In this document: in pieces, positions 1 through 64,000 of the stretch | How the letters are laid out: every line of letters starts with the position of its first letter | Numbering within the stretch: the first letter of the stretch is position 1 | Virus record (IMG/VR): IMGVR_UViG_3300021138_000004 | DNA: 64,000 bases | Strand: one strand, 5' to 3' | Origin: a virus | Lineage: Duplodnaviria; Heunggongvirae; Uroviricota; Caudoviricetes | Position numbers and translations under genes: made by a program | Notes under the pieces: model-generated | The model's input: the letters and a program-made list of their open reading frames with translations, nothing else | What the model was told of the DNA's origin: nothing | Database searches by the model: none

Positions 1-632
1 CTGCTACTGTTACAAGTACAGTTAATTTCGGTGCTAGTGCTACTAACACTTTCACAGTAGGCAGTGTTGCTGGTATTTCAATTGGTATGTTAATTTCGGG
101 CGGTTCAACAGGCTTTAACGGACACGTACAAGCAATTTCTGGAAATACAATTTATAGTACTGTGGCTAACAACGGTACATTTACAAATACTAACAACCTA
201 ACATTCAGTTCAACTGGTACAGGCGCAGTGTTTACTTTTGGTCTAACAACTCCGTTAGATAAAGGAAATCTTGCTGTTCTAGCATTCTTGTCCACTGGTA
301 CTTCGGCTGTTCCGTCGGAAATTATCAAGCAAGAAGCAAGCCATCGTTATCTAGTTGAAAATGCACAGGGTCGCGGTGTTGTTAGATTAAGCACAGGCAC
401 TGGTACAACACACGTACTAGAATCTGGCGGTATGCATATGATTGCCACTGACTGGAGTGGTGCAACTTACTATGTTACTAAGTTAACTGGTCGCAGAGCT
501 ACTTTGATCAATCGTACAAATACTTCGACTTCGTTGGTACCACTGTCGTTTGATGGCAAATTGACTACTGGTTCAACTGGTTGGACAACTGGTGCAGCAA
601 CTGGTACTATTGTTACTATTGCTACTTACTAA
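1..632 (+). CDS. Virion structural protein, 5' end outside window
   Basis: Frame open from the window start to TAA at 630-632; Thr/Gly/Ser-rich like the neighbouring structural genes. Confidence 0.7.
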   Translation, partial: ATVTSTVNFGASATNTFTVGSVAGISIGMLISGGSTGFNGHVQAISGNTIYSTVANNGTFTNTNNLTFSSTGTGAVFTFGLTTPLDKGNLAVLAFLSTGTSAVPSEIIKQEASHRYLVENAQGRGVVRLSTGTGTTHVLESGGMHMIATDWSGATYYVTKLTGRRATLINRTNTSTSLVPLSFDGKLTTGSTGWTTGAATGTIVTIATY

Positions 633-640
633 GGAATATG

Positions 641-667
641 TGTTAAGGGGGCTAGTCCCCCTTAACA
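641..667 (+). terminator. 11-bp hairpin (terminator or stability element)
   Basis: TGTTAAGGGGG-CTAGT-CCCCCTTAACA just after the stop of the first ORF. Confidence 0.6.
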
Positions 668-677
668 TTATTATCAG

Positions 678-1211
678 ATGCCATTGACATTTTACCCAAC
701 TTCTGTTCAACAAATAAGTTCGGTTCCCGATCAAGAAATTGCATGGACATCTTCCCCTACTACACATAATAACTATTTGTTAAATTCCGTATGGAAACCG
801 GTACGAGATATCAAACATATTGCTAATCCTGCAACAGGTGACATGAGGATGCGAACATATGACTTATATTGCACGGGGCTTAATATTCCATTATTGAATG
901 AAGTAAATGGAATCCAGTTAAATTTATCAGCATATCGTTATGCAAGAATTGTAGATGAAACTATTCAATTAACTTATCAAGGTGTGCCTATTGGTATTAA
1001 TAATTTCAGTTATACTGTAGATCCGGATAATAATGTTTTAATTACAAATGATTCTACATATGGTGGCCCTACTGATACATGGGGAGCCCAATTAACTCCG
1101 GAAATTTTACAAGATCCGAGTTTTGGGGTGATTTTAAAGTTTCAAAGTCACCCATATTTTCCGCATAGCTGCGGCATGTTTTTATACTCTGTTGCAATTA
1201 CAGTTTACTAA
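678..1211 (+). CDS. Hypothetical virion protein (177 aa)
   Basis: ORF within the structural gene cluster. Confidence 0.65.
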   Translation: MPLTFYPTSVQQISSVPDQEIAWTSSPTTHNNYLLNSVWKPVRDIKHIANPATGDMRMRTYDLYCTGLNIPLLNEVNGIQLNLSAYRYARIVDETIQLTYQGVPIGINNFSYTVDPDNNVLITNDSTYGGPTDTWGAQLTPEILQDPSFGVILKFQSHPYFPHSCGMFLYSVAITVY

Positions 1212-1237
1212 TAATAAATAGTGTAAAGGATAGATAA

Positions 1238-2323
1238 ATGACCACAGATGTTTCTAGAGTTCAGGGCACATACAAAATACAGAACGCCAATGGGACTGAC
1301 ATCATGGTGGTCGATTCGACTGGCACTAGCTATGCTACTCCGTCGCAAACTAACTCAAAAGTTATCATCACTGGTAACTTAATTGTATTAGGTACTCAGA
1401 CAAATACATCGTCTACTAACGTAACAATGGTTGATCCGACGTTGGTACTTAATTACAACGATTCATTTTACCCTAACAATCCAAGTGGCGGTTACCTGAG
1501 CGGTATTCAAATCGTTCGTGATCCTACAAATAATGCAGATCTTTCTGCATATATGCAATGGGATCAAGCAAACACATGGCACGCTGGCACAGGCACATTT
1601 GTTTCTACGGGTACATTTGAATTTAGAGTTGGCCTTCCTACTAGTCCCGGTGGTCCGCAGTATGCTGCGATTAAAGCCAACAAAATTCTTATAGATGAAG
1701 CATCGGCTAATCTAGTTAATGGTAAACCTAGACTAAACATTTTAGGATCTGATAATCCTAACTCTGTTATCAGCGTAGCAGGTAACACAAATTATACTGC
1801 TAATGTCACCGATTCAAATGATATTCCAAATTGTGCTTGGGTTAATCAACAGATTATTAGTAGCTCAGCTAACGCTGTTGGCATTGTAGACGGTAATTCG
1901 TATTTTACGATCATTGACCAATCATTGACTTCGTTACCTAGTGCATTAATTGGTGTGTTAGATGGTACGCCATCTAGCACTACATTACCACTAAGTTCGG
2001 GAACTTTGGCATTATATGTTTCTAATTCTTCGGCACAAATCGGTTCATTGGAAATTACCCAAGGAAGATTGCAGCCCGTTGGCACTAATTACAATTTAAC
2101 ATTGGCATCTACTGGCACAGGGCAGATCGTTATAGCTTCGCCGATGGTGTTCCAAGCTTCTAACGTGCCGATTCCGAGCACTGGACAAGTAGGCATCTAT
2201 GGCGGAAATCCAGGCGGCGGCGGAACTGGTGTTTTTTATGTAAATAATCCTACAACAGGTTCACCATCCTCGGGCGAGTTTGTAAGCCGTAAAAAGGCTT
2301 TGATTTATAGTTTAATATTTTAA
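1238..2323 (+). CDS. Virion/tail structural protein (361 aa)
   Basis: TAAATA late-type element at 1215-1220 and AAGGA RBS; beta-rich composition. Confidence 0.7.
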   Translation: MTTDVSRVQGTYKIQNANGTDIMVVDSTGTSYATPSQTNSKVIITGNLIVLGTQTNTSSTNVTMVDPTLVLNYNDSFYPNNPSGGYLSGIQIVRDPTNNADLSAYMQWDQANTWHAGTGTFVSTGTFEFRVGLPTSPGGPQYAAIKANKILIDEASANLVNGKPRLNILGSDNPNSVISVAGNTNYTANVTDSNDIPNCAWVNQQIISSSANAVGIVDGNSYFTIIDQSLTSLPSALIGVLDGTPSSTTLPLSSGTLALYVSNSSAQIGSLEITQGRLQPVGTNYNLTLASTGTGQIVIASPMVFQASNVPIPSTGQVGIYGGNPGGGGTGVFYVNNPTTGSPSSGEFVSRKKALIYSLIF

Positions 2324-2332
2324 GGAACAAGT

Positions 2333-2650
2333 ATGGCGATCAAAAATATACAGGTAGCATCGACTACAACGACACAGTTATTTCTAGCTAGTACGCAAAC
2401 TGCGATTACTACAATGTTTTTCTGTAACGTAACTACCGGCACTAGCGCAACGGTAAATGTCTACGCTGTTCCTAATGGTAGCAATGCTAGCCCAGGTACA
2501 CTGATAATGAATTCATTAATCTTACCTGCAACTGAAACGTTTGTTTTAGACACAGAAAGATTAATTCTAGAACAAGCAGATGCATTATATGCACAGGCAT
2601 CGACAAGCGGTGCAGTTACGGTAACAATTAGTTCGTTGACGACAGCATAA
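2333..2650 (+). CDS. Small virion protein (105 aa), resembles 9495-9881
   Basis: AAGGA RBS; similar size and Thr-rich beta pattern to the 128-aa ORF. Confidence 0.65.
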   Translation: MAIKNIQVASTTTTQLFLASTQTAITTMFFCNVTTGTSATVNVYAVPNGSNASPGTLIMNSLILPATETFVLDTERLILEQADALYAQASTSGAVTVTISSLTTA

Positions 2651-3399
2651 TGAGATATTATAAGAGACTTCCATTAAACCGAAAAGATCCGATGAGCAGC
2701 ACATTTGCTGTCGAAACGGATGGTCGCATTGTGACTAATACTTCTAACAGTTTAGAAATTCCATCTGGTACGGCAGCTCAACGGCCTGCTAATCCAGTAA
2801 ATGGACAGATTCGTTATAATACAAGCATCGGATCTATCGGCGGAGAGTTAGAGGCATACGTTGATGGAAGTTGGCAAATTATCAAAACTAATCGTCAGCA
2901 AAATATTACTCTACAAGAGTTTGATAACGGCGATTATGCTGATACACTATTTGGCCCATTGACCTACAATATCAGCACTTCGACACCGCAGAATGTTCTT
3001 GTTTTTGTTGAAAACGTTCCACAGATTGCCGGTGCTAACTATGTATTACGATACAGTGCTCCAGGCAATCAACTTACTACCTCATCTAATATTACTCAAT
3101 TTACTCCCGCAAACACTACTACACTTCATGTATCTTCTGTTGCTGACTTTAATGCTGGACAACCTATTTCCGGTTCGGGAATTGTAAGCACAGCTACTAT
3201 CGTAGCAACTAGCGTAACAAGTTTAACTGTGCAAATTAGTGTTCCGACTTCGACAACTATATCCACTGGTACATTAATTACTAGTACTATCGGCACAGGC
3301 ACTTGGATTCAGTTTGTTAATAGTTCACTTCCTGTTCCATATAAGCCTGTATACGTGCTGTTAGGGTTTGACGGATATACTCCGCCATTTGAAGTCTAA
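2650..3399 (+). CDS. Virion/tail structural protein (249 aa)
   Basis: TAATG coupling; LEIPSGTAAQRP...GQIRYN motif common in phage fibre/baseplate proteins. Confidence 0.7.
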   Translation: MRYYKRLPLNRKDPMSSTFAVETDGRIVTNTSNSLEIPSGTAAQRPANPVNGQIRYNTSIGSIGGELEAYVDGSWQIIKTNRQQNITLQEFDNGDYADTLFGPLTYNISTSTPQNVLVFVENVPQIAGANYVLRYSAPGNQLTTSSNITQFTPANTTTLHVSSVADFNAGQPISGSGIVSTATIVATSVTSLTVQISVPTSTTISTGTLITSTIGTGTWIQFVNSSLPVPYKPVYVLLGFDGYTPPFEV

Positions 3400-3422
3400 A
3401 AACTCCTTTTTATCCAATCGAA

Positions 3423-3518
3423 TAAATAACATTAATGCTGGTTTTCAGCAGACGATACTGTGGTAAACCCGCAATGTAAGGTGGTTATCCGTGAGATACG
3501 GGTTGATGGGGAGTTAGC
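3423..3518 (+). promoter_or_regulatory. Late promoter (TAAATA) plus ~90-nt structured 5' leader
   Basis: TAAATA at 3423-3428, then hairpins GCTG/CAGC, TGTGG/CCGCA and CCGT/ACGG, and GGGGAG RBS. Confidence 0.5.
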
Positions 3519-6500
3519 ATGGCCGTAGGTCGTATTTCAGGTCCGCTCTTAGCGCAAAATCTTTTACGCAATGGCGTAGATCTAGCGTTCGAAACGCAAT
3601 TACTATATCTTAATGTTACCAATGGTCAAATTGGTATCCAAACTGCAACTCCACAATATACTCTAGATGTTAACGGATCTGCAAGAATCGGTAATGTTAT
3701 TGTTTCTAGTTCTAACACTGGAACATTAATCACTAATGGTACTGGTAACATTGTTATCCAGTCAGCTACTGAATCTCAAGTACAAATTAATAATGACACA
3801 TTAATCAAGGGTAATTTACACGCCACTGGTAACATTACTGCTGACGGTAGTGTACAAATCGGTAATATGACCGGCTCAGACACTTTAAGTTTGTATGCTG
3901 ATATTATTTCCGATATTACTCCGCAAACTCCTAATCAATATAATATCGGTAATCCTCAACAAACTTGGGAAGCTGGTTATTTTAACAATGTAATTGCTAA
4001 TACATTTGCAGGAGTACCGAATACTGCATTTAATATCGGAATGCCTCCGGGACAAGACATAAATGTTGGTCCGATTACCAATCCTATGGTTAATATTAAT
4101 GGTAGTGTACGGGTATGGGGCGACACTCCGTTAGGTACTGCTCCGGTTGTCAGTAATGTACTTTATGTTAGCATGGATGGTAGTGATACCAATGACGGTA
4201 GAGCTGCTGACGCAAGTCGTGCGTGCCGTACTATCAGTGGAGCAGTTAATAGTCCGTATTATCAATCAGGTACAAGTATTAAGGTTGCTCCGGGCCGTTA
4301 TTACGAAAATAATCCAATTTTATTAAAGCCATATACATCGGTTATTGGAAGTGATCTAAGAACGACTAGCATTGAACCGATCAATAAGACTCAAGATCTA
4401 TTTCACTTACAATCTGGTTGCTATCTAGCACAAATGCAATTTGTTAATGGACAAAGTGGTCTATTACCTGGTCCGGGTTATGCTCCGGGAACTAATCGAG
4501 GTGCATACTGCACAGCATTTCCGCCTAATTATGGCGGAACTCCTATCGATGTTTACCATTCTCCATACATACAGAATTGCACTAACCAAAGCGGACCGTG
4601 GTTGATAGATGGTACTATGTTTATACCAAACCAAACTGTGCAGATTCCTCAGGCAGTAGGTACTGCAACATGGACTATTAATACTACCACGATGCTGGTT
4701 ACTGTTTCCACAGGCACACTTTCTGTAGGTCAAAGTATCAATGTAGGACGTACTCCACCAGATTATCTCAATGCTAGAACCTTACTTTTGGCTAATATAC
4801 CTTTTATCCAAGAACAGGTTAACGCTTATATAACTCAAACTTTCTCAACTTACACTAACATTACTGCAAAATCATCTAGAGATGTTGGACTTATTGTTCA
4901 AAATATTGCATATGACGTTGCTTTCGGTGGTAATCAAAAGACTGTAGAAGCAGGGTCTGCATATTGGAACGGTGTTACTAGTGTAATTCCTGGTAGCATT
5001 ACTCAATGTGCTGCTGCAATCAATTATATTAATACACTAAGCCAGGCTATTATCACTAATGCTACTGCAACTAATTTACTAGGTAGTTTCCAAACTCAAC
5101 CGCAGGTTAAAAACACTAATTTAACTGGCGGCGGAACTGCTGGGTCTCTTATTACAAAATTAATTAATACTATTACCAACATTGTGGTAAATGGATTGTC
5201 TGTAGCACCGCAGGTACAAGTCGGTAATGGCCCGGATTGGGGCGCGGTATCTGCAGAAATCCTTCTACAAAATAATAGATCATTTATCCAAGACGAAGTT
5301 GTTAACTGGGTTAATGCTACATATCCAGGATTTACCTACAATCAAGAACTTTGCTGGAGAGATACTGGATTAATTATTGATGCAATTACTCAAGATATTG
5401 TACTAAATTCGAACGCTAAAACTATTGAAGCCGCTAATACCTATTGGACCGGTGCTGTTAATATTCTTGAGAATGCTAAATTCGGACAAACAAATCAAGT
5501 TCCTGAAACTATTGCAGCTATTAACCGTGCAGAAACTGTTGCATTGCAGGTTATTGCTAACTCGACTGTGACTACAACAGGATTTACTTTTGATTCTGTA
5601 AAATGTGGCAGAGATACTGGGTTAATTGTTGACGCTCTAGCACAAGATCTATTATTCCAAAGCAATAGTCAAGCAACATTTGCAGGAATTCAATATTGGA
5701 ATCATGGCAATTATGTTGGAAACATTGCTGCTGAAATTACAACAACTACTGAGGCACTTATGTATCTTAGCTCGTTGGCACAGCAGATTGTTACAAACAG
5801 CACAGGCACTCGATACCAAAATACTATTTCTCAAGTCACTAATTTGTCATCTGCTACTTCGGCAGAAGCAGCAATTGTTGCTGCCGAATTTTCAACTATT
5901 ACAAACATTTTGATCAATGGTGTTTCCGGTGTAACTAATAAAATTGTTCCAAATCGCTTAACTGCTAGCACTAGCACACACGTTCAGAATGCTTATAATC
6001 TTTTGTTGGCTAATGAATCGTATATGCAGGCAGAAATTATTGCTTGGATTGAAGCTAATAAAGTATTTCAATACAATCAAACCACTTGCAATAGAGATGT
6101 TGGATTAATTGTTGATAGTCTTTCATTAGATCTAGCATTTCCTACCAGTAATTATAGCCAATCTACTTTTGCAGGTCTGCAATACTGGAGTCAGAACGGA
6201 TATGTCGGTGCTATTGGAAGCGAAATAACTACAACCAGCAATGCAATTAGTTATTTGAGTTCGTTGGCACAAAAAATAGTTGTTAACAATACCGGCGGAG
6301 CACGATATTCTACAGGTACACAGATTACTAATCTCGCAGCATCCGGTACTCCTACAGAGGCTGGTACTATTGCAGCAGATTTTTCTGTAATCCTTAACAT
6401 TTTAAGCACAGGTACATCGGGTGTTACAAATAATATCATCCCTAATGGTATTACCGCTTCGTCAAATGTCAGTGTTCAAAATGCATTCGCACTGTTGCAG

Positions 6501-9482
6501 TCAAATATAACTTATATGGCACAAGAAGTCAATGCATATATTGCAGCAACTTATCCTAGTTTTGCATATAATGCAGATACTTGCTATAGAGACGTTGGCT
6601 ATATTATAAATTCTGTAAGTTTTGATTTGCTTTATGGCGGAAATCGACAAGCAATTCAAAGCGGTGTGTATTATTACAGTTATAATGCTGCATCAACTGT
6701 GGTACCAAATGAAGTTCCTCAAGTTACTGCGGCCTATGAATTTATCAAAGCATTGTCGCAACAAATTATTCTAAACGAAACTGTAACTCCTTTACAGTCT
6801 AGCGTTGCACAAATAACTAATTTGGCAGTTTCGGATGCTGATACATATTCTATTTTGTCAAGTGAAGTTGATAGAATTGTTAATATTATCAATAACGGAC
6901 CAAATATTGTTGCAGTTAAAGAACCTATTAGTGTAACACAGACAACAAATACTAATATGTTGAATGCTGCTGCTAATTTGTTGGCTAATAAAGCATTTAT
7001 TCAAGCCGAAACAATTGCTTATATAAATCAATTCTTAACTTATCAATATAATGCTGCTACTTGTGCAAGAGATGTCGGATATATTGTAAATTCTGTAAGT
7101 TTCGATTTGCTTTATGGAGGAAATCGACAAGCAATTCAAAGCGGAGTATATTATTGGAGTTATAGCAGTACTAGTACAACTCTTGTAAATGAACTAGTTG
7201 CGGCAACTTCTGCTTATCAATATCTGAATACTTTAGTTTCGGACATCATTGTTGGTACAACAATTCCTATCACTTATCAAAATACTGTATCGCAGGTTAC
7301 TAACCTTCCTGCAGGAACTGCGATCGAAGCTGCATTTGTTTCTGCAGATATTTCTCTTATTACTGATATTATCAATAACGGTCCTGCGGCTGCACCACCA
7401 AAAACTCCGATTAATTTAACTCCTAGCAGTAATACATTCGTACAAAATGCTGCTACATTATTAGAAGCTAATAGATCATTTATTCAATCCGAAGTTAATG
7501 CATTTGTTAACGCTACGCAGGTAGCAGATACGCAGGTATTCCTTCCATTTTATGATAAAGGTGCAAGTGCTACACTATCAGTATCAAGAAACTTTGGAAT
7601 TCTTACCAATATAATACAAAATGGACCATCTGTTGCTCCTACAGTGTTCCAAGGTAATGGAATTTTTGTAAAAACTGGATTAAGTTCAGATGATACTAAG
7701 ATTGCTCCAGTAATTACTAGCATTACAACGGTAAGCAGCAATGTTTATCAGGTGAATATCAGTGAAAGTACAGTAGGTAATGGTGACAACAGTACGTTAT
7801 ACTTTGGTCAAACTTCAGTTTATCCGACTTTAGCTGCTAATATCCCTGCTACTTGGGCGGAACGAGCAATCAATCCTATTGGAGCAATGGGCGGAAGCCT
7901 AGTTGATGGTAGTGTGGTATCTAACAGATCGCCGATTGCATCGTTTGTTTATGATGCATTTACACAGGTTAATCAAGGCGGAATCGGAATTCACATTACA
8001 AATAGTGGTTATGCGCAGCTAGTGTCTGTGTTTACTATTTTCTGTAATAAAGCTGTTATCGTAGACAACGGCGGAATTTGCTCTATTACTAATTCAAATT
8101 CAAACTTTGGTGATTATTGTTTAACAGCCAAGGGATATGGATCACGAGAATTTACAGGATATGTTTCAAATCCTCCGGTTCTTCCGTATTTCCCTACAGG
8201 ATATTATCCGCAAAACGGTACAGTAGAAGTCTTTATTGCAGATCCTGCACTAAGACCTCATATCGGACAGGTAATGGAAGTAATTCCTCCTACTGGTTAT
8301 GTGAATAATCAAGGTTTGCCTGGATATTTAGGTGGAAGTACTAACGCTGCTGCATTAACTACCGGTACAATTACAATTACTGGCATTGATACTAATAATA
8401 TGTCTATAGGACAGGCGTTTTATGTAATTGATCAAACTGGTAAAAATTATGATTCCTCTGGAAAACCCTACGTAACTACTGGAACAATAATCAGTGATAT
8501 TAACTATCAGAGCATAACATTGAATTTACCATTAAATTCCGGTGGCGGTAATGCGAATAATAGCAACTATTTTAACATCTACACCAGCGGTAATGCGTAT
8601 TATACTGTGCTGTCGAGCACTGTTGCAGCATCGACTCTTACTTCTGGCACATTATTATTGCCAAGTACATCTCGTAGTGTGTGCAGTAGCAGTACAGTGT
8701 TCATCAACTCGTTAACTCAAAAAATTATTGCAAATCAAGCAGTAACTCCTTTGCAAACAGGAACTGTTCAAGTTATCGATCCTACTCTGCAAGGAGGAGC
8801 AGGTGCTGGATCATTTATTGCCAACGATTTAAATATTATTCAAAGTATCCTGTTAAATGGACTAAATTCTGCTCCTGCTATTACAAAATCCGGTACATTA
8901 CCTAGTGGAGCAGCAAGTGCAGCAGGTCTCTTGGTCGAAAATAGAGCATTTATACAAGCAGAAACTGCAAAATATGTAAGTAATATCTCAACAGCAAGCT
9001 ATAACACAACATCTTCATTTAGAGATATTGGATTAATCGTAGACGCAGTTGTAAATGACCTCGCAAATGGTGGAAATTACAATGCAGTAATTGCAGGAAA
9101 GAGTTTTTACGCTCAAACTGGAACATTCCATCTAGTCGAACTTGAGGAAACTGTTACTGATCCAGGTTTATTCTCAGACAGAGCTGTGATTAATTTCTAT
9201 CAAAGATCATATATGTCAGCAAGTGGTTACACATTTGAATATGTTGGAGCTGGATCAAATTATGGAGCACTGCCTCAAGCAGGAGTTGCAGACCCGATTC
9301 AATCTCAAGAAGTAATACAATTAAATAATGGTAAAGTATTCTTTACCTCAACTGATCAAAATGGTGATTTCCGTATTGGTCCAGATCTGGTAATCAGCCA
9401 GGCAACTGGTGTATTATCGGGAAGAACCTTTACCAAGTCATTGTTTGCAAACATGACTCCGTTTATATTAGCGATTGAATAA
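3519..9482 (+). CDS. Giant virion/tail fibre-like protein (1987 aa) with internal repeats
   Basis: VLYVSMDGSDTNDG beta-helix-entry-like motif; seven copies of an RD(V/T/I)G(L/Y)I module. Confidence 0.8.
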   Translation: MAVGRISGPLLAQNLLRNGVDLAFETQLLYLNVTNGQIGIQTATPQYTLDVNGSARIGNVIVSSSNTGTLITNGTGNIVIQSATESQVQINNDTLIKGNLHATGNITADGSVQIGNMTGSDTLSLYADIISDITPQTPNQYNIGNPQQTWEAGYFNNVIANTFAGVPNTAFNIGMPPGQDINVGPITNPMVNINGSVRVWGDTPLGTAPVVSNVLYVSMDGSDTNDGRAADASRACRTISGAVNSPYYQSGTSIKVAPGRYYENNPILLKPYTSVIGSDLRTTSIEPINKTQDLFHLQSGCYLAQMQFVNGQSGLLPGPGYAPGTNRGAYCTAFPPNYGGTPIDVYHSPYIQNCTNQSGPWLIDGTMFIPNQTVQIPQAVGTATWTINTTTMLVTVSTGTLSVGQSINVGRTPPDYLNARTLLLANIPFIQEQVNAYITQTFSTYTNITAKSSRDVGLIVQNIAYDVAFGGNQKTVEAGSAYWNGVTSVIPGSITQCAAAINYINTLSQAIITNATATNLLGSFQTQPQVKNTNLTGGGTAGSLITKLINTITNIVVNGLSVAPQVQVGNGPDWGAVSAEILLQNNRSFIQDEVVNWVNATYPGFTYNQELCWRDTGLIIDAITQDIVLNSNAKTIEAANTYWTGAVNILENAKFGQTNQVPETIAAINRAETVALQVIANSTVTTTGFTFDSVKCGRDTGLIVDALAQDLLFQSNSQATFAGIQYWNHGNYVGNIAAEITTTTEALMYLSSLAQQIVTNSTGTRYQNTISQVTNLSSATSAEAAIVAAEFSTITNILINGVSGVTNKIVPNRLTASTSTHVQNAYNLLLANESYMQAEIIAWIEANKVFQYNQTTCNRDVGLIVDSLSLDLAFPTSNYSQSTFAGLQYWSQNGYVGAIGSEITTTSNAISYLSSLAQKIVVNNTGGARYSTGTQITNLAASGTPTEAGTIAADFSVILNILSTGTSGVTNNIIPNGITASSNVSVQNAFALLQSNITYMAQEVNAYIAATYPSFAYNADTCYRDVGYIINSVSFDLLYGGNRQAIQSGVYYYSYNAASTVVPNEVPQVTAAYEFIKALSQQIILNETVTPLQSSVAQITNLAVSDADTYSILSSEVDRIVNIINNGPNIVAVKEPISVTQTTNTNMLNAAANLLANKAFIQAETIAYINQFLTYQYNAATCARDVGYIVNSVSFDLLYGGNRQAIQSGVYYWSYSSTSTTLVNELVAATSAYQYLNTLVSDIIVGTTIPITYQNTVSQVTNLPAGTAIEAAFVSADISLITDIINNGPAAAPPKTPINLTPSSNTFVQNAATLLEANRSFIQSEVNAFVNATQVADTQVFLPFYDKGASATLSVSRNFGILTNIIQNGPSVAPTVFQGNGIFVKTGLSSDDTKIAPVITSITTVSSNVYQVNISESTVGNGDNSTLYFGQTSVYPTLAANIPATWAERAINPIGAMGGSLVDGSVVSNRSPIASFVYDAFTQVNQGGIGIHITNSGYAQLVSVFTIFCNKAVIVDNGGICSITNSNSNFGDYCLTAKGYGSREFTGYVSNPPVLPYFPTGYYPQNGTVEVFIADPALRPHIGQVMEVIPPTGYVNNQGLPGYLGGSTNAAALTTGTITITGIDTNNMSIGQAFYVIDQTGKNYDSSGKPYVTTGTIISDINYQSITLNLPLNSGGGNANNSNYFNIYTSGNAYYTVLSSTVAASTLTSGTLLLPSTSRSVCSSSTVFINSLTQKIIANQAVTPLQTGTVQVIDPTLQGGAGAGSFIANDLNIIQSILLNGLNSAPAITKSGTLPSGAASAAGLLVENRAFIQAETAKYVSNISTASYNTTSSFRDIGLIVDAVVNDLANGGNYNAVIAGKSFYAQTGTFHLVELEETVTDPGLFSDRAVINFYQRSYMSASGYTFEYVGAGSNYGALPQAGVADPIQSQEVIQLNNGKVFFTSTDQNGDFRIGPDLVISQATGVLSGRTFTKSLFANMTPFILAIE

Positions 9483-9494
9483 GGATAAAAACAG

Positions 9495-9881
9495 ATGGCA
9501 CAACTACCGTTAAACACTTTTAAAACTAAGACTGCGGTTCTTGGTACTTCTACAACTGCTACAGTGTACACTGCACCAGTCGGAGTTACTTCCATCATCC
9601 TTATGGCAAATGCTGCTAATATTGATAATACAAGCACTCATTTAATAACTTTTGCACATTATAGAAATAACACTGTTTTGCCTGATAACCAAGGAAATGG
9701 AGGTCAGGCTGGACAGACTTTAACGGAACAAGTTGTAGGATTTCCGATACCAAATAACAATGCGGCCAGTGTGTTATCTGGAAAGATGATTATTGAAAGT
9801 TTAGATAGCATTATTGCTTACGCAGAAGTACCAGGTGTTATTAAACTGACTTTAAGTGTATTAGAGACAGCAAACAGCTAA
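9495..9881 (+). CDS. Small virion protein (128 aa)
   Basis: AAGGA RBS; located between two fibre genes. Confidence 0.7.
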   Translation: MAQLPLNTFKTKTAVLGTSTTATVYTAPVGVTSIILMANAANIDNTSTHLITFAHYRNNTVLPDNQGNGGQAGQTLTEQVVGFPIPNNNAASVLSGKMIIESLDSIIAYAEVPGVIKLTLSVLETANS

Positions 9882-9882
9882 G

Positions 9883-12800
9883 ATGCCTACTTTATTAAAC
9901 AACGCTGTAGGTTTGACGGGTACTTCCGGTACTTCGACCTTTTTTATCACTCTTAATGGTGCTCAGCCAAATCTTGGTCAGACTCCTACAACTTCTACCG
10001 GATACACACTGGTTACCGGGTCTAATGGGCAGTTACAATTTACAAATACGCTCGGCGGAGTAGCATTTACTAGTAGTACTATTCAAACTTCGGTTCCGAA
10101 TGGTAATTTAACTATTCAGTCTACCGGTACTGGTGCTTTAAATCTAAACGGCAATGTTTATATTAACGGCCAAACGTTAAATGCAGGTACTGGTACATTC
10201 TCATCCTTAACAGTTACAAATTTAACTGCTCAAGTTGGATATATTAATGGCATAACTGCAACAACTATTATTACTAACTATCTTCAAGTTAATACTGAAA
10301 CTGTGTTTAAAAACTTGTCAGTTACAGGCGGAGTTACTTTATCGCCTAATAACGGACAAGACGTTACTATTGAACCGACAAATAACGGCACTGTCTATAT
10401 CTATCCAGGCAGAACTGGCTATTTAGACAATTTAATTATTGGTTCAAATAGTTCGGCCTCTGGATTTTTTACTAATGTAACGGCAAATACCCTATCATTG
10501 AGTTCGCCATTAAATGTGACTACGGCTACATTTGTAAATTTGACTGTAACAAATACTGCTACTATCAATAATCTTTTTGCTAATACCGTATCGACTGATC
10601 AAATTTATCTTAATTCTAATAATGTTTCATTAGGTAACGGTGCAGCCGCTGACGGACAACAGCAGAATGGTGCTATTGCAATCGGTTACAATGCCGGCGC
10701 AAGTACACAGACTATATACGCAATTGCTATCGGATACAATGCGGGACAAACAGGACAGCAGGGTGCCGGGGTTGCCATTGGATTTAATGCAGGCGTTACT
10801 TTACAAGGTAACAGTGCAATTGCTATCGGACAAGAATCTGGTGAATACAATCAAGGTGGTAGTGCTGTTGCGATTGGTACTGATGCAGGACAAACAAATC
10901 AAGGCGGAGGTGCTATTGCAATCGGTAATGGTGCTGGAGGAACTACACAGACTTTGTATGCAACTGCAATAGGTGTAGGTGCAGGAAGCTTAAAACAAGG
11001 GCAAGGTGCTGTTGCTTTAGGATTCGGGTCGGGACAAAATTATCAAGGCAATTATGCAATTGCTATTGGATACAATGCAGGAACTAATTCTCAAGCAGGA
11101 GTTGCTATTGGATACAATGCTGCAACAAATAATCAAGCTAGCAGCGGTGTAGCAATTGGTGCAAACGCTGCAAGTAATTCTCAAGGATTGTATTCAAATG
11201 CAATCGGATACGCAGCAGGACAAAGCCAAGGACAAGGATCTGTAGCGGTTGGATCTTTTGCTGGTCAAAATACACAAAGCAACTATGCAATTGCTATCGG
11301 ATACCAAGCAGGGCAAACAAATCAAGGTGCAAACTCTATTGCTATAGGTAGGGTTGCAGGTCAGACAACACAGTCTAACAATTCAATCGTCCTTAATGCA
11401 TCTGGTGTTGCGTTAAATGCTGGTAATGCAAGTGCATTTTATGTTGCACCTATTAGAACAGATGCATCATCAAGTGCAACATCTTGGTCAGTATACTACA
11501 ATCCTGTAACAAAAGAATTGACTACGGCTGCTTCATTTGTTGCTGCAATTATTTCTGGTACAGATATTTCTATATCTACTACAGGAACAGGTACTTTAGT
11601 TATTAGTGATACCTCGACTCTTCAAAGTGTCACTAATAGAGGTGCAACAACAACTAATGTTGTCTATATAACAAATACTGCAACATCGACGTCGACTAAC
11701 ACTGGTGCATTGCAGGTTGCAGGCGGAGTCGGTATCGGAAATGGACTCTACGCTGGCGGTAAAATTTTATTATCACCAGGTAATAATTCAGTTCCTGCAT
11801 GGACTACAAACGGTGTTGCATTTGTTCAAACAGCAGGTACATTTACTGATACAACCACTACTGCATCAAGTACAGTGGCTGTTTCCTATATGAATTTGTT
11901 CAGCGCACAAACTTATGCTGCTTCCACGTCAATAACAGTGTCTTCTTTGTATGGAACATATTTTCAGAACCCTGTACGTGGAACAAACGTTGGCGGGGTA
12001 ACAACATATGCATTGGCCGCTGATAGTATAACCGTAATCTCCGCGCTTACGGTTGGTGCAAGCCTTATTACCGTTGGATCCGGGTCTTCAATTGGAATAT
12101 TCTCATCAACCGGTAACGCTGGTATAGGAACCGGCGCAACTACCGCTGGCAATATCAAAACTGTTAACATTGGTACCGGTGGTTTAACAAGTTCAACTAC
12201 AGTGGTTAATATTGGTAATATTACCACTGGTTCAACTAGTACAATTGCATTAAATGGACAGGTTATATTAAATCCGGTCAAGACCTCCGCTCCTGCTTGG
12301 ACAACTAACGGTATTTCATTAATTCAAAATACCGCAACATACACTGATTTAACATCAACTGGCACTGTTGCGGCCGTTTATATTAACAACATTGGTGCTG
12401 CTACAGTTTCGGCAACTAATACTATTACTATAACAAGTTTATATGGTACATACTTCTCAAATCCAATAGGTGGGAATAATGTAACTGCAACAACATTATA
12501 TGCGCTTGGTGCAGATAGTATTAGAGCAAATACACTTACCGTGGCATCATCCGGGCAGTTTACCCTTGGCTTTAGCCTTTCAAGTCTTATTAGCACATCA
12601 GGTTCTGCATCTCTCGGTATTCAAACACAGGCTACTAGTGGTGCTACTATTATTGGTTCTCCTACCGGGACTGGTGCGATTACAATCGGGCAATCAACTG
12701 CAACCCAAACAGTAAACATCGCCAATGGTGCAAATGCCATTGGCACTACTAAAACTGTTAATATTGCTACAGGTGGATCAACTGGTTCTAACACTATTGT

Positions 12801-13572
12801 TAATATTGGATCTAATGCTAGTATATCCACCGTAGCAATTTTAAGCATTGTCTCTGCCACTTCGACTTCTACTGGTGCATTGACTATTCAAGGCGGAGTC
12901 GGTATCGGTGGAAACTTGTATGTCGGCGGAACATTCTACGCAGGCGGACAGGCAGTCTTAACTACATCGAGTTTTGCTAGTTCAGTAAACGGTGGGACTG
13001 ATATACAAATTGTTACTAGTAGTTCAGGCGCTCTTATTTTTAATGACACATCTACTCTGCAGACTGTGACATCAAGAGGATCGATTACTAATAATGCGGT
13101 TCAGATAACAAATAATACTGTATCAACTTCGACAAATTCGGGTGCGTTGACTATTTCGGGTGGTGTAGGTATTGGAGGAAATGTCCATATCGGCGGAGCA
13201 ATGTCGATTACTAACACATTAACTATTGTTGGACCACTTATTGTTGATTCTTCGGCAGAAATTGTTAATTCTCCGTATATTTTTGTTGACGGAAGTGCTG
13301 TAGCAGTTGACTCGTTTCCAACAAGTGCATACAGGGCAGTTAATTATTTTGTCAGCGTTAACAATGTTGGCAACAATCAATATCAAGCCACTAATATTTT
13401 ATTAATTCAGGATGGTGTTTCTGCAAGCATTGAACAAACATCAGTATTTTCAAATGGATCAAATGTTGTAACATTCACTGCTACAGTGATCAGTAATGTT
13501 GTTATTTTATATGCTACAGGTGCAAATTCCGGCAACAGTATTAAATTACGCGCAACTTATATGACTGCATAA
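9883..13572 (+). CDS. Tail fibre with YadA-head-like AIAIG repeats (1229 aa)
   Basis: About 16-aa periodic (A/V)IAIGYxAG repeats around 10670-11370; TGALQVAGGVG modules. Confidence 0.8.
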   Translation: MPTLLNNAVGLTGTSGTSTFFITLNGAQPNLGQTPTTSTGYTLVTGSNGQLQFTNTLGGVAFTSSTIQTSVPNGNLTIQSTGTGALNLNGNVYINGQTLNAGTGTFSSLTVTNLTAQVGYINGITATTIITNYLQVNTETVFKNLSVTGGVTLSPNNGQDVTIEPTNNGTVYIYPGRTGYLDNLIIGSNSSASGFFTNVTANTLSLSSPLNVTTATFVNLTVTNTATINNLFANTVSTDQIYLNSNNVSLGNGAAADGQQQNGAIAIGYNAGASTQTIYAIAIGYNAGQTGQQGAGVAIGFNAGVTLQGNSAIAIGQESGEYNQGGSAVAIGTDAGQTNQGGGAIAIGNGAGGTTQTLYATAIGVGAGSLKQGQGAVALGFGSGQNYQGNYAIAIGYNAGTNSQAGVAIGYNAATNNQASSGVAIGANAASNSQGLYSNAIGYAAGQSQGQGSVAVGSFAGQNTQSNYAIAIGYQAGQTNQGANSIAIGRVAGQTTQSNNSIVLNASGVALNAGNASAFYVAPIRTDASSSATSWSVYYNPVTKELTTAASFVAAIISGTDISISTTGTGTLVISDTSTLQSVTNRGATTTNVVYITNTATSTSTNTGALQVAGGVGIGNGLYAGGKILLSPGNNSVPAWTTNGVAFVQTAGTFTDTTTTASSTVAVSYMNLFSAQTYAASTSITVSSLYGTYFQNPVRGTNVGGVTTYALAADSITVISALTVGASLITVGSGSSIGIFSSTGNAGIGTGATTAGNIKTVNIGTGGLTSSTTVVNIGNITTGSTSTIALNGQVILNPVKTSAPAWTTNGISLIQNTATYTDLTSTGTVAAVYINNIGAATVSATNTITITSLYGTYFSNPIGGNNVTATTLYALGADSIRANTLTVASSGQFTLGFSLSSLISTSGSASLGIQTQATSGATIIGSPTGTGAITIGQSTATQTVNIANGANAIGTTKTVNIATGGSTGSNTIVNIGSNASISTVAILSIVSATSTSTGALTIQGGVGIGGNLYVGGTFYAGGQAVLTTSSFASSVNGGTDIQIVTSSSGALIFNDTSTLQTVTSRGSITNNAVQITNNTVSTSTNSGALTISGGVGIGGNVHIGGAMSITNTLTIVGPLIVDSSAEIVNSPYIFVDGSAVAVDSFPTSAYRAVNYFVSVNNVGNNQYQATNILLIQDGVSASIEQTSVFSNGSNVVTFTATVISNVVILYATGANSGNSIKLRATYMTA

Positions 13573-13574
13573 TA

Positions 13575-13582
13575 TATAAATA
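13575..13582 (+). promoter_or_regulatory. T4-type late promoter TATAAATA
   Basis: Exact T4 gp55 consensus upstream of the 13616 fibre gene. Confidence 0.7.
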
Positions 13583-13615
13583 AGAATGAAGGTTTTTACC
13601 AGGAGCAATTAATCG

Positions 13616-16600
13616 ATGTCAAACAAATTTTTCTATGTACATAATGGCCTAACTGTAGGCAATGGTGGGACTACAATCGACGGAACTACAGGAACTATTT
13701 ACACACCGGGTTCTGTTGTTATTTCGTCTTCAACTAACGCTACTTCGACTAACTCGGGCGCATTAGTAGTTTCTGGCGGTGCTGGGATTGGTCAAAACTT
13801 ATATGTCGGCGGCGCGATTTATAGCAGTGCTACAAACTTAGTACTTACAACTGCTACAGTTGGTGGATATGCCGTTACATCGATTACCGGTGGCAGCGGA
13901 ATTTCAGTTACCGGTACTGTTGGACAGATTACCGTTGCTAGCACTGATACATTCCAGACTGTAACTAGCAGAGGTTCTAGCACTAACCAAATTATTACTA
14001 TTACTAATGCTACTCCCTCTACAACATCTACTAATGGTGCATTGGTTGTTTCAGGTGGTGTTGGTATCGGTGCAGGGTTAAATGTTGTCGGCAATACTAA
14101 CATCTACGGTAACTTAGCTGTAAGCGGAAACATTACAGGTACTAGCGTTGTTGTTACTGTTAACCAAGTCAGTGCTACCAGCGGTGTGTTCTACGGTGAT
14201 GCTACTGGTAATGGTGCATTGTATGCAGGCGTGCAGAACTATACACCATTTGCTCAAACAATGTTCCAAGCCACAGGTAACTACAATGGTTACATGGAAA
14301 TTAACGTCCAGAACGTTAACACTGGAACGCAGGCATCTACAGATATTGTTGCTTCAGCTGATAACGTAACTACAAGTAGTGCTTATATTGATATGGGTAT
14401 TACTGGCAGCAAATGGGATGGTTCACAACCTCTCAGTTTAGGAACTACCTTAGGACCAAATGATGGTTACATTATGGTAGGGCAGAATGCCAGCTCTGCC
14501 AATGCACCCGGCGACTTAGTATTTGGTACTACTACAACCGGTACGCAGATGAGATTTGTAGTTGCTGCTACAGCACCTCAGGTTACTACTGCTTCTATAG
14601 TAATGTACCTAAATTCTGCAACTACTCCAACTAACTCAACAGCAACTGGTGCATTAGTATTAGTCGGCGGCGCTGGTATTAGCGGCGGATTAGTTGTCGG
14701 TGGCGCAATTACTGCAACCTCTATCACACTTACATCAAGCGAAACTGATCAAGGAACTTTGTCTGTACAAAGTACTGCTACATCAAACGCAACAAACACC
14801 GGTGCGCTAACAGTTGCAGGCGGTGTAGGCATTGGCGGTGCACTAAATGTTGGCGGATCTATACTAAGCAGTGGATTCCAAGTACTCACATCTGCAACAG
14901 TTGCAAACTATATTACTGCTGGAACAGACACTCAGGTCGTTGTTAATCTCGGCACTGGTGTAGTTACAATTAACGACACATCAACACTACAGAGTGTTAC
15001 TGCGCGAGGTGCAACAACTCCTAGCGCATTGTCAATTACTAACTCTTCTAACGGAACATCTACATCGTCGGGCCAAGCATTGCTGGTCACGGGTGGTGCA
15101 GGATTTGGTGGTAACATTGCAGTTGGTGGAACTGCTTACATTGCAGGCGATTTGTATGTTGACGGTACTCAGTTCATTGTCAATAAGAATAATATTTCCA
15201 GCGGAGATGCTGTCTTATTCTTAAACACTTCTGCTGCTAATGCATCATTGGCTGCTAACAGTGGACTTGCAATTGGAACTACATCTTCTCCGTATGTTAC
15301 ATGGTATTATGACGGAAGTTCAATTAACGGTGCTGCAAACTGGGTGTCTAGCGGCGGTATTACTGTAAACACTACAGGTACTTTCAAGGCCTCGGGTGCT
15401 TCAAGCACGGGTGTTGCAGGCAACGCTTTACAGGTTATTAACGGCGGCCTCGGTGTTGCAGGTAACTCCTATATCGGTGGTAACTTAACAGTTGCTGGAA
15501 CTATTAACGCTACTATCTCTGGCGTTATTAGTACTGCAACAAGTTTAGCAGGTGGCATTGCAGGTGACATTCCGATTCAAACTGCAACTGGTCAGACTTC
15601 ATTTATTGTTGCAGGTTCTGCGGGCAGCATTCTTGTTATGCAAAGTGGTTCGACTGCTACTTGGCAGAGTACTTCAACTATCGTAGTCGGTGCTGCACAA
15701 ACAGTTGGTCTAACACCTAATGCTAGTGCAAATGCCAGTTACTATATCGGCATTTTCTCTAGTTCAACAGGTGTTTTAAGTCCAAATACTGCTTATGGAT
15801 TATACTACAATCCGAGTGCAAATACACTGTATTCTGGTACTTTTAATGGTTCTCATGTCGGTAACGGATCGGGCTTAACTAATATTGGTAATAGCTCACT
15901 GGTTAACAGTTCAATTACTGTATCAGCAGGTAATGGTGGCATTGGCGTTTCCGGTAGCCCAGTTTCATTAGGCGGCACTGTAACAGTTTCAAACCTAGGT
16001 GTTACTCAGTTCTTGGGCGGCACAACTGGTCTTACTGCAACTAACCAAACTGGAACAGTTATACTTTCGGGTACACTGGGTATTGCAAACGGTGGTACTG
16101 CTGCTACTACTATCGGACCAGCTGGTGCAGTTGCTATCAGCAATGGTACATCCTATGCATTTGCTGCAACTGGAACCACTGGATACATTCTAACACAGGG
16201 TGTTAATACTGTAACTTGGACCGCAGTAACTGGTGTAACAGCTGGCTTTGCTACAACTGCTACTAATATATTAGGTGGATTACAGGGATATATTCCAATT
16301 CAAAGTGCTGCTGGTATTACATCATATATTACCTCGGGTATTACTGGACAGGTACTAGCATGGAACGGATCGACAGCAACTTGGACTGCATTGAGCAGTT
16401 TAACAGCCGGTCAAGCTACAACTGCTACTGACTTAGCAGGCGGAACAGTTGGACAAATTCCTTACCAAAGTGCTACTGGATTAACTGCGTTTGCTGGTCC
16501 AGGTTCCGCTGGACAGATCTTAGAAAGCAACGGTGCTGCTGCTCCGACTTATGTATCACAGAGTACATTATCAGTCGGTACTTCTACTAATATTGCAAAC

Positions 16601-17518
16601 GGTACTGCTGGGCAAATTCCGTATCAAACCGGTGCAGGAGCAACTGCATTTATTACTAATGGTACTGCTGGACAAATTCTAGAAAGCAACGGATCAAGTG
16701 CTCCGACATATGTCTCACAAAGCACATTAGCAGTTGGTACAGCAACTAATTTAGCTGGCGGAGCACTGGGAAGTATTCCATATCAGAATGCTGCTGGCCA
16801 AACATTGTTTATTCCAATTGGTGCAAATGGCACACTGTTAATTAGTAATGGTACAACTGCTACTTGGGCAACTTCGGGATCGCTTGTTGCGGGAAATGCA
16901 AATACAGCAACTAACTTGTACGGTGGGGTTTCCGGTGAAATTCCAATTCAAATTGGTGCAGGTGCTACTTCGTTTATTGCTTCGGGTACTGTCGGCACCG
17001 TGCTGGTTATGGGTACAAATACTGCTACTTGGCAAAACTCATTAACACTGTCCGGTACTACTGTATCAACATCGACTAATACTGGTGCATTGCAGGTAGC
17101 AGGTGGCGTAGGCGTAGGCGGTAATGTGTTTGCAGGTGGATCTATTACTGGTCAGGGCGGTTTAATATCCGGCGGTAGTGTAACTGTTGCACAAAGTGGT
17201 GCGTACATACAAAACGATAATGGCATCACTGTTAATAATACCCTTGTTACTATTGATACTTTCTCGATGCTGTCTTATAGAACTGCAAAATATGTAATCA
17301 GTGTAAGCAATACAGTTACTTCGCAGTATCAAAGTTCAGAAGTACTAGTTATACATGACGGCAATAACCCTTCATTGCAGGATACATCAGTGTTTACTGG
17401 TGCTGCACCGATTATGACATTCTCTGTTACTACTGCTACTGGCAATGTATTACTACAAGGTGTAGGTGTTAATAACACTAATACCGTAAAGGTTCAGAAG
17501 ATTTACATTGTAGTGTAA
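13616..17518 (+). CDS. Tail fibre protein (1300 aa)
   Basis: AGGAG RBS; repeated ATNLAGG...IPYQ...TATW modules; C-terminal domain similar to that of the 9883 fibre. Confidence 0.8.
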   Translation: MSNKFFYVHNGLTVGNGGTTIDGTTGTIYTPGSVVISSSTNATSTNSGALVVSGGAGIGQNLYVGGAIYSSATNLVLTTATVGGYAVTSITGGSGISVTGTVGQITVASTDTFQTVTSRGSSTNQIITITNATPSTTSTNGALVVSGGVGIGAGLNVVGNTNIYGNLAVSGNITGTSVVVTVNQVSATSGVFYGDATGNGALYAGVQNYTPFAQTMFQATGNYNGYMEINVQNVNTGTQASTDIVASADNVTTSSAYIDMGITGSKWDGSQPLSLGTTLGPNDGYIMVGQNASSANAPGDLVFGTTTTGTQMRFVVAATAPQVTTASIVMYLNSATTPTNSTATGALVLVGGAGISGGLVVGGAITATSITLTSSETDQGTLSVQSTATSNATNTGALTVAGGVGIGGALNVGGSILSSGFQVLTSATVANYITAGTDTQVVVNLGTGVVTINDTSTLQSVTARGATTPSALSITNSSNGTSTSSGQALLVTGGAGFGGNIAVGGTAYIAGDLYVDGTQFIVNKNNISSGDAVLFLNTSAANASLAANSGLAIGTTSSPYVTWYYDGSSINGAANWVSSGGITVNTTGTFKASGASSTGVAGNALQVINGGLGVAGNSYIGGNLTVAGTINATISGVISTATSLAGGIAGDIPIQTATGQTSFIVAGSAGSILVMQSGSTATWQSTSTIVVGAAQTVGLTPNASANASYYIGIFSSSTGVLSPNTAYGLYYNPSANTLYSGTFNGSHVGNGSGLTNIGNSSLVNSSITVSAGNGGIGVSGSPVSLGGTVTVSNLGVTQFLGGTTGLTATNQTGTVILSGTLGIANGGTAATTIGPAGAVAISNGTSYAFAATGTTGYILTQGVNTVTWTAVTGVTAGFATTATNILGGLQGYIPIQSAAGITSYITSGITGQVLAWNGSTATWTALSSLTAGQATTATDLAGGTVGQIPYQSATGLTAFAGPGSAGQILESNGAAAPTYVSQSTLSVGTSTNIANGTAGQIPYQTGAGATAFITNGTAGQILESNGSSAPTYVSQSTLAVGTATNLAGGALGSIPYQNAAGQTLFIPIGANGTLLISNGTTATWATSGSLVAGNANTATNLYGGVSGEIPIQIGAGATSFIASGTVGTVLVMGTNTATWQNSLTLSGTTVSTSTNTGALQVAGGVGVGGNVFAGGSITGQGGLISGGSVTVAQSGAYIQNDNGITVNNTLVTIDTFSMLSYRTAKYVISVSNTVTSQYQSSEVLVIHDGNNPSLQDTSVFTGAAPIMTFSVTTATGNVLLQGVGVNNTNTVKVQKIYIVV

Positions 17519-17530
17519 ATAAATACATAG

Positions 17531-17550
17531 GGGTGCAGAAATGCACCCCG
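17531..17550 (+). promoter_or_regulatory. GAAA-loop hairpin in the leader of the distal fibre gene
   Basis: GGGGTGCA-GAAA-TGCACCCC downstream of TAAATA at 17516-17525. Confidence 0.55.
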
Positions 17551-17581
17551 TTTATACTTGCCTTTAGGGAGATATGGAACT

Positions 17582-20500
17582 GTGGCAGGCCAAAATAAAA
17601 GTTTTTACGTTCATAACGGCCTCGTGGTCGCCAGCCAGCTTACGGTTGATTCGACCGGTAATCTATATACTCCTGGCATCATAACCTCAACAATCCATAT
17701 TATTACTGGTACCACCGGTGTATCATCAACAAATACTGGTGCATTACAGGTAGCAGGTGGTGTAGGCGTAGCAGGCGGCGCATTTTTCGGCGGAGTAGTT
17801 ACTGCTACTAATATGTTTATTGGTCCTTGGGCAGTATCAACTGGTTCATCGTTGGCAAATATCAGCCCCTATAGTGGTATTTTTACCATTACAAATACCA
17901 CTGTATCTATTTCAACTAACACGGGTGCATTACAGGTCACAGGTGGTGCTGGTATCGGCGGAAATATAAACGTTGGAGGAAATGCTGCAATTATTAACGT
18001 ACCGCCGGTTACACAAACTTACGGCGGTGTATTGCAGGTCGGAACAACATTAAATTTCAGTGATACTAATATTATATCATCATTTGCTGAAAATACAAAT
18101 ACTTATGCACAGGTAGTTTTACAAAATCTAAATGGTGGTAGTTCGTCGAGTGCTGACTTTATTCTTAATAATAATAGTACAACCGGCGCTTCAATCTATG
18201 GTGACTTTGGTATCAATGGTACCGGATATTCGGGTATAGATCCATTTAGTGATCCAAGCGGTACTTACTTATATGGTGCCGGTGGAACATTAAGTATTGG
18301 TACTCCTAACGCATTTAATTTCAAAGTTGCAACTAATAACACTGTTGCGCTAACTATAACTCCTGATCAAAATGCTAGATTTGTAGGCATCGTTACTGCT
18401 ACAAATATGTTTATCGGGCCTTGGGCAGTTTCGACCGGTACTGGGGTATTGAGTGTTGCTAATGCGTTAACAATTAATAATGGTGGTTCTGGTGCAGCAA
18501 GTGGTAGTACTTTCAACGGTAGTTCTCCTGTAACTATTTCATATAATAGCATCGGTGCACCAAGTACTGGCGGTACAAATGCCACAGGTACATGGAATAT
18601 CGTTGCCGGTACCGCATTGATTGCAAACAGTGTTAGTAATTTACTAACTATTAATAGTGCCGGTGTTGGAGCCGCAAGTCCACAGACGTATAACGGCGGT
18701 AGTGCTCTAACCATTTCATACAATACAATCGGTGCGCCAAGTACTGGTGGTACAAATGCCACAGGTACTTGGAATATCGTTGCTGGATCGGCAGTGACCG
18801 CAACCTATGCCGCAGTTGCTTATAGTTTGGCAAATACCGCAACTACGCAGGTTGGTTATGCGGCCACTGCAACTTCAGCTGCGGTTGCTTATAGTCTAGC
18901 AAATACCTCAACTATACAGGTTGGCTATGCAGTTAACGCCACTAATTTAATCAATACCGCCAGTACGCTAGTCGGATATGCTAACTATGCCTACGGATTC
19001 AATACCTCGACGTTAGTAACTAATGCGGTAACTGCCCTTAACGCTTCTAATATTAATACTGTGCTCCAAACTGCCTCAGCTAGTTACTATCCAACATTTG
19101 TTAACGCAAATAATGCAAGCCCTGCAGCTGGATCTTTATACACTACATCTAGTTTTTCTATCAATCCCGCTACTGGTCTAGTAAGTTACAGTACATCGAC
19201 TATAAGTGTAAATGGATGGACTTTAGGCATTAATCCATCCGGCGTTCCTACAACCAGCACGACCACAGCAACGAGTTATCCTACGGGATTTTATGCTGCA
19301 AACTTGTATTCATCTTCTGGATATCCATCTTCATATGGTTACTTACAATCAATGTCGTCGAATTATGCAAACTCGATGGCACAAACTTATTTTTCCTGGA
19401 CTGGATACGGCGATCAGACTGGATCCGCTGGCCAGCCTGCGTATATGTGGGTTAGAACTAACAGAGATTCTAACAACCAGTTTGGCGCATGGCAACAGGT
19501 CCTTTTATTACAGCAAAACGGTGACTTATCATTAGGCACTGCTCATAGTTACGGATCCGGTAACATGAATATGAGCGGAATATTCACTAGCACTAATACT
19601 ACGAATGCTAGCTCAACAATTACTGGTGCATTACAAGTCGCAGGCGGTGTAGGTATCGGCGGTAACTTGTACGTCGGCGGCAAAGTTGTTGCTCAAGAAT
19701 TAGATATTCAGTATACTACAGTTACTACACAGATTATTGTTACTCCTGATGTATTTACAATTACTAATACAACTAATGCTAGTTCTACTATTACCGGTGC
19801 ATTAGTAGTTGCAGGTGGTGTAGGTGTACAAGGATCGATGTATGTAGGAGGGAATTTCACACCATCTACAGTATATAACACCGGCACTGGGGCTTTCTTT
19901 TTCGGCAATAGTGCATGGAATGGCTCGACTCCCGCAAATTCTAACATAGATGCAGTAACTGGTATTGTATATAATGGCGGCGTCGGTAGTCAATTATTCA
20001 CATTTAGTTCCGCTCCTGGCCAGCTATCCGTCCAACTAGATGGTAGTATTTTTGTCGGTGATGTTATATCATACAATCCAGCAAGCACCAGCGGTGTAAC
20101 TAATGGATCATTACTAGCATCAGGAAATATTACTGCAGGTGGTAACCTATATATACAGGGCATAATGTATGGTACTGCTACCAATGTTGCAGGCGGCGCA
20201 GCAGGTTCACTTCACATCCAGTCAGGTGCTGGTACAACTACAATGTTGCCTATCGGAGCAAATGCCACTGTTCTACAAAGTAACGGATCGACCGCAACTT
20301 GGGTTGCTCCAAGTACATTAACTGCAGGTACTGCTACCAATGTTGCAGGTGGTGCAGCAGGTTCGCTTCATATCCAATCAGGTGCTGGTACAACTACGAT
20401 GTTGCCCATCGGTGCAGCAGGAACATTACTACAAAGCAATGGTACAACTGCTACATGGGTTGCTCCAAGTACATTAACTGCAGGTACTGCTACCAATGTT

Positions 20501-21571
20501 GCAGGCGGCGCAGCAGGTTCACTTCACATCCAGTCAGGTGCTGGTACAACTACAATGTTGCCTATCGGTGCAGCAGGAACATTACTACAAAGCAATGGTA
20601 CAACTGCTACATGGGTAACATCATCAACAATAACTGCAAATGCAGTCACTAATTCATTAACGATAAACAATGGTGGTGCAGGTTCTGCAAGTGGTAGTAC
20701 ATTTAATGGCAGCGGGGCTATTACTATCTCATATAATAGTATCGGTGCACCTAGTACAACTGGTGCAAATGCTACCGGCACTTGGAATATTGTTGCAGGT
20801 ACAGCAAATAATGCCACGAATTTAGGTGGTGTTGCTGCATCGAGCTATTTAACTGCGGTTAAATTTGGTCAACTAGTAGTTACAACTAGTATAACTCTAT
20901 CCTCAACACACTACGGTGCAAACGTACTCCTTAATGGATCAAATCTTACTATTACACTGCCGGCATCGGCCTCTTCAGGCACAGTAATTTCATTATCAAA
21001 TATTTCTAGTACCAACGTTACATTGTCATATACCGGTACAAACGGTAGTGACGGGCCTTCTACATTACAGCCACAAAATAGTATTATGCTTATTTCGGAT
21101 GGTGGATCACCTAGTTATTGGAGACAATATTTCGGAAGTCCGGGATATCTTACCGCCGGGGCAGGATTAGGTAACACACAAATAAACTCATTAGGAGTAG
21201 GCACTGCTGCATCTGGTACTGCTGGCGAAATTCGTGCTACTGGTAACGTCTCTGCTTATTATTCATCAGACGCTAGACTAAAAGAAAATATCCAAGAAAT
21301 TCCCAATGCATTGGCTGCATTAAATAAAATTAGAGGTGTATCATTTGATTGGACTGAAGAATTTATTAATGAACGCGGCGGTGAAGATGAATATTTTATG
21401 CGTAAACATGACATTGGAGTTATTGCTCAGGAAATTCAAGAAGTATTGCCCGAAGTAGTTGCTGAAAGAGAAGACGGGTATCTAGCAGTTAAATATGATA
21501 GAATTGTTGCTTTATTGATTCAAGCTATTAAAGAACAACAGAAACAAATTGATGAATTGAAGAATAAATGA
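17582..21571 (+). CDS. Distal tail fibre with C-terminal peptidase S74 intramolecular chaperone
   Basis: C-terminal SDARLKENI...IRGVSFDW...IGVIAQEI...VKYDRIVALLIQAIKE signature; GTG start at 17582 inferred from alignment with the 13616 N-terminus. Confidence 0.88.
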   Translation: MAGQNKSFYVHNGLVVASQLTVDSTGNLYTPGIITSTIHIITGTTGVSSTNTGALQVAGGVGVAGGAFFGGVVTATNMFIGPWAVSTGSSLANISPYSGIFTITNTTVSISTNTGALQVTGGAGIGGNINVGGNAAIINVPPVTQTYGGVLQVGTTLNFSDTNIISSFAENTNTYAQVVLQNLNGGSSSSADFILNNNSTTGASIYGDFGINGTGYSGIDPFSDPSGTYLYGAGGTLSIGTPNAFNFKVATNNTVALTITPDQNARFVGIVTATNMFIGPWAVSTGTGVLSVANALTINNGGSGAASGSTFNGSSPVTISYNSIGAPSTGGTNATGTWNIVAGTALIANSVSNLLTINSAGVGAASPQTYNGGSALTISYNTIGAPSTGGTNATGTWNIVAGSAVTATYAAVAYSLANTATTQVGYAATATSAAVAYSLANTSTIQVGYAVNATNLINTASTLVGYANYAYGFNTSTLVTNAVTALNASNINTVLQTASASYYPTFVNANNASPAAGSLYTTSSFSINPATGLVSYSTSTISVNGWTLGINPSGVPTTSTTTATSYPTGFYAANLYSSSGYPSSYGYLQSMSSNYANSMAQTYFSWTGYGDQTGSAGQPAYMWVRTNRDSNNQFGAWQQVLLLQQNGDLSLGTAHSYGSGNMNMSGIFTSTNTTNASSTITGALQVAGGVGIGGNLYVGGKVVAQELDIQYTTVTTQIIVTPDVFTITNTTNASSTITGALVVAGGVGVQGSMYVGGNFTPSTVYNTGTGAFFFGNSAWNGSTPANSNIDAVTGIVYNGGVGSQLFTFSSAPGQLSVQLDGSIFVGDVISYNPASTSGVTNGSLLASGNITAGGNLYIQGIMYGTATNVAGGAAGSLHIQSGAGTTTMLPIGANATVLQSNGSTATWVAPSTLTAGTATNVAGGAAGSLHIQSGAGTTTMLPIGAAGTLLQSNGTTATWVAPSTLTAGTATNVAGGAAGSLHIQSGAGTTTMLPIGAAGTLLQSNGTTATWVTSSTITANAVTNSLTINNGGAGSASGSTFNGSGAITISYNSIGAPSTTGANATGTWNIVAGTANNATNLGGVAASSYLTAVKFGQLVVTTSITLSSTHYGANVLLNGSNLTITLPASASSGTVISLSNISSTNVTLSYTGTNGSDGPSTLQPQNSIMLISDGGSPSYWRQYFGSPGYLTAGAGLGNTQINSLGVGTAASGTAGEIRATGNVSAYYSSDARLKENIQEIPNALAALNKIRGVSFDWTEEFINERGGEDEYFMRKHDIGVIAQEIQEVLPEVVAEREDGYLAVKYDRIVALLIQAIKEQQKQIDELKNK
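20171..20638 (+). repeat. Three tandem 156-bp (52-aa) coding repeats
   Basis: Units start at 20171, 20327 and 20483 (GTATNVAGGAAGSLHIQSGAGTTTMLPIGA...). Confidence 0.9.
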
Positions 21572-21682
21572 TAATGTTGGATGAATTATTGTCAAACAAT
21601 ATTCAAAAGGAGTTTTCATCAAGTATATTCCCTAATTTACCTGATAAATAGTTTCAGTTATCACTTGGAGATCTAATATATA

Positions 21683-22516
21683 ATGTCAACTATGAATTCT
21701 TCGGGACAATTAAGTCTAGGCGGTACTACTGCTGGGCAATCAATCGAACTTGAATTATATGCATCAGGTGCTAGCGGTTTATATAACTCTTCAGGAAATG
21801 CACAGATATCTATGTCCGACGCAGCACTGCGACTAGCTGCCGGTAGCGGATCTACTAATACTTCAATTTCCTTTAGTAATTTATATAGTGCAACTTATCC
21901 AGTAGTTTATACATACAGTACGGCTACTACTTTTTCACACACTGTACCCGGTGCTTACACTAAAATGATTATAGAAGTATGGGGTGCAGGTGGCGCCGGC
22001 GGCGCAGGTACCGCCGGCGGCGCCTCTACTGTATCTGGATCAGGGCTAACTACAATGACTGCTAACGGTGGTTCAAATGGTGTAGTCGGCTCCGGCGGTA
22101 GTGGCGGAGCAGGCGGGCCGGGCGGCACAGCATCTGGTGGTAATACTACTAATACCACAGGAAATACAGGTGTTACACAAGGAGCAGGTGCAAATGGAAT
22201 TAGCGGAAGTGTAGCTGGAGGAACAGGAGGCGCGCATGCTGCTTCTATCGGAGCACAAGGTGGCGCAGGTGGAGCACCTGGTGCTGGCGGTGGCGGCGGC
22301 GAGTATCAGACTGCAGGTATGCCTATGTGCGGATGCTGCGGTGTCCTTAATAATGCCGGTGGCGGCGGCGCTGGAGGCTATTCTAAAACAATTATCTCTT
22401 CAATTTCTGGCGGAACAACCTTATCTGTCACTGTGGGTGCCGGAGGTGCAGGAACGGCCACTAGCCAATATGGAGGTAATGGCGGCAATGGATTGGTAAT
22501 TATTACATATTACTAA
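21683..22516 (+). CDS. Glycine-rich tail-associated protein (277 aa)
   Basis: IEVWGAGGAGG...GGGGAGGY...VTVGAGG...GGNGLVIITY glycine-rich domain. Confidence 0.75.
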   Translation: MSTMNSSGQLSLGGTTAGQSIELELYASGASGLYNSSGNAQISMSDAALRLAAGSGSTNTSISFSNLYSATYPVVYTYSTATTFSHTVPGAYTKMIIEVWGAGGAGGAGTAGGASTVSGSGLTTMTANGGSNGVVGSGGSGGAGGPGGTASGGNTTNTTGNTGVTQGAGANGISGSVAGGTGGAHAASIGAQGGAGGAPGAGGGGGEYQTAGMPMCGCCGVLNNAGGGGAGGYSKTIISSISGGTTLSVTVGAGGAGTATSQYGGNGGNGLVIITYY

Positions 22517-22527
22517 GGATATAATAT

Positions 22528-22839
22528 ATGTTAACATATAAGATGAATTTTAAAGCATTAATTGAATCAGTTAATCCTGAGACTAAACAAATGGTAGTAG
22601 AATATTTTGATCCCCATGATAATGCTAGTTTAAGACTAGCTATTTCTTTCAACTATGATTCTACTCCAGAACATTTGAATCAATTGATTATTGATAATAC
22701 TCCGCATAAATTCTTTCATGATAGAAATGAAGAGAAGAAAGCAATCGCAGAAAATAACATCGATTATTCTTCTCTACATGCTCTAGTAGGAACTACTATA
22801 GAATTTAATTTACCAACATACGATAATGAAGTTATATAA
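22528..22839 (+). CDS. Hypothetical protein (103 aa)
   Basis: AAGGA RBS; coupled to the next ORF. Confidence 0.65.
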   Translation: MLTYKMNFKALIESVNPETKQMVVEYFDPHDNASLRLAISFNYDSTPEHLNQLIIDNTPHKFFHDRNEEKKAIAENNIDYSSLHALVGTTIEFNLPTYDNEVI

Positions 22840-23117
22840 TGCTAACTGACAAATTTTACACATTCGGACAGCTTAATGCAGTTATATATGATTTTGAATG
22901 CAAGGGGGATGTGTTACCCGACCACAAACACCCCAAAGAACAAACACATATAACAATTTGTGTGAGAGGAGAGGTTACAGTAAAAACTCCAGAATGGTCA
23001 AAGACCCTCAAAGAAGGTAATATAATAGAATTTTATCCAAATCAAATGCATTCGATTATCGCATTAACAGATAATTGTAGGATCATAAATATACCAACAA
23101 CATATGCCGAAGCTTGA
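22839..23117 (+). CDS. Cupin (RmlC-like) protein
   Basis: LPDHKHPKEQTHITICVRGEV and EFYPNQMHSI match the two cupin motifs. Confidence 0.8.
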   Translation: MLTDKFYTFGQLNAVIYDFECKGDVLPDHKHPKEQTHITICVRGEVTVKTPEWSKTLKEGNIIEFYPNQMHSIIALTDNCRIINIPTTYAEA

Positions 23118-23688
23118 AAAAATTATAACAACATATACAAAGCTACAATATTTAAATTTTGTTCCAGAAATAAGACTGTTTATCCGAGAAGATAAAAATT
23201 TATATCATTTACTTCAACAAGAATATGGTAATAATGTAGCTTTTCCTTTTTGGGCACATACATGGGCTGGAGGGCAAGCTCTCGCTAGATACATTTTAGA
23301 TAATCCATCGATTGTGAAAAATAAACACATAGTCGATTACTGTTCCGGATCTAGCATAGTCGGCATTGCTGCAAATCTATCCGGTGCTAAAAAAGTAACA
23401 TGCGTCGATGTTGATGAGTTATCTACTACAGCAGCTTCTTTAAATGCTCGCGCAAATCATGTACAGCTAGAATTTTCTAGTAATATTCCGGATCATGATC
23501 TATTATTATCAGGCGATCCAGAAGTAAAACAGACAATATTTGACACAATTAAATCATACAACTCTATTATAGGGTGTCCTACTAGAGATCAATCAATGTT
23601 GCATGATTTTAATATCTTATATAACTATAATATCATTACTAATGAATTTCCAAACGGCACCGTAGTTAATATTTTGTCCAAAATATAA
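23104..23688 (+). CDS. Seven-beta-strand protein methyltransferase, METTL20/PrmA-like
   Basis: FPFWAHTWAGGQALARYILDNP...KHIVDYCSGSSIVGIAA...GAKKVTCVD. Confidence 0.75.
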   Translation: MPKLEKIITTYTKLQYLNFVPEIRLFIREDKNLYHLLQQEYGNNVAFPFWAHTWAGGQALARYILDNPSIVKNKHIVDYCSGSSIVGIAANLSGAKKVTCVDVDELSTTAASLNARANHVQLEFSSNIPDHDLLLSGDPEVKQTIFDTIKSYNSIIGCPTRDQSMLHDFNILYNYNIITNEFPNGTVVNILSKI

Positions 23689-23720
23689 CTTTTTCTCTAT
23701 CTCATTCATTAAATAGATTG

Positions 23721-24281
23721 ATGAATGAGAATAACTTTTTAAACGGGCAAATTCTGGTCTCGCAACCTAGGAATTCAGACTACCATTTTGCCAAAAGTGT
23801 TGTATTAATTGCACAACACAGCCTAACTGGTGCTTGGGGAGTAGTAGTTAATCGACCCTCAAAAGCAGTAACAATGCAAACTATTATGGAAGCTGCAGGA
23901 ATTGATTATCAAGGACCTGAATTAGTTTATATAGGTGGTCCGGTTGAGTCAACTCGAGTTCATGTTATTCATACTTTAGATTGGACCAGTGCAAGCACAC
24001 TAAAAATCACAGATAAAATTGGGATCACAGGTGACGTATCTATTCTTTCTGCCATTAGCCAAGGAGAAGGTCCTAAGTTATACAGGGCAGGAGTTGGTCT
24101 AGCAGTATGGAGTGCGGGACAACTAGATGGTGAACAAAGCGGATTAGATCCATGGACGGCTAGCCATCGTTGGTTAACAGCACCTGCTACTGTAGATTTA
24201 TGCCTTACTGGTGCTGGAGAAGAACAGTGGCAACGGTCAATCGACCGTTGCGTAAGCCACCGTATAGCTGATTTATTTTAA
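23721..24281 (+). CDS. YqgE/AlgH (DUF179) family protein
   Basis: GQILVSQP...FAKSVVLIAQH...GVVVNRP...VYIGGPV...WSAGQLDGE. Confidence 0.85.
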   Translation: MNENNFLNGQILVSQPRNSDYHFAKSVVLIAQHSLTGAWGVVVNRPSKAVTMQTIMEAAGIDYQGPELVYIGGPVESTRVHVIHTLDWTSASTLKITDKIGITGDVSILSAISQGEGPKLYRAGVGLAVWSAGQLDGEQSGLDPWTASHRWLTAPATVDLCLTGAGEEQWQRSIDRCVSHRIADLF

Positions 24282-25717
24282 TCCTTTTCAGAATTTAATC
24301 CAGCAATCATTTCTCGTATTTTTGAGCTACCTGTTGTGGCTCTAACTTTTCCTACATTTATACCTTCTGTGGGATCTCGTATTTCACCTGTAGTACCGTC
24401 GTATTCAACATTTGATTTAATTGTTGAAGTTTTCTTTAAACCTTCATATACACTAGGTTTTGGCGCAGAATTATAAGCTTCTTCTTCGCCTAGATCTCTA
24501 ATACGCAATGTATCGAGATCGAATTCCAAATCAACTTTTTGCCCAACACCGCTAGAACTACGTGTTTTCATAAACTGAATTTGATAACGGCCTCGTTCCT
24601 TCATTGCTCGACTTGTAAAAATACCAATAACATTGTCTGCCGTCTGAATTTTCGAAAGTCCGCCTGAAATATGACTGTGATCAAATTCAATTTCTTCAAC
24701 GGCTGCTCGATTAAGCTGAGATGCAGTAACAACAATTGCCTGCGTTTCCATTGCTAGGTTACGCAATTCTTCGGAAACATACTTGTCCTTGACAAACAAA
24801 TCGCTGGGACTAACTTTAACTGACATTGGCATCATAAGATCCAAGTAGTCAATTAGCAAAATATCCGGTTTAAACCCTTTCTTAACCTGATATTCTTTTA
24901 GATATGCTCGTAGATCATTGGCAGTTTTGCCGCTGGGCATGTACTTGATCTGTACGCTACCAGACTGTTTGCCCATCATCTTAACTTTGAGTTCAACATC
25001 ATCGAGGTTTTTAAATACTTCACGAGTTGCAACACCGGTTAACATACTATCCATACGCATAGCAACCAATGCTTCACTAAGTTCGAACGTTAAGTAAAGA
25101 ACATTAAGACCTGCCAGCGCCCAGTTACATCCTAGATTTGCAAGGAATAGTGACTTACCGCCACCTGATGCTGCACACCAAATGTTAAGTTCGCCACGAT
25201 TAAATCCGCCGTAAAGCTTCTTATCTACACTTGGCCAACCTGTGCTAATCTGACCATTGGAATTTTTAAGTCCTTCTAGACGGCCTCGAGGATCTTCAAA
25301 GTAGTCTGTACCCATATCTTTTTGTAGTGATATTTGCACAGCATCTTTAATCATCTTCTCAACTGGTCCGTATTCACCTTTTTCCAGTAAATCTGCCGAT
25401 TTTAGAATCGCGCGTTCTAAGCCCTTATGCCTGGAAAACTGTTCGAATTCGTTCATTAACCATTCATAATTTTCTGCAGGAAGTGCTGCAGGGTTTAATT
25501 CCATTCCGCAGCTTGCATTAACAATCTGCGCTTCTGGCATAACCTTGTATTGGTCGACATATGTCTTAATAAACCCTGCAGTTTCTTGGAGTTTTCTATC
25601 AAAATTTTCTGGATCAAAAATGTTAGCACAGCGAATAAATGTAATAGCATCGCTCATAAACATTTCTAGATACAACTTTTGTATTTCATAACTATAATTC
25701 GGATTTTTATCCTTCAT
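24278..25717 (-). CDS. Replicative helicase, T4 gp41/DnaB-like
   Basis: Walker A variant AASGGGKS, LIDYLDLM, TASQLNR, SGGLSKIQTAD. Confidence 0.92.
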   Translation of the reverse strand: MKDKNPNYSYEIQKLYLEMFMSDAITFIRCANIFDPENFDRKLQETAGFIKTYVDQYKVMPEAQIVNASCGMELNPAALPAENYEWLMNEFEQFSRHKGLERAILKSADLLEKGEYGPVEKMIKDAVQISLQKDMGTDYFEDPRGRLEGLKNSNGQISTGWPSVDKKLYGGFNRGELNIWCAASGGGKSLFLANLGCNWALAGLNVLYLTFELSEALVAMRMDSMLTGVATREVFKNLDDVELKVKMMGKQSGSVQIKYMPSGKTANDLRAYLKEYQVKKGFKPDILLIDYLDLMMPMSVKVSPSDLFVKDKYVSEELRNLAMETQAIVVTASQLNRAAVEEIEFDHSHISGGLSKIQTADNVIGIFTSRAMKERGRYQIQFMKTRSSSGVGQKVDLEFDLDTLRIRDLGEEEAYNSAPKPSVYEGLKKTSTIKSNVEYDGTTGEIRDPTEGINVGKVRATTGSSKIREMIAGLNSEKD

Positions 25718-26390
25718 TAATATAAGATTCCTTTTTTCTAGATTTTGTCAGAGATATTTTTCTTTTTGTTTCTTCTGACATTGGTTTTCTTGGACCACTT
25801 TTTGATTTAGGCTTTCTTAATTTTTCTTTACGTTCTTCAGACATAGGACCGTATGGTTTTTTGGGAATACCTAGTTGTGCAATGCTAATTTTACGCCTTG
25901 TTTCTTCAGATCTAGGGTTTCTTAGTTTGCTTTTAAATTCTTCAGATCTAGGTTTACGTAAATTTTGTTTAGATTTTTCACTCTTTGGCTGCCGCATTTT
26001 CTGTCTGGTTTCTTCGCTCTTAGGTTTTCGCATCTTTTGTTTAGTCTCTTCAGATAATTTTCTACCTTTTGCAGACATTGACATTTTTAATCTAGTTTCA
26101 TCTGAACATATTTTACCACTATGTCCTTGTCCACCATCTGTTTTATTCTGTAATATACCGGTACCATTATCAACTCTACCATACCATTTTATCATTCGAC
26201 GTTCAATGGCTAATGATCCAACTTCAGTTAAATTTTTTTCTAAAAATACTATTTTTGATTTATTTTTCGGAATAGTTATTTTTTCATTTTTACTTTTGAT
26301 CCATGCTCTTTTGTTTTTACCTTTTCCTATATAATATGGAATTCCGGAATCTGTTAGATATGCATATACATAGTAAATTAATGACATCAT
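25707..26390 (-). mobile_element. Free-standing GIY-YIG-like homing endonuclease with NUMOD3-type repeats
   Basis: YYVYAYL...PYYIGKG...R N-terminus; HS(E/D)ETRxK(M/I)-like and KP(K/R)SEE repeats. Confidence 0.8.
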
Positions 26391-26405
26391 TTTTCCTTTG
26401 TCATT

Positions 26406-27407
26406 TTATTTACCAGCATTAATAAAAGCAGTAATCTTTTTCCTCATCATAGTCAGTTTTATTTCACCATGTTCTCGATATTTTAATATAGTGAAAAGCG
26501 TATATACTCTGCCAAATTTACGCACAGCATCCGCAACGTCCTTAACGTCATCTCCCCAATCGGGCAAACTCGCAGACCATCCTTGAGCTATTGCTGTGTT
26601 CAACATCTTAGATCCGGGTAAATCTCGATCTGGAACAAGGATCACTTCTTTGCCTAACGAATTTATCCTCATTAGCTGAGTCTCATTAATTTCATTGCGC
26701 ATAACAGCAACGCCGTCTACTGTGATTGCATCGATCGGTCCTTCGACAACAATTACATAACGTCGGTTATAATTTTGTTCATCTAAATTGAACACATAAC
26801 TAGGTTGTGCTGACGTTAGATATTTAGGTTTACCTTCATTTATTTTACGAGCAGTCCAACCTACTATTTTCTTTTCATGATAATAAGGTATGATTAACCG
26901 ATCTTGATATCCAGGTGCATCAGTCCACATCCACTTATACCAATCGAGTTGCATTCCTCTATCTAAAACATAGGCGATTGTAGCAAGTAAATTTTCATCT
27001 TCGCAGCCCTCGTGTACCCATTCGGCAAAAGTCTTGCTATTTTGAGGCAAATCCTTAGGTTTTAGGACAAAATCTAGGGTCTTTTCTGCTGGTTTGAGGT
27101 CGTTTTTGACCCGAATTACCTCCAAAGAAAGTTTCTGTACCTCACTATCAGGAACTCCTAACCATAACATTAAACTACGTGTGTTATTAGTTAATACGTG
27201 ACCAGGAGTCCAGCCTGCTTTAAAGTTGCAATTAAAACAATGATATTGAAATCCTTCGCCTTTAAAGATAACACCGCCACGTTTTTTGGTATCACGAGTT
27301 TCGCCACGATAGATGCAGCAGGGCGCATTAAAGCTCTCCCAGCCAGTAGGCGTCATCTTACGATCACTCGGCAAGACGGCCTGTAAAGTAGCCACTATTA
27401 AGTTCAT
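26406..27407 (-). CDS. DNA primase, T4 gp61-like
   Basis: Zn-finger CC...HCFNC; Toprim VVEGPIDA and DRD. Confidence 0.9.
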   Translation of the reverse strand: MNLIVATLQAVLPSDRKMTPTGWESFNAPCCIYRGETRDTKKRGGVIFKGEGFQYHCFNCNFKAGWTPGHVLTNNTRSLMLWLGVPDSEVQKLSLEVIRVKNDLKPAEKTLDFVLKPKDLPQNSKTFAEWVHEGCEDENLLATIAYVLDRGMQLDWYKWMWTDAPGYQDRLIIPYYHEKKIVGWTARKINEGKPKYLTSAQPSYVFNLDEQNYNRRYVIVVEGPIDAITVDGVAVMRNEINETQLMRINSLGKEVILVPDRDLPGSKMLNTAIAQGWSASLPDWGDDVKDVADAVRKFGRVYTLFTILKYREHGEIKLTMMRKKITAFINAGK

Positions 27408-27442
27408 TGTACTATTTTAGCTGAAATATGAGAACATGTCAA
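27408..27442 (-). promoter_or_regulatory. Sigma70-type promoter, apparently leaderless, for primase
   Basis: TTGACA-17-TAAAAT-6 nt-ATG; overlaps the 3' end of the upstream gene. Confidence 0.65.
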
Positions 27443-28517
27443 TAAATCCATTTGGAAATTTGTTCATTTCTGAACCAATAGGATTTCCAGTTGGATAATA
27501 GTTAACACCGAACGCATCGTTAAATGGTTTTACTGAGAATCGAACTGCGGTTACTACAGTGTTCCATGAAAGCTGAATTGTTGCTTGTGTAGGAGTTGCT
27601 GACACGTAATTAGTAATAGTAAATGCCTCGGCATTGGCTTGACCAGCCGGACTCGGATTGTTATCTAGCGTCCCTTGTACAATAATCGTACCAGCAAAGT
27701 TATTCAAATTAATCGAAACACATTGAGTTGAGCTAGTAGTCATTGCACTCGGATATGGACGCAACCAGCCTGTGAAGAAAATATAACCCAAATTGTTAAT
27801 ATCGTAGTCGTATTCTTTGCCTGCTTCGAGTTGAGCTCGATTAACAGTTTGTACTGGGAATCCAATTGGATAGCCATCTTCTTGAATTTCGATATCTCCT
27901 GCAATTCCGTAGTAGGTATTTGCATAAGCAGGAGTAAATGTGCCGTCATTATTTGCTTGTTTGACTACAATTTTATAACTAGCAGCAGTTAAATTAATAG
28001 TATCTTGTGGATCTAATTCTAATTTTGCTACACCTCTTAGTGCAAGAGTATTAAATGTTACTGAAGTTGCAGTAGTTATGAGATAATTTGTCGGCTTACT
28101 CAAAGTTACAGTGTTGGTTGTTACGCCAACTACTGTAGAATTAATAGGAATGCCGAAGCCAGATACAGATTGACCGACGGTAATTTTACTAGTATCGGCA
28201 AAATTAAGCAATGTGTTAGTCGAGGTCTGCGCTTGAGAAACAGGGAAAGTTACAGTATCATCTATAATAGTTAACGGTTTAGTAAGAACAAGTTGTCTGC
28301 CATAGGAATCGATTAAATCGAACCAATAATTACTAGAGGTTGATAATGATACAGGTTTTTGATCGGAGTTTTTAAATTGGATTTGAATATAATCCTTAAA
28401 TCCTTTTTGGATTTTTAGCTTTCTCTGATACATAATCTGATTGATTCCCCTGTTTTGGTCCAGATCCAATATTACGTCGAATTGATTTGAATATAAATAG
28501 ACTGGTAACTTGTTCAT
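27417..28517 (-). CDS. Hypothetical, probably virion protein (366 aa)
   Basis: TAAATA 7 nt before ATG; beta-rich composition. Confidence 0.65.
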   Translation of the reverse strand: MNKLPVYLYSNQFDVILDLDQNRGINQIMYQRKLKIQKGFKDYIQIQFKNSDQKPVSLSTSSNYWFDLIDSYGRQLVLTKPLTIIDDTVTFPVSQAQTSTNTLLNFADTSKITVGQSVSGFGIPINSTVVGVTTNTVTLSKPTNYLITTATSVTFNTLALRGVAKLELDPQDTINLTAASYKIVVKQANNDGTFTPAYANTYYGIAGDIEIQEDGYPIGFPVQTVNRAQLEAGKEYDYDINNLGYIFFTGWLRPYPSAMTTSSTQCVSINLNNFAGTIIVQGTLDNNPSPAGQANAEAFTITNYVSATPTQATIQLSWNTVVTAVRFSVKPFNDAFGVNYYPTGNPIGSEMNKFPNGFIDMFSYFS

Positions 28518-28537
28518 AGCATTATATTTATTGAAAA

Positions 28538-28927
28538 ATGAAACATAACAAAACAGAAGAATTCCAACAGAATTTCCCCTTTATTACCTGCATTCAGTGT
28601 GGCGATGAAGAATATGTCGGCATCATTATTAACAATGATATGCAAGTAACTAGCATCTATGATTATTCGTTGCTTAAATCAGATGATGATAAACAAAGAT
28701 TCTTAGAATTAGGTGAAGTATGGTGGTGGGAGTCGAATCGTAAGATTCCTATTAATATATTTTTAAAGCTAGATATGACTCTATATCGTCCTATCATCAA
28801 AACATTCAATAGTAAAGATGTAAACATCATATTCGGACCTACAGTTAATCTAAGCGAAATCGCTGAAAAAAGAATTAAAAGAAAATCTATACAACTCGTT
28901 CGTAATCCTAACAAGAAGATTCGCTAA
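28538..28927 (+). CDS. Hypothetical protein (129 aa)
   Basis: Clean ORF with protein-like composition. Confidence 0.65.
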   Translation: MKHNKTEEFQQNFPFITCIQCGDEEYVGIIINNDMQVTSIYDYSLLKSDDDKQRFLELGEVWWWESNRKIPINIFLKLDMTLYRPIIKTFNSKDVNIIFGPTVNLSEIAEKRIKRKSIQLVRNPNKKIR

Positions 28928-29477
28928 ATTGCTGACAGAGTAAGTTCATGTGAACTACTACTACCATTGCGTAGCTGATTGCATGAGATCGCTTGAAGTA
29001 ATAGCTTCCGTCGACGGGTTTTGTCCAAACCTCACTCATAATTGTCGACCAATCTTTTCCAATCAAATGCCTCTTAGCCGGACGAATCATCGCTAGCACA
29101 GCAGCTAATTGTTCTACAGAGGTAGGGCAAGTCTTTTTCAAAATATCTCCGTGTCCGTTTAGGTGAAATAGTAGATTTACGAAATCATCCTGTTTTAACA
29201 AATCCCATAATGGTTCTTGCTCCATTAGTTTTTGTAAGTGTGCTTCGTTTTGAATATCTTTATATACATTGACATTTAGAAAGTCGATCTTAAAATATCC
29301 ACGCTCTTCTGCTTCATTATACTCGATTGCAGATAAACCTGTGAGAGGATTAACTGGAATTTCATGACAATATACACCTGTATTATGCTTCTTGTTACCG
29401 TTAATCATTGCCGGAATATGTGGTATAATTGATAGCACTTCGTCTCTGTTAGCAAAATCTAAATCAACGTCTGGCAT
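28908..29477 (-). CDS. Miniature DnaE (Pol III alpha, family C)-like catalytic-core protein (189 aa)
   Basis: PDVDLDF, HNTGV, GYFKIDFL, RP and FKRSHAISYA resemble DnaE PDIDxDF, HAAGV, KxDFL, RPG and FNKSHxxAY. Confidence 0.7.
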   Translation of the reverse strand: MPDVDLDFANRDEVLSIIPHIPAMINGNKKHNTGVYCHEIPVNPLTGLSAIEYNEAEERGYFKIDFLNVNVYKDIQNEAHLQKLMEQEPLWDLLKQDDFVNLLFHLNGHGDILKKTCPTSVEQLAAVLAMIRPAKRHLIGKDWSTIMSEVWTKPVDGSYYFKRSHAISYAMVVVVHMNLLCQQFSESSC

Positions 29478-29871
29478 TATTTTCGCCTGATTTTGCGAGC
29501 TTATGCAGCATCATATATTGATCGTAGGCTTTTTGCACTGTAGGATATTTCTCTCTTATCGCTTTATCTGCGTTTTGCCGTTCAATATAATGATTGAAAA
29601 CATCCATACTACCTGTGTATTTCATACTCTCTTCTACCCGTTCATAGAAGTCTACCAATGCTTCTAATGCACTTTCGGGAATTTGAATAGTATGTAGAAT
29701 TTCAGTTTCGTAGTGAGTTGGCATATTGTTGATATCATCATATCGATAATAAGTGATATGTTTCGGATAGGAAGGTGTCCTGCGGTTAGAATCGACAATG
29801 GTCATTCGCCATCTAGATAAAAATTCTCTGGCTTTATTAAGTGTAGTCATGCTATTCCGGTCTCTTTGCAT
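29464..29871 (-). CDS. Hypothetical protein (~130 aa)
   Basis: Coupled ORF in the minus-strand operon; true start may be MTTLNK. Confidence 0.6.
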   Translation of the reverse strand: MQRDRNSMTTLNKAREFLSRWRMTIVDSNRRTPSYPKHITYYRYDDINNMPTHYETEILHTIQIPESALEALVDFYERVEESMKYTGSMDVFNHYIERQNADKAIREKYPTVQKAYDQYMMLHKLAKSGENNARR

Positions 29872-30551
29872 ATTTCTTTAACTAACGCAACATCTGCTGG
29901 CGTTTCTCTAAAACGCTTTACCCAATGCGGCATGTCTAATGCTGGAGCTATCATATCTAGTTGATCGTCACTAAACTTACTCAACATTTCCTTGCCACTG
30001 CGGCAATTTAACATTACCCAACAACTGATTTTTCCATTTTTGATATCATGTACTGCACGATTTAAATTAACATAGTTAAAATAATGTGTATAATTTGCAG
30101 AGTTAACTTCTCCCCATTCGATCATTGTAGCAATAGTACGCTGTACCGCAGCTTCTACAGGTTCTACTTTAAGCATATCATAAAGATATTTTTCATAAAG
30201 TTCGTCTCTGCACCAATGATCTAACTTTACTCCGCTTTTAATAACATAATCAATAAACTTATCGGGATAAAGAGGATTAACATTATTGACAAAGCTACCA
30301 AACTTGACGAAAGCATTATAATAGCTAGTTTTGCAAAATTCTTCATAACTTTTTTTCTTCTTTGCATTTTGTGTAAGTTGGAAAAATCTATTGAATGCCA
30401 TATAACCAGCCTGGACACGCTTCTCATCTTTTTGAAGAGCACGACGCTTCTGCTCACAGAGGTGACTAAATAAAGTTCGGGGAAGAACAAATTTTTTACC
30501 ACAATGAACACATTGATTTGGCTGCTCCACTAACAACGGGTTATTCATCAT
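29847..30551 (-). CDS. Hypothetical protein with N-terminal Zn-finger-like motif
   Basis: CVHCGKKF...SHLC. Confidence 0.7.
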   Translation of the reverse strand: MMNNPLLVEQPNQCVHCGKKFVLPRTLFSHLCEQKRRALQKDEKRVQAGYMAFNRFFQLTQNAKKKKSYEEFCKTSYYNAFVKFGSFVNNVNPLYPDKFIDYVIKSGVKLDHWCRDELYEKYLYDMLKVEPVEAAVQRTIATMIEWGEVNSANYTHYFNYVNLNRAVHDIKNGKISCWVMLNCRSGKEMLSKFSDDQLDMIAPALDMPHWVKRFRETPADVALVKEICKETGIA

Positions 30552-30553
30552 TT

Positions 30554-31315
30554 ATGTTCCTACTAAACAAATATACTTCATGGTATTATAACATTATTAA
30601 CAGCGCAAAGTCAAGAGACATTGCAGGATATACAGAAAAACATCATATTATTCCTAAATGTTTAGGTGGTTCAAATGATCCTAGCAATTTAGTTCGGCTG
30701 TCTGCTAGGCAGCATTTTGTTTGTCATTTATTACTAACAAAGATGCTAAGTGGATCTGCAAAATATAAAATGGCTTTTGCCTTGAATCGAATGTTGACTT
30801 CTAGTAAAAAACATAATAGATATACTCCTAGTTCTAAAATGTATGAGTTATCGAGAAAATTACGCAGTGAGGCAATATCAAAAGTTCATAAAAATATTCC
30901 AGAATCTGCAGAATCGAATTTAAAAAGATCGATATCTCAAAAAGGAATTCCTAAAGGACCAAAAACAGAAGAGCACAAACAAAAATTAAGTATTGCAAAA
31001 AAAGGAAAACCTTCAAAAAGAAAAGGAATTCCTTCGGGTAAGAAAGGGTTAACTTACGAAGAAATGTATGGGATAGAAACTGCATCTAGACTTAGATTAA
31101 AGCGTTCTGAACAATCTAAAGGCCGAAAAATTTCCGAAGAAACCCGAAGTTTATGGTCTAAACAGCGAAAAGGAAAGACCTGCGGTAGTAAAAATTCTAA
31201 CGCAACTCCGGTTGTTGTAAACGGTATAGATTATGCCTGCAAAAAATATGCACAGGATGCTCTAGGAATCACGCTTTACGAATTAAACAAGTTATTGAAA
31301 ATTAGTTCTTCATAA
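30554..31315 (+). mobile_element. HNH homing endonuclease with NUMOD3-type repeats
   Basis: EKHHIIPKCLGGSNDPSNLVRLSARQHFVCHLLL; TEEHKQKLS and SEETRSLWS. Confidence 0.85.
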
Positions 31316-31363
31316 AACTCTTGCCGCAATGCACACAGTTAAATGGTTGTGCCTCTAAATTGA

Positions 31364-31594
31364 TCACGGTTTAGAATTCTCATAGTTTTTAACCATGCGA
31401 TATAACGGGTCTTGTTCAATAATTAACAACCGTTCGGGGAATCTAATATGAACTTTACTATCATCGAGATAAATTTTTCCATCTTCGATTCTTGTCACAG
31501 TACAGATTGCGAGGTCTGTGCTACTACGACCAACTGATATTGCGCGAGCAACTTTACATCCTAAGTTGAATGCAAATCCTAGTTTATCCTTCAT
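31364..31594 (-). CDS. Hypothetical protein (76 aa)
   Basis: TAATG coupling to the upstream gene. Confidence 0.65.
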   Translation of the reverse strand: MKDKLGFAFNLGCKVARAISVGRSSTDLAICTVTRIEDGKIYLDDSKVHIRFPERLLIIEQDPLYRMVKNYENSKP

Positions 31595-32049
31595 TATTCA
31601 TATTCCTTGCGCTGCTTTTTATCAAAGCCCATTTTGTCAAATAATTCATTTTTATCAGTTTTGGTCATCATACTGGCCATTAACTTGATATCTTCGAGTT
31701 TCATTGCTGGATAAATTTCTGCCAACAGCTTTTCAATCTTAACTGCTTTTTCCTTAGTTCCAGCTTTAAGATACGGATGATATACCTTAATTCCGCCGCC
31801 ACAACTTGCAAAAAGTTTCCACAATAGTGCTTTATGATTCTTGCTTAATATCCAATGATCTTTATTAACTAGCTCATTAGTCATCTCTAGGAACCATTCC
31901 TGCAACTCTTGATCGCCCTCTACATTACTGACATATCGCATTAAAATATAGGGACTGAATGATTTCTTCTCTTCGTCGGTGAGTTTATCATAGAAATTAT
32001 AATTCCTAAGATCGACCCCCGCTAATTCTCGTTTGATATCTAATGCCAT
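31594..32049 (-). CDS. Possible clamp-loader small subunit (gp62-like)
   Basis: Size, FSPYILMRYVS segment and context; weak resemblance only. Own promoter TTGTAA-17-TATAAT. Confidence 0.4.
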   Translation of the reverse strand: MALDIKRELAGVDLRNYNFYDKLTDEEKKSFSPYILMRYVSNVEGDQELQEWFLEMTNELVNKDHWILSKNHKALLWKLFASCGGGIKVYHPYLKAGTKEKAVKIEKLLAEIYPAMKLEDIKLMASMMTKTDKNELFDKMGFDKKQRKEYE

Positions 32050-32072
32050 ATTCAGTTCCTATTATACTAATT

Positions 32073-32267
32073 TTATGTTAGATTTACAATCTGTGATTTG
32101 ACCAAATTGATTTCGTCATTGATTGCAAGACGCTTTTTCTTAAGATGTGTAATATCTGCATCTTCGAAATGCCCGTTTGATTCCATTAAATCAATCTGTC
32201 GATCTAACACGGCATGCTTTTCTTGTAGGTGATTAATATGATGATTGAGTTTTTCTTTAGTAAGCAT
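32073..32267 (-). CDS. DUF465/YdcH-like coiled-coil protein
   Basis: HLQEKHAVLDRQI...LKKKRLAINDEI. Confidence 0.75.
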   Translation of the reverse strand: MLTKEKLNHHINHLQEKHAVLDRQIDLMESNGHFEDADITHLKKKRLAINDEINLVKSQIVNLT

Positions 32268-32282
32268 TAGTTTACCTTTCTT

Positions 32283-32786
32283 TTACCAGCAACGGGTATA
32301 GTGGACCAGCTCACACTGGCGACTAACTTCTTTAACAAAATATGCACAGATTGGATTTTCTCCGCCGTGCAATGGGGCACATAAAAGTTGTCCTGGTTTC
32401 ATTTTAGGAAAATACCATTTAACATCTTGATAGACATTAATGATATCAATGTCATAGAATTCTGGTCTAAATGATCCTAGTGGATTAAATGTAAAAGTCT
32501 TAAATCCGCGATCGTTTAAACTAGTCAGGGGTAATACTTCTAATTCTGGGCCTGCCGGATCGCCTACAATAGTACACCAATCTAGAGGCATGGTGATTTC
32601 GTGTTTGCCTATTCTTAATACTACTGCCGGGCCTGTAAATGATTCTAAAAATATCAGCGGCAAAAAGAAATAATCTGGATTTTGATTATCACTATTGTCG
32701 AGCACTGCGAATCTAAGATCGTCATCTACAATATCTGGTAAATCATTTAGGAAAAATGTTTTGTTTTCTAATGTAAGGATTTGAAT
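32283..32786 (-). CDS. Hypothetical protein, probable ATT start
   Basis: GGAG-7 nt-ATT CAA ATC CTT; no ATG near the 5' end. Confidence 0.65.
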   Translation of the reverse strand: MQILTLENKTFFLNDLPDIVDDDLRFAVLDNSDNQNPDYFFLPLIFLESFTGPAVVLRIGKHEITMPLDWCTIVGDPAGPELEVLPLTSLNDRGFKTFTFNPLGSFRPEFYDIDIINVYQDVKWYFPKMKPGQLLCAPLHGGENPICAYFVKEVSRQCELVHYTRCW

Positions 32787-32844
32787 GTTAATTCTCCATA
32801 AATAATATATAAATTGCAACCATCCATTGTACGGAGATTATTAA

Positions 32845-33029
32845 GTGTTTCTGCAAAATAAATATTCTAGTGTATATAATAGCATAATCGAACGAGCTAA
32901 GTCAAGAACATTATCTCCTGGTACTTATACAGAAAAGCATCATATTATTCCAAAAAGCCTATGAGTCAAGAAACCCGAAAAAAACTATCAGAATCTCGAA
33001 AAGAAAAGTATTCTAAATTATCTAGCTAA
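32845..33029 (+). pseudogene. Internally deleted HNH/NUMOD3 endonuclease remnant
   Basis: VFLQNKYSSVYNSIIERAKSR...TEKHHIIPKSL* aligns with the 30554 N-terminus; an out-of-frame tail SQETRKKLSESRK follows. Confidence 0.85.
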
Positions 33030-33033
33030 GGTA

Positions 33034-34518
33034 CTATATTTTAACTTTCTCGATTGTAAATTGGTATTTTGCTTCTTTATAATACCGTTTTCTTTCTGTT
33101 AGATGCTTCTTAGCATATTTCGTATTCGCAGTAAAATCGTAGATCTCGACATGATCTTTATCATTAGCTTTACGCAGGCCTCGTCCAATACTTTGGATAA
33201 CTCTTACAAACGATTTTCCTGGTTCAACCAACACAAGATTAAAAATTCTAGGAATATTGATTCCTACCGCAGCAACACCGTACGTTGCAATCGTAATTTT
33301 ATTATCAGATGATGCAACTTCTGCGTATGCTTCTTTTCGATCTTTTGATTTAACTGCGCCGGATATAAACTTAACATCTGGATCTTCTTTTAGAATAGAA
33401 AATAGATTACTCAATTCGAGTTGAAGCTTTTTGCCACATTCGATTCGGTCAACTAATACCAATGTATTTCCTGAAGCAGATACTTCCTTAATAAACTTCG
33501 ATAGCCATTCTATTCTTTCCTTGTCTGTAACCAAGTATTTTAATTCTTCAGGATATGAAGAAAACTCTCTAAATTCCTGTGTTTGAATAATGTTTACATG
33601 ACAATTGCTAAGAATTCCTTTTTCTTGTAGCTCATGTGCGTTAACTTGACCTACAACATCTCCTAGGCTGCACTTGATGCTTTCGAATTCTAGCTCATCT
33701 TTGGGAATAGTTCCTGTGAGCCCCCATCTAATCGGAGCATTTCGTAAATTCTGAGTAAGAAGATTTTTTAATACTTCTGCTTTGGCTTGGTGGACTTCGT
33801 CAACAATAACGGTATTGACATTTTCTAGAAACTCAGCAAGAGAAATAATATCATGTTCGTGATTCTTACTCTTCTTGTCTAATATGTTAAGACTCTGCCA
33901 AGTGCATATAGTATGAGTTTTATCTAAATCTTTGCGATCACCGTAGTATACGCCTACATCTAATCCTACATTAACAAAGTCTTCTTCAGTTTGCTCAACT
34001 AGACTTTTGTTTGGAACAATTGTAATTGTTCTTCCGTATTTTTCGCAAATTTTGCTCATTGTGGCAGTTACAATGGTTTTTCCAAAACCTGTAGCAAGTG
34101 CCTGGAGAGATTGTGGATTTTCTAAAAATGTATTGATTGCGCGAACTTGATCTTCACGCAATCTAATAGGCTCGCCTTCGAATCGATGTCCAGTGGGCCA
34201 AGTTTGATCGCCCCAGAACTCTTCTGTAATTTTATCAAACTCTAAGGGTTCGTTAGTTCTTTGGTCTTCGACTTCGATATAGTATCCCCATTGTTCTAAT
34301 AATGGAAGTACTCGATCTAGTGTACTAATATAAGTAGTTCCGCCGAGACCAAAGAAACTAACACACCCGTCCCATCTTCCTAACCGATAAGCTGGCTGAT
34401 ATCTTGCACTCTGTTGAAAATACTTAAACTTCTTTACTAGCTCTTTTCTAGTATCTAAGTCTAGTCCTGTTATTTTAACATTTATTTCGTCTTTTATAAT
34501 AATTCTTGCTGTTGCCAT
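33034..34518 (-). CDS. uvsW: UvsW-like superfamily 2 helicase
   Basis: ATGFGKT, IVDEVH, GLTGT, QSIGRGLR. Confidence 0.88.
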   Translation of the reverse strand: MATARIIIKDEINVKITGLDLDTRKELVKKFKYFQQSARYQPAYRLGRWDGCVSFFGLGGTTYISTLDRVLPLLEQWGYYIEVEDQRTNEPLEFDKITEEFWGDQTWPTGHRFEGEPIRLREDQVRAINTFLENPQSLQALATGFGKTIVTATMSKICEKYGRTITIVPNKSLVEQTEEDFVNVGLDVGVYYGDRKDLDKTHTICTWQSLNILDKKSKNHEHDIISLAEFLENVNTVIVDEVHQAKAEVLKNLLTQNLRNAPIRWGLTGTIPKDELEFESIKCSLGDVVGQVNAHELQEKGILSNCHVNIIQTQEFREFSSYPEELKYLVTDKERIEWLSKFIKEVSASGNTLVLVDRIECGKKLQLELSNLFSILKEDPDVKFISGAVKSKDRKEAYAEVASSDNKITIATYGVAAVGINIPRIFNLVLVEPGKSFVRVIQSIGRGLRKANDKDHVEIYDFTANTKYAKKHLTERKRYYKEAKYQFTIEKVKI

Positions 34519-35705
34519 TTGTTTAATACTACCGGTTGTGTTATGCTATAATACACTAGATTACAGGAATTTTCAACCACTGCGTTCATTGAAAAATGCA
34601 TATACTGGTAATATCCTAGATTAATTATAGTGTTAAATTTAATACCTGCCTTGATTAATGGCTTGGTAATTTTAGTGCTTACAAATACTATTCTTGTATT
34701 GTGATCAGGTGCAGTGTTAAGTTGGTGATCTTTAACATATTGATTAAATGCATTTTGATCATTTGGTAATCTAAACATAACACTAATCGCTGTATTATCG
34801 ATACCCAACCTTTGGGCTAACTTAACCCACTTTTTTGTGAGTTCTAATTCGCTGCCGCCGGGGACAATGATAAGAATTGGTTTGTTATGCATTAACAAAT
34901 TTTCAAATTCGTTGATATCTACGACATCGCTGTTAAACCACGGTCTGTTTTTCTTAGTAGATAGCAATACTGTCTTAGTAACAGCGTTTACTTCTTTATT
35001 AATTTTGTCTTCAACGTCGTCACACCAAGTAGTGATACCATAAGATCTTGCATGGAATAATGCTTCGACTAGGTTATCAGTGTCCGGTTGAGGGATCAAT
35101 GCATGAGCATTGTCGATAGAATATTGTCCATCGCGATGTACTAATAATGGAATATTTTTTTCAATATTCGATCTAATACTATTGCATTCGTTGTAATATT
35201 CTAGAAACTCTTCCGATGATTGAAAATCCCTAGATAGCACAGAATCTCCGATCTTAAGAATGTTGTGCTCAGTTAAACTGAATACCCAAACCTTGTCATT
35301 TTGATCAAACGCACCTCGATGCAATTGATGAACCGACGAATTTAAAGAACGGAAATGTTCTACTAACTCTTTATCAAACGGAAATCTAACAACTATGCTA
35401 GATCCTTCGATACCTGTGTTCGGAGATTTTCTTTTTTCGATAGAAATTTTTCTAATATTATTCAAAGTTCGAAATGGCTTTTGCCAGTTAGCAACTTCTA
35501 GAATTTCAGAAATATCGTGAATTACCGATCGCAGAGAATCTTTATGAGTATTCAATATGCAAAGGATTAAAGATCCTTGCTTTTCAGTAACGCTGTCATT
35601 TAGGTAAAGTTGATCACAAATGCTCTGCATTATTTCCATGTCTCTATAGGAAATAAGGTGACCAAAATTATTCGTTACTAACTTGATTAGATCTTCAATA
35701 TACAT
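34494..35705 (-). CDS. Hypothetical protein (403 aa)
   Basis: Long ORF with TTGATT-17-TATAAT promoter and AGGAAGG RBS. Confidence 0.75.
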   Translation of the reverse strand: MYIEDLIKLVTNNFGHLISYRDMEIMQSICDQLYLNDSVTEKQGSLILCILNTHKDSLRSVIHDISEILEVANWQKPFRTLNNIRKISIEKRKSPNTGIEGSSIVVRFPFDKELVEHFRSLNSSVHQLHRGAFDQNDKVWVFSLTEHNILKIGDSVLSRDFQSSEEFLEYYNECNSIRSNIEKNIPLLVHRDGQYSIDNAHALIPQPDTDNLVEALFHARSYGITTWCDDVEDKINKEVNAVTKTVLLSTKKNRPWFNSDVVDINEFENLLMHNKPILIIVPGGSELELTKKWVKLAQRLGIDNTAISVMFRLPNDQNAFNQYVKDHQLNTAPDHNTRIVFVSTKITKPLIKAGIKFNTIINLGYYQYMHFSMNAVVENSCNLVYYSITQPVVLNKWQQQELL

Positions 35706-35772
35706 GATTGCCTTCCTGCAAACTCGGTGTTGTATCGTGTATTATACAACAGATGTATTAAAAAATCAATTG

Positions 35773-36588
35773 TTAAATGTGAACATAATACCAATTCTTC
35801 CATTTTTCTTTTGTATTCATACATCTTTTACGAATAGAATAATCGGATAATTTATAAAATTCAGCTGCTGACGTTATAGTTTGAAAAATGCCATCGGGTG
35901 TGTGTATCGTTTTAGCATTGTGATGTTTTTCGCCCCTGATTACAGATTCCCTGCGAATTGTTGCACCGTCATTACCAAAAATTTCTTCCCAAGTTTTTCC
36001 TTTTTTTGCTAAAGACATTTTTTGTCTTTGGTTTTCTGGAATATTTCTACCTTTTAATTTAGATCTTATTTTATCAATTCTTGCTTGATCATATTTCTGG
36101 CCTATTTGATGATTATTGCCAGTTTGTTTTCTAGTTTCTGCAGATTTTTTCAATCTTACGTCAGTTTCTTTTGTAAGACCTTTATTCCAACCGGGTACAG
36201 TTTTTGATTTGCCTTTTAGAGCGATTGAAAGATTCTTTTTATGGGATTCAGTAAATATTCGTTTTTTTCCGAGCTGACTCGGAGGCCTAGAATTGATAGT
36301 AATATTAGTTAAAATTCCATTAATATCGAATCCCTCTCTACCATATTCTGCGATAAGAAGCTCTTCTTTTTCATATGCATCTATTTCTGATAAATTTTGA
36401 TAAGCGTATTCTATTAAAGGCAATTTATTTCTTGAAAAAATATCTAAGATTACCGCATCTTTTCTAGGATTATCTGAGTTCTTTTTAATTTTAAAATGAG
36501 AGCAGGCTCGTTGTCCTTTGCCTTTTCCTACATAAAATGGTTCTAAGCTATCTGGGTCTAATAGTTTATATACATAATAGATATTCAT
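35773..36588 (-). mobile_element. GIY-YIG-like homing endonuclease with NUMOD-type domains
   Basis: YYVYKLLDP...PFYVGKG...R; FTESHKKNLS; PGWNKGLTK. Confidence 0.8.
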
Positions 36589-36625
36589 AATAGTGTCCTT
36601 TATCTAATCTATTTATTATACATAA

Positions 36626-37087
36626 CTAAACTGATACATCTTCCATTCCGCTTACCCTAAGACGAATGATATTATTAATTTGATACCCTTTGATATCTAA
36701 GGCTTTAATAATACCTAACCACTGGTTACGTAATAATGCAAATTCGTTGACAATTTTTTCAAGATCGACTACGTCTGCTTCACCGTCGACATACTTTTCA
36801 CAGTCTCTACTGCTCAATGCACGTTGATAGTTTTCTAAATATTTCTTAAATGCTTTGCTGCGTGTTCGACGTAATTCGATGTTGAGGTATTCTAATACCG
36901 CTTCGATTTCTTGAAGTTGATTAAATCGATGTTCTACAATACCAGGCAAACTAGCTGATGCTTTTTCAAGGTTGCCATAAACTTTAGTTTCCTTTTTTGC
37001 ATCAGCTAATTCGTCGTAGTAGTACTCAATGCAATCTGGTAAATGACTTATGTCTTTACTGACTTTTGAGTACCAATTCATTACCAA
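36626..37087 (-). CDS. uvsY: UvsY-like recombination mediator
   Basis: Helical ~150-aa protein next to UvsX; YLENYQRALSSRDCEKYVDGE. Confidence 0.75.
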   Translation of the reverse strand: MVMNWYSKVSKDISHLPDCIEYYYDELADAKKETKVYGNLEKASASLPGIVEHRFNQLQEIEAVLEYLNIELRRTRSKAFKKYLENYQRALSSRDCEKYVDGEADVVDLEKIVNEFALLRNQWLGIIKALDIKGYQINNIIRLRVSGMEDVSV

Positions 37088-37320
37088 TCCTTATCGTTGT
37101 CATCGTCATCTTCGTCGTGATCATTATCATGCTCTTCGAGAACTTCTTCGATCGCATTGTCTAGATGATCATCATTTCCGAGAATCGATTCTAATTCGTC
37201 TAAGTCTGTATCATGATTAACCAAATATGTAACATACCGTGCGGCTGCTGCATCTCGATTTTTTTCTGGGATAAACTCTAAAAAGATATCCCAAATATTC
37301 ATAATATCTTGTTCTTCCAT
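37081..37320 (-). CDS. Small acidic hypothetical protein
   Basis: Coupled ORF between uvsX and uvsY. Confidence 0.7.
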   Translation of the reverse strand: MEEQDIMNIWDIFLEFIPEKNRDAAAARYVTYLVNHDTDLDELESILGNDDHLDNAIEEVLEEHDNDHDEDDDDNDKDW

Positions 37321-38381
37321 TATTCTGTTTCAGCTTTCTCTAAAGTATCGTCAATGGGAGAAACTAGTTTTTCATCCCATTGTTCCATAATTAGCCTGAG
37401 TTTATCCTCACTCCAGTTTTTTCGGAATTCGGCGATAATTTCACCAGTTTCCTTGTCTGTATAAGCTAGCTTATTACCTACTTTAGATAGTACACCCATC
37501 TTCTCGAACATATCAACTAACCCCGAGGTTGGCTTCATGCCTGTAGAATATGGAATCTGTACTTGTACTGATTCAAATGGTTTTGCATAACGAGTTTTCA
37601 TGATCTTGCAAGCTGATCGAATTCCGACAACATCGCTGATCTTATTACCGTTTTCATCTTCTTTTAGTTTAAGCTTCTTCATTGCAACAACAATTGATGA
37701 TGCATAAATGAAGCCTTGACCGCCGGAAATCTTGTCGTCCGGATCAAACATATCTTGCGAAGCATATGTGTGATTAGTAGCAACAAGACCTACGTTATAA
37801 CTACCAAACATGTTTACGCAGTTACGAACAAGTGCAGTAAGTGCTTTAGGCTTTCGACCCATATCGCCCTTCATCTCACCTGCTTCGAACTGATTAACGT
37901 CAGTCGGAGTTAACAACATTCCGAGAGAATCTACTACAAAGAGAACCTTTGGACGAGTTTCGGGTTCCATAGTCTTGTATTCTTTCATGAACTCCGAAAT
38001 AGTCTTTGCAACGTCATCGATCATTGCCATGTTCAACTTAAGAAGTTTATCTTCAGAAGTATCTACATCTAACGCCTGCAACCATGCTTCATCGAGTGCA
38101 TTTTCACTGTCGATTAGAACAACGTAAATGCCTTGTGATTGTGCATGTTTAATGATGTTACCTGAACAGATATATGATTTACCTGCACCAGATTCTCCAG
38201 CAAACACTGTAACCTTACCCATCGGAATTCCCTTAAAGAACGACCCTGAAATTAAATAATTTAATGCAAAATTTCCTGTACTGATCCAATCTGTTGGGTC
38301 ATTAAACCCTATTCCTAGTCCATCAATGGACTTGGTAATGGATTTCCTAAATTTGCTAATGTCGAATGCACGACCAGCCAT
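37320..38381 (-). CDS. uvsX: UvsX/RecA-like recombinase
   Basis: GESGAGKS, VLIDSENA, VVDSLG, SGGQGFIYASS; start MAGRAF at 38381. Confidence 0.92.
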   Translation of the reverse strand: MAGRAFDISKFRKSITKSIDGLGIGFNDPTDWISTGNFALNYLISGSFFKGIPMGKVTVFAGESGAGKSYICSGNIIKHAQSQGIYVVLIDSENALDEAWLQALDVDTSEDKLLKLNMAMIDDVAKTISEFMKEYKTMEPETRPKVLFVVDSLGMLLTPTDVNQFEAGEMKGDMGRKPKALTALVRNCVNMFGSYNVGLVATNHTYASQDMFDPDDKISGGQGFIYASSIVVAMKKLKLKEDENGNKISDVVGIRSACKIMKTRYAKPFESVQVQIPYSTGMKPTSGLVDMFEKMGVLSKVGNKLAYTDKETGEIIAEFRKNWSEDKLRLIMEQWDEKLVSPIDDTLEKAETE

Positions 38382-38383
38382 AA

Positions 38384-39112
38384 TTATTTTTCCTTTTTCT
38401 TTTTTTGTGCGGCTCTGCGAGCTTCGGACCATGGTATTCCTTTTCGAGCCGCGCTAATTTTAGCCAGTTCTTCTGGAGTTTTTTTACGGCCGGTCATTGT
38501 ATTGCGCATTATTTCTGCTTTTGCTTCTGACAAATATTTTTGAGAAGCCCTCATTCTTTCTTTAGTTTCTTCTGAATGAGTTAATCCAATGCGTCCGTTC
38601 GATTTACCTGTTTTGGCCTTACTTATCGCCTCACCTCTTTTTTTACCGATTTCCGGATCTTCTTTCCGGCCACAACGTAATGAGTTTGATAGTTTTAATG
38701 AATTCAAATGTTCTTCTGTTCGAACTAGAGATTTTGCAGAATTGCTCATTTTTTCTTTGGTTTTATTTGAATGAGTTTTTCCACGCATTCCGGTTATTCC
38801 GGCTTTATTATTTTCACTCATTATTTTTCTAGTCAGTGGCCCCGGATTACCTAATCCTTCTCCTCCGTCAGTTCGATTTAATAATATTCCTGTACCTAAA
38901 TCTTTTCGGCCATACCACTGTATCATTCTTCTTTCTATTGCACATGCTCCAACATCTGTTAAGTTCTGTTCGAGGAATACAATATATTTTCTATTTTTTG
39001 GAACTGATATTCTACCGTGAGATTCAAATACTCTATTATTTTTACCTTTACCAATGTAGTAAGGGGTGCCGTTTGATTTCCTAAGATATGCATATACATA
39101 ATAAATTATCAT
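38384..39112 (-). mobile_element. GIY-YIG-like homing endonuclease with NUMOD3 repeats
   Basis: [20 protein letters not shown]; [11 protein letters not shown] and [11 protein letters not shown]; own TATAAATA. Confidence 0.82.
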
Positions 39113-39165
39113 GTGATTATTTATATCAAATGCTTATCTTATTTACCAAACGGCATCTCCCTAAC

Positions 39166-40161
39166 TTAATTTGATTGCTGCCGTTTGCGAATCATCGCCA
39201 AAATATCCTGGGCTCGTGCGCTAGCATCGCTACCAGAAGATGTTTCTACCTTATTATCTGCTTCAAACGGTACATCGTCGTCTGCATCTACAGAAGCAGC
39301 CTGTGATGTAGCACGAGTTTGTGCAGGAGTTGAAGCAGGTGTTGATGTGTTTTCACCGGTCTGCGAACCGCTACCGCCCATGCCTGCTGGCTTAAAGTAC
39401 TGACCCCAACGGTCCATGTCAAATGCTTCCCCGTCTACTGACGCTTCAAACATTTCCTTCATGACCTTGAGTTCAACTTCGCCTGGCTTCTTAGGTAGGA
39501 AGTCCTGCAGATTGAACAGACCGTACTGTTCAATGGCAGCCTTTTCTTCGTCATTAAGAGCGCGTTCACGACGTGCCCAAGTTGAAGTGGAATAGTCTGC
39601 ATATCCGCCCTTAGTGGTCTTAGCGATCTTAAAATCTAAACCACGGACGTAGTCAGTCGGTAGTTCTTCAATTTCGCTGTCCATAAGAGCATTCTTAACA
39701 ATGTTAAAAATCTGCGATCCAATAATGAATCGACGAATTGGGTTCTCTGGAACCTTGTCTTCCTTAAGATCAGAATTAACAACAAGACCCTGGAAGAGAT
39801 ATGAACGCTTCTTCCAATACTTACGCCCTAGGTCTTCAAGACTCTTATCCTTAAACCAAGGACGAACCTCTGTAAGAATTGGGCAAGTTTCGCCCCACAT
39901 TTCCATGCAAGGAACTTGTACAGTAACTGGTTTGGAATTTGCTTCACCCTTAACACCTGCAAACGGCAACTTGATCATTGCACGTTCTACCCAGAAAAAT
40001 GTGTTGTTTGGATCTGCGTCTGGAAGAAAACGCACCATTGAAGTAGTACCTTCAGCTGCGTTCCAGTGTGGGAAGATTGCGTTGTCGCCGCCGCCCGATT
40101 TGTTGTTATTTTGGTTGCTAGAAGCCTGAAGCTTCGCGCGGATTTCTGCTAATGAGGCCAT
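39166..40161 (-). CDS. Single-stranded DNA-binding protein, gp32-like
   Basis: VRFLPD...FFWVER...PCMEMWGETCPI; GYADYSTSTW; acidic tail. Confidence 0.88.
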   Translation of the reverse strand: MASLAEIRAKLQASSNQNNNKSGGGDNAIFPHWNAAEGTTSMVRFLPDADPNNTFFWVERAMIKLPFAGVKGEANSKPVTVQVPCMEMWGETCPILTEVRPWFKDKSLEDLGRKYWKKRSYLFQGLVVNSDLKEDKVPENPIRRFIIGSQIFNIVKNALMDSEIEELPTDYVRGLDFKIAKTTKGGYADYSTSTWARRERALNDEEKAAIEQYGLFNLQDFLPKKPGEVELKVMKEMFEASVDGEAFDMDRWGQYFKPAGMGGSGSQTGENTSTPASTPAQTRATSQAASVDADDDVPFEADNKVETSSGSDASARAQDILAMIRKRQQSN

Positions 40162-40273
40162 GATTATTTTCCTTTTTTATGCCTATGTATGCCTGTATCT
40201 TTCTGTGCTACTACACAGTAAAGAACGTTTTTGCATATACGAATTATATGCTCTTTTATTTATCAAGTCAATG
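40162..40273 (-). promoter_or_regulatory. Dual promoter and leader of the SSB gene
   Basis: TTGACT-17-TATAAT with TAAATA inside the spacer; CTGTG/CACAG hairpin; tandem AGGCATA; AAGGA RBS. Confidence 0.6.
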
Positions 40274-40282
40274 AAAAATAAG

Positions 40283-42694
40283 TTATCTTTTGATATTTTT
40301 CCACATTGCAGCAGCAGCAATTCTCTTGCCTTTTTCGCCGCCGCCGGCTGCTTTAGCTACAGTATCGAAGCTCTTACCTTTCTTACCGATATCGCTGCCG
40401 GCCTTTGCTTTCTTAACTGTGGCAGACTTTTCTTTTTTAGAAAGCCCTGCGCTTGGCTTTTTGGCCTCGGACATCGACAGTCCGGCAAGTTTGCGAATAT
40501 CTTCAAATGTTTGTTGGGCTTCGTTTTTTTGATTTAGGTGTTGAATTAATTTAGCAGCAAGTGCAGCTTCTTTTTCGCCGCCCTTTCCGCTGTCATTACT
40601 AAAGCAACGCTTAACATGAGTTACTACCCCATGTTCTCCCTTAGTCCAAGTGCCGTCTTCTCTGTTGTAAAATCCGCTAACGATGTCAGCGACTTCCTTC
40701 ATTTTACTATTCTTAGGAGAAGAGTCCGGTTCAATCAGACGATCTTTTGAATCTGGATCAATATTATCATCCTTATGACGCTTCATTTTATTACGTAATG
40801 ATGCAACAAAATCCTCATCTGAATCTTCTTCAGTTGGTGCGGGCGCAGGCTCTTCTGGACCTGCAGGAACAGGTTCTGCCATGTCTGAAGGTTCGGCAAC
40901 GGGTTCCACCATGTCGGGAGCAGGTTCTGCCATGTCTGAAGGTTCAGGAGCAGGAGCAGGTTCTGGCGCAACAGGAGCAGATTCTAAATCACCCCAATCT
41001 AATTTGCTAGCTTCTGCACCGAGATATGATTTAATAGTTTCTCTAGCGTCTGCATCTGCACCATTTGGCATTTTAGCAATAGCCTGCAATGCATTTACTA
41101 AGCTAGGATCAGTGATTCCGATTCCTGCAAGTGCTTGAACAGCTTCACCGTTTGCACCAACTGGTAACGGTTGAGTTACTAAATCTTGTAGATTTTCTAG
41201 TTCATCGTCGGAGAACATTTCATTTACTAAAGAATCTGCCCATGATTCAAACGTACTTATTTCCTGCATTGTCGATTCTCCCTCAATACTAGTCATTACA
41301 TTTTGTATTTCTTCTGCAACTCCGAACGCATCATAGCTGGCTCTTCCTTCGTCTTGCATTCCCCATTCAGAAACCTGCACACTTGAAGATGCAACACTGC
41401 TAAATCCTAGTGTAGCAAGCAACTGGTGCAACGGCTCTTCAAAAATATTTTTGGAATATAGGTTGGTCATCATGTCGTGAAGTTGATCACGGTCGAGACC
41501 TTCTGTGTCCCACATCACTCCTAAATCACCTGCACTATCGACTTCTTCGGGCGGCTTTGGTACCCAAATAGTAATCCCAGTTATAGGTACCGGAGATTTG
41601 ATAAATTTATTAGATACTGGAACATGTAAAGACCAAGAGTTGCGATCTTCCTCGATGTATTTCACCCAACCTGGATATTTACCGCGCAGCGGCCTAGTGA
41701 ATGTTTCTTCAACATACTCATCTAGATCGATTTCATTAGTTTCCTGCATAATGGCATGTAGGATAGGAAATACGTCTGACAAAGTTTCGTCAAATTTCTG
41801 AACAGTAAATGTATTTTTATAAGTTTCTAATGTAACTTCATCTAACTCAACTAATGAATTGTCAGCATTTTGTTGAGATTCCATCCAGGATTCATAATAT
41901 TTTTGCTTGCTCATACTTTCCATGTGGTGTCTGAGCTGGCCTAATTTTTGCCCTGCCTTTTCTACAATATTATATGCAGAATCGTTGAGTGAAGAATATT
42001 TTACCTTTTTTCCAAAATCACTTAATTTAAGTATTTCTTCACAGGTTTTAATAATCTTTTTACCTGCATCATCGTGCGGATATCCTCCGTTAGCAACGTG
42101 ACGCTGCATTGCACGGGCACCTGGGAGATACTTAAATGGAAATTTAAATCTTTCCCCGTCTTTATTTTGAATAAACAGATTTTTAATTTTTCGACTGCGG
42201 GCGCCGGTCTTTTCTGGATCAATCGCTTCTGTATGACGTATGATAAGACTGGTGTCTTCTAATTTCCTATAAGAAGTTTTTGAGCTTCCAAACATTGAAG
42301 ACTCAGTTACTTCGTTTGATTTTTGTTGAGAAAGAAATCGAAAGTCGTTTTTATCTAAATTACCTTTAGCGATATCTCGAGTATCGAAACGCAGAAGCCT
42401 ACGTTTAGCAAAGAATCTCATTTCTCTAAGAAAGTCATACCACATACCTTGAACAATCGAATCGGTACCTTCGGTAATTCCCTGTCCATAAAAGATTTTT
42501 AAATTACCCATATCATTGATTGATATACTAACCCGTCCGAGATTATTTCCTTCGACGACAAAATCAAAATCAAAGAATCTTGCATCTTTAGAATTAGTGG
42601 TAACAGTACCATTTTCGTCTCCCATTTGTAGATTAGAGAAACGACTTCTGACTTTTTCAAATAGGTCGTTGGCTATGATTTCAATCGGTTTCAT
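40283..42694 (-). CDS. Large acidic late protein, probably head-associated (803 aa)
   Basis: TAAATA-N5-ATG; Pro/Glu low-complexity repeats; basic C-terminus; adjacent to TerL. Confidence 0.65.
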   Translation of the reverse strand: MKPIEIIANDLFEKVRSRFSNLQMGDENGTVTTNSKDARFFDFDFVVEGNNLGRVSISINDMGNLKIFYGQGITEGTDSIVQGMWYDFLREMRFFAKRRLLRFDTRDIAKGNLDKNDFRFLSQQKSNEVTESSMFGSSKTSYRKLEDTSLIIRHTEAIDPEKTGARSRKIKNLFIQNKDGERFKFPFKYLPGARAMQRHVANGGYPHDDAGKKIIKTCEEILKLSDFGKKVKYSSLNDSAYNIVEKAGQKLGQLRHHMESMSKQKYYESWMESQQNADNSLVELDEVTLETYKNTFTVQKFDETLSDVFPILHAIMQETNEIDLDEYVEETFTRPLRGKYPGWVKYIEEDRNSWSLHVPVSNKFIKSPVPITGITIWVPKPPEEVDSAGDLGVMWDTEGLDRDQLHDMMTNLYSKNIFEEPLHQLLATLGFSSVASSSVQVSEWGMQDEGRASYDAFGVAEEIQNVMTSIEGESTMQEISTFESWADSLVNEMFSDDELENLQDLVTQPLPVGANGEAVQALAGIGITDPSLVNALQAIAKMPNGADADARETIKSYLGAEASKLDWGDLESAPVAPEPAPAPEPSDMAEPAPDMVEPVAEPSDMAEPVPAGPEEPAPAPTEEDSDEDFVASLRNKMKRHKDDNIDPDSKDRLIEPDSSPKNSKMKEVADIVSGFYNREDGTWTKGEHGVVTHVKRCFSNDSGKGGEKEAALAAKLIQHLNQKNEAQQTFEDIRKLAGLSMSEAKKPSAGLSKKEKSATVKKAKAGSDIGKKGKSFDTVAKAAGGGEKGKRIAAAAMWKNIKR

Positions 42695-42702
42695 TCAAAT
42701 AT

Positions 42703-44265
42703 TTATCCTATAAACACAGGCATTGGAAGATCGTAATCTTCAGTAGTATATTCATGCATCTTTTCGTAAACGCTTGGATCCCAATCTTGTAATAACATCA
42801 CCATTCGTAAATTTAAAAGTAATGATGCAACAAGGTCATCATGTTCGCCGACCTTGGCTTCGAAGCTCAATCCTTTGGCTACATATGCTTTTAATTGCGT
42901 AATCAATGGCTTTGAGTATAACTTGAGAGTATTATTTTCGATTAGGTGTTTGAGTTTTGCACAAATTGAAATTTTAGCTTTGTGTGTAGTATTAAATCCT
43001 TTACGAAATCTACGAACATGTCCCTTTTTAATAGGTTCACTTAGGAATAATCCGGGATAAGTTTCTTCACCTAATTCATTAATTGCAACTAACGCAGCTT
43101 CACCTAATGTATTATTTTCTACGGAATAATAAATGCTAGATGCTCTCCCACCTAGCGAACACTGGTCGTCAATATATTTGGCAATATCTCGAAGGATGCG
43201 GACCTGTGACTGTACTGGTGTAGTGTTATGATGCCATTCTGCTACTTGTTCAAATGTTGGCAATTCTAATACCTGAATTCCTGCGAAATCTCCACCTGTT
43301 CCGAGGCTAGGATCTAGGCTAAGAATATATGTAGCATCTGGATTAATTTTTTTATACCAGCGAACTTGCCCCATATTCATTATAGGTTCTTTACCCTCTA
43401 ATCCTGCAAGACAGATAGAATTAACAAGAGTTTCGTCAAATACTAAGAATTCGCAGTTATGTTCACGTCGGAATCTTTCTTCGCCGATTTTGGCTATTTC
43501 TTCATTTTTCCATTTTTCGTCACGATCGGGGTGTTCATTCCAAAGGGCCATATAGGAATGGAATCCGTTTCTACCTAACTCTTGAGTATTTCCAAATTCG
43601 TCTTCAGTTTTATTTGCTTCTTTCCAAATTTGCGCAAATTGATCTTCGTCACTGTTCGGCGTTGACGTAATAATTGCTTTACCACCTGTAGCAAGCGTAG
43701 GCGAAATCGAAGTCCAAAATTCAACAGCAATATTTGGCGGAACGAATGCAAATTCGTCACAATATAACAAGGACAGAGACATACCACGACCGGTTGTTTC
43801 AGTAGTAGTCTGTGCCATAATGCGACTACCATTGTCAAATTCGATACTTTCCTTATTATAACTAGTTACACCTGCACGAATATGATCTGGGCATAATTCG
43901 TATGCATATCGTATTCTACTCATAATTTCTCTTGCACCGGTGTATTTGTGTGCAGCAATTAAGATTGTACTATCCGGTACAAACATTGCGTACCATAACA
44001 AATAACCAGCTGCGGTAGTGGTTTTACCAGTTTGTCGCGCAAGCATGTTGATGTTAGATCGATAATTATGATAACTATCGATTAACTTTTTTTGATAATC
44101 AAACGCTTGATATTTCATCTTGCCCTTCATGGCATGTTGAATATAAAAGAAATTATCTAAAAAATAATGAGGATCGGCCATGCAATTTGCAATGTCTAGA
44201 AGATCCTGTTCTGTAAATTTCTGCTTCTTGTGAGCAGATTTGATTAATGAATTGTCGGCTGCCAT
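42703..44265 (-). CDS. Terminase large subunit, gp17-like
   Basis: ARQTGKTT Walker A, LLYCDEFAFV, ITSTPNS, SLDPSLGTGGD, HDDLV. Confidence 0.93.
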   Translation of the reverse strand: MAADNSLIKSAHKKQKFTEQDLLDIANCMADPHYFLDNFFYIQHAMKGKMKYQAFDYQKKLIDSYHNYRSNINMLARQTGKTTTAAGYLLWYAMFVPDSTILIAAHKYTGAREIMSRIRYAYELCPDHIRAGVTSYNKESIEFDNGSRIMAQTTTETTGRGMSLSLLYCDEFAFVPPNIAVEFWTSISPTLATGGKAIITSTPNSDEDQFAQIWKEANKTEDEFGNTQELGRNGFHSYMALWNEHPDRDEKWKNEEIAKIGEERFRREHNCEFLVFDETLVNSICLAGLEGKEPIMNMGQVRWYKKINPDATYILSLDPSLGTGGDFAGIQVLELPTFEQVAEWHHNTTPVQSQVRILRDIAKYIDDQCSLGGRASSIYYSVENNTLGEAALVAINELGEETYPGLFLSEPIKKGHVRRFRKGFNTTHKAKISICAKLKHLIENNTLKLYSKPLITQLKAYVAKGLSFEAKVGEHDDLVASLLLNLRMVMLLQDWDPSVYEKMHEYTTEDYDLPMPVFIG

Positions 44266-44279
44266 ATAGTTATTTACTC

Positions 44280-44307
44280 AAAAGAACAGACTCCGAAGAG
44301 CCTGTTC
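44280..44307 (-). terminator. Intrinsic terminator with UUCG loop
   Basis: Minus strand GAACAGGCTC-TTCG-GAGTCTGTTC-TTTT. Confidence 0.8.
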
Positions 44308-44314
44308 CGATTTC

Positions 44315-44503
44315 TCAATGTCCTCTTGCAAGTTTCTTTTCAGTTTTACTTACAATGTTTTGTCTTCTTAATGCTTTCTTAATAAATTTATCTGCGTCGT
44401 CTTTGCTATCTGCCTCAGATGATTTATTTGCTAATTCGTCCGCGCTTTTTCTACCTTTAGTAGTGTAGTCCCATTTAGTCTTTAAGTCTAATTCATCTAT
44501 CTT
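44315..44503 (-). other. Start-less 62-codon coding segment reachable by -1 shift from the upstream ORF
   Basis: KIDELDLKTKWDYTTKGRKS...KKLARGH* begins at an A9 run. Confidence 0.6.
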
Positions 44504-45129
44504 TTTTTTTGAGATTCGTTAACAAACTCTCTGTAGTCTTGCAATAAACGATTTGCAATCTGTTCAAACCCTTCATGAGTTGGTACATAAGGATTGCCGC
44601 CGCCATTTTTCTTAGTTGGTTCGTTCTGTCGAGGAGTTACTTGTTTGTCACCGAAATCGTGTGCTTCGATTTCTTCTTCTGGGCTATTTGTATAGATTCT
44701 ATCTGCCTGTGCTTCGGCGGCCATTTCTTCGTCGCCTTCATCACCTTCGATTTGATCAATAATGCTAATTGACTTTGCCATATCAGGTTCTGCAACGTGA
44801 GCTGGAGAAAATTCTGGACTCATATGTCGCATCATTGCTGGTTCTTGGCTAACTGGCTTAACACCTGCAAGTGACATAATGTCTTTCAAGATTCCGCTTA
44901 GTTCAGGTCCACTCGATGCACTAACACTAAAGCTAGCTGGAGTGTGCTGAGGTTGAGAACCGATCATGCCCATTTCTCCACATTCTGCAATGCTTTCATT
45001 AAGGGGGCGGTCAGATTCTACATTAGACATAGTAACTAATGTTTGCTCGTTTGTCATTGATGCGCCAGCTACAGTGGGATTAGCTGCATCTAATTCTGCT
45101 AATCTTTTAAGTACGTCGATCATTTGCAT
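44497..45129 (-). CDS. Acidic hypothetical late protein, possibly head-associated
   Basis: Start MQMIDVLKRL inferred; ends at CAA AAA AAA AGA TAG. Confidence 0.7.
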   Translation of the reverse strand: MQMIDVLKRLAELDAANPTVAGASMTNEQTLVTMSNVESDRPLNESIAECGEMGMIGSQPQHTPASFSVSASSGPELSGILKDIMSLAGVKPVSQEPAMMRHMSPEFSPAHVAEPDMAKSISIIDQIEGDEGDEEMAAEAQADRIYTNSPEEEIEAHDFGDKQVTPRQNEPTKKNGGGNPYVPTHEGFEQIANRLLQDYREFVNESQKKR

Positions 45130-45133
45130 ATTC

Positions 45134-45745
45134 TTATCTTCCGTTTTTCGTTTTAGCGACCCAGGTCTTTTCGTTGCCTTTAGCAATAGGACTAACATTT
45201 CCTTGTGGAAGATCGCTGGTTGTTTCTGCGATGCCAGCTGTTGGCCTTACTTCTCCGCGAGCTTTTTGCTGTGCTTTTAGGTCATCGTTTAATGCTTTTA
45301 CAAAGCTCATATTATATTTGTCACCGTAATAATCATTAAAATCTGCACTCGGAGATTCTTTAAAATTTGGATCGTTTAATAGAGCGCCTTCGTAGGTTTT
45401 GCCCGGTTGTTGATATTCTTCTGATGGTTCACCAGGATTGCGAACAACAATTCGTTGCTCGTTAATTCTCAAACCGTTGCCGATATAGTTGATTAATTCG
45501 TGTGATGTAACAGGATAATCAAGGGTAACATCCCAAATATTTACTTCTGAGTTCTGTAATCTAGGAAAATCCAATGGTAGTGCCTGTACTGGAGTTTTTG
45601 CAGTTTTAGTAAATTCTAAAATTTGATATTTTTCTAATAGAGATTTAAGAGTACCTTCGGCTTCGTTTGTAATTTCGCCAGCAATTTTGACCTTAAATGA
45701 ATAGGTCTTTTTGGTCTGTAGAAGATAATCATTGAGAGTTTTCAT
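45134..45745 (-). CDS. Hypothetical late protein (203 aa)
   Basis: TAAATA and AGGA upstream. Confidence 0.7.
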   Translation of the reverse strand: MKTLNDYLLQTKKTYSFKVKIAGEITNEAEGTLKSLLEKYQILEFTKTAKTPVQALPLDFPRLQNSEVNIWDVTLDYPVTSHELINYIGNGLRINEQRIVVRNPGEPSEEYQQPGKTYEGALLNDPNFKESPSADFNDYYGDKYNMSFVKALNDDLKAQQKARGEVRPTAGIAETTSDLPQGNVSPIAKGNEKTWVAKTKNGR

Positions 45746-45761
45746 GTTGTTTTCCTGTATA

Positions 45762-46238
45762 TTATTTATCTACTTTTTTAAGTTTTTCCAGGAGACTGTT
45801 GCGATCGGTAACAATGAACCCTTTGCCTTCAACTGGATCTTCAGAATCGTTGCTATTTTTCTTATCAATTGCTAGCTTCTTTAACTGCAATTCTACCATT
45901 TTTAATTTTTTATCGATCTTAGCCGACTTAGCATCTACCGCTGTTTTGAGCATAGTTCCTGCAACTTCAAACATTCTACTACCATACTTAGCTTCGACGT
46001 TCATTCCTAGATCCATGAGATCGTCAAACGCTTTTTCAGCTTTGTCAGCTAATGTATCAAGTTCAGAATCACTGATATCACCTAAACCTTTAACTCTAGG
46101 TAGTGCAGCACTAATTTTATCAAACTCTTCTAATTTATCTTGTAGATTAATAACTACAGGTGTTTCTTTAGTTGGCTTGACTATTTTTTTCTCTTCGACA
46201 GGATCGATATTTAAAAGGGTTTCTAATTTTTTAGTCAT
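45762..46238 (-). CDS. Probable terminase small subunit (gp16-like)
   Basis: Size, helical pattern (RMFEVAGTML resembles T4 RHMEVFATLM) and position near TerL. Confidence 0.5.
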   Translation of the reverse strand: MTKKLETLLNIDPVEEKKIVKPTKETPVVINLQDKLEEFDKISAALPRVKGLGDISDSELDTLADKAEKAFDDLMDLGMNVEAKYGSRMFEVAGTMLKTAVDAKSAKIDKKLKMVELQLKKLAIDKKNSNDSEDPVEGKGFIVTDRNSLLEKLKKVDK

Positions 46239-46246
46239 AACATTAC

Positions 46247-46690
46247 TTATCGTCTTTTACCGCCTAAATGGAAAATATCATCTTCTGTAAGAACTCTAAA
46301 TGTAATGCCATGTTTTTTTGACCATTGTCGAGCAACTTGCCACTTGGCCATATTTTTAATATATTGTGCTTGATTGTAGGGATTCTTCCCTACAGACTCT
46401 AATACCGCTTGATTCTTTGGTTTTATCTCCCAAAGTTCTGTATGATGTTTTTGATTGCGATCAACATATACAACTAAGAAATCTGGAACATAAACAGTAT
46501 TTTTTCCAGTTAAGGGATCTCTGTAAGGTATTTTAATAGATTCACTTGCCCAATTTTGTATAGAAGGATTCTCGTCGCACATTTTCATTACTGCTAATTC
46601 CCATGACGATCTATACATCGGAGTACCTAACCCTACATATTTTTCAGGATTCTTTAATTTGAAAAAATCCTTGGCGAATTTCATACTCAT
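46247..46690 (-). CDS. Head completion nuclease, gp4-like (TnsA-like fold)
   Basis: KNPEKYVG...YRSSWE...WASESIKIPY...YVPDF...EIKP. Confidence 0.85.
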   Translation of the reverse strand: MSMKFAKDFFKLKNPEKYVGLGTPMYRSSWELAVMKMCDENPSIQNWASESIKIPYRDPLTGKNTVYVPDFLVVYVDRNQKHHTELWEIKPKNQAVLESVGKNPYNQAQYIKNMAKWQVARQWSKKHGITFRVLTEDDIFHLGGKRR

Positions 46691-47067
46691 GCAACGATAT
46701 TCCTAGCCACTTCTTCTGCAGGAGTAAAAGGAGAAGCAGTTCCCAAGCTGCTAGATTTGTATCTATTATAATTTAGCAACTCGGTGATTAAATTGCTTAA
46801 CTGTAGATCGTCTAATCCCTTTAATGAGCTGATTAATTCAAAAGGTTTAATTTTATCAATTAGTGCCTGTTTTAAAATAACATAGGCCATGCTCTGTGCA
46901 GAGTCTTTTCCAAATCCCCTACTGGTAAAAAACCCAGTCATTGCATCGTAAGTTGCTGCATCAATGCTAACTGGTTTTTGATTATATGTATCAAAAATTT
47001 GAAGTGTAGACTGAGAACTGTCTTGATTTTGATTCGGTTGTGGAAGATTATTATAATAATTAGACAT
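46687..47067 (-). CDS. Hypothetical late protein (126 aa)
   Basis: Coupled ORF. Confidence 0.65.
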   Translation of the reverse strand: MSNYYNNLPQPNQNQDSSQSTLQIFDTYNQKPVSIDAATYDAMTGFFTSRGFGKDSAQSMAYVILKQALIDKIKPFELISSLKGLDDLQLSNLITELLNYNRYKSSSLGTASPFTPAEEVARNIVA

Positions 47068-47080
47068 TTTTAATCCAATG

Positions 47081-48760
47081 TTAAGTTAATGTAGAATCAT
47101 CAGATGATAGCAATGGAGATCCTGCAGTATCTGTTTGTTGAGAAACCTGTATAGTAGTTAATCTATTATATTCATCTGAATATTTGGAGTCGACTGTTGT
47201 TTGTAAACTAGTAACTGCATTATAAGAAGCAGTTGCTTCGTTTTGAATTGCAGAAAATTCTTCAGGTGACGAAGCCTGGCTGAGAAGTGTTTGCACATCA
47301 TTTGGATCAATAGTTTGACTTGCTACAAAATCATTATCAGTCGACCATGATGTATTCAAATTATCAATTGCTGATTGCACATCTAACGGATTACTATCCA
47401 TTGTAATATCACTGCTAGCAGTATACGGACTACTATCGTCAAGCGGCGACACAGGATTGAAATAATTTCCGGACGTAATTGTTGATCCGTCGGGGGTTGA
47501 ATCATATGAAGATTCAGTAAAGGCTGCATCTGATATGTCAGTTTCGGAGTCGTTAACAGATGATAGAAAATCGTCAGCTATGCTGTTAGGATCATCTGAT
47601 AACGGAGGTGTTCCATTTAATGATAAATCTTGACTATATGTTCCGCCAATTGATTCCAGTGGTTGACTGGATCCTGTTAACGCAGAAATTTGATTAGCTA
47701 CAAATTGGCCAGCGGTTGCTATGCTACTACCTAGATTTAAATTTAAATTAATACCTAGACCATTGAGAGCAGATTGTGCAATTCCTGCTGCACTATTAAG
47801 GGTCGAATATCCGTTACTATTTTTTAATGTTCCGGTAACACCTGACACATTACTGAGAAGGTTGTTAGTAGTTTTTGCTAATAATGAATTAAGAACATCC
47901 GATTGCGTTAATTGAGAATTTGGATTAGCAAGTCCAGCTAACGCTCCAAATACTCCTGCTTGAGATGATAATGATCCTTGACTTCCTACACCTAATGGAC
48001 TAGGAGTATTATCATAATATAATTCTGCAAATCCTGCAGGGTTATCCACTTGTATTCTACCCGATCCGTAGAATACGGTTTCGTAGTCTACATTCATTTT
48101 ACTTTCAGCTAATTTGTTGCCCTGTGTTTGATCTAATTTATCGTGTTCCCAATTTTTCACCAATGGATTAACTAATTGGTAACTTGTGAATACCTGTTTA
48201 CTAAGTTGATAAATTGTAATTGATCGAAAGAACGGATCTTTAACTCTACCTGAATTTAAACCATAGTCAGTGGATGAATATAACGTAGTAGAAGGACTAT
48301 ACTTATTATTCGAATATGCTCCGGTTGGATTATCTCTAGCAGTTCCTAAGGGCCCGGTGCCGCCTAGGTTAGAATCATTGTAATAATATTTGAAATAATT
48401 TAACCACATGTTATGCACAATATTTGAATTATCATCGTGCAATGAAAATGATACTGACTGATATGCAATATTTTTTTGAATTAATGTTTTTCTATTATAC
48501 TGATTAATTACTTCTGTAGATATTTGAAATTTAGGAAGTTCGACGTTTTTAACTAATACCCCAACTTCGTTGTGCTGATTCTGACCCAGCCAAGATGTGT
48601 TAATAACAGCAGATGTATTGATATTGAATACTACATAATATATCCAACTGTTTTTCGGCATACGAGTGTATTCGCCGCCGCCGATGTATAAGCGACTTGC
48701 GTGCTGGTAATCTCGCATTACCTCTCTTCCGTTGGATTGAATATATGAACCTAGTGGCAT
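47081..48760 (-). CDS. Tail tube-fold baseplate/tube initiator-like protein
   Basis: N-half VKNVELPKFQISTEVINQYNRK...SFSLHDD resembles the gp19 fold; TATAAATA-N5-ATG. Confidence 0.55.
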   Translation of the reverse strand: MPLGSYIQSNGREVMRDYQHASRLYIGGGEYTRMPKNSWIYYVVFNINTSAVINTSWLGQNQHNEVGVLVKNVELPKFQISTEVINQYNRKTLIQKNIAYQSVSFSLHDDNSNIVHNMWLNYFKYYYNDSNLGGTGPLGTARDNPTGAYSNNKYSPSTTLYSSTDYGLNSGRVKDPFFRSITIYQLSKQVFTSYQLVNPLVKNWEHDKLDQTQGNKLAESKMNVDYETVFYGSGRIQVDNPAGFAELYYDNTPSPLGVGSQGSLSSQAGVFGALAGLANPNSQLTQSDVLNSLLAKTTNNLLSNVSGVTGTLKNSNGYSTLNSAAGIAQSALNGLGINLNLNLGSSIATAGQFVANQISALTGSSQPLESIGGTYSQDLSLNGTPPLSDDPNSIADDFLSSVNDSETDISDAAFTESSYDSTPDGSTITSGNYFNPVSPLDDSSPYTASSDITMDSNPLDVQSAIDNLNTSWSTDNDFVASQTIDPNDVQTLLSQASSPEEFSAIQNEATASYNAVTSLQTTVDSKYSDEYNRLTTIQVSQQTDTAGSPLLSSDDSTLT

Positions 48761-48776
48761 ATTATTATTTATATCA

Positions 48777-48808
48777 CAAAAAAGGCCCGGTTATTAGCCG
48801 GGCCTTTA
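48777..48808 (-). terminator. Intrinsic terminator after the tail tube gene
   Basis: AAAGGCCCGG-CTAATAA-CCGGGCCTTTTTT. Confidence 0.85.
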
Positions 48809-48829
48809 GTGGTGGAAGATAATAAATTA

Positions 48830-49456
48830 TTAACCGGTAGCCATTGTGCGAGTAGTACGACCAACATTTTCACCGATGCCAACTGGGTTACCACCTGCAT
48901 CAAGCTGTGTAGCGTTATCGAATACAATACTCATCGAAATATCTACAGGATCATTTGATTTGTAGTCAACATCCGAATAAGTTACTTTGCTCAACCAAGC
49001 ACCTGTAAGTTCGAAAGTTTCTAGTGTAGTAGGAGTATATGCTCCGTTACCACCGTCGAGGATTTCGATCATTGTAGTAAATTTGTAATCGATGCCTGAT
49101 GCAGCTGATGCCTGTTCGAAGAAATCGTATTGTTTCTGAACCTGCTCGCCGACCAATTTACTAACAGCGCCTGTTGCGTCGTCACGGACCTTAAGTGTAA
49201 CTTCAGTGAAGTTATACTTGCCAGCAAGTTTTACCTTGCTGTTATAAACATCGAGAACAATTGTTTCGAATGAAATTTCTGGTCGTGTGCAACTCATAAC
49301 CTGCTTAGTGAGTTCCGTAGTCGGACTTGTTACACCAAAGTTCTGTAGCGTCACTCTAAAGCGATACTTGAGCTTTGGCATTAACAAGCCTTGGCTGGCT
49401 GAACTCTGACCCGCTGGTAGCGGTACCGTTAATTTGCTTAAACTAGCTACTGCCAT
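48830..49456 (-). CDS. Tail tube protein, gp19-like
   Basis: MPKLKYRFRV...CTRPEISF...KLAGKYNFTEVTLKVRDD; directly after the sheath gene. Confidence 0.85.
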   Translation of the reverse strand: MAVASLSKLTVPLPAGQSSASQGLLMPKLKYRFRVTLQNFGVTSPTTELTKQVMSCTRPEISFETIVLDVYNSKVKLAGKYNFTEVTLKVRDDATGAVSKLVGEQVQKQYDFFEQASAASGIDYKFTTMIEILDGGNGAYTPTTLETFELTGAWLSKVTYSDVDYKSNDPVDISMSIVFDNATQLDAGGNPVGIGENVGRTTRTMATG

Positions 49457-49488
49457 TTTATAATGCTCCTATCTTTCTTTTAATTCTA

Positions 49489-52400
49489 TTATGCTAGAGT
49501 GTAAGTTCCAGCTTGGATTGCTCCAGTGTTAACTAAGCGAAGTGGAATGTAAATAAATTCAACTGCTTTAACTGGTTCGATAGCAATGTCCATCCAAAGT
49601 TCTGAACGATCAATTCTATCAGGGGTGTTATTCGATTCGTCACAAACAACAATGAAATCGTAAATTGCACGCTGTCCTACTAGTTCAAGTAGCATACTTT
49701 GTGCAGCATTCTTAATTTCATCGCGTGTGATCTTGTCATTTGGTTCAAACAAGTATGGTCTGGACAAGATATCTAACTGACGACGTAGATGTGCTACTAG
49801 TCGAGCAACATTGATACGATCCAACGAACTTGCTACATTAGCACGAGTGTATTGTCCAAATGCAACAATACCAACTCCAGTTAGTGTAGCGATCGGATTA
49901 ACTTTAACCGAAGCTAGCACGTCTCTAGTAGGTTGTGGCAATGAAGCTAATACAAACTCACCAGTTTGACCGTCAACATATCCTACCGAAGTAGCGTTAT
50001 CAACAACACCTCGACGAACACCTGCAGGAGCAAACCATGGATAGCTTTGCTGATCGCTGAGTGCAATGGTGCGAAGCATCATGTGACTTGGAGGAACAAC
50101 GATGTTGTTACCAGTTAAGTCATTGGTAAATCCACTTGGATAATATAGTGCAGTGTATTGATCATAACTGACTGCTCCGACATCACCGTTGTCAAATGCA
50201 CCATTTGTGTTTTCACCCCATGCTTTCAATGATGTTGCATCGGATGGCAAGCGGAATGGAGTATCACCGACAACAAATGCAGTAATACCACGATCAGTGT
50301 TAAGACCGATTAGGTTTTGAACTGTTTCAACGTAGCCTGGGCACGCAATCAAATTAAAGTTCAATGAATCTGTATCTCTAACTGCGATATTGCCGTCAAT
50401 TAACGCCTTCATTGTTTTAACAACATATGAACGCTGTGCTTTGCGTCCGAATGTACCCGATCCGTCGTTGTTATTTGGACTTACAGAAACCCAACGGTTT
50501 GTATTGTAAGTGGCCAACGGATCGCCTGCTACACGAAGGTTGTATCCGCCATTAGCATTGACATTGATGTAATTTGTCACATACTGCTTAACGTTGAATC
50601 CTGAACGACGTAGATTCCATAGTCGAGTTCCTCGTGGATATAGCGAAGGATCTGGAGCATCTGGGTCGACGTAGTTAGAAGCTAGCAACGATGTAATCGG
50701 CGAAGCAGTAACTGACTGACCTGATGTTGCCCAACGTGCATCTGCAAAGACCCAACCATTTGGCGAAGTTTGATCTGTTGGATCTTGTAGTATCCACTGT
50801 AGTGAACTACTATTCCAAACATAAATCTCATGACCATACATTTCTAAATCAGCAGTGCTGATCCAAATATCGCCATTAACTAGCGGAGTACCGTCGCTTT
50901 GTGTAGTTGGAGCAAGTGCTGCTACCTGTGGACCGTTTGGATCTGTAGTAGGGAATGCATTTAGATAACCAACCCACGAAGTACCATTATTATACAATAC
51001 GTCTACCTGATCGACAATTGAGCTGTACCATAGCTGACCATTTGCTGGCTGTGTGCTCGGTGCAGTAGGCGATGCAGTATAACTTAAAGTAGTCCAGTTA
51101 CTTGCTTTTGCAGTTCTACCTGATGGATCATAATTACCAACAGCATAGAAGTTAGGAGTAGAATTTTCATTAAACAATGCCGATCCTAAGATGTTACCGG
51201 CATCAGTAAATCGAATTTCACCACCTGTGCTATGCGAAATTGATACAGTACCGTTTGCATTGAGTGTAGCACTAACGTACGGAACACCACTGTTATTAAT
51301 AGCAGTAACTAATGGCACTAAGTTGGTACCTGAAGATACTGAAATTGTAGCAGTATTAAAGTGACCATTTGCACCTGGAACTGACACATCAAGTACGATT
51401 GTACCCGAAGTTAGCGAAATAGTTCCTGTTGTTACTGCACTTGTAATAGTAGTAGGTGAAACCGCAGCACGTTGATGGATTTTAAATTCAGCAAGCGTAG
51501 GAAGTTTAGTACCCAGGCTATTGAAAGTATTATTACCGTGATCAAAATTGCTTTCTACATATACTGTGCCTACTGGAATATTTGCACCACCACCGATTGG
51601 ATCGATGCCATAAATTGCAGCAGCGCCGCCGCCGTACACTGGAGACGAAACAGTTGTAAACACATCCGAACTTGCCGACCATTGCTTAACTGTCCAAATC
51701 TGTCCCGAATTAGGACTGGTGGTCTTTGCATAAACACTACCTGATGGATTTGATGTAAAGTTTGGATACTGTGTGTGCGGACCAACAAATACTGTAGGAC
51801 CTGTATAAGTTCCTGGTGTAAGACCTAATTCTGATAGCAACAATGAAGTTGCAGTTGTAGTCGATGCAATAACAATGTTACCGTCTTTAGTTGTACCATT
51901 TGACGCAGCCGCACTAGTTGCATACAATGCCAATGAACCATTAAGGATTTTAGCACCTACGCCTTGCGAACGCATAACATTGTTAATGCTCGAAGCAACT
52001 GCTGCAAGTGTTTCACCGTTAGTAACTGTAATAGTAGCAGTCGAATTGTTAATAACAAAAGTGCTACCTGTAGTAATTGTTGTAGGTGTAGTAGTACCAA
52101 CAACTGCTGGCCAGCTTGTAGCATATACAGTACTTACAAAAGTAGAAGTATTGCTATTGCTCCATGCTTCGTTAGCAGACGATCCTACCTGTACCCAGTT
52201 ACCATCGCTGTTCTTGTACCAAACAACGTTTGTATCTAGTGCGCTAGTAGCAACAATTGCATATTGACCTTTTGTACCAATGCTTGCTGCAGGACCATTT
52301 ACAGGAAGACCGCCGAGTGTGCTAGTAGCGTAATTGCTGTCGTCGATTACGATCGGAGTCTTGTTAGTGAATGTACCAGTTGCTTGGTTCCATTCAAAAA

Positions 52401-52836
52401 TACCCCATACAGTATTCGTAGTATCTAACCAATAACTGCCGTCCGATGGATTGCCAGCAGGTGCAGAAGAGCTAGCAGCTAAGGAAGATAAGTCTACAGG
52501 TGCTCTTACAACATAAGCCTGTGAACTTACGCCTAGCAAACTGTAAGCAGCTTGTAGGCCGTATTCGTTAATTTCGCCACCGTTGATTGGGTTTCCGCCC
52601 GCATCTGTGTAGAATAGTGGAGTACCGAATGTATCGGTAAGATCTCTCTGACTGGTGATCAGGTAAACTGTGCCAGCGTTAGCAGCTTGAGTGCCTACTG
52701 CAACTGTACCCGATGGATTAGTTTTATCTTGTGCCGAAGCAACAAAAATTAGAGGTACAGTTCCTGGTGCAGCTGGAGTATAGAAGCTTTCATCTACTAC
52801 TGTAACTGATACGCCTGGTGATTGTAATGTGGCCAT
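49489..52836 (-). CDS. Tail sheath protein, gp18-like (~1115 aa)
   Basis: LQSPGVSVTVVDES N-terminus; WFAPAGVRRG, DRINVARL, FEPND, IEPVKAVEFIYI. Confidence 0.93.
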   Translation of the reverse strand: MATLQSPGVSVTVVDESFYTPAAPGTVPLIFVASAQDKTNPSGTVAVGTQAANAGTVYLITSQRDLTDTFGTPLFYTDAGGNPINGGEINEYGLQAAYSLLGVSSQAYVVRAPVDLSSLAASSSAPAGNPSDGSYWLDTTNTVWGIFEWNQATGTFTNKTPIVIDDSNYATSTLGGLPVNGPAASIGTKGQYAIVATSALDTNVVWYKNSDGNWVQVGSSANEAWSNSNTSTFVSTVYATSWPAVVGTTTPTTITTGSTFVINNSTATITVTNGETLAAVASSINNVMRSQGVGAKILNGSLALYATSAAASNGTTKDGNIVIASTTTATSLLLSELGLTPGTYTGPTVFVGPHTQYPNFTSNPSGSVYAKTTSPNSGQIWTVKQWSASSDVFTTVSSPVYGGGAAAIYGIDPIGGGANIPVGTVYVESNFDHGNNTFNSLGTKLPTLAEFKIHQRAAVSPTTITSAVTTGTISLTSGTIVLDVSVPGANGHFNTATISVSSGTNLVPLVTAINNSGVPYVSATLNANGTVSISHSTGGEIRFTDAGNILGSALFNENSTPNFYAVGNYDPSGRTAKASNWTTLSYTASPTAPSTQPANGQLWYSSIVDQVDVLYNNGTSWVGYLNAFPTTDPNGPQVAALAPTTQSDGTPLVNGDIWISTADLEMYGHEIYVWNSSSLQWILQDPTDQTSPNGWVFADARWATSGQSVTASPITSLLASNYVDPDAPDPSLYPRGTRLWNLRRSGFNVKQYVTNYINVNANGGYNLRVAGDPLATYNTNRWVSVSPNNNDGSGTFGRKAQRSYVVKTMKALIDGNIAVRDTDSLNFNLIACPGYVETVQNLIGLNTDRGITAFVVGDTPFRLPSDATSLKAWGENTNGAFDNGDVGAVSYDQYTALYYPSGFTNDLTGNNIVVPPSHMMLRTIALSDQQSYPWFAPAGVRRGVVDNATSVGYVDGQTGEFVLASLPQPTRDVLASVKVNPIATLTGVGIVAFGQYTRANVASSLDRINVARLVAHLRRQLDILSRPYLFEPNDKITRDEIKNAAQSMLLELVGQRAIYDFIVVCDESNNTPDRIDRSELWMDIAIEPVKAVEFIYIPLRLVNTGAIQAGTYTLA

Positions 52837-52935
52837 TAGTATTTCTCCCAAATATGGTTTCGTTGTCAGTATTTAGTGCCGTTGGTAAAAAATATACCAG
52901 TTAAATACAATGAAAGGGAACCAAAAAGGGCTTAA

Positions 52936-53271
52936 ATGCGAACTCTATGTAAAATATGTGGTACTCGACCCGTGGCAATCAACTATCATCGAGATGGGAG
53001 GACGTTTTATCGTACCAAGTGTGATCACTGCGGTCGCAAAAGAAAAACTGGAAAACCTTTGTGGTACCAGTCCGGATACAGAATGAAATGTAAATGTGAT
53101 AAATGTGGTTTCGAAAGCCGGTATCCACAACAGTTTAACGTCTTTTATTTAGACGGGGAACCATCAAATTGTCATATTACTAATTTAAAAACAGTATGCG
53201 CTAATTGTCAACGCATACTGCATATTCTTAGACTTCCGTGGCGTCAGGGAGACCTAATACCCGACTTCTAA
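52936..53271 (+). CDS. Small Zn-binding HNH-like protein
   Basis: Four CxxC pairs; DGEPSNCHITNLKTVCANC. Confidence 0.6.
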   Translation: MRTLCKICGTRPVAINYHRDGRTFYRTKCDHCGRKRKTGKPLWYQSGYRMKCKCDKCGFESRYPQQFNVFYLDGEPSNCHITNLKTVCANCQRILHILRLPWRQGDLIPDF

Positions 53272-53881
53272 TCTGACGGTGAAGATCATCAATTGATCCG
53301 TCATTGTCTAAATGAACATCATACTCAAAACCGACACTAGAATATTCGCTGGCATGAACATTTCGTTCATTGAGAATTTCTAAACACCGAGATTTTATTG
53401 CTTCGTCTTCGGTATTGTTTAACACAGCAGCAAACTCTAACCAGGTCGGATCCGTACCTCGATGTGTTCGAACAGTGATGCCGCCTGCATTTTTAATTGC
53501 TATCATTTCGTTGATAAACCGACAGTCTGTGATAACAATGTCGTCTTTGACATTAAGAAGTTTTCGTTCAACTGATGCTACCCAAATTTCGTCGTGAAAT
53601 CCTCGGCGAGCAACTTCTGTTCCCCATTGCTGTAGAACCCAACGAGGAGTGAGATCGGGAATATTTAATCGAGTTGCCCACCATTCGTCAACTTGCTCAC
53701 GCCATTCTCGGCTGTGCTTAGTTGACCCTTCGAGAAGTTCTCTATCCCATCCGAATATAACAGAGATTGCATCTTTAAGAGATGCTCCGAAGCTCATGCG
53801 CTTAAAACCGTGTACTGTGCAGAGATAGTCTGCGGCAGTGTCTTTGCCCGATCCAATCAGGCCAGAAATTCCTATAATCAT
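53228..53881 (-). CDS. Deoxynucleoside monophosphate kinase (T4 gp1-like)
   Basis: IIGISGLIGSGKDTAA P-loop, SFGASLK, VITDCRFINE; promoter TTGACC-17-TATAAT-6 nt-ATG. Confidence 0.88.
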   Translation of the reverse strand: MIIGISGLIGSGKDTAADYLCTVHGFKRMSFGASLKDAISVIFGWDRELLEGSTKHSREWREQVDEWWATRLNIPDLTPRWVLQQWGTEVARRGFHDEIWVASVERKLLNVKDDIVITDCRFINEMIAIKNAGGITVRTHRGTDPTWLEFAAVLNNTEDEAIKSRCLEILNERNVHASEYSSVGFEYDVHLDNDGSIDDLHRQIRSRVLGLPDATEV

Positions 53882-53916
53882 GTTTGCATTATACATGATT
53901 AAGAATCAAAGGTCAA

Positions 53917-54276
53917 TTACTTTTTTGTTTTCTTTTGCCAATCTGCAACAGGACTCATTTTACCTGTAGATTCGTCCTCTGTAGAATATCGAGCAGTTAT
54001 TCTTTTACCTTTAATGCCCATTTTCTTGCCAGCTGCATTCAAAATTGTGTCGTCTGCATTGCTATATGATAGAGTAGCAAACTGACCGCCGACAGGGCCT
54101 TCATGATGTGTGTCTGCTTCAAAATCAGGTGCACCTGCAATCATCATTCCAAATCTCAATGCTTTGTATGGATCGTTGTTATTGTTAACATCATTCCATG
54201 TAGTTAGGTTAGGAAGGGCACCTTTGGCACTGTGCGAAAGTTCGTGCTTAGATTCAAAAAGTTCTCTAATTTTCAT
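53917..54276 (-). CDS. Hypothetical protein (119 aa)
   Basis: Clean ORF downstream of the gp13-like gene. Confidence 0.65.
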   Translation of the reverse strand: MKIRELFESKHELSHSAKGALPNLTTWNDVNNNNDPYKALRFGMMIAGAPDFEADTHHEGPVGGQFATLSYSNADDTILNAAGKKMGIKGKRITARYSTEDESTGKMSPVADWQKKTKK

Positions 54277-54279
54277 CGG

Positions 54280-55038
54280 TTATCCTACAACAAACCACAT
54301 TGGTTTGCCACCTTCCGAATAATTAATCAATTCAGTTTCTAATCGTTCAATAGCAGCTTCGCCTTCTTGTTTAAGAGCATCGCCGTTGAGTGTAGTTCCG
54401 CCCTGCGGACTAGCAATCTGAGAAAACATCGAACGTGCTTGTCCTAGGATAATTTTCGATTGTGCAAGTGCATAATCCTTGAGCCAAATGCCTGCATATG
54501 GATCGTTGAGCAGAACAAAGTCTGGTTTGTAGTTATAGCACCAAATTAATAGAGTTTCTTCGCCTCTAGGTCTTTGTTGAACCACTAGCTTCTTGGTGCT
54601 AGGGTTCCAAGTAAACATAATGTAACTACCGAACATCTTACCAACTAATTTTTGATAAGAAGCAAACGCATAGTAAGTAGCTAATCCGCCCATGTTGCTA
54701 GAACTTAGTAGATAGGTATTTGAATAAGCCAAGTTAAATGGTTCAAATAATGAACCTGTATCTCCACCACCTGTTCTAGAACCAATCGATCGGCGAAATA
54801 CATCTCGCACTTCGATAACATCTTGGCTTAGTGTATATTCGTTGGTATCTTGTTCCATGGTAAGGAATGCCCAACTTTCCTCTACAGCATTTGATGATCG
54901 TTGACGATATTTGGCAAATGCTTTATCAATAGCGGTATTGTAGTGAACTGGATCTAGTTCGACGTCAATCATACCGTCACCTAGCATAGCCTTGATGTAA
55001 TCAACTATAGGTTGGCGTGCTTGTTCAATTGTGCTCAT
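54280..55038 (-). CDS. Neck protein, gp13-like
   Basis: YIKAMLGDGMIDVEL...WLKDYALAQSK...GGTTLNGDAL. Confidence 0.82.
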   Translation of the reverse strand: MSTIEQARQPIVDYIKAMLGDGMIDVELDPVHYNTAIDKAFAKYRQRSSNAVEESWAFLTMEQDTNEYTLSQDVIEVRDVFRRSIGSRTGGGDTGSLFEPFNLAYSNTYLLSSSNMGGLATYYAFASYQKLVGKMFGSYIMFTWNPSTKKLVVQQRPRGEETLLIWCYNYKPDFVLLNDPYAGIWLKDYALAQSKIILGQARSMFSQIASPQGGTTLNGDALKQEGEAAIERLETELINYSEGGKPMWFVVG

Positions 55039-55043
55039 ACAAT

Positions 55044-55057
55044 TATTTAGCTAAATA
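55044..55057. promoter_or_regulatory. Palindromic bidirectional late promoter TATTTAGCTAAATA
   Basis: TAAATA on each strand, each exactly 5 nt before an ATG. Confidence 0.75.
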
Positions 55058-55062
55058 GGAGT

Positions 55063-56289
55063 ATGCCGAGATTATCAATGTACAGACCCGAGAAGGGAAA
55101 TAATTTTAGATATATCGATCGTATGATCGAACAACAGTTTCAGATTGGTGGTACTGATGTTTTTGTACACAAGTACCTTGGCCCTGTTGAGCCATTAGCG
55201 GGTGATGCATCTCCAGGAGTTCCTAATCAAAGCAATCCCCTCGGCGAACTTGGAATTCAAGATGTGATACTGATGGAAAACCGAGATCGCAGTTATGATC
55301 CTAATGTATTCGTAATGCGAGGAATTTATACTATGCAGGACTTAGATTTTAATCTAAGTCAGTTTGGTATAATGTTGAATAATGATAACATTTTTATTCA
55401 TTTCCATCTAAGAAATTGTGTAGATACCATTGAACGTAAACTTATGTCAGGTGATGTTATCGAATTGCCTCACTTAAAGGATGAATACACCCTAGACGAT
55501 GCTATGGTTGCTCTTAAAAGATTTTATGTAGTACAAGATGTTACTCGTGCTGCTAACGGATATAGCCCAACTTGGTATCCTCACTTATTGCGTGTTAAAT
55601 GTGTGCCCTTAGTTGATAGTCAAGAATACAGTCAGATACTAGGTGCTGATGCAGGCGCAGGTGACGGTTCGACTCTGAGAGATCTCATCTCAACGTATAA
55701 TACCAGCATTGAAATCAACAATTCAATTATTGCACAAGCAGAAGCAGATGCAGCACTCAGCGGTTATGACACTCATCAATACTATGTTGTTCCATTAAAT
55801 CCCGATGGCACTATAGCACATGAAGATGCTTCGCAAACTGATGCCGATGCCTCAATTGATTCATTAGAAGGAATTGTCGATGCTTCAATGACTTTAAGAA
55901 GTCCTACAAAAAATTACTATGTAGGATATCTTACAGGTACTGGTCGACCACCTAATGGTGCTCCATATACATTTGGTACTAGTTTTCCTACTGACAAAAC
56001 AGTAACCGGGCAGTTTCATTTAAGAACAGATTTCTTTCCTAATGTTCTATTCCGCTGGAGCGGTACACATTGGATTAAATTTGATGAAAGTGTACGTATG
56101 ACAATGACCAACAATTATGATCCTTTAGTACCTAATGAAGATACTTCTGTAAGTGTTTATTCGACAAAGCTAAGACAAACTCAACGTACTGGATTTATTA
56201 ACAACAATAATACAGCTACTATCGCAGGGAAGGTAGTACAAGAACGTCAAGCACTAAGTCAAATACTCAAACCCAAGGCCGATAATTAA
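55063..56289 (+). CDS. Neck/head-completion protein, gp14-like
   Basis: Position between gp13-like and gp15-like genes; DFNLSQFG...GDVIELP. Confidence 0.65.
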   Translation: MPRLSMYRPEKGNNFRYIDRMIEQQFQIGGTDVFVHKYLGPVEPLAGDASPGVPNQSNPLGELGIQDVILMENRDRSYDPNVFVMRGIYTMQDLDFNLSQFGIMLNNDNIFIHFHLRNCVDTIERKLMSGDVIELPHLKDEYTLDDAMVALKRFYVVQDVTRAANGYSPTWYPHLLRVKCVPLVDSQEYSQILGADAGAGDGSTLRDLISTYNTSIEINNSIIAQAEADAALSGYDTHQYYVVPLNPDGTIAHEDASQTDADASIDSLEGIVDASMTLRSPTKNYYVGYLTGTGRPPNGAPYTFGTSFPTDKTVTGQFHLRTDFFPNVLFRWSGTHWIKFDESVRMTMTNNYDPLVPNEDTSVSVYSTKLRQTQRTGFINNNNTATIAGKVVQERQALSQILKPKADN

Positions 56290-57725
56290 TGGAATATTTT
56301 TACGATTTTCAGATCAAACGATATCTAACGCAGTTTATGCGATTGATGAGCAATTTCTCATATAAAGACGGACAAGGTAATCTAGTACAGATTCCTGTGC
56401 GTTACGGAGACATGAATCGACAAGTTGGTCAGATTTTAAAGAAGAACTCGGAAAATGTTGTGCAAAGCGCACCATTTATTGCCTGCTATATTAAAGCAAT
56501 GGAATATGATCGTAATAGACTAGCAGATCCTACTTATGTAAGCAAATTTAATATACGTGAACGTGCCTATGATGAACACGGTCAAGAATATCTAAATGTG
56601 CAGGGAGCAAATTATACCATTGAGCGTATTATGCCCACTCCATTCAATTTGAAATTTAATGCAGATATATGGACAACTAACACTGATCAAAAACTGCAGA
56701 TATTAGAACAATTATTAGTATTGTTTAATCCTTCGATGGAAATTCAATCTAGTAACAATTTTCTTGATTGGACCAGTCTCAGTCTTGTAGAATTAACAGA
56801 TATGACGTTTTCATCGAGACAGATTCCGCAGGGAGTCGAGCAAGATATCGATATCGCCACACTGAATTTTACTACACCGATATGGATTACTCCTCCGGCC
56901 AAAGTTAAGAAGTTGGGGATTATTACTAAAATTATTTCCTCTATATTCGATGAACCACCAGGAACTGCTGCTGGACTACAACCCATTGTAGACGGACAGA
57001 CTATGGACTTCTTCGCCGGCAATAATCCTATCAGTATACAAGGAACTACCCTAGGAGATCTCGGATTACTAGTTCTAGATAATACTGCCAAGTTAGTCAG
57101 CCCAAAGTCATCAAGGACGAATTTAAATTCGGATCCGATAAGTGTTCCATCTGTGTTAGGTCCTATTGTGAATTGGAACAGCATTCTTGATCAATATCCA
57201 GGAGTATTCACTGCTGGATTGAGTCAGATACGACTAATGAAACCCGACGGTAATGAAATTGTAGGTCGTATCACTCTTAATCCCACAGATGAAACTGTTA
57301 TGCAAGTGACTTGGGACTCCGATACTATTCCGATGAATACGCTGTTAACTGATCGCAATGACCTTAATCCTCGAGGAACCATTGACGCAATCATTAATCC
57401 TCAAACTTATGATCCACGTCCTATACAGGAAAATGGTTCATTAGGTTGGCCTACCACTGATACTAGATATCTGTTACTAGAAGATCTAAACAGCGAAGTG
57501 GCTGCTTGGCAAAATCAAGATAACAGTTATTTCACTGCCAACGCCAATGATATTGTGCAATGGGACGGCACAAAATGGAATACCATATTCACAAGTGCGA
57601 TAAATCAAGGTCCTACATATATAACTAACAGTCGTACTGGTGTACAATATATGTGGAACGGCGAATCATGGATGAAAAGTTACGAAGGAGTTTACGAAGC
57701 GATACAGTGGAGACTGGTGCTATAA
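56289..57725 (+). CDS. Tail sheath terminator/stabiliser, gp15-like
   Basis: YFYDFQIKRY...IPVRYG...PTPFNLKF...QILEQLLVLFNP. Confidence 0.82.
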   Translation: MEYFYDFQIKRYLTQFMRLMSNFSYKDGQGNLVQIPVRYGDMNRQVGQILKKNSENVVQSAPFIACYIKAMEYDRNRLADPTYVSKFNIRERAYDEHGQEYLNVQGANYTIERIMPTPFNLKFNADIWTTNTDQKLQILEQLLVLFNPSMEIQSSNNFLDWTSLSLVELTDMTFSSRQIPQGVEQDIDIATLNFTTPIWITPPAKVKKLGIITKIISSIFDEPPGTAAGLQPIVDGQTMDFFAGNNPISIQGTTLGDLGLLVLDNTAKLVSPKSSRTNLNSDPISVPSVLGPIVNWNSILDQYPGVFTAGLSQIRLMKPDGNEIVGRITLNPTDETVMQVTWDSDTIPMNTLLTDRNDLNPRGTIDAIINPQTYDPRPIQENGSLGWPTTDTRYLLLEDLNSEVAAWQNQDNSYFTANANDIVQWDGTKWNTIFTSAINQGPTYITNSRTGVQYMWNGESWMKSYEGVYEAIQWRLVL

Positions 57726-58153
57726 AAAAGCAGATTACCTGCGCCGGCGGTCTATTTCTTTCTCGATCCACTAAACGTTTCCTATTCCTATTGCGAACAC
57801 AGGGCCGCACAGCAGGCACTTGGGGAATAGCAGGCGGTAAAAAAGAACCCTGCGATACTACTCCTTATGATACACTGCTACGAGAAATTCAAGAAGAGTT
57901 AGGTGTAAGACCCACAATAGAAAAGACCATTCCCATAGAACTATACAGTTCCAACGATGAACTATTCTATTACAACACTTATATATTAATCACACCTGAC
58001 GAATTCATTCCTTTGCTAAATGAGGAACATGCAGGCTATGCTTGGGTCAGCCTTGATGCTTGGCCAAAACCCCTACATCAAGGTGTAAAGACCACACTAC
58101 AAAATCGCACTACTAGAACTAAGATCGAAACTATACTACAAATTATAAGTTAG
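57653..58153 (+). CDS. NUDIX hydrolase (start uncertain)
   Basis: WGIAGGKKEPCDTTPYDTLLREIQEELG Nudix box. Confidence 0.85.
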   Translation: MERRIMDEKLRRSLRSDTVETGAIKKQITCAGGLFLSRSTKRFLFLLRTQGRTAGTWGIAGGKKEPCDTTPYDTLLREIQEELGVRPTIEKTIPIELYSSNDELFYYNTYILITPDEFIPLLNEEHAGYAWVSLDAWPKPLHQGVKTTLQNRTTRTKIETILQIIS

Positions 58154-58252
58154 GGAGCCTTCGATCGAGAGGCCCGAGAGCGCGAAGCGCCTGCGCAGCA
58201 GAAAACGGTAAAACAGATTTTACCCTCAATTAACCAAGCATATAATAAACTC

Positions 58253-58288
58253 TTGACACTGTACCCCATTCATGCTATATTGTCACTA
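58253..58288 (+). promoter_or_regulatory. Sigma70 promoter, apparently leaderless
   Basis: TTGACA-17-TATATT with TG extension, ATG 6 nt later. Confidence 0.75.
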
Positions 58289-58569
58289 TGACAGACAAAT
58301 ACATTCCCTATGCATATGCTGCTAATATGTACGACCGCAGCGACCACAGTTCATCACTGATACTTGGACACTGTTGGGCGCGAAGTTCTGCAGAAGCTGA
58401 AGGTCTTGCGCGAGAAAGTATAAAGACACAGTGGGCTGACTATACGCTTAGTTCGGAATTGTTGATTCGAGAAATTGGAAATGCTGTCTACCAAGATACA
58501 GTAAAAGACACTGTTCCTGAAAGTGAGATCCACTGGCTCGACCGTGATATAAGCATGAAGTCAATGTAA
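58288..58569 (+). CDS. Hypothetical protein (93 aa)
   Basis: First gene after a consensus promoter. Confidence 0.7.
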   Translation: MTDKYIPYAYAANMYDRSDHSSSLILGHCWARSSAEAEGLARESIKTQWADYTLSSELLIREIGNAVYQDTVKDTVPESEIHWLDRDISMKSM

Positions 58570-58573
58570 AACT

Positions 58574-58789
58574 GTGAACATAAGATTGCCTAGAGTAAAA
58601 CTATATCCCAGTGGTATGCGCATAGTGGAAATGAGTTATCACTACAAAATCGATCTATGGGCACAGTGTTACAATACCACAGCAAATAGCTATCTAGATC
58701 CTGATGACTCGGATTACTTTATAGTAGAGTTTCCCAGTGATAAGATTGCTACACTGTTTGCACTCACTTACAATCACAGCTTTGACTAA
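58574..58789 (+). CDS. Hypothetical protein (71 aa), TLF(A/V)L family
   Basis: C-terminal F...TLFAL shared with the next two ORFs. Confidence 0.6.
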   Translation: MNIRLPRVKLYPSGMRIVEMSYHYKIDLWAQCYNTTANSYLDPDDSDYFIVEFPSDKIATLFALTYNHSFD

Positions 58790-59025
58790 TGCACATAGAG
58801 TTCAAAGTTTCTTATGGACAAGCTGTAAAAAACAATAATTTCACAGTGCGCAATGTACGAACTCGAATAGAATCATGGTGTGCTAATCGTGAACTAGACT
58901 ATGAGCTATCAGAACATCGTATTGGATCATGGTCAATGAAGTTCAAACTGTTTTTTCCTAATGAACAAAATCTAACACTGTTTGCATTGGGTTTTGATCA
59001 ATATCCTTTTTATATAGTGAAGTAA
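58789..59025 (+). CDS. Hypothetical protein (78 aa), paralogue of the next ORF
   Basis: M(H/Y)IEF...WC..REL.YEL.EHR.G.W...FKL.F..EQ.LTLF.LGF. Confidence 0.75.
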   Translation: MHIEFKVSYGQAVKNNNFTVRNVRTRIESWCANRELDYELSEHRIGSWSMKFKLFFPNEQNLTLFALGFDQYPFYIVK

Positions 59026-59031
59026 AAGATC

Positions 59032-59268
59032 ATGTACATAGAATTTTACACTACTAGATCACCATTTTCTAGCAGTAGTCCATATCTGACCAAGCATGTA
59101 CAAGCAGCTATAGAAGAATGGTGTGATCAACGTGAGCTTTACTATGAATTACGCGAGCATCGTACGGGTACATGGGATGTGACTTTCAAACTATATTTTC
59201 ACCGTGAGCAAGATCTAACACTGTTTGTGTTGGGTTTTGGAGAATACCGTTTTCGTGTAGTGAAGTGA
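59032..59268 (+). CDS. Hypothetical protein (78 aa), paralogue of the previous ORF
   Basis: Colinear protein and nucleotide similarity to 58789-59025. Confidence 0.75.
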   Translation: MYIEFYTTRSPFSSSSPYLTKHVQAAIEEWCDQRELYYELREHRTGTWDVTFKLYFHREQDLTLFVLGFGEYRFRVVK

Positions 59269-59269
59269 G

Positions 59270-59600
59270 CTTCGCTCAGCCGGCGACGTTTGACTCTTCG
59301 CTCTAGACTCGCTCATCGCGCACTAGCCGACATCGGTAAGTGAGAAAAAAATTAGCGCGCAAAATTTTTACCACTGTGAATCTATTCTAGACCAAAGTTT
59401 TTAGAGGCCGACCTATAGTAGCCCAAAAAAATTAGCCGCGCAAAAATATAGAGATCCGGAGAACCGTACCCCTGGTGATTACATCTAACTGGGGTGGGTT
59501 TTTAGGGGTTTGAGAAATTTGAGAGAAATTTGAGAGAAGAAAAAATTGGCAAGCTAGCGCAGCAGCTAGCAGCAAACTAGCAAAAAAGCGCCTCCCCTGG
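59270..59600. other. Non-coding, strand-skewed region with short repeats at a point of convergent transcription
   Basis: AAAAAAATTAGC(C)GCGCAAAA twice; AAATTTGAGAG repeats; no credible ORF. Confidence 0.5.
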
Positions 59601-59843
59601 GGCACTGCAAACTTTTACAAAAAGCAAAAGTAGCGCAAATGTTGGGGCACTAGTGTAATAAAATTGCGTAAGCCCCAACACTGCAACGAGACCCATTGCG
59701 CAAACACGCTGTTTAACGCAACATTATTGCGTAATATAATTGCGCGCACAGCTAACATTATTACGTTTTGGGGCACTGTCCCATTGCACACGCTAGCCAA
59801 CTAGCGCAGCAGTGCTGTGCTAACTGTGTGTGCCCCTAGCGCG

Positions 59844-60032
59844 CTAGTTGTTGTAGTAGTGTTGCACAGTGTCCCAACGTGCTTTGCTGTCATTGCGCAG
59901 CAGCAGTGCAACGCATACGCAAAACATGCACAGCCCCACAACGTTAGCAGCTACAGCGTAGTAAACAGTAGCAGCACTTGTTTCTTCACAGCCCATAAGC
60001 ATAACGCTTATTACAAACAGTGCATACAACAT
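59844..60032 (-). CDS. Small membrane or lipoprotein-like protein (62 aa)
   Basis: AAGGAAAC RBS; promoter TTGCGC(60093-98)-17-TATACA; MLYALFVISVMLMGC plus a second hydrophobic segment. Confidence 0.55.
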   Translation of the reverse strand: MLYALFVISVMLMGCEETSAATVYYAVAANVVGLCMFCVCVALLLRNDSKARWDTVQHYYNN

Positions 60033-60127
60033 AGCAGTTTCCTTTAGCGCAGTGTGTTGCGTTACATTTTGTATAGCGCAGCTTTTGTAGTAGCGCAAGT
60101 GTTTTTTTGCTGACACGTAAAAAAATT

Positions 60128-60212
60128 GGGGCACTGCTGCGTGTGTGCGTGCGCGTAAATTGCGGGGCACTGCTGCGTGTGTGCGTGCGCGTAAATTGCG
60201 GGGCACTGCCCC
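60128..60212 (+). repeat. 36-bp tandem repeat (two full units plus a partial), each starting GGGGCACTGC
   Basis: Units at 60128, 60164 and 60200; no spacers. Confidence 0.9.
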
Positions 60213-60324
60213 AAAAAACACTTGCGCACGCTGCGCGTTTGTGCTACTGTTTAAGTTATTGCTGCTGTGTACGCACAGTGCTTGGCGAGCGGCTGTTGAC
60301 ATTAGCTGCAGGCCGTGCTAGTGT

Positions 60325-60357
60325 AAAAAATGGGCTGCACAGTTTATTATGCAGCCC
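60325..60357 (-). terminator. Terminator of the 60372-60557 gene
   Basis: GGGCTGCA...TGCAGCCC followed by ATTTTTT on the minus strand. Confidence 0.75.
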
Positions 60358-60371
60358 TAGGTTATGCACAG

Positions 60372-60557
60372 CTACGATGCAACTTCAAAACTTGCGTAAA
60401 CCTCGTAATCCAAATCTTGTTGGTTGCGGCGTGCGGTCCTCATTTGATTGAGTGCGCCCATGACCGCAAACTCTATTTGGTGTTTGAACTCTTCAAGGGT
60501 GCCAACAGCGCCGGCTATCTGTGCTTCATCTACAAGCACTTCAATCATCAGCTTCAT
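60372..60557 (-). CDS. Small early-type hypothetical protein (61 aa)
   Basis: TTGACA(60605-10)-17-TATATA, AGGAG RBS, own terminator. Confidence 0.75.
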   Translation of the reverse strand: MKLMIEVLVDEAQIAGAVGTLEEFKHQIEFAVMGALNQMRTARRNQQDLDYEVYASFEVAS

Positions 60558-60755
60558 GGCTTACTCCTGTTTGTTGAAACTTATATACTGCGCTTTTGTG
60601 CGTGTGTCAACTGGTTATTTTTGTGTTCCCTGAAAATCTGTTTGAGTCGTAGGCTCTGCTAGAAAACGCAGAATTACAGCAGACTAGTCTCTGTAACTCC
60701 CTAGATCTGTCTGTGACTCAGCCTCTGAGGTTCAGTGAAGGTTCAGGCGCAGGCT

Positions 60756-60940
60756 GGGGCATTGTTCCTGACCTAGTGTGAGGTTTCGCGATCTAACCTC
60801 GCAGAGTTAGACCTAAGAGTCGTAGGGATCTAATGTTGTGCTTGGGGCATTGTCCCTATAGCAGTGTGAGGTTTCGCGATCTAACCTCGCAGAGTTAGAC
60901 CTAAGAGTCAGGGAGTCTAATGTTGTGCTTGGGGACAAAT
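60756..60940 (+). repeat. ~88-bp tandem repeat (two copies) led by GGGGCATTGT
   Basis: AGTGTGAGGTTTCGCGATCTAACCTCGCAGAGTTAGACCTAAGAGTC identical at 60775 and 60863. Confidence 0.9.
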
Positions 60941-61182
60941 GTTCTGTGTTTAGAAACTCTGTTAGCGCCTTGACTGTATAGCGGGGTCTGTGTAGAATGT
61001 GCTTGACAGCCCCACGAAAATCTCATAGAACTATAACCACAGTGGGCCTTGCCGTGCGACCTCAAAAATAAAAAGCAAACACGCACAGCTTTAAAAGCAG
61101 CTTGTGCCTTGGGGCATCACAGACAAACTAACAATATAAGAATGCTTTTAGATCTCTGCATTCGTAGGGGCACAGACAGAGA

Positions 61183-61347
61183 CCAAAAAGCCCGACATCA
61201 CTGCCGGGCTTTTCTCAGTTCCATGGATCCTTTAGCGCGTAAATGTACGATGAACAAAGGAGCGCGCTAGCGATACGATCAGGACCGTTTGATGTTCCGC
61301 AGAAACTGGCAACACTGCGTCGGAAAACCCTCCTTTGCTTACTCATC
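61183..61347 (-). ncRNA. Candidate ~165-nt structured small RNA
   Basis: Promoter TTGACT-16-TAAAAC; long-range stem GATGA..GCAAAGGAG / CTCCTTTGTTCATC; GTGA-loop terminator plus U-tract. Confidence 0.5.
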
Positions 61348-61714
61348 TGTTTTAGCACTAGTAGAGCAGCAGTCAATGAAAAAATGCTGTGCAGCTAAAA
61401 TTATTTCTGCACGGTTTTGCGCTCTCTAAGACCTTGGGGCATTGCCCCATGACACGCGCTGCTGTATAACTTTACTACTGTGTGCTTTTATTTTTTTAGT
61501 CAGAAGGATGGTGTCTTGCTGATCACTGTTTTATGAGGTCTAGTGGGACTTGTCAAGCGTTTAGCTCAAAGTGCCCCAAGATTTTTATAGGTTGACGCAG
61601 GTCTTATTTCTTTGTATAAAGCGTCTAGTTGGACCTATAATTGTGACTCGTTGATCCTCTGCGAGTTTGCAGTTTAGCTTGGGGCACTGCCCCGCAAAAC
61701 GTGCATAAAAGCAA

Positions 61715-61734
61715 GCGCACTATTGCTAGTGCGC
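61715..61734 (-). terminator. GCAA-loop terminator of the 61749 gene
   Basis: GCGCACTA-GCAA-TAGTGCGC-TTGCTTTT. Confidence 0.75.
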
Positions 61735-61748
61735 CCGCCCCGTGCTAG

Positions 61749-62054
61749 TTACGCTTCCATGCTTGCAAAGCAGTCCTCTTGCATCCCTTGCTCCGTAAAG
61801 TCTACGTCATAGCCCAGCGCCCTGCTAATAGCAGCCGCAAAGCCTTTGTCTGTGTAAATTGTCCAGTCAGCGTTGTGCGTTACGTTTACGCTCTTGTAGC
61901 CATCTTCTTCGCGCACGCAAATGCCGCTAACCTGCACTTGCTTACCAGCAGTGTCTCCCCAAATGCTAGTGCCGTTGCACGCTGCAACAAAGTCGCAGTC
62001 GTAAACAGTTTCCGTAACGTCATCTTCCTGCGTTACGCTTGCAACAGTAATCAT
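61749..62054 (-). CDS. Early-type hypothetical protein (101 aa) with no TC on the coding strand
   Basis: AAGGAC RBS; promoter TTGCAG(62122-27)-17-TAAACA; start MITVAS. Confidence 0.75.
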   Translation of the reverse strand: MITVASVTQEDDVTETVYDCDFVAACNGTSIWGDTAGKQVQVSGICVREEDGYKSVNVTHNADWTIYTDKGFAAAISRALGYDVDFTEQGMQEDCFASMEA

Positions 62055-62290
62055 AGTAGCTGTCCTTTTTTGTGTAGCAGCTTCGTTGCTGCATGTGTTG
62101 TTTAGCGCAGCAGCGCGCAAGCTGCAAGCGAAAAATGAGCGATAGTTGGGGCACTGGCAAACAGAGGTTGCGCGTAAATGGCGGGGCACTGCCCCAAAAA
62201 ACACTTGCGCCCTCGCTGCCCGTGTGCTAGTGTATAAGTTATTGCTGAGCTAAGACTAGCACACTGGCGAAAGGTGGGCAGTGACTCTCG

Positions 62291-62500
62291 TCACCACTCC
62301 CCTACCATCCCGCGCTGGTAAACGACCTCTGCCTGAAGCGCAGCCACGGACTTGACCTCAGCGATCGCAGCTTTAAAGGTCTTGCAGTCCTTGATCAGGT
62401 CTGCGAGCTCAGAGTCTTCAAAGGTTTCGCAGATGATGTCCAGGTTGTCCTTGTCGTAGTTCTGCCAAATATAATCTTTGACCTGTTGAAGCAAAGTCAT
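62291..62500 (-). CDS. Early cassette gene (69 aa)
   Basis: TTGACA(62545-50)-17-TACAAA, AAGGAG RBS. Confidence 0.75.
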   Translation of the reverse strand: MTLLQQVKDYIWQNYDKDNLDIICETFEDSELADLIKDCKTFKAAIAEVKSVAALQAEVVYQRGMVGEW

Positions 62501-62621
62501 GTTGTGTCTCCTTGTGCAGTGTTTGTAGCGAACTAGAGAGCGTGTGTCAATGACTATTTTTGTTCCCAGTATAAGTTTCTTAGGTCGTAGATCTAGTCTG
62601 TGGGACACACTAGGATAAAAA

Positions 62622-62647
62622 CAAGCGAGCCATTGCTGACCCGCTTG
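62622..62647 (-). terminator. Shared cassette terminator, copy 1
   Basis: CAAGCGGGTCA-GCAA-TGGCTCGCTTG-TTTTT. Confidence 0.85.
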
Positions 62648-62654
62648 TTCTGTG

Positions 62655-62861
62655 TTAGTATTCGAGCTTTACGATATTGGCAATAGCTCGCGACTCCTGC
62701 ATCCCGGCACCTGCATCCTTGGCGCCGTCAAACGCGAGGACCCGCACATTGTCATAGAACTCGGCGCGCCCCTCCTCGGTGTCCTCGAGCGTGTCAGCAG
62801 TAATGCAATCGCCAATGTGACGATCTACGTTTTCGCGCGCTGACTGCATATACTTGTTCAT
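62655..62861 (-). CDS. Early cassette gene (68 aa)
   Basis: TTGACA(62912-17)-17-TATGTG, AAGGAG RBS. Confidence 0.75.
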   Translation of the reverse strand: MNKYMQSARENVDRHIGDCITADTLEDTEEGRAEFYDNVRVLAFDGAKDAGAGMQESRAIANIVKLEY

Positions 62862-62991
62862 TGCTGTTGCTCCTTGCTTGCTGCACTACACATAGTAGAT
62901 TGGCTGCAGAGTGTCAAGCGGAAAAGATCTTGCCCCACAAAGAGTTCTACGTGTGTGTATGTGTAGCAGCGGGGTCCTGCAAGACACAAAG

Positions 62992-63017
62992 CAAGCGAGC
63001 CATTGCTGACTCGCTTG
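62992..63017 (-). terminator. Shared cassette terminator, copy 2
   Basis: CAAGCGAGTCA-GCAA-TGGCTCGCTTG-CTTT. Confidence 0.85.
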
Positions 63018-63029
63018 CAGTGTGCTTAG

Positions 63030-63449
63030 TTAGGCAGCGCCAAAGAACGCATCGATCTCTGCGTCCGTAGCGTAGCGCACACCGTCGCCCAGTTCCTTCG
63101 GGTTCAAGTAGTAGCTGCTACCGTCGCCGAAGGCCGTGCTGCCATTGGCAGTATAGACTTCGGCATCGCCGTCGTGGTCGATGTTGCGGATCAGCAGAGT
63201 CTCGCCTGCTCGCACAACCATCGTGCCCTTCTTGTAAGGACCGACTTCATTGCTCTTGGTACAGTCGATGCCCGTGATTGCAGTGACCAGCGCGCGAACA
63301 CTGGAGTCCTGGCAACCCCAACGACCGGCATTGACTGCGGCGAGGATCTGCTGCTGTTCAGCCGTGAGCACCACGTCGTCGGTGTCAGCTTCGTTGTTGC
63401 GGCGCTTGGCCGTCTTGCGCTTGATCTTTGCGATATCGAAAAATGCCAT
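63030..63449 (-). CDS. Early cassette gene (139 aa)
   Basis: TTGACA(63499-504)-17-TATAAC, AAAGGAG RBS. Confidence 0.8.
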   Translation of the reverse strand: MAFFDIAKIKRKTAKRRNNEADTDDVVLTAEQQQILAAVNAGRWGCQDSSVRALVTAITGIDCTKSNEVGPYKKGTMVVRAGETLLIRNIDHDGDAEVYTANGSTAFGDGSSYYLNPKELGDGVRYATDAEIDAFFGAA

Positions 63450-63577
63450 TTGCTTGCTCCTTTGCCTGCATCCTTGTTATAGTGTGCAGTTGTAACCTTG
63501 TCAACGACTATTTTGTCACCCCACAGATTTGTCTGCAGATAACATTACAGTCCCGTGGGGCATTTAAAGACGCAAAA

Positions 63578-63603
63578 CAAGCGAGCCATTGCTGACTCGC
63601 TTG
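63578..63603 (-). terminator. Shared cassette terminator, copy 3
   Basis: CAAGCGAGTCA-GCAA-TGGCTCGCTTG-TTTT. Confidence 0.85.
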
Positions 63604-63611
63604 CTCTGTGC

Positions 63612-63887
63612 TTAGTTAGGGCGGCGTCCTTTACGCGCCTTTGGCTTAGGGCGCATAAATGCGCGATATGCTTGTGCGGCGCGATACAGTGACGACTCAC
63701 TGATGTTAATGCCGGCAGCGTTAGCAGTAGCTACGATGTGCGACATTTTATACATCGTTCCGTGATGAGCACATTTATACCGGATTACCTCACGTCCCAG
63801 CAAGATATCTTTTGAGAACGGAGTATAGTCTTCTCCGCGTTCGTATGCAGCGTGGTTGTTGTGAATTGCTTCGAGTAGCGCGAACAT
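63612..63887 (-). CDS. Early cassette gene (91 aa) with a basic C-terminus
   Basis: TTGACA(63937-42)-17-TACAAC, AAAGGAG RBS. Confidence 0.8.
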   Translation of the reverse strand: MFALLEAIHNNHAAYERGEDYTPFSKDILLGREVIRYKCAHHGTMYKMSHIVATANAAGINISESSLYRAAQAYRAFMRPKPKARKGRRPN

Positions 63888-64000
63888 TGTCTAACTCCTT
63901 TGTTTGCATCCTTGTTGTAGCGGACTGCCTAGACTCTGTCAACGACTATTTTAGTGTCTTTGCTAAATTGTTTGATGATCTCTGCATTGTCCCATTGGGG

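Follow-up and report, generated by a model that had tools for sequence, protein, structure and literature searches.

A strand-specific ban on the dinucleotide YC in early-type gene cassettes of an uncultured T4-like jumbo phage

Introduction

Viral RNA is known to suppress certain dinucleotides, CpG in the face of ZAP and UpA/UU in the face of RNase L. Among T4-type phages, Arbiol et al. are said to have described, in 2010, early gene cassettes of the PeSL type. Avoidance of restriction targets has been reported for phage DNA that enters the cell first, as in the 0.3 region of T7 and in an early injected region facing Type I restriction-modification (PMC12455610). In Bacillota, a purine bias of the coding strand gives a composition that avoids Rho (Dierksheide et al., 2026, PMC13323073). 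The clefts of the Rho primary site bind 5′-YC (PMC12360218), E. coli Rho recognizes as many as six CC or UC in series (PMC13323073), and Rho silences foreign DNA, according to a passage of the same paper that cites Cardinale 2008. In the CmdTAC phage-defence system, CmdT ADP-ribosylates the A of GA dinucleotides in single-stranded mRNA (PMC11618068), and Cas13b orthologues act as collateral RNases that prefer UC (CcaCas13b) or GA (PsmCas13b; reviewed in PMC10196884). In phage defence, attack on single-stranded RNA at specific dinucleotides therefore has precedents in CmdT and Cas13b.

Here we describe two small cassettes of a jumbo phage whose sense strand is devoid of YC (TC and CC; the reverse complement, GA and GG, is called GR). 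Full-text literature searches found no description of such a dinucleotide ban.

Results

The window, that is, the whole 64-kb stretch of DNA that was analyzed, comes from an uncultured, freshwater, T4-like jumbo phage, the terminase of which is 55% identical to that of Pseudomonas phage PA5oct. Its Pfam matches comprise homologues of the T4-like terminase, sheath, gp15, UvsX, gp41, gp32 and UvsW, and the layout is that of T4-type early cassettes, with small genes that each have their own predicted promoter and hairpin terminator. Megablast and blastn found no nucleotide similarity to the region among cultured phages; the nearest record to the window was a 51-kb fragment (G001) without gene B, and the matching sequencing runs were 24 freshwater runs, all matching as contigs, with no RNA run among those listed. 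Scans of the region for tRNAs and Rfam families gave no match. Pfam and PHROG assigned no family to the island genes of the window, to their neighbors or to 10 island proteins of relatives, and the neighboring cassettes had no homologues among 160 related loci.

The first-pass annotation had marked two islands almost free of GA and TC. We reproduced its counts for island A (Table 1), where base composition predicted ∼49 of each dinucleotide, and the ratio of observed to expected fell below 0.35 only for windows inside 59601-60400. The GA-free run that it had placed on the plus strand over gene B was found at 61664-62130 (467 nt) and is the longest in the window; the second longest lies at 59691-60112 (422 nt), and the longest elsewhere is 186 nt. 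The actual rule is sharper than a scarcity of GA and TC: the sense strand of the gene A and gene B cassettes, both self-contained, has no YC. The early expression and the transcript ends of both cassettes are predicted from sequence. In gene B, GA and GG are normally frequent on the sense strand, and Ser is always encoded by AGC (six codons) and Phe by TTT (four codons), as had been claimed. The scarcity of GG and CC outside the motif GGGGCAYTG also held (23 GG against 48 expected), with zero GG on the plus strand of 61690-62129. Copies of GGGGCAYWR, which occur only on the plus strand and only between 59.6 and 62.2 kb, hold almost all of the GG/CC of the islands, and the palindromes GCGC, CTAG and TGCA are abundant there.

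Island A is a composite of the gene A unit, an upstream zone of repeats and promoters, and the terminator of the next gene. In the repeat and promoter zone, YC and GR are almost absent from both strands, and within the tandem repeat GG/CC is confined to the G4/C4 motif. AAAAAAACAC precedes the predicted promoter of gene A. The first copy of the 79-nt module looks like a plus-strand promoter firing against the adjoining minus-strand gene. Island B begins 3 nt upstream of the -35 box and ends shortly after the terminator.

Separately, we observed that 60113-60283, which is mostly 36-nt repeat and probably untranscribed, lacks GA and TC on both strands.

Table 1. Positions of the islands, genes and predicted signals in the window
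Feature	Position	Strand	Details
Island A (limits of the first-pass annotation)	59581-60360		780 nt; 5 GA, 7 TC
GGGGCAYWR motif	59599-62191	+	13 copies, core TTGGGGCAYTG, often GGGGCAYTGYCCC
YC-free run	59773-60112	-	340 nt; promoter, 5′ UTR, gene A and 3′ region; ends in GGGACAGTGCCCC motif
Gene A	59844-60032	-	62 aa, hydrophobic, no Pro; sense YC = 0; RBS AAGGAA
Gene A promoter (predicted from sequence)	60070-60098	-	-35 TTGCGC (60098-60093), 17-nt spacer, -10 TATACA (60075-60070)
Tandem repeat	60128-60212	+	two exact 36-nt units (GGGGCACTGCTGCGTGTGTGCGTGCGCGTAAATTGC) and a third copy of the motif
79-nt module, copy 1	60186-60264	+	GGGGCACTGCCCC, AAAAAACAC, TTGCGC (60222-60227), 17-nt spacer, TACTGT (60245-60250), TAAGTTATTGCTG
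Promoter-like site, island edge	60296-60324	+	TTGACA, 17-nt spacer holding a CC, TAGTGT
Intrinsic terminator of gene 60372-60557	60332-60357	-	hairpin and T run
Island B	61684-62130	-	YC-free run, 447 nt; corresponds to plus-strand GA- and GG-free stretch
Gene B terminator (intrinsic, read from sequence)	61705-61740	-	AAGCGCACTAGCAATAGTGCGCTT and GCTTTTAT; stem without YC and GR
Gene B	61749-62054	-	101 aa, acidic, no Pro; sense YC = 0, GA = 23, GG = 22
Gene B promoter (predicted)	62099-62127	-	-35 TTGCAG (62127-62122), 17-nt spacer, -10 TAAACA (62104-62099)
79-nt module, copy 2	62169-62247	+	86% identical to copy 1; TTGCGC (62205-62210), YC-containing 17-nt spacer, TAGTGT (62228-62233)

We compared both genes with 100,000 synonymous recodings that used the phage's own codon usage. 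Gene B never reached zero YC (mean 12.4, P<1e-5), and for gene A the probability was 2e-4. As the annotation had also stated, the cassettes close by are unprotected: genes at 62291-63887 have TTGACA promoters and YC at 0.73-0.86 of expectation. The depletion is not due to chance or codon bias and is not genome-wide, being confined to early-type cassettes. That no selection is involved, and that the pattern reflects chance, low-complexity repeats, codon bias or a mutational footprint of UV or deaminases, is barely conceivable and is refuted by these controls. Island A is indeed partly repetitive (36-nt tandem units, 79-nt module), and TC and CC are hotspots for UV and APOBEC-type damage; against this stand the recoding result, the codon-junction counts given below, and homologues at 45-74% amino-acid identity that keep the ban on a conserved protein sequence. 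A mutational footprint is further opposed by the purged strand itself, where T is not enriched (A 32%, T 25%) and TT is not depleted. Avoidance of UV damage at the hotspots that the annotation had named does not fit the same TT count. We also rejected selection for unstructured mRNA: relative to shuffled sequences, the folding of island genes shows no weakening (z -0.83, against -0.52 in controls, P=0.16).

No homologue of gene A was found beyond this phage, which makes it an orphan, and conservation of the ban is therefore judged on the gene B family. This family has hundreds of metagenomic homologues and a C-terminal motif, FTEQGMQEDxFASME. The AlphaFold2 model of gene B is confident (pLDDT 94); comparison with the PDB and the ESM Atlas gave no informative fold match, and tblastn no match in 50,697 phage records. 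Sequence comparison indicates that selection keeps the ban in most of the ∼120 distinct relatives examined. Zero sense YC was found in 45 of the 66 distinct gene B homologues, across which the protein is conserved, with 18 invariant columns. YC counts in the family are bimodal, with a mode of 0 and a second group at 7-15, against ∼12-14 for neutral recoding; zero is expected to be the modal count if the first YC already costs fitness.

The strand of the ban is equally well established. Sense GR in the gene B family matches the expectation of random recoding, with a median (observed-minimum)/(expected-minimum) of 1.04, and the symmetric GA/TC unit proposed in the annotation therefore does not hold: the banned step is YC on the sense strand. 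Symmetric avoidance of the duplex GR/YC step was ruled out by the same minimum-recoding test. Across the codon junctions of 56 banned gene B homologues we observed 2 YC versus 352 expected, and in the same homologues NYC codons are virtually absent and NRC codons preferred (GAC 485 versus GAT 97, the opposite of the background). It is thus C after a pyrimidine that is avoided, and not C as such. The junction statistics also place the selection at the level of nucleic acid and not of codons, and they rule out a tRNA- or codon-level explanation. Some 150 YC-banned ORFs lack Pro, and ∼10 ORFs also lack Asp, Glu, Gly and Trp; the Pro-less island proteins argue that the protein sequence itself was changed to comply with the ban.

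The banned stretch starts at about the -10 box and extends as far as the terminator; promoter spacers tolerate YC. In island promoters, -35 boxes and spacers together hold 10 YC per 795 nt; the discriminator has 1 per 329 nt, and the figure falls to 1 per 1345 nt for 5′ UTRs. YC usually reappears once the hairpin of the terminator has reached its 3′ arm, or else in the spacer of the promoter that follows; these places are base-paired or untranscribed. In a strain variant, L005 (99.4% identical), YC occurs in the promoter spacer of gene B and just upstream of the -35 box. The GA-less -35 boxes that the annotation had pointed out, and the TTGACA at the island edge, are where it had placed them (Table 1). 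Boxes without GA are a trait of this phage alone: its banned relatives have TTGACA, and YC is accepted both in their spacers and in their -35 boxes. Since the ban starts near the -10 box and relatives use TTGACA, the proposal that promoters are kept readable on modified DNA does not generalize.

In a refined form of the annotation's idea, a mark on the phage's own DNA could act within the transcribed part: a bulky modification on the G of GR or the C of YC in virion DNA would be kept off the template strand of the genes that are read first. The mapped limits agree equally well with the reading of RNA and with a template strand kept free of GR between ∼-12 and the terminator, the island promoters of this phage also lack GA/TC on both strands, and an accessory modification pathway, gained and lost, would fit the on/off pattern. 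7-Deazaguanine is inserted at GA-type motifs in phages such as CAjan, which we count as a precedent. We nevertheless consider a DNA mark improbable. The modification genes searched for were not found in banned contigs: PF01702 (TGT/DpdA, the family that inserts 7-deazaguanine) is absent from the two banned contigs covered by that search (G004 and G006) and from unbanned G002, G003 and G005, and the thymidylate-synthase-family hydroxymethylase PF00303 of an hmC/hmU-type route, as in T4, M6, ViI and phiW-14, from five banned and three unbanned contigs. The five banned contigs, which are 140-257 kb long and an estimated 38-72% complete, also gave no C5 methyltransferase. A Pfam scan of 29 window ORFs found no TGT/DpdA, thymidylate-synthase-type hydroxymethylase or C5 methyltransferase; a dNMP-kinase-like ORF at 53228-53896 is not specific for modified nucleotides. 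The only methyltransferases, in two of the five banned contigs, are non-orthologous DPPY adenine enzymes. Furthermore, relatives carry GA in -35 boxes and YC/GR in spacers, and adjoining early cassettes with strong promoters have GR on the template strand. To our knowledge, RNA polymerase is not blocked by the 7-deaza and 5-substituted bases known so far. A modification, if there is one, may be made by some other pathway. An N6/N4 methyltransferase was rejected as a correlate of the ban: the enzymes of G004 and G013 are only 23% identical, and 18 further contigs gave none.

The ban occurs in freshwater, estuarine and marine jumbo phages and has repeatedly been lost. The gene B tree requires at least eight independent losses, and a complete 400-kb relative keeps gene B and has no island anywhere; in a 256-kb relative, islands are found only in the first 4.4 kb. 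The repeated losses and the island-free relative argue that the agent behind the ban is dispensable. Neither psbA nor psbD, looked for as a sign that the unbanned low-GC marine lineages are cyanophages with Rho-less hosts, was found in five unbanned or five banned contigs. Two families follow the mirror rule, with sense GR absent and YC normal (L069 3178-3450 and G004 4140-4409; L031 2222-2476), and one protein family is YC-free in L020 and L036 and GR-free in L069 and G004.

This last family is one reason to consider a rule at the level of DNA in which an activity on duplex GR/YC, for example nicking or deamination followed by repair, is harmful only with hits on both strands, and each cassette would therefore retain the step on a single strand. 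In addition, the allowed orientation is not minimized, and the two banned sets are exact reverse complements of each other. Phage T7, with its EcoP15I sites in a single orientation, is a precedent for such a rule. Another is DddA, a TC-specific deaminase of double-stranded DNA (PMC13346905). We give this rule only a slim chance: true GR-only genes are rare (two families versus ∼150 YC-banned ORFs), normal genes between the islands leave the region as a whole unprotected, and the ban tracks the limits of transcription units, with YC in the spacers, and not a DNA segment.

Discussion

We tentatively favor, ahead of the other readings, escape from a factor that not all lineages have and that recognizes YC in single strands, most likely an enzyme that cuts or modifies RNA and for which one hit suffices. 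Purifying selection at the nucleic-acid level would keep a few autonomous early cassettes free of any 5′-YC-3′ on their sense strand, and the transcript, or the identical non-template strand in the transcription bubble, would thus offer no target. The reader would be an accessory activity, present in some phage and host lineages and missing from others, and would be either a host defence effector or a shut-off weapon of a phage; most likely it would cut or chemically modify single-stranded RNA at a dinucleotide, in the manner of CmdT or of the dinucleotide-preferring Cas13b RNases. Expression of the island genes, and of gene B in particular, would have to continue while this activity is on, which would make them first responders. 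What the data establish is the ban, with its strand, limits, conservation and repeated loss; from its pattern we infer that the reader acts on RNA, that a single hit is enough, and what kind of activity it is. Several points count against this explanation. We know of no enzyme with YC specificity on RNA; the limits are identical for the RNA, the non-template strand and the template strand with its lack of GR, and all three are equally compatible with the ban; the unprotected state of adjacent cassettes with similar promoters means that the island genes would have to be special; the probably untranscribed, largely repetitive stretch 60113-60283 is likewise free of GA/TC on both strands; and the mirror families call for a second reader of reverse-complementary specificity, an uncomfortable coincidence.

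Second in rank, and rather unlikely in our view, is evasion of Rho. Transcripts without UC and CC, the only dinucleotides gripped by its primary binding site, would leave Rho unable to load even if they were poorly translated early on. The specificity matches the ban exactly, C after a purine is kept and even preferred as the structures would predict, and Rho silences foreign DNA. The islands also have the composition to be expected, being purine-rich with G above C (25.3% G, 17.6% C and 58% purines in 48 kb of pooled island sense strands), with no YC over the 447 nt of the gene B unit and the 340 nt of the gene A unit; the ban spans whole transcripts including UTRs, and YC is tolerated in paired RNA or untranscribed DNA. 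However, Rho needs several YC, so that a few should be tolerable; if clusters of YC alone were harmful, mutation pressure should keep counts just below the harmful number, yet the mode is exactly zero. At least eight losses among close relatives, and a complete relative without the ban, would be hard to square with a housekeeping factor that is nearly universal. With their good Shine-Dalgarno sites and high-expression codon bias, island genes should already be protected by coupling, and neighboring early cassettes are left unprotected. The mirror genes, which have no GR and are YC-rich and G-poor, would be ideal Rho substrates, and residual YC show no 3′ bias, contrary to the polarity expected. 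On the Rho reading, the losses would require an anti-Rho function to have been gained or a move to a Rho-less host.

The interpretation offered in the annotation survives in its core, selection to carry no target for a dinucleotide reader; the symmetric unit and the specifics of promoters and modification found no support. Returning to a reader of YC on single strands, we see as a real, if still doubtful, prospect that an undescribed activity, widespread in aquatic bacteria or jumbo phages, attacks single strands at YC, and a second one at G-purine, and that a set of first responders led by gene B is hard-coded to be immune, even at the price of deleting Pro (or Asp, Glu, Gly and Trp). In that case, gene B would be a candidate for a counter-measure against this activity. 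An all-or-none ban that overrides protein sequence is among the strongest signals of nucleic-acid-level selection in phage genes. It would single out the few genes that have to function under attack, and it defines the specificity of the attacker, YC on a single strand, ahead of the attacker itself. Should Rho prove to be the agent, a virus would here show cis-encoded, total immunity to it for the first time; otherwise, the ban is a lead to a new enzyme of defence or shut-off with dinucleotide specificity, and also to inhibitors of that enzyme.

How does the locus compare with the systems described so far? As with the avoidance of restriction targets in first-entering DNA, a few early genes are free of targets and counter-defence would be expressed first; there, however, the targets are duplex sites of 4-8 bp, whereas here a strand-specific dinucleotide is banned within the bounds of transcription units. 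Avoidance of restriction palindromes in general concerns sites of at least 4 bp on both strands and is usually genome-wide, in contrast to a one-strand ban in islands. Similar to PeSL cassettes, the genes are small, have their own sigma-70-like promoter and stem-loop terminator, and lie in a hyperplastic region of a T4-like genome, but for PeSL cassettes we know of no reported dinucleotide exclusion. Suppression against ZAP and RNase L resembles the islands in that a two-letter word is avoided and a host factor directed at RNA would thereby be evaded; that suppression is genome-wide, statistical and a feature of eukaryotic viruses, and the ban is all-or-none, in gene-sized islands of a DNA phage. 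Cas13b offers immune RNases that cut single-stranded RNA at preferred dinucleotides, UC and GA included, but its preferences are not strict, CC is not reported among them, and UU and UA, which CcaCas13b cuts, are not avoided here. CmdTAC likewise reads a dinucleotide on single-stranded RNA, and a single CmdT hit blocks translation, which would explain GA-free messages; the mRNA of gene B, however, has 23 GA and it is YC that is banned, so a CmdT-like reader fits only the rare GR-free genes and the stretches free of both. Another comparison is with the Rho-avoiding composition of coding strands, which has the same UC/CC on nascent RNA, the same purine richness with G above C, and the same reach over whole transcripts; in contrast to that composition, the ban described here is absolute, covers ∼1% of a genome, has rewritten proteins to the point of removing Pro, and has been lost repeatedly.

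Selection against TC and CC on the sense strand

The first-pass annotation described 59581-60360 (island A) as almost free of GA and TC, and this scarcity was reproduced, with 5 GA and 7 TC against ∼49 of each predicted from composition. The longest GA-free run in the window is 61664-62130 (467 nt) and the second is 59691-60112 (422 nt), while the third reaches only 186 nt. The depletion is thus real; however, GA/TC is not the avoided unit. GG is also missing on the opposite strand, and the actual rule is an absence of TC and CC (together, YC) from the sense strand. The plus strand of 61690-62129 contains no GG; being without GA and GG, it leaves the sense (minus) strand of the gene B region (61749-62054, 101 aa; island B, 61684-62130) without TC and CC, and this strand carries 23 GA, 22 GG, and zero YC. 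All six Ser codons of gene B are AGC and all four Phe codons are TTT, as had been reported. Gene A (59844-60032, minus strand, 62 aa) is likewise YC-free, within a YC-free run spanning 59773-60112, and proline is absent from both proteins. These two islands are the only outliers in the window.

The depletion withstood a control of synonymous recoding drawn from the phage's own codon usage: zero YC was never reached in 100,000 recodings of gene B (mean 12.4), and the corresponding probability for gene A was P=2e-4. The depletion therefore reflects selection rather than chance or codon bias.

The gene B family has hundreds of metagenomic members, and 45 of 66 distinct homologues (45-74% identity) have zero sense YC. 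Across the codon junctions of 56 such "banned" homologues, we counted 2 YC versus 352 expected. NYC codons are nearly unused in these genes and NRC codons are favored, the reverse of the background (GAC 485 versus GAT 97). Since junction YC is missing while NRC codons are preferred, tRNA supply and avoidance of C itself are excluded, and the ban hits only a C that follows a pyrimidine. The C-ending NRC codons favored by island genes, opposite to the phage background, are GAC, AGC, TGC, TAC, CAC, and GGC, a preference consistent with high-expression codon bias.

We also used dynamic programming to find the lowest and the average counts that synonymous recoding can give, and set the observed counts against them. 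YC in the gene B family sits at the recoding minimum, whereas sense GR (GA and GG, the reverse complement of YC) equals the random mean (median ratio 1.04), so that an avoidance acting symmetrically on the GR/YC duplex step is refuted for this family. A further test led us to reject selection for unstructured mRNA.

YC-free runs in relatives reach 1676 nt, spanning several small Pro-free genes. Some relatives carry genes without YC, GA, and GG, and their proteins consequently lack Asp, Glu, Gly, Trp, and Pro; for some of these genes, no Shine-Dalgarno sequence is possible in the 5'UTR. The AlphaFold2 model of gene B is confident (pLDDT 94) and acidic, with five strands and one helix; no solved fold matched the model, and the protein matched no Pfam or PHROG family. 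Gene B might act as a counter-measure.

The ban follows the transcription unit

Among 47 non-redundant island promoters, YC occurs 10 times per 795 nt across -35 boxes and spacers (in no fewer than 8 independent loci, at distances down to 5 nt from the -10 box), once per 329 nt in the discriminator, and once per 1345 nt in 5'UTRs. A strain variant 99.4% identical to the window has YC in the gene B promoter spacer. Downstream, YC usually first reappears in the terminator hairpin, on its descending arm, or in the next promoter's spacer. The transcription unit thus sets the limits of the ban, with untranscribed or immediately base-paired places exempt. Because the tolerated YC is untranscribed or paired, the limits fit a reader of single strands, and they are equally compatible with RNA, the bubble's non-template strand, or a GR-free template strand.

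The -35 boxes TTGCGC and TTGCAG are present in the islands as annotated. Lack of GA in this box does not hold as a general trait, since banned relatives use TTGACA, with GA on the sense strand, and it is peculiar to the phage of the window. The relatives therefore speak against the promoter part of the proposal in the first-pass annotation. In most minus-strand -10 boxes of the early cassettes, the last base is A or C instead of the canonical T.

Repeated loss among relatives

YC counts in the gene B family are bimodal, at either 0 or 7-15, the latter near neutral expectation. In a phylogeny of 119 gene B proteins, the ban characterizes a large clade and has been lost independently at least 8 times. 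The nearest relatives of the window include both states (L006 and L007 banned; L008, L010, and L012 relaxed), and the complete 400-kb genome G002 retains a gene B containing 8 YC and shows zero islands genome-wide. Other sister lineages also differ in the ban, such as that of L030 versus L124, L057, and L034, and L081 and L116 versus G002. Because of this repeated loss, the island-free G002, and the mixed states among nearest relatives, the imposing agent, whatever its nature, is dispensable and lineage-variable.

Every island of the 256-kb relative G004 lies within its first 4.4 kb. Gene B lies 1-20 kb from a contig end in many large IMG/VR and metagenome contigs, for example at 1.2 kb (268-kb contig), 1.0 kb (141-kb contig), 1.6 kb (257-kb contig), and 17 kb (the complete 400-kb genome), which hints at islands near a physical genome end or beside an assembly-breaking region. 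Four independent assemblies of the phage (L001, L003, L004, and L005) break at 61240-61491.

Two gene families of relatives, versus ∼150 YC-banned ORFs, follow the mirror image of the rule: their sense strand lacks GR but has YC at normal levels. One of the two, that of L069 3178-3450 and G004 4140-4409, has YC-free homologues in other phages (L020 93-383 and L036 614-904). The mirror genes are preceded by a strong GGAGGG ribosome site. These rare genes may point to a further reader of complementary specificity, or else to a "one orientation" rule acting on DNA, and pose a genuine difficulty for the view of a single YC reader.

Genomic setting

The window (G+C 40%) encodes T4-type functions by Pfam: large terminase, tail sheath, gp15-like sheath stabiliser, UvsX/RecA, gp41-like helicase, UvsW-like helicase, and gp32. 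The terminase shares 55% identity with its counterpart in the Pseudomonas jumbo phage PA5oct. No nucleotide match was found among 50,697 phage records; freshwater metagenomes contain the same DNA. CpG is depleted genome-wide in G002 (obs/exp 0.54) and not in the window (0.91). Four homing-endonuclease-like ORFs (NUMOD3, HNH, GIY-YIG) are scattered through the replication module.

From 58.2 kb onward, small genes each have, as read from the sequence, their own sigma-70-like promoter and hairpin terminator. Tandem paralogous 78-aa genes (58789-59025 and 59032-59268, plus strand; 72% identity over 171 nt) are convergent with the minus-strand early array, and a 1-kb stretch without an ORF separates the islands.

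What is left of island A lies upstream and comprises 36-nt tandem repeats together with a 79-nt module, which resembles a plus-strand promoter and has a second copy at 62169-62247. Each 36-nt unit holds an 18-nt alternating purine-pyrimidine tract (GCGTGTGTGCGTGCGCGT). YC and GR in this zone lie nearly all inside the 13 same-strand copies of GGGGCAYTG. The broader motif GGGGCAYWR, expected about twice across the whole window, precedes each island promoter by 25-60 nt and is possibly a protein-binding site; its core is often extended to the near-palindrome GGGGCAYTGYCCC. The plus-strand promoter-like sites point into genes of the minus strand at their 3' ends, and those at 60222-60250 and 60296-60324 have the start TAAGTTATTGCTG in common. 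They could give antisense RNAs.

Features of the window and of related metagenomic loci (L) or larger relative contigs (G)
Feature	Location	Strand	Remarks
PrmA-like methyltransferase, small	window 23104-23688		
Homing-endonuclease-like ORFs	window 25707-26390, 30554-31315, 35773-36588, 38384-39112		
dNMP-kinase-like ORF	window 53228-53896		
Motif GGGGCAYWR, core TTGGGGCAYTG	window 59599-62191	+	13 copies, all on one strand, within 2.6 kb
-10 boxes of early cassettes	window 60070-63950	-	TACAAA, TATAAC, TACAAC, TATACA, TAAACA
Two exact 36-nt tandem units	window 60128-60199		
Promoter-like sites	window 60222-60250, 60296-60324, 62205-62233	+	No ORF downstream
Two 67-nt direct repeats	window 60755 and 60843		Inside ORF-free stretch 60600-61650
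TTGACT-N17-TAGAAT site	window 60970		Inside ORF-free stretch 60600-61650
Mirror genes	L069 3178-3450, L079 2317-2634, G004 4140-4409, L031 2222-2476		Sense strand without GA/GG, normal TC/CC
Genes free of YC and GR	L007 1-2260; L144 11946-12694; L103 7813-10796		

Candidate agents

A dpdA-type modification gene, raised in the first-pass annotation, did not turn up: TGT/DpdA was found in neither banned contig searched (G004 and G006). Five banned contigs (140-257 kb, 38-72% complete) contained no thymidylate-synthase-type hydroxymethylase or C5 methyltransferase. Two of the five encode adenine methyltransferases; these share only 23% identity, and their occurrence does not follow the ban. No known-pathway base-modification enzyme was found among 29 window ORFs scanned against Pfam; a methyltransferase-like and a kinase-like ORF are listed in the table.

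Evasion of Rho, by transcripts without the dinucleotides that it binds, is an obvious candidate, since its primary binding site grips UC and CC (PMC12360218; PMC13323073), exactly the banned pair, and the island messages contain more G than C and are rich in purines. We nevertheless rank it second and regard it as rather unlikely. Rho recognizes YC in series, which should make a few of them harmless, and mutation pressure should keep counts near the tolerated number, but the mode is exactly zero. Moreover, close relatives have repeatedly dropped the ban, adjacent early cassettes go without protection, and the island genes possess good ribosome-binding sites. For these reasons we place first, as a tentative choice at somewhat less than even chances, a YC-directed accessory enzyme for which one site would be enough. 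Such an enzyme would act at YC by cleaving or modifying either single-stranded RNA or the sense DNA strand where it is exposed.

Full-text literature searches returned no description of such dinucleotide-banned islands. Dinucleotide-specific attack itself has a precedent in CmdT, which ADP-ribosylates GA in mRNA (PMC11618068), and the Cas13b collateral RNases prefer UC or GA (PMC10196884).
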